Assembly: GCA_040256005.1 (NCBI GenBank)
Contig: JBDZWC010000056.1
Span: 1-18,146, forward strand
Length of the DNA stretch: 18,146 nt
Direction: 5' to 3'
DNA from: Deinococcaceae bacterium
Lineage (GTDB): Bacteria; Deinococcota; Deinococci; Deinococcales; Trueperaceae
Below, one piece after another: positions 1 to 18,146 of this stretch. The first letter of the stretch is position 1; each line of letters starts with the position of its first letter. Both the position numbers and the translations under genes were made by a program. The notes under the pieces were generated by a model. That model was given only the letters and a program-made list of their open reading frames with translations, made no database searches and was not told the origin of the DNA.

Positions 1-142
<142 letters not shown>

Positions 143-170
143 CTACCGTTAGTCGCTCGAGCCGATGCGC

Positions 171-2240
<2,070 letters not shown>

Positions 2241-2272
2241 AGAGGGTACCGTCGTAGCCAGCGGCCCAGGGC

Positions 2273-2743
2273 TCACCAGCGGTAGTGAGCGTAGGCGCGG
2301 TTCGCCTCTGCCATACGCTCGACGTCCTCCTTCTTCTTCACTGCTCCACCACGACCGGCCGCGGCGTCGATGAGCTCACCCGCGACGCGCTCCACCGCGG
2401 TGCGCTCGGGCCTGGCGTCGCACGCGGCGACGAGCCACCTGAGCGAGAGGGACTGCGCCCGTCGAGGGATGACCTCCACCGGCACCTGGTACGTGGAGCC
2501 GCCTACGCGCCGGCTGCGGACCTCGATCCGAGGCCTGATGTTGTCGAGGGCCTGCCTGACGACCTTGAGAGGCTCCTGACCCGTGCGCTCCTGGATGAGG
2601 CGGCAGGCGCCGTAGAAGATGCGGCTGGCGAGGTTCTTCTTGCCACCCTTCATCAGCTTGTTGATGAGGGCGGTGACCGTGGTGTCGCTATATACGAGGT
2701 CCGGCTGAAGCTTGCGGACCTCTGCGCGCCTACGACGTCCCAT
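2273..2743 (-). CDS. rpsG: 30S ribosomal protein S7
   Basis: [10 protein letters not shown]...[15 protein letters not shown]...[13 protein letters not shown]; lies between rpsL and fusA. Confidence 0.99.
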
Positions 2744-2745
2744 GT

Positions 2746-3144
2746 CTAACGTGCTCCTGCCTTCGGCTTCTTGGTGCCGTACTTGCTGCGGCCCTGGTTG
2801 CGCTGGACGTAACGGCCCACGCCGACGCCCTGGGCGTCGAGCGCGCCGCGAACGATGTGGTAGCGCACGCCCGGCAGGTCCTTGACGCGACCGCCGCGGA
2901 TGAGGACGACGGAGTGCTCCTGCAGGTTGTGCTTCTCGCCCGGGATGTAGGCGGTGACCTCCTGGCCGCCGGAGAGGCGGACGCGGGCGATCTTGCGAAG
3001 CGCCGAGTTGGGCTTCTTGGGCGTCTGGGTCTTGACGGCCGTGCAGACGCCGCGCCGCTGGGGCGATCCCTTCAACGCCGGGGTCTTGCTCTTTCTCTCG
3101 ATCTTCCGGCGACCCTTCCGGAGCAGTTGGTTAACCGTAGGCAG
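2746..3144 (-). CDS. rpsL: 30S ribosomal protein S12 (probable CTG start)
   Basis: [39 protein letters not shown]. The conserved N-terminus begins at CTG 3144-3142, 8 nt after GGAG. Confidence 0.98.
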
Positions 3145-3350
3145 AACGATCACTCCCTCTTTCTTTCCCCACGCCACGTAGCGCGGAGGTCTCTTGCGGT
3201 CGGGCGCCTCACGCCCGAGGTCTATGAGCCTCAAGATCTACGCGTTGCAAGTCGTCGGCTTGCGCGCTTGTTGCACCAACCGAGTTTGAACTCACGACAA
3301 ACCATCCCCCGGACCCAGCGCTGCGGGCCAGGGGGCGGACAAACCGAACA

Positions 3351-3380
3351 AGTATAGGGCCACGCCTGCCGGTGACGCAA
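3351..3380 (-). promoter_or_regulatory. Putative sigma-A promoter of the str operon
   Basis: Minus strand TTGCGT (3380-3375), 18 nt, TATACT (3356-3351), about 200 nt upstream of rpsL. Confidence 0.7.
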
Positions 3381-3489
3381 CCCCTGCGATACGTGCGGCG
3401 CGGACCGGGCCCGTCAGCCCCTTACCGGCGACCTCCGACGTTTCAGGTCAGGGACCTGTGGCTCTCATCCACGGGCCCTAGCTTGGGAT

Positions 3490-5535
3490 GTGGGCGTCGA
3501 GTCGACAAGGACCACCAGATCCAACGAGGCCCCCGGCTCGCACGTCGTGTGGTCTTCGGAGTCCGTCCCGGCCCCGTTCCCCAAGCACATCGAGCTGGCG
3601 CTCGCGAAGCTGACGGAGCGCCCGCCGCGAGGGGGCGACTGGGTGCACGAGGTCAAGTTCGACGGTTACCGCCTTGCCGCGCGCCTGAAGGACGGCGCCG
3701 TGCAGCTCATCACCCGCAACGGCCTGGACTGGACCGACAGGTTCCCGAGCGTCGCGGCTGCCGTGAAGGAGCTGGGCGCAGAGACGGCCGTGCTCGATGG
3801 TGAGGTCATCGCCGTCGGAGCGGACGGCAAGCCGGACTTCGGTGCGCTGCAGCGCGCCGCCCAACCGCGCTCGGCCAACCCGAGGGCAGGCCGGGCGCGC
3901 CTCAGCTACCAGGTCTTCGACCTCCTCTACATGGACGGCCGCGACTACCGCCCCGCGCCCCTCGAGGAGCGCAAAGCGGCGCTCAGGCGGCTGCTGCAGG
4001 GCGTCCGCGGCGCGCTGCGCTACACCGACCACCTCGAGGTGTCCGGCACCGACGTCTACGAGCACGCCTGCCGCCTCGGTCTCGAGGGCGTCGTGTCCAA
4101 GCAACTGGGCTCGCCGTACCGCTCCGGCCGCACCGACGACTGGCTCAAGACGACCTGCCTGCAGACGGACGACCTCGTGGTAGGCGGGTTCACCGGTCCG
4201 CGCGGCTCGCGCACCGGCTTCGGGGCCCTGCTGCTCGGCCGCCCGGTGCCCGGCGGTGGTCTGCGGTTCGTGGGCAAGGTGGGCACGGGATTCGGCCGCG
4301 GTGGTATCGCGGCGCTGGCGGAGCGCCTCGACCCCATCACGACGGACATCTCGCCTTTCGTCGAGCGGCTGCCGGCCGACGCGATCAGGACGGGCGTCAC
4401 CTGGGTAGAACCGCGGCTCGTCGTGGAGGTCGCCTACTCCGGCGTCACCGACGGCGGCAGGCTGCGCCACCCGCGCTACGGTCACCTTCGCGAGGACAAG
4501 GACCCATCCGAGGTGGCGCCCGCGCCGGCGGACGCGGACCACGTGCCCCTGGCAGCGAGCGACCCGGACGACGAAGCTGGTGAGCATGGAGGCGAGAGCG
4601 TGGCCGAGCCCGTGGTGAAGCGAGGCAAGAGCGAGGCGGAGGTGGCCGGCGTCCGGCTCACGAACGCCGGTCGCGTGCTCTACCCGGAGCAGGGCGTCAC
4701 CAAGTTGGACCTGGCCGAGTACTACGCGGCCGTGGGCGAGGAGCTACTGCGCCGGGCGGCGCGGCGGCCCCTGGCTCTGGTCAGGTGCCCCGAGGGCACG
4801 GCTCAGCAGTGCTTCTACCAGAAGCACCCCGGTCCCTCGTTCGCCCCCGGGCTGCCGCGGATCCCCATCCAAGAGAAGGAGGACGTGGACGACTACGTGT
4901 ACCTGGAGTCCGTGTCCGACCTCGTGTCGCTCGTGCAGCTTGGTGTGCTGGAGGTCCACGCATGGGGTAGCACCGTCGACCATCTGGAGCAGCCGGACAT
5001 CCTGGTGTTCGACCTCGACCCAGGTCCCGGCGTGAAGCTCGACTACGTCAAGACGGTCGCCCGACGGCTCAGGGACTTGCTCACGCGGCTGGGCTTGGGC
5101 GCGTTCCTGCGCGCCACCGGGGGCAAGGGCCTCCACGTCGTCGTGCCGCTCACGCCGGAGGCCGACTGGGACGAGGTCAAGGGCTTCGCAAAGGCCATCG
5201 CCGACGCCTTGGCCGCGTCGGACCCCGACAGGCTCACCACCAACCTCTCCAAGTCCAAGCGCGACGGGAAGGTCTTCGTCGATTACCTGCGCAACGGCCG
5301 GGGCTCGACCGCCATCGTCAACTACTCGACGCGTTCGCGCGAGGGCGCTCCGGTGGCGGTGCCGCTGCGGTGGGAAGAGCTGGGCCGGCTCGAGCACCCG
5401 GGCGCCTACGACGTCGCGGGGGCTCGCAAGCGCCTGGCCGCGCTCAAGCAGGACCCGTGGGAGGGGTTCGAGGAGTCCGCGGTGCCGTTGTCGCGGGCGC
5501 TGGCGTCGCTCTCGGACCTGGAGCCGCCGTCGTGA
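3490..5535 (+). CDS. ligD: DNA ligase D, ligase + primase/polymerase domains, no phosphoesterase domain evident (681 aa)
   Basis: Ligase motifs EVKFDGYR, VLDGEV, VFDLL, EGVVSK, OB domain ending LRHPRY. Polymerase motifs RLTNAGRVLYP, LVRCPEG, VFDLDP, TGGKGLHV, FVDYLRNGRGST. TAGCTT at 3479-3484 lies 5 nt before the GTG. Confidence 0.95.
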   Translation: MGVESTRTTRSNEAPGSHVVWSSESVPAPFPKHIELALAKLTERPPRGGDWVHEVKFDGYRLAARLKDGAVQLITRNGLDWTDRFPSVAAAVKELGAETAVLDGEVIAVGADGKPDFGALQRAAQPRSANPRAGRARLSYQVFDLLYMDGRDYRPAPLEERKAALRRLLQGVRGALRYTDHLEVSGTDVYEHACRLGLEGVVSKQLGSPYRSGRTDDWLKTTCLQTDDLVVGGFTGPRGSRTGFGALLLGRPVPGGGLRFVGKVGTGFGRGGIAALAERLDPITTDISPFVERLPADAIRTGVTWVEPRLVVEVAYSGVTDGGRLRHPRYGHLREDKDPSEVAPAPADADHVPLAASDPDDEAGEHGGESVAEPVVKRGKSEAEVAGVRLTNAGRVLYPEQGVTKLDLAEYYAAVGEELLRRAARRPLALVRCPEGTAQQCFYQKHPGPSFAPGLPRIPIQEKEDVDDYVYLESVSDLVSLVQLGVLEVHAWGSTVDHLEQPDILVFDLDPGPGVKLDYVKTVARRLRDLLTRLGLGAFLRATGGKGLHVVVPLTPEADWDEVKGFAKAIADALAASDPDRLTTNLSKSKRDGKVFVDYLRNGRGSTAIVNYSTRSREGAPVAVPLRWEELGRLEHPGAYDVAGARKRLAALKQDPWEGFEESAVPLSRALASLSDLEPPS

Positions 5536-6320
5536 GCGCCAGGGCGATCTGGAAGGGCGTGCTCCGGCTCGAGGACGTCGAGGTGCCCGTCAAGCTGTAC
5601 TCGGCGATCGAGGACAAGCGGGTCTCATTCCGGCTCCTCCATCGCGAAGACGGCGTGCCCGTGAAGCAGGTGATGGTGAACCCCGACACGGGCAAGGTCG
5701 TCGAGTACGAGGACATACAGCGCGGATACGTGACCCCGGAGGGCCGCATCGTCAGCCTCGATCCGTCCGAGCTCGATGAGCTCGAGCCCGAGCCGTCGCG
5801 CGACATCGAGGTCCTGCGCTTCGTGCCGCCTGACGCCATCGAGCACCGGTGGTTCGAGCGTCCCTACTACCTCGGCCCGGACGGTGACGCCGACGCCTAC
5901 TTCGCGCTGGCGGCGGCCCTGGCTCGGGTGGAGCGGGTTGGCGTCGCCCGCTGGGTGATGCGGGCCAAGGAGTACCAGGGCGCCCTCCGTCTCCACGAGG
6001 GCTACCCCATGCTCGTAACGCTCAAGCACGCCGAAGAGGTGCTGCCCCTGGAGGAGTTCGAGCCGCGGTCCGAGAAGGACCTCGACGAGAAGCAGCTGAA
6101 GATGGCCAGGCAGCTCATACAGATGTTGGCGGACGATTTCGAGCCGGAGGCGTACCAGGACGAGTACCGCGAGAGCGTGCTGGCGCTCATCGAGAGCAAG
6201 CGGGAAGGCAAGAAGGTACGCCCGAAGAAGGCGCCCAAGCGCCCGCGGACCGACGACCTCACCGCAGCCCTGGAGCGTAGCCTGGCGGCCGGGGGCGACA
6301 AGGCGGCTGCCAGTGCCTAA
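5532..6320 (+). CDS. ku: NHEJ protein Ku, paralogue 1 (262 aa)
   Basis: RAIWKG...VPVKLYSAI...FRLLH, RGY, FERPYYLGP, YQDEYRE, DLTAALERSL. GTG 5532 overlaps the ligD TGA (GTGA). The track's upstream extension to 5370 overlaps ligD. Confidence 0.93.
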   Translation: MSARAIWKGVLRLEDVEVPVKLYSAIEDKRVSFRLLHREDGVPVKQVMVNPDTGKVVEYEDIQRGYVTPEGRIVSLDPSELDELEPEPSRDIEVLRFVPPDAIEHRWFERPYYLGPDGDADAYFALAAALARVERVGVARWVMRAKEYQGALRLHEGYPMLVTLKHAEEVLPLEEFEPRSEKDLDEKQLKMARQLIQMLADDFEPEAYQDEYRESVLALIESKREGKKVRPKKAPKRPRTDDLTAALERSLAAGGDKAAASA

Positions 6321-7242
6321 GGCCGGAGCCAAGTCCACGAGGGCCAAGCAGTCCTCCGGCTCCAAGAAGGAGGCCAAGGGAGCGTCCGAGGGCAAGGGCG
6401 GCAAGGCGAAGGGCGCGAAGGGCGAGGGGAAGAGCCGCACGCCCCGTGGACGGCCCGTCTGGTCCGGCACCCTGGCGTTCGGACTGGTGACCCTCCCCGT
6501 CGAGCTCTACCCCACCACCAGGCCCGGCGGGATCTCGCTGCGCATGATCGCTCCGGACGGTACCCCCCTGTCTCGCCGCTACTTCTGTGAGGCTGACGGG
6601 GAGGTACTCTCCGCCGACGAGATCGTTCGCGGGTACCCCGTGGGGGACGACGAGTTCGTGATGGTGGAGGACGAGGAGCTCGAGGCGCTCGATCCGGACC
6701 GTTCACGCGTCATAGACCTCGACGTCTTCGTGCCTCGTGCTGACCTCGACCCGAGCTATGTGCAGAACACGTACGTGCTCCTGCCCGGGAAAGACGCGGC
6801 CACCGCCTACCGCTTGCTGGTGGCCAGCATGGAGGAGGAGGACCGTGCCGGCATCGCCACCTTCGTGATGCGCGGTACCTCTTACCCCCTGGCGATCGTC
6901 TCGGTAGGGGGCACGCTGAGGGGCATGACGCTGAGGTACCACGACGAGGTGCGCTCGCCCGAGGACGTGGGCCTGCCCGAGCTCGAGACAGCCGACGTGG
7001 ACGACGTCAAGGCGATCGAAGCCGCCGTCAAGGCACTCGCGGCCGACGCCCTGGCCACGTCCGAGTTCCAGGACGAGCGCAAGGAACGCATCACCAAGCT
7101 GGTCGAGAAGCGGCTCAAGTCGGGCAAGGGGGTACACGAGGCACCGGAGGAGGAGGAGCCGTCGGACGACGAGGACGAGACCGTCATCGTCGACGTCATG
7201 CAGCTTCTCAAGGAGAGCCTCGGGAAGGCCGCGCGGGCCTAG
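6313..7242 (+). CDS. ku: NHEJ protein Ku, paralogue 2, with Lys-rich N-terminal extension (309 aa)
   Basis: RPVWSGTLAFGLVTLPVELY, EIVRGY, AYRLL, GIATFVMR, DVMQLLKESL. 8-nt overlap with the paralogue 1 stop. Confidence 0.93.
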   Translation: MPKAGAKSTRAKQSSGSKKEAKGASEGKGGKAKGAKGEGKSRTPRGRPVWSGTLAFGLVTLPVELYPTTRPGGISLRMIAPDGTPLSRRYFCEADGEVLSADEIVRGYPVGDDEFVMVEDEELEALDPDRSRVIDLDVFVPRADLDPSYVQNTYVLLPGKDAATAYRLLVASMEEEDRAGIATFVMRGTSYPLAIVSVGGTLRGMTLRYHDEVRSPEDVGLPELETADVDDVKAIEAAVKALAADALATSEFQDERKERITKLVEKRLKSGKGVHEAPEEEEPSDDEDETVIVDVMQLLKESLGKAARA

Positions 7243-7287
7243 CTCTCCGGCCGCGTCTTGCGGCTCCGAACTACGCGGGCCACGCGC

Positions 7288-8475
7288 CTAGGCCGCAGGA
7301 CGCCGGGCCCGGGACAGGGCCGTCCGCGCCCTCAACACCTTCTCCTCGGCCTCCTCGACGCTGTCCGCCGTCGCCGTCAGATGACCCATCTTGCGTCCCG
7401 GCCGGGCTTCCGACTTGCCGTACAGGTGCAGGGCGACACCCGGCACGCGCAGCGCTGCGGCTAAGTCAGGGTCGCCGTCCGACCACAGATCACCGAGCAG
7501 GTTGGCCATCGCCGCGGGCCTTGGCAGGACCGTCGAGCCCAGCGGCAGCCCGCACACGGCCCTCAACTGCTGCTCGAACTGGCTCGTCTCCGCCGCTTCG
7601 ATCGTCAAGTGTCCAGAGTTGTGGGGCCGCGGGGCGATCTCGTTGACCAGCAGCTCGCCGGCCCGGTCGAGGAAGAACTCCACGCAGCACAGGCCGACCA
7701 GCTCCAACCGTGCGGCGACCCGCTCGGCCTCCTCCCTGGCCGCCGCGACGACAGCCGGGCCGACCGGCCCCCAGCTGGTGACGCCGCCTGTGAACGGGGC
7801 GAGCGTGACGTCGAGCACCTGGCCCACATGACGGTTGAGGAAGGGCGCGTAGGTCGCCGTGTCCCCGTGCGGGCCACGCGCCACCACGACAGAGAGCTCC
7901 GCTGCCAGGTCTACGCGCTCCTCCACGACGAGCGCGCCCGCTCCGGCCAGGGCGGTCACGGCGGCCCTCACCGCGTCGCGGTCCTCGATCACGACCTGGC
8001 CCTTGCCGTCGTAGCCGAAACCCGCGGTCTTCACCACGCACGGCACACCTACCTCCTCCACGGCGGCAGGGACCTCGCTCACGTCGCCCACGAGCCGGAA
8101 CCGCGCGGTCGGGATGCCGTGCAGGCGCAGGAAGACCTTCTCGCGGCCGCGGTGCTGGGTGGTGTGGAGCGCTGCCGGTGACGGCCTGACGAGGCCCACC
8201 TCGGAAGCCGCCTCCAACGCGGCGCTGGAAACGTTCTCGAACTCGAACGTGAGCACGTCGACGGACTCGGCGAAGGCGCGCATGGTCCTCTCGTCGTCGA
8301 GACGCGCCGAGAAGTGGCGGTCGGCGACGGCCGCCGCGGGCGGGCTGTCGCCGGGGGCGAGAACGTTGAAGCCGAGGCCCATGCGCCGCGCCGCCAGGCC
8401 CAGCATCCGCCCCAACTGACCCCCGCCCACCACGCCGATCGTCACGCGGGGTAGGAGACGACCGCCGGGGCTCAT
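7288..8475 (-). CDS. purK: N5-carboxyaminoimidazole ribonucleotide synthase
   Basis: [58 protein letters not shown] overlap with the upstream fusion gene. Confidence 0.97.
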
Positions 8476-10010
8476 GGCTCGAAGCTGCTCGACGGCAACG
8501 TGGCGCTCTCGGCAGCGGCCGCCTGCTCGCGCCGGTAGTCGATCAGGCGCTCGCGCAGCTCCGGCCGCGTCAGGGCGAGGATCGCCACGGCCATGAGCGC
8601 CGCGTTGAAGGCCCCTGCCTCCCCTATCGCCAGCGTCCCCACCGGCACGCCCTTCGGCATCTGGACGATCGACAGCAGCGAGTCCACGCCGGACAGCGCG
8701 GAGCTGCGCACGGGGACGCCCAGCACCGGCAGGTGCGTCTGCGCGGCGATCATGCCGGGGAGGTGCGCGGCTCCGCCGGCGCCCGCGATGATCACCTCCA
8801 CGCCACGGTCCGCCGCTCCTTCGGCGAAGGCCGCCATGCGCTCCGGCGTGCGGTGGGCGGACACGACCTTGCAGACGCGAGGCACCCCGAAGCCAGCGAG
8901 GACCTCGTCGGCGTGCCTCATGGTCTCCCAGTCGCTGGCGCTGCCCATGACCACGGCCACGAGCGGAGCCTCGCCCCCGGCTCCGTCCGCGCTGCGGTCC
9001 TCACGCTCGGCGGTGGCGCGGTCCAGCCGGTCCCTTACCGCCAGCCAGGCGGGCCCGTCCGCCGGCCTCTCCACCAGCACCTCCCCCAGTCCCAAGCCGT
9101 CGAGGTGACGGACCGCGGCGTAGAGCTCGCGTCCGAACCCGACAGGGTCGCTCGGCAAGACCAGCCAGCGAGCGTCCGCCGGCACCGGTTCAGTGCCGGT
9201 GAAGCGGGCGAAGGGAACGGCGCCTGTCGGCGGCCGGCGTGCGATGACACCCGTTTTGGCGCTCACGCCGCGCTCGAGGTCCTCGCTGCTCGCCTGGCGG
9301 AGCGGGGTAGCGGGGGCGTAGTGACGCGGCAGCGTCCCGGGGGCGCGCGGTGCCCCCGGCCCCGGCCCGGTCACGGGCACCACGGTCGCGATCCGTTCAG
9401 CCGGAAGCGAGCCGGGCCTGAGGAGGCGGACGGTCCCGTGCGAGAGGTCCAGGATCGTCGACTCCAGACCGTGGCGGGTTCGGCCGCCATCGAGCACGAC
9501 CATCTCGTCATCGTCAGGGAACTCGTCCATGACGTGACTGGCGTCCGTGGGGCTCACCCGACCGAAGCGGTTCGCCGATGGGGCTACCACGGCTCCACCG
9601 AACGCCGACAACAGCTCAGCCGCGACCGGGTCCGCGGGGACGCGGACCGCCACGGTGTCCTGGCCTCCCGTCACCGCCCGCGGCACGTCGTCGCGAGCCG
9701 GCAGCACCAGGGTCAGCGGTCCGGGCCAGAACCTGGCTGCCAGCTCCGCTACCACCCTGCGCGTCTCGTCGGAGACGGCCGTCTCGTCCGCCCAGTCCCA
9801 CAGGTGGCCGGCGTCCGGCAGGTGCACGATGAGTGGATGGTCGGCCGGCCTGGCCTTGGCAGCGAAGACCCTGGCAACGGCTGCCCCGTCGCTGGCCGAG
9901 GCTCCCAGGCCGTAGACGGTCTCCGTCGGGAACGCCACCAGTCCGCCGGCACGCAGATGCGCGGCCGCGCTGGCGATGCCGCTCGGGTCGGCGGGCAGGA
10001 GGCGTGCCAT
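8472..10010 (-). CDS. Fusion of L-threonylcarbamoyladenylate synthase (Sua5/TsaC) and N5-CAIR mutase PurE (512 aa)
   Basis: One frame from ATG 10010. Sua5 motifs [54 protein letters not shown]. PurE motifs [42 protein letters not shown]. Confidence 0.9.
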
Positions 10011-10021
10011 GGACGCGAGCG

Positions 10022-10040
10022 AGCATAGCAACGCTAGACT
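10022..10040. promoter_or_regulatory. Back-to-back -10 elements (putative bidirectional promoter)
   Basis: Minus strand TG-C-TATGCT (hexamer 10027-10022), 11 nt before the fusion ATG. Plus strand TAGACT (10035-10040), 6 nt before ATG 10047. Confidence 0.6.
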
Positions 10041-10046
10041 GCTCTC

Positions 10047-10331
10047 ATGTTCGGCCTGTTCCGACGCCAGGACCCGCGTTTCAAGGAGGACGGCAACTTC
10101 CTGCTCTGCCAGGTGAGGACGGACGCCCATGGCGAGGTGATCAAGGTTCGCCTCTCCAAGACGTCGGAGATGAGCGTCACCGGCGGCGGGTACTTCGTCC
10201 GCAAGGCGCTCGTCGGCCCCGGCAGCCTGGACAACGCGACCCTCGAGGTCACGCTGAACCGCTCGCACAAGGTGCTGAACGCCGTGTGCGACGGTGGCGA
10301 CCTGCTGCGGGTCAGCGAGTGGGAGGCGTAG
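10047..10331 (+). CDS. Hypothetical protein (94 aa)
   Basis: Fills the gap between the fusion gene and the regulator; GC-rich third codon positions; -10-like TAGACT 6 nt before ATG; natural-looking sequence. Confidence 0.85.
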
Positions 10332-10383
10332 GGCGGTCCCCTAGGCGCGCCCGCGCACGGTGCGGGGACGCCCGTACTGCTAT

Positions 10384-10401
10384 CATCGGCCCGTGCCAAT
10401 G
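10384..10401. promoter_or_regulatory. Putative operator over the regulator's -10 and start codon
   Basis: CATCGG-CCCGTG-CCAATG, the same pattern as 11612-11629. Overlaps extended -10 TG-C-TATCAT (hexamer 10381-10386). Confidence 0.6.
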
Positions 10402-11454
10402 AACGAAGACGCGATCCTGTCGTTCTCCGCTCCGCTCGTGGGCCGGAGGCGACTGATCGTCACGCCCGCGCCGGTGCTCGAGCTGGCTTACGCGTACTAC
10501 TACCTCAAGCGCCGGCTGGACCGCGACCGGGACGGTGAGCTCACCTGGGTGCGGCAGCTCCGGGAGAGCGGCGGCGCCACCGTAGACGCCGTCAGGCGGT
10601 CGTGGGAGAAGGGCGAGGTGATGGCGCTCGGCCACGAGCTGCTGCTGGCAGCTTGCAGCCTGGGCTACGCCCTGGACGGGACGCCGGACAGGTTCCTGGC
10701 GGACTTCCCCTCCCTGCCCGGCCGGGTGCTGGAGGGACTGGCTCAGATCGCCAAGGACATGGACGCGGACACCCCGGAGGAGCGCGACAAGAAGTACGCC
10801 CAGCTGGAGTCGCAGCTCGAGGGCCTGAGCCGGCCCGACGTCGCCCACGGCATCCAGGACGCCCTGACGGCGCTGTGGGGGTTCCTGCAACCGGCCTGGG
10901 AGCGCGAGGGCAGGGCGGTGAGCGAGGCCGCCGCCAGGGAGTTCGAGGCTGAGGTGGAGCTGACCGGCGACCTGCTGTCGGCGCTGCCCGAGCACCACTT
11001 CGTGCGCTTCGAGGGGGCGGCCGACTCGTTCCGGAAGGCCCAGGAAGAGGGCGGCCGGTTCGTCGTGGTCCCGCTCTTCTTCGCCTCCCAAGGCGGCTTC
11101 CACCTCGACTTCGGTGGCGTCGATTACGTGGGTTACGGGGTCCATGCCGAGAGCCTCTTCGCGCAGCAGCAGACCGAGCTGTCGGACCTGGCGGGCAAGC
11201 TCAAGGCGTTCAGCGACCCTACTCGCCTCCTCCTGATGGTGCTCATCGGCCGGCTGTCGCAGTTCCCGCTCACCGTGGGGGACCTGGCCAAACAGGTCGG
11301 TGTCAGTCAACCCACGACCAGCGGTCACCTGAAGCTCCTCAAGGAGATGGGCTTGGTCGAGGTCGCGAAGAAGGGCAACCGCTCCTACTACCACCTCGAC
11401 GAGCGTTCCGTTCGCGACGTCATAGACGAGCTGCAGCGCTCCCTGGTCGGCTGA
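10393..11454 (+). CDS. ArsR/SmtB-type winged-helix regulator with large N-terminal domain (about 353 aa)
   Basis: C-terminal KAFSDPTRLLLM...TVGDLAKQVGVSQPTTSGHLKLLKEMGLVEVAKKGNRSYY. Start is GTG 10393 (6 nt after TATCAT) or ATG 10399. Confidence 0.9.
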   Translation: MPMNEDAILSFSAPLVGRRRLIVTPAPVLELAYAYYYLKRRLDRDRDGELTWVRQLRESGGATVDAVRRSWEKGEVMALGHELLLAACSLGYALDGTPDRFLADFPSLPGRVLEGLAQIAKDMDADTPEERDKKYAQLESQLEGLSRPDVAHGIQDALTALWGFLQPAWEREGRAVSEAAAREFEAEVELTGDLLSALPEHHFVRFEGAADSFRKAQEEGGRFVVVPLFFASQGGFHLDFGGVDYVGYGVHAESLFAQQQTELSDLAGKLKAFSDPTRLLLMVLIGRLSQFPLTVGDLAKQVGVSQPTTSGHLKLLKEMGLVEVAKKGNRSYYHLDERSVRDVIDELQRSLVG

Positions 11455-11577
11455 GCCGGCCCTGGCCTGTCTGGCCTGCCGCGCCACGCGTCCGGCGGCG
11501 GTCGCGGCTAGGACGCGTCCGGCCGTCAGGGCCGCGACGGTTCGAACGCGAACCCCACCTATATCGCTCGCCACCTA

Positions 11578-11607
11578 TTGACATCTATCTCGGCAGGCTC
11601 CTATAGT
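11578..11607 (+). promoter_or_regulatory. Near-consensus sigma-A promoter
   Basis: TTGACA (11578-11583), 18 nt, TATAGT (11602-11607) in a locally AT-richer stretch. Confidence 0.85.
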
Positions 11608-11611
11608 TGTT

Positions 11612-11629
11612 CATAGGAGGTGGCCGATG
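11612..11629. promoter_or_regulatory. Putative operator over the expected TSS, SD and ATG of the small ORF
   Basis: CATAGG-AGGTGG-CCGATG; contains SD AGGAGGT at 11615-11621. Confidence 0.6.
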
Positions 11630-11743
11630 TTCTACACGGTCGAACAGCTTAGGCAGCTCACCCAAGACCGGATCGCCAGCAACGTTCGGTCGGCGAAGGC
11701 TGCCCACAGCACGCGAATCAGGCGAGACAACTACAGCCGCTGA
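11627..11743 (+). CDS. Small protein, 38 aa: MFYTVEQLRQLTQDRIASNVRSAKAAHSTRIRRDNYSR
   Basis: AGGAGGT 5 nt before ATG 11627, TGA at 11741-11743, with its own promoter and terminator. Too short for the ORF track. Confidence 0.8.
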   Translation: MFYTVEQLRQLTQDRIASNVRSAKAAHSTRIRRDNYSR

Positions 11744-11768
11744 ACACCGGCGGCAGCTACCCCAGGCC

Positions 11769-11817
11769 AGCGCGCTCCACCCCTCCTCCAACCAAGGGTG
11801 CGGCGCGCTTCTCCTTT
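11769..11817 (+). terminator. Putative intrinsic terminator after the small ORF
   Basis: AGCGCGC-TC-CACCC pairs with GGGTG-CG-GCGCGCT, followed by TCTCCTTT. Confidence 0.7.
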
Positions 11818-11871
11818 AACGGTTCATAGGTCTACACCTACGCGGCAGCGTAGGCGACTGCGGCAGCGGTG

Positions 11872-12258
11872 TCACTGCGCGCTCGTGAGGTCCGGCCTCA
11901 GGGCCCGCGCCTCCCGCAGGTATACGTGGACCATCTCGCTCTGCGAGCGACGCGTGTTGACCTGCATCATCACCCTGACGCAACGCTTGAGGCGACCCGG
12001 CACCGGGATCTCCTGGTTGCACAGCAGCGGTACCATGTTCATGCCCAGCTCCCTGGCGGCCTCCGCCGGGAAGGTGGAGGTGAGGTCAGAGGTGGTCGTG
12101 AAGAAGATCGACGCGATGACGTCGAAATCTACGACCCCGTTGGCTTCCAGCATGGCCGTGAGCAGCTCCCTCGTCGCTTCCAGCACGAGCTCGGGGACGT
12201 CCTCGGCGACCGTCGTGGCGCCACGCACACCTCTCAACCAGTAGGGCCCCTGATCCAT
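11872..12258 (-). CDS. aroH: Chorismate mutase, AroH class (128 aa)
   Basis: [60 protein letters not shown] 7 nt before ATG 12258. Confidence 0.95.
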
Positions 12259-12325
12259 GCGGCGGAGTGTACCAGCAGCGCGCTGTCGGCCCCGAGCGGG
12301 CCGGGCGCCGTCAATACTTAGGGCC

Positions 12326-13516
12326 ATGAGCGATGTGATCCCCGCCGAGCCGTCGTGGTTCGACCTGAGCGCAGATCAGCGTGCCCTCCTGGGGCCGCTG
12401 CGGGAGGTGCTGCGCGACGAGGTGGCGCCAGGCGCCGCCGAACGCGACGTCACGGGAGAGTTCCCACGTCAGCTCGTCGCACGCCTCGGTGAGCTGGGGC
12501 TGTTCGGGCTGCAGGTCCCGGAGCGCTACGGCGGCTCCGGGCTAGACACGCAGACGGCGGCCCTGGTGATCGAGGAGGTCGCGGCCTTCGACGGCTCCCT
12601 GGCCCTCACCGTCGCCTCCCACAACTCCCTCTGCCTCGGGCATCTGTTGACCGCGGCCGACGAGCGGCAGAAGGAAGAGTGGGTGCCAGCCCTGGCCACG
12701 GCCGAGCGGCTCGGGGCCTGGTGCCTCACCGAGCCCACGGCCGGCTCCGACGCCGCGTCTCTGCGCACACGCGCCCGCCTCGAGGGCGATCACTACGTGA
12801 TCGACGGCAGCAAGGTCTTCATCACCCAGGGCACCGTGGGCAGCACCTACGTGGTCATGGCGCGCACCTCCGAGCCCGCGGCGGGCCGCGAGCGGTCACA
12901 CGGGATAAGCGCGTTCGTCGTCGAGGGCGCGACGCCGGGGCTGATACGCGGCAAGCCCGAGAAGAAGCTCGGCCTGTCCAGCTCGGACACGACGCCACTC
13001 ACCTTCGAGGGGATGCGCGTGCCCGCCGTCGACCTGCTGGGCCCGGAGGGCGAGGCGTTCGCTGACGTGTCGCACGTGCTCACCGGCGGGCGTATCGGGA
13101 TCGGCGCCATGGGTATCGGCCTTGGCAGGGCGGCGCTGGAGGTAGCGCTCGCGTACTCGGTCGAACGCAGGCAGTTCGGCAAGCCCATCGCTAAACACCA
13201 GGCGATCTCGTTCAAGCTGGCCGAGATGGCTACGGAGCTCGAGGCGGCGCGGCTGCTGGTACGCAAGGCGGCCGCCCTGCGCGACGCCGGCCGCGAGCAC
13301 ACCGCGGCAGCCGCCATGGCGAAGCTGAAGGGCAGCGTGGCCGGCGTGGCCGCGTGTGACGCCGCTATCCAGGTGCTGGGTGGCTACGGGTACACGAAGG
13401 ACTACCCCGTGGAGCGCTTCTGGCGCGACGCACGCCTCACCCGCATCGGTGAGGGCACCGACGAGATCCAGCACCTGATCATCGCCCGCGACCTGTTGCG
13501 AGCGGCCGGCGGCTGA
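12326..13516 (+). CDS. Acyl-CoA dehydrogenase family protein (396 aa)
   Basis: [55 protein letters not shown]. Substrate cannot be determined here. Confidence 0.95.
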
Positions 13517-13543
13517 ACCAAGCACCTGACCGCTGGGAAGGCC

Positions 13544-14587
13544 TCAGGCCGCCGCCGCCTGCCTGACCGCCCCAGCGCCGATGCTCGCGTCCAGGACCTC
13601 GTCTGGAACGGCCCTCATCGCGCGCAGCAGGAGGGCCGGCCCCGCGCCCGGCCGGTGCGCCCCCTCGGTTAGCACCCGACGCCACGTCCTCGCCCCGGCC
13701 ACGCCCTTGAGCAGGTTGAGCATGTGCTTCGTGATGGGCGCGAGGGGCGTGCCTCGGGCTGTCTCCTCGGCTGCGTAGTCGATCATCGCCTCGATGACGG
13801 CCCTGCGCGATACGCGTCGTTCGGTGCCCGACAGCGCCGGGTCCACGGCGGCCAGCAGCGTGGGGTCCTCGTAGAACGCCCGGCCGATCATGACCCCGTC
13901 CACCTGCCGCAGGTGTTGGGTCGCATCCGGGACGTCCCTCACCCCTCCGTTGAGCTCCACCCAGAGGCTCGGACGGTCGCGCTTGAGGCGGTACACCTCG
14001 CCGTACCGCAGGGGCGGGACAGAGCGGTTCTCCTTCGGTGAGAGCCCCTTGAGCCATGCTTTCCTGGCGTGAACGACGTAAGCGACGCTGACCCCGCCAG
14101 AAGAGCGCTCGACGAGGTCGACGAACCGTAGGAGGTCCTCGTAGGCGTCGGCAGAGTCGATGCCGATGCGGTGCTTGACGCTGACGGGCAGCCCGCTCTG
14201 CGCCATCGCCGCCAGGCACTCGCCGACCAGGCGGGGCTCGGCCATCAGGCAGGCGCCGAAGCTACCGCTCCTAACGCGGTCGGAGGGGCAACCCACGTTG
14301 AGGTTGACCTCCTGGAAGCCGGCCGCCGCGCCCGCTGTAGACGCCTCGAGCAGCTCGGCGGGATCCGAGCCCCCGAGCTGGAGCACGACCGCGCCCTCCT
14401 CGCGCGTGCGGGCCAGCAGCCTCTCACGCACGCCGTGCACGACCGCCTTGGCAGTGACCATCTCCGTGTACAGCAGGACGTCGCGAGACAACAGGCGAGC
14501 CAGGCGCCTGAAGTGCCTGTCGGTGAGCGCCATCATAGGCGCGACCGAGATCCTGGGCCTCGCCTCGCCGCCGCTGCGGTCGGTCAC
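13544..14587 (-). CDS. dusA: tRNA dihydrouridine(20/20a) synthase (347 aa)
   Basis: [73 protein letters not shown] 14587 overlaps the ispH TGA. Confidence 0.94.
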
Positions 14588-15606
14588 GCCGTGTGGGCCG
14601 GCTCGAGCCGACGGGGCTTGCGGAACTCGATGTTCTCCCACTCGCCGTCCTCGATCACCTCGAGGCCCGGGTTCCTGGCTCGGAACAACGCTACGACGTC
14701 CTGGACCAGGTCGTCCGGCGTGCTGGCGGCGGACGTCACGCCGACGGCCGTGACGCCGTCCAACCACTCCTCGCGCACGTCGGCCGCAGATTCGATGCGC
14801 CTGGCGTTGCCCGTGATGTCGTGCGCCAGCTCGACCAAGCGCATGCCGTTGGAGGACGCCGCGCTGGTGACGACGAGGAAGAGGTCCACCTGTGGGGCGA
14901 TGGCACGCACCGCGTCCTGGCGGTTCTTGGTGGCGAAACAGAGGTCGTCCGAAGGCGGCACCACCAGGTTCGGGAAGCGCTCCTTGAGCACGTCGATCGT
15001 GCGCATCGTGTCGTCGACCGACAGGGTGGTCTGGGTCAACACCACGACCCTGTCGGGATCAGGCACCTGGACGGTCTCGGGATCGGCCAGAGCCGGGTCG
15101 TGCTTCCTGTTGCCGACGACCGACACGACGGTGGTGCGGTCGGGCGCTTCACCACGCGTGCCGATGACCTCCTGATGGGTCGTCGAATCGCCGACGAGGA
15201 GTATGTGGAAGCCCTTCTCGGCGTAGCGCTTGGCCTCGTTGTGGACCTTGGTCACCAGGGGGCAGGTGGCGTCCACCGTGGCGAGCCTGAGCTCTTGGGC
15301 GCGCTGCCGGACGACTGGGCTCACGCCGTGGGCACTGAAGACGACGGTGTGACCGATGGTCCGCCCGCTCGCCTCCGCCCTCTCGCGAGCCAGGGCGAGG
15401 TCGCCCAGGTCTTCCACGAAGGTCACCCCGTGGCTGGCCTCGAGGCGCGACACGACCGTCTGGTTGTGGACGATGTCGTGATAGACCGCTATGCCGCCCT
15501 CGCCGCGCCGGGCCGCCGCTGCCGCCTCCTCCTCCACCGCCTGGATCGCCATGACGACGCCGGCGCAGAACCCGCGCGGCTTGGCGAGAAGTAGTCGCTC
15601 GATCAT
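14584..15606 (-). CDS. ispH: 4-hydroxy-3-methylbut-2-enyl diphosphate reductase
   Basis: [50 protein letters not shown]; three Fe-S cysteines present. Confidence 0.97.
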
Positions 15607-15689
15607 GCGCCCCGATGATAACGGCGGCGCCGAGCGGTTCGGGTCTCCCTAGCCCCCGCACAGACAACCAGGGGCCGGTCGCAAGCGCC

Positions 15690-15719
15690 TTGTTCGCGCC
15701 CGACAGGGCGTGATACAGT
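15690..15719 (+). promoter_or_regulatory. Putative tRNA promoter
   Basis: TTGTTC (15690-15695), 18 nt, TACAGT (15714-15719) preceded by TG-A (extended -10). Confidence 0.6.
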
Positions 15720-15759
15720 CGCGTCTGCTGCTTCGAGCGGCAGGCATGCGAGAAGGTGG

Positions 15760-15836
15760 GGGCGATTAGCTCAGCTGGTTAGAGCGCGTCGCTGATAACG
15801 ACGAGGTCGGTGGTTCGAGTCCACCATCGCCCACCA
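15760..15836 (+). tRNA. tRNA-Ile (GAT)
   Basis: 77-nt cloverleaf: acceptor GGGCGAT/ATCGCCC, D arm GCTC/GAGC, anticodon arm CGTCG-CTGATAA-CGACG (GAT at 15794-15796), T arm GGTGG-TTCGAGT-CCACC, encoded CCA. Confidence 0.98.
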
Positions 15837-15848
15837 ACGAAAGACTTC

Positions 15849-15888
15849 GGGGCGCACACCGGATAAGCGGAGTGCGCCTCTTCCCTTT
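15849..15888 (+). terminator. Putative terminator after tRNA-Ile
   Basis: GGGGCGCAC-A-CCG pairs with CGG-A-GTGCGCCTC, followed by TTCCCTTT. Confidence 0.65.
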
Positions 15889-15951
15889 CCTCGGTGAGGT
15901 CCGCTCGTCTCGGCCCTCGTACCGGCCGAGAGGGTAATCGAGAGTCGACGG

Positions 15952-17139
15952 TCACTCGACAGCGAAGACGTCGCGCCGCGCGCCCAGGGTGAGCTCGACC
16001 CTGAAGGTTGCGCTGCCACGCTGCACGGTCAGGACGATCGTCTGCCCGATCTCCTTGTTCCTGATCTCGGCCAGCAGGTCGTAGAAGGTGGGCGTGGCGC
16101 GGCCGTCGACCGCGACGATCACGTCCGCCCTGGGCACCATCCTCACGGAGCCGTCTGGGCCCTGCAGGCGCTCCTGCGTCATGCTGCGGAGGCCCGCCTT
16201 GTCGGCCGGCCCGCCGCTCTGCACGCGATCCACGATGGGGCCCGGCCTGGCGCCGAGGTAGTAGGGCGACGCGTTGGGGTCGTAGTCGCTACCCGGCGAC
16301 CAGGTGAACCCGATGACGGGCACGTCGCGCCTATGGCCGCTGATCACCGCCTGGAACAGTTCGCCGTCGCGCACCACCGGCACGGCGTAGCTGGCGTAGG
16401 AGCTGGGGAGCCTGGTACCCCTCAGGTAGGGCGGCACCCACTCCTGCGAGGACATGGCCGACGGGTTGAAGCTGATGTAGCTGACCACGCCGACGACCTC
16501 GCCGCGCGCGTTGACGACCGGACCGCCCGAGTCACCCGGCGCGAGCGAGTTGGTCAGCTCGATCGTGCCGCTGGCGAAGTCCGCCCGACCCGCCTCCACG
16601 CCGAGCCGCGTGACCCTTCCGGCACGTGCCGCCAGGAAGTCCCCGCGGCTGTTGCCGATGGCCACGACCTCGTCACCGACGCGGGGCCTCTCGGAGGCGG
16701 CGGGCAGGTACTCCACCGGACCGTCCACGTGGGCCTGCAACGTCGCGACGTCCATGTAGATGTCGTAACCCACCAGGTCGAGAGGGTACTCGTCGTCGTT
16801 GGCGGTGACCGCCACGAGGCGACTGGGGCACGGCTGGTTCGAGTTCTGATCGACGACGTGGTACGCGGTCATCACAAGGCCGTCGGCCGACACGAAGAAA
16901 CCGGTACCGACACCGAGCACGGCACCCACCCTGCCCTCGGTACAGCGGGCCTCTATGCGCACCGCAGAATCACGTGCCGAGTGGTACGCGACCAGCAGCT
17001 CGCCCTTGGGGCCCTCGACCGGCGGGGGCCCCTGCACGTGCATGAGCTGCGGCTCCTCGCGCCGCAGCTGGGTGGCCAGGACCGCCGTCAGGGCCAGTGT
17101 GAACATGAGCAGCCAGGTGAACGGACGGGGCCCAGACAC
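15952..17139 (-). CDS. S1C (HtrA/DegP-like) serine protease with PDZ domain and hydrophobic N-terminus
   Basis: GTGFF, TAYHVV (His), DVATL (Asp), AIGN, PGDSGGP (Ser), PDZ GGPADKAGL...DVIVAVDG. TATCAT 6 nt before GTG. Confidence 0.92.
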   Translation of the reverse strand: MSGPRPFTWLLMFTLALTAVLATQLRREEPQLMHVQGPPPVEGPKGELLVAYHSARDSAVRIEARCTEGRVGAVLGVGTGFFVSADGLVMTAYHVVDQNSNQPCPSRLVAVTANDDEYPLDLVGYDIYMDVATLQAHVDGPVEYLPAASERPRVGDEVVAIGNSRGDFLAARAGRVTRLGVEAGRADFASGTIELTNSLAPGDSGGPVVNARGEVVGVVSYISFNPSAMSSQEWVPPYLRGTRLPSSYASYAVPVVRDGELFQAVISGHRRDVPVIGFTWSPGSDYDPNASPYYLGARPGPIVDRVQSGGPADKAGLRSMTQERLQGPDGSVRMVPRADVIVAVDGRATPTFYDLLAEIRNKEIGQTIVLTVQRGSATFRVELTLGARRDVFAVE

Positions 17140-17186
17140 GCCACCATGATATTTGACGCGCGCAGCTCGGCGGTATCATCGTTCGC

Positions 17187-18146
17187 ATGTCTCAGCAGCC
17201 GGACAACCGCCCCGACCCGAACTACCGCGAGAAGCTGGCCGAGGCGGCTCGTACCGCGCGCGACTGGGACGGTCCCATCGTCGTCCTCACCCACGTCGAC
17301 CCCGACGGCGATGCGATCGGCAGCTGCCTGGCTTTGACCCGCGCGCTACGGACGCTGGGCAAGGACGTCACCTTCGCGACGACACCGCCCCGCTACCTGC
17401 GCTTCCTCGCTCACGAAGGCGAGCACGTCGAGGAGATCGCCAGCCTGCCGGCCGGCGCCCTGCTCTTCGTCCTCGATGTCGCCGACAGGCCCAGGGTCGC
17501 CGGCGGCCCGGTGGAGGGCGCGGAGTTCGTGATCAACATCGACCATCACGGCACCAACGACCGCTTCGGCGACATCGCGGTGGTACAGCCGGACAAGGCC
17601 GCCACGGCGCTGCTCATCAAGGAGCTCATCGACCTGCTGGGGGTCGAGTGGACGCCCGACATCGCCACGCCGTGTCTGACCGGCCTGATCACGGACACCG
17701 GGAACTTCAGGTTCGGCAACACGAGCCGCGAGGTCCTCGAGGTCGCCGGCGAGCTGCTCGATCACGGCGTCGACTACGTCGGCCTCACCGACAGGCTGCA
17801 GTGGCGGCACCCCGATTACTTCAAGACGCTGGGGCGGGTGATGGAGACGGTCCGCTTCGAGCTGGGCGGCCTGTTGGTGTTCGCTCGCTACACGGCGGAC
17901 ATGGCGGCCGGCACGGGTCTCGACGCGGACGACTCCGACGACTTCGTGGGCCTCATCCGTTACGCCGAGGGCGTGCTGGTCGCGGCGCTCCTCAAGGAGA
18001 GGGGACCCGACGTGAAGGTGAGCGTGCGCACCAGGGGCGGCGTCTCGGCCCAGGCGATCTGCGTGGAGCTAGGGGGCGGCGGGCACGTCGCCGCGGCGGG
18101 GGCCACCCTGCGGGGTGTCGACCTGAACGAGGCCGAGAGGCGCCTG
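17187..18146 (+). CDS. nrnA: DHH/DHHA1 phosphoesterase, NrnA-type oligoribonuclease/pAp phosphatase (runs off window end)
   Basis: Manual translation MSQQPDNRPDPNY...THVDPDGDAIGS...VLDVA...NIDHHGTN...TDTGNFRF...VSVRT...GGGGHVAAAGA; open to the end. TATCAT 7 nt before ATG. Not in ORF track. Confidence 0.92.
   Translation, partial: MSQQPDNRPDPNYREKLAEAARTARDWDGPIVVLTHVDPDGDAIGSCLALTRALRTLGKDVTFATTPPRYLRFLAHEGEHVEEIASLPAGALLFVLDVADRPRVAGGPVEGAEFVINIDHHGTNDRFGDIAVVQPDKAATALLIKELIDLLGVEWTPDIATPCLTGLITDTGNFRFGNTSREVLEVAGELLDHGVDYVGLTDRLQWRHPDYFKTLGRVMETVRFELGGLLVFARYTADMAAGTGLDADDSDDFVGLIRYAEGVLVAALLKERGPDVKVSVRTRGGVSAQAICVELGGGGHVAAAGATLRGVDLNEAERRL

Follow-up and report, generated by a model that had tools for sequence, protein, structure and literature searches.

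The window (the whole stretch of DNA that was analysed, 18,146 nt long) carries on its plus strand a gene for a 351-aa regulator (10399..11454), preceded by a 94-aa ORF (10047-10331) and followed by an unannotated 38-aa ORF (11627..11743) that encodes a basic, predicted helical peptide ending in Arg. The nearest homologues of the regulator carry Trueperaceae names. The 94-aa ORF has no match in Pfam or NCBIfam, and it lies upstream of the regulator gene in 61 of the 69 Deinococcota loci described below. The regulator comprises an N-terminal arm with an ILSF motif (residues 1-12; 10399..10434, plus strand), a domain resembling DUF5937 up to about residue 258, and a C-terminal ArsR winged helix-turn-helix (HTH). 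Elsewhere in the window, translations revealed a non-homologous end-joining cluster (3490-7242), in which two Ku-like genes come after a LigD-like ligase/primase gene, and an apparent fusion of a Sua5/TsaC-like threonylcarbamoyl-AMP synthase with PurE in one frame (8472-10010).

Five putative operators lie at the regulator and small genes. They were ranked with a matrix (PWM) derived from 69 sites at 24 other loci and scanned across the 3.1-Mb genome, and the resulting ranks (1, 3, 4, 7 and 13) are partly circular because the consensus used to select the training sites was read off loci including the present one. An extended -10 element, TG-n-TATCAT (10378..10386, plus strand), kept in position in orthologues, presumably belongs to the regulator promoter, and operator 1 (ATCGG-N6-CCAAT, 10385..10400, rank 3) covers its end and the regulator start codon. 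A near-consensus sigma70 promoter is predicted before the small ORF (TTGACA-18-TATAGT, 11578..11607, plus strand; 11 of 12 matches, shuffle mean 0.1). Operator 2 (11563..11578, rank 4) abuts its -35, the weaker operator 3 (11589..11604, rank 13), whose counterpart is strong in many relatives, lies between -35 and -10, and operator 4 (ATAGG-AGGTGG-CCGAT, 11613..11628, rank 1) contains the Shine-Dalgarno (SD) sequence AGGAGG and the small-ORF start codon. Beyond the ORF, the predicted fold of 11613-11825 includes a terminator-like hairpin on the plus strand (11770..11817), whose loop is C-rich (CCTCCTCCA, 11782-11790) and whose tail is U-rich. The terminator scan, which has a loop limit of 8 nt, did not call this hairpin with its 13-nt loop. 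Operator 5 (11826..11841, rank 7) comes after the hairpin and is followed here by no same-strand gene, the chorismate mutase gene aroH being convergent. A mini-ORF on the minus strand that would start inside operator 5 was dropped by eye, as its length differs between the two closest loci.

The first-pass annotation had described a shared 18-bp palindrome, CATnGG-N6-CCnATG, and both exact copies lie where it placed them (10384-10401 and 11612-11629), as do a one-mismatch copy (11825-11842) and weaker copies at 11562-11579 and 11588-11605. The sites thus stand, but the conserved core is shorter, orthologous loci reducing it to the 16-bp ATMGG-N6-CCKAT. The genome scan that had been suggested for the motif gave no genome-wide enrichment. 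At up to 2 mismatches the 18-mer has 10 matches in the window against 6.63 expected, with 27 of 200 shuffles as high, and its 4 exact copies in the genome compare with 0-6 for other spacer lengths of 0-13. Matrices with shifted spacers match equally often (17 genomic PWM matches at 14 or above, versus 7-25), and the regulon is therefore local. Five of the 13 genome sites scoring at least 15 fall inside a 1.46-kb stretch of the locus. The signal is one of local clustering and positional conservation. Perfect sites in 21 relatives number 1-9 each, compared to 0-5 in a reversed control, several of them at the regulator locus; 20 off-locus sites inspected had no common target, and four other candidate regions of the present genome gave nothing convincing. 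The worry that an SD and an ATG might create the palindrome by themselves was answered by counting, as only 2 of 183 genomic GGAGG-N6-ATG contexts form the full palindrome. A perfect isolated ATAGG-N6-CCTAT was seen between convergent genes in another genome (G178:C109:33689-33704, L271), in a setting like the TTCATAGG context of operator 5.

Conservation was assessed from 79 loci, among which L036-L106, minus the truncated L045 and L105, supply 69 distinct full-length Deinococcota regulators; these are kin, and the counts that follow are not statistically independent. The adjacent small ORF and palindrome that were to be sought beside homologues are present at 48 of the 69 loci, where an operator lies exactly at -14 from the regulator ATG and downstream operators with a small ORF (hereafter, the cassette) are found in every case. 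Among these 48, the SD/ATG operator departs by at most 2 mismatches in 46, an operator abuts the -35 (CCKAT-TGAC junction) in 24 and a late operator occurs 3' of the small ORF in 29. The remaining 21 regulators have no operator, no cassette and no N-terminal arm. As ORF calling required an operator, spacing to aroH was measured as an independent check, and the gap before this gene is 6-82 nt in all 21 cassette-less loci. Of the 27 cassette loci in which aroH is included, 26 have a gap of 245-591 nt and one has a gap of 2906 nt.

In a quick tree, which carries a long-branch warning on L102 and L069, the cassette-less regulators fall into two nested clades, one of 15 rows and one of 6, both supported at SH-aLRT 99. 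The arm pattern is present in 46/48 regulators with the cassette and in 0/21 without it, and a deletion that removed the promoter and start region could equally account for its loss. All 21 peptide-less regulators retain the recognition helix, VSQPTxSGHL, without change. Within the 6-row clade, W160 (present in 48/48 regulators with the cassette), H199 (45/48) and A178 are changed in 6/6 and E28 in 5/6. Two patterns detected no relocated cassette in G021, G024 and G025, whose regulators lack it, or in G178, which was included without a check of its regulator; the peptide profile returned one look-alike, in G021, without operator. Three short stand-alone actinobacterial ArsR proteins (L110, L112, L113) have an identical helix (VSQPTVSGHL), and their loci show tandem ATAGG-N6-CCGAT-like sites and a divergent gene, glyoxalase/VOC-like by eye. 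As they combine the same helix with like sites, they support a link between helix and operator.

The proposal that the hidden 38-aa ORF is a genuine coding sequence is borne out by purifying selection and by the alignment of its orthologues. For codons 2-27 at 12 loci of the genus, pN is 0.31 and pS 0.58, with pN below pS in 64 of 66 non-independent pairs. Fifty orthologues (long sequences cut to 40 residues) align from Met1 almost gap-free with a mean column identity of 32%. F, L or Y is usual at position 2, hydrophobic residues occupy 7-8, 11-12, 16, 19 and 23, and Arg is conserved at 15 (39/50) and 21 (36/50), the hydrophobic and Arg positions falling at helical spacing. Arg is also the C-terminal residue of 34/50 peptides (background 17.6%), and the last codon is CGC in 31. 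The peptide of the present locus is basic (8 K+R, 3 D+E), matches nothing in Pfam or NCBIfam, and falls in the ESM Atlas only into unnamed clusters, under 0.9. Its predicted transcript (11613-11825, about 200 nt) folds better than all 200 shuffles (z -3.03), the fold also pairing the SD of the ORF with the 3' tail. By eye, the hairpin loop carries an anti-SD-like TCCTCC in 9 of the 12 genus loci, and also in L044 and L059. RNA data from four runs yielded sparse contigs only, possibly DNA.

Two other small ORFs resemble this one. Contig C52 of the present genome (minus strand, start near 5331; L286) encodes a further small protein of this helical type, 62 aa long with a C-terminal Arg, which ranks second among 430 SD-led small ORFs. 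It has its own TTGACA/TAGCAT promoter, without ATMGG operator, and heads two genes with N-termini that we take to be SHOCT-like. The look-alike in G021 (C1:2496838-2496945, L279; E 0.0025) also lacks the operator and follows, by eye, an amino-acid-dehydrogenase-like gene. The inverted repeat in its upstream region is another one, TACCTGA...TCAGGGTA, and hints at a separate pairing of regulator and peptide.

Reading from the ATG at 10399, the regulator has the roughly 260 extra N-terminal residues that had been ascribed to it, with HTH_5 at residues 273-321 only, and full-length homologues are mostly 320-365 aa. The winged HTH matches PF01022 (45.9 bits, cut-off 22) and NF033788 (68.6, cut-off 55), and in the predicted model it superimposes on the solved ArsR structure 6j05_B (Z 13.8, rmsd 2.5, 90 aligned); the SdpR family NF033789 gives 48.4, below its cut-off of 100. 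Single-chain models reached pLDDT 88 (full-length) and 86 (N-domain), the first 10-15 residues scoring low and the arm under 50 in both. The modelled N-domain (258 aa) is mostly helical with a small sheet. Fold searches with the full model gave HTH matches only, and the N-domain model had no Foldseek match at E 0.001 and a best VIA Z of 5.8 (rmsd 7.0, 69 residues), values that indicate for the model neither a known match nor a new fold. The single Cys (residue 86) lies outside the HTH, so that there is no Cys metal site as in ArsR/SmtB proteins; an LPxHHF motif in the N-domain remains compatible with a possible His/Glu site. The N-domain is acidic (42 D+E versus 27 K+R).

The relation of this domain to DUF5937 is remote. 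PF19361 (DUF5937, cut-off 27.1 bits) matched neither the regulator, nor its genome, nor any of 53 N-domains, and it was absent among the families listed for a profile of distant homologues (25 of 41). The same profile aligned with six DUF5937 proteins by hhalign at 98.85% (E 4e-17) over 297 columns including the HTH, compared to 72% over 48 columns for the N-domain alone, and a single DUF5937 protein aligned with the regulator in the HTH only. The top ESM Atlas match of residues 1-262 was a DUF5937 cluster, at 0.91. From these comparisons the N-domain is assigned as a remote relative of DUF5937, the full-length homology including the HTH, and the regulator belongs to ArsR through its HTH only and to a DUF5937-like group through remote homology.

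The first-pass annotation had called the small protein the only visible local target. This holds within the window but not in relatives, where operator 5 is found at the promoters of other genes, and contig C20 of the present genome adds a candidate. At loci with a co-directional gene after the cassette, the late operator precedes tldD in, for example, L066 and L093 (TldD confirmed by Pfam), a Peptidase_S58 gene in L053 and an AHSA1-PDZ-DinB gene in L072 and L079; in L078 the latter gene directly follows the small ORF. These AHSA1-PDZ-DinB_2 fusion proteins, encoded 3' of the cassette in L072, L078 and L079, come from Calidithermus, Meiothermus and a Deinococcales genome. In the own genus, as well as in L088, L089, L092 and L096, this site is kept before the convergent aroH with no clear gene to control; it could represent a relic, serve in looping or act as a roadblock. 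On C20 (631-816, L031), a perfect single operator (PWM rank 2) covers the SD/ATG of a 57-aa ORF of membrane-anchored appearance, which precedes a gene for a 638-aa membrane protein without Pfam match. Of 7 other genomes with the 57-aa ORF only 2 retain the site, one of them imperfectly, so that it could be a recent recruit.

Homologues beyond Deinococcota were reached by a profile search that gave 105 clusters at E 1e-30 or better. Eight matches at E 1e-20, six of them full-length, came from 251 genomes of the Chloroflexi (the phylum of G186). With an additional copy in G189 there are seven full-length loci of Chloroflexota type, and each carries a divergent ORF of 55-75 aa whose start lies 61-97 nt upstream. 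Six of them show a matrix-scoring site at the start codon; the core peptide profile places the divergent ORF first in L151, L152, L155 and L156, and not in L153, L154 and L174. L107 and L109 have operators with no peptide detected nearby. In samples of 120 and 300 genomes from the phylum of G187, the only matches were to canonical DUF5937 or to short ArsR proteins, and the peptide profile found no peptide at the canonical DUF5937 loci scanned.

Among 66 metagenome loci, the first 56 were examined and provided 40 distinct regulators, 36 of them with ATG starts. The 36 ATG-start distant homologues conserve A at -14 (34), T at -13 (36), G at -11 (35), T at -10 (34) and C at -2 (31). After four mis-called starts had been dropped, a profile trained on Deinococcota peptides only gave its top rank to the small ORF beside the promoter in 19 of 36 loci, compared to 2.9 expected from its share. 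An operator abutting TTGACA recurs in several downstream-type loci (L202, L206), and no convincing peptide was found in L189, L191, L193, L194, L214 and L215, where the flank is present. The regulator N-terminus of distant homologues differs from the Deinococcota arm. By sequence comparison, distant homologues keep the start-codon operator, often with a similar helical small ORF placed downstream or divergently.

Comparative evidence, together with operator placement and conservation, strongly supports the earlier proposal that the regulator represses its own gene and the small ORF, and this putative local regulon very probably operates through ATMGG-N6-CCKAT. The winged HTH would bind the operators and block both promoters, through one site on the regulator gene and three on the small-gene promoter. 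The basic amphipathic peptide may bind to the acidic DUF5937-like domain, assisted by the N-terminal arm. Peptide binding might then free the DNA and create a positive loop, which could conceivably reset once peptidases destroy the peptide. The small protein had been put forward as ligand, anti-repressor or co-repressor, and co-loss of the N-terminal arm favours a role of this kind. Anti-repression was chosen since no other target is as constant as the peptide in the two gene arrangements, since the peptide is too loose in sequence for a conserved machine, complements the N-domain in charge, is lost together with changes in the regulator N-terminus, and because DNA-binding residues survive without it. 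Moreover, reset of the peptide by peptidases would explain the tldD and S58-peptidase genes under the same operator in some lineages. As a whole, the mechanism of a two-gene module with an anti-repressor peptide reset by proteolysis is our tentative preference, with a likelihood a little short of even. Against it, no peptidase gene lies 3' of operator 5 in the own genome; several homologues (L107, L109 and the six metagenome loci named above) show no peptide close by; the arm may have been lost merely along with the promoter and start region, and distant homologues have another N-terminus; most of the N-domain is kept in peptide-less regulators and must there have another ligand or role; and small-protein look-alikes without operator (C52, G021) indicate that the class may be one of general effectors.

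The last two observations sustain the strongest alternative, which we consider possible and somewhat less probable than anti-repression. In it, the regulator would repress itself and the small gene, its N-domain would sense some other signal, and the peptide would be output only and act elsewhere, for example on a protease, the ribosome or nucleic acid. The N-domain and HTH do persist in 21 cassette-less regulators, look-alikes do head other promoters without operator, a strong promoter with three operators would suit a tightly held effector, and the conserved C-terminal Arg could mark another partner. However, so loosely conserved a peptide (mean column identity 32%) would be a poor fit for binding to conserved cellular machinery, neither peptide-less clade retains the arm, and several N-domain residues that are fixed elsewhere are changed in one of the two.

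Pairing, co-loss and charge would fit equally a labile co-repressor, whose removal by a drop in translation or by more proteolysis would open the regulon; such a negative loop is on general grounds simpler to keep stable than a positive one. We consider this reading quite improbable, as the intact recognition helix of all 21 peptide-less regulators argues against an obligatory co-repressor, unless paralogous peptides substitute, and inducing tldD or a peptidase once the peptide is gone is harder to rationalise. It is very doubtful that the active product is instead the roughly 200-nt RNA with its C-rich anti-SD loop, or translation in cis, the peptide sequence being secondary. The significant fold, the TCCTCC of the loop and the recurrent CGC last codon speak for such a function, but the loop motif is mostly limited to the genus and close kin, the ORF is under purifying selection, and the helical pattern recurs in distant, divergently arranged loci. 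A last reading, in which SD and ATG sequences produce the palindromes by chance and the ORF is spurious, agrees with the background frequency of the motif genome-wide, but is effectively refuted by the SD-context count and by positional conservation, as sites 2, 3 and 5 overlap neither SD nor start codon and the operator position is fixed at -14 although spacers vary freely.

Were the anti-repressor mechanism correct, it would provide the first ligand and function for a regulator domain without solved fold match or literature, and it would assign a function to 26-90-aa ORFs of a family whose scanned members lack any Pfam match. If tldD expression were linked to it, this would also be relevant to how the TldD/PmbA peptidases are controlled. 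A broader version, which we regard as unlikely, is that of a cross-phylum sensor in which the labile basic peptide is a sentinel, a test substrate for TldD/PmbA and S58 capacity. If that capacity were insufficient, the accumulating peptide would bind the DUF5937-like domain and thereby open its own and the peptidase genes. In that case, intracellular peptide receptors would gain a new class in the DUF5937-like domains, whose ligands would be encoded by the many unannotated Arg-rich helical small ORFs found next to regulators of this type. In any case, the module is testable: the operator is defined, the 38-aa peptide can be synthesized, two lineages have lost the cassette naturally, and the cultured hosts Calidithermus roseus (L067) and C. 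chliarophilus (L072) carry it.

Our literature search found no description of the module; supplementary small-protein catalogues could list such ORFs, and a term search of the accessible portion of PMC11672702 gave no match. The module of regulator, operator and small protein is real, conserved and apparently undescribed. For DUF5937 itself, no characterisation was found in the literature.

Regulators that combine DUF5937 (PF19361) with an HTH have the same layout and length as the present one, but PF19361 misses this regulator and the canonical DUF5937 loci scanned showed no peptide by profile. ArsR/SmtB proteins are typically stand-alone proteins of about 100-120 aa, and their metal sensors have a Cys-based metal site in or near the HTH. 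With members of that family (ArsR, CzrA, SmtB, NolR, HlyU, SrnR) the regulator shares a C-terminal winged HTH and, as a putative operator, a palindrome over its own promoter, but it differs by about 258 extra N-terminal residues, by the absence of a Cys metal site, by a 5-6-5 operator and by a recurring partner gene for a small basic peptide.

Two characterised systems have counterparts of the proposed partnership. SdpR of Bacillus subtilis is an autorepressor of ArsR type, and a protein encoded in its own operon relieves the repression (PMC2910880). That protein, SdpI, sits in the membrane and sequesters SdpR upon binding the external toxin SdpC. The analogy would lie in an ArsR-type autorepressor with a partner from a linked gene, whereas the partner here would be a soluble 38-aa peptide and the neighbours are the 94-aa ORF, the 38-aa ORF and aroH, with no sdpI. 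MexR of Pseudomonas aeruginosa is a winged-helix repressor allosterically inactivated by the antirepressor peptide ArmR (PMC10458429), and armR is controlled by another repressor, NalC (PMC3290565). MexR is a MarR protein, and the present peptide gene is under the same repressor that its product would inactivate, in contrast to armR under NalC. The likeness would be one of function, and the two likely work alike, as a repressor paired with its antirepressor peptide.
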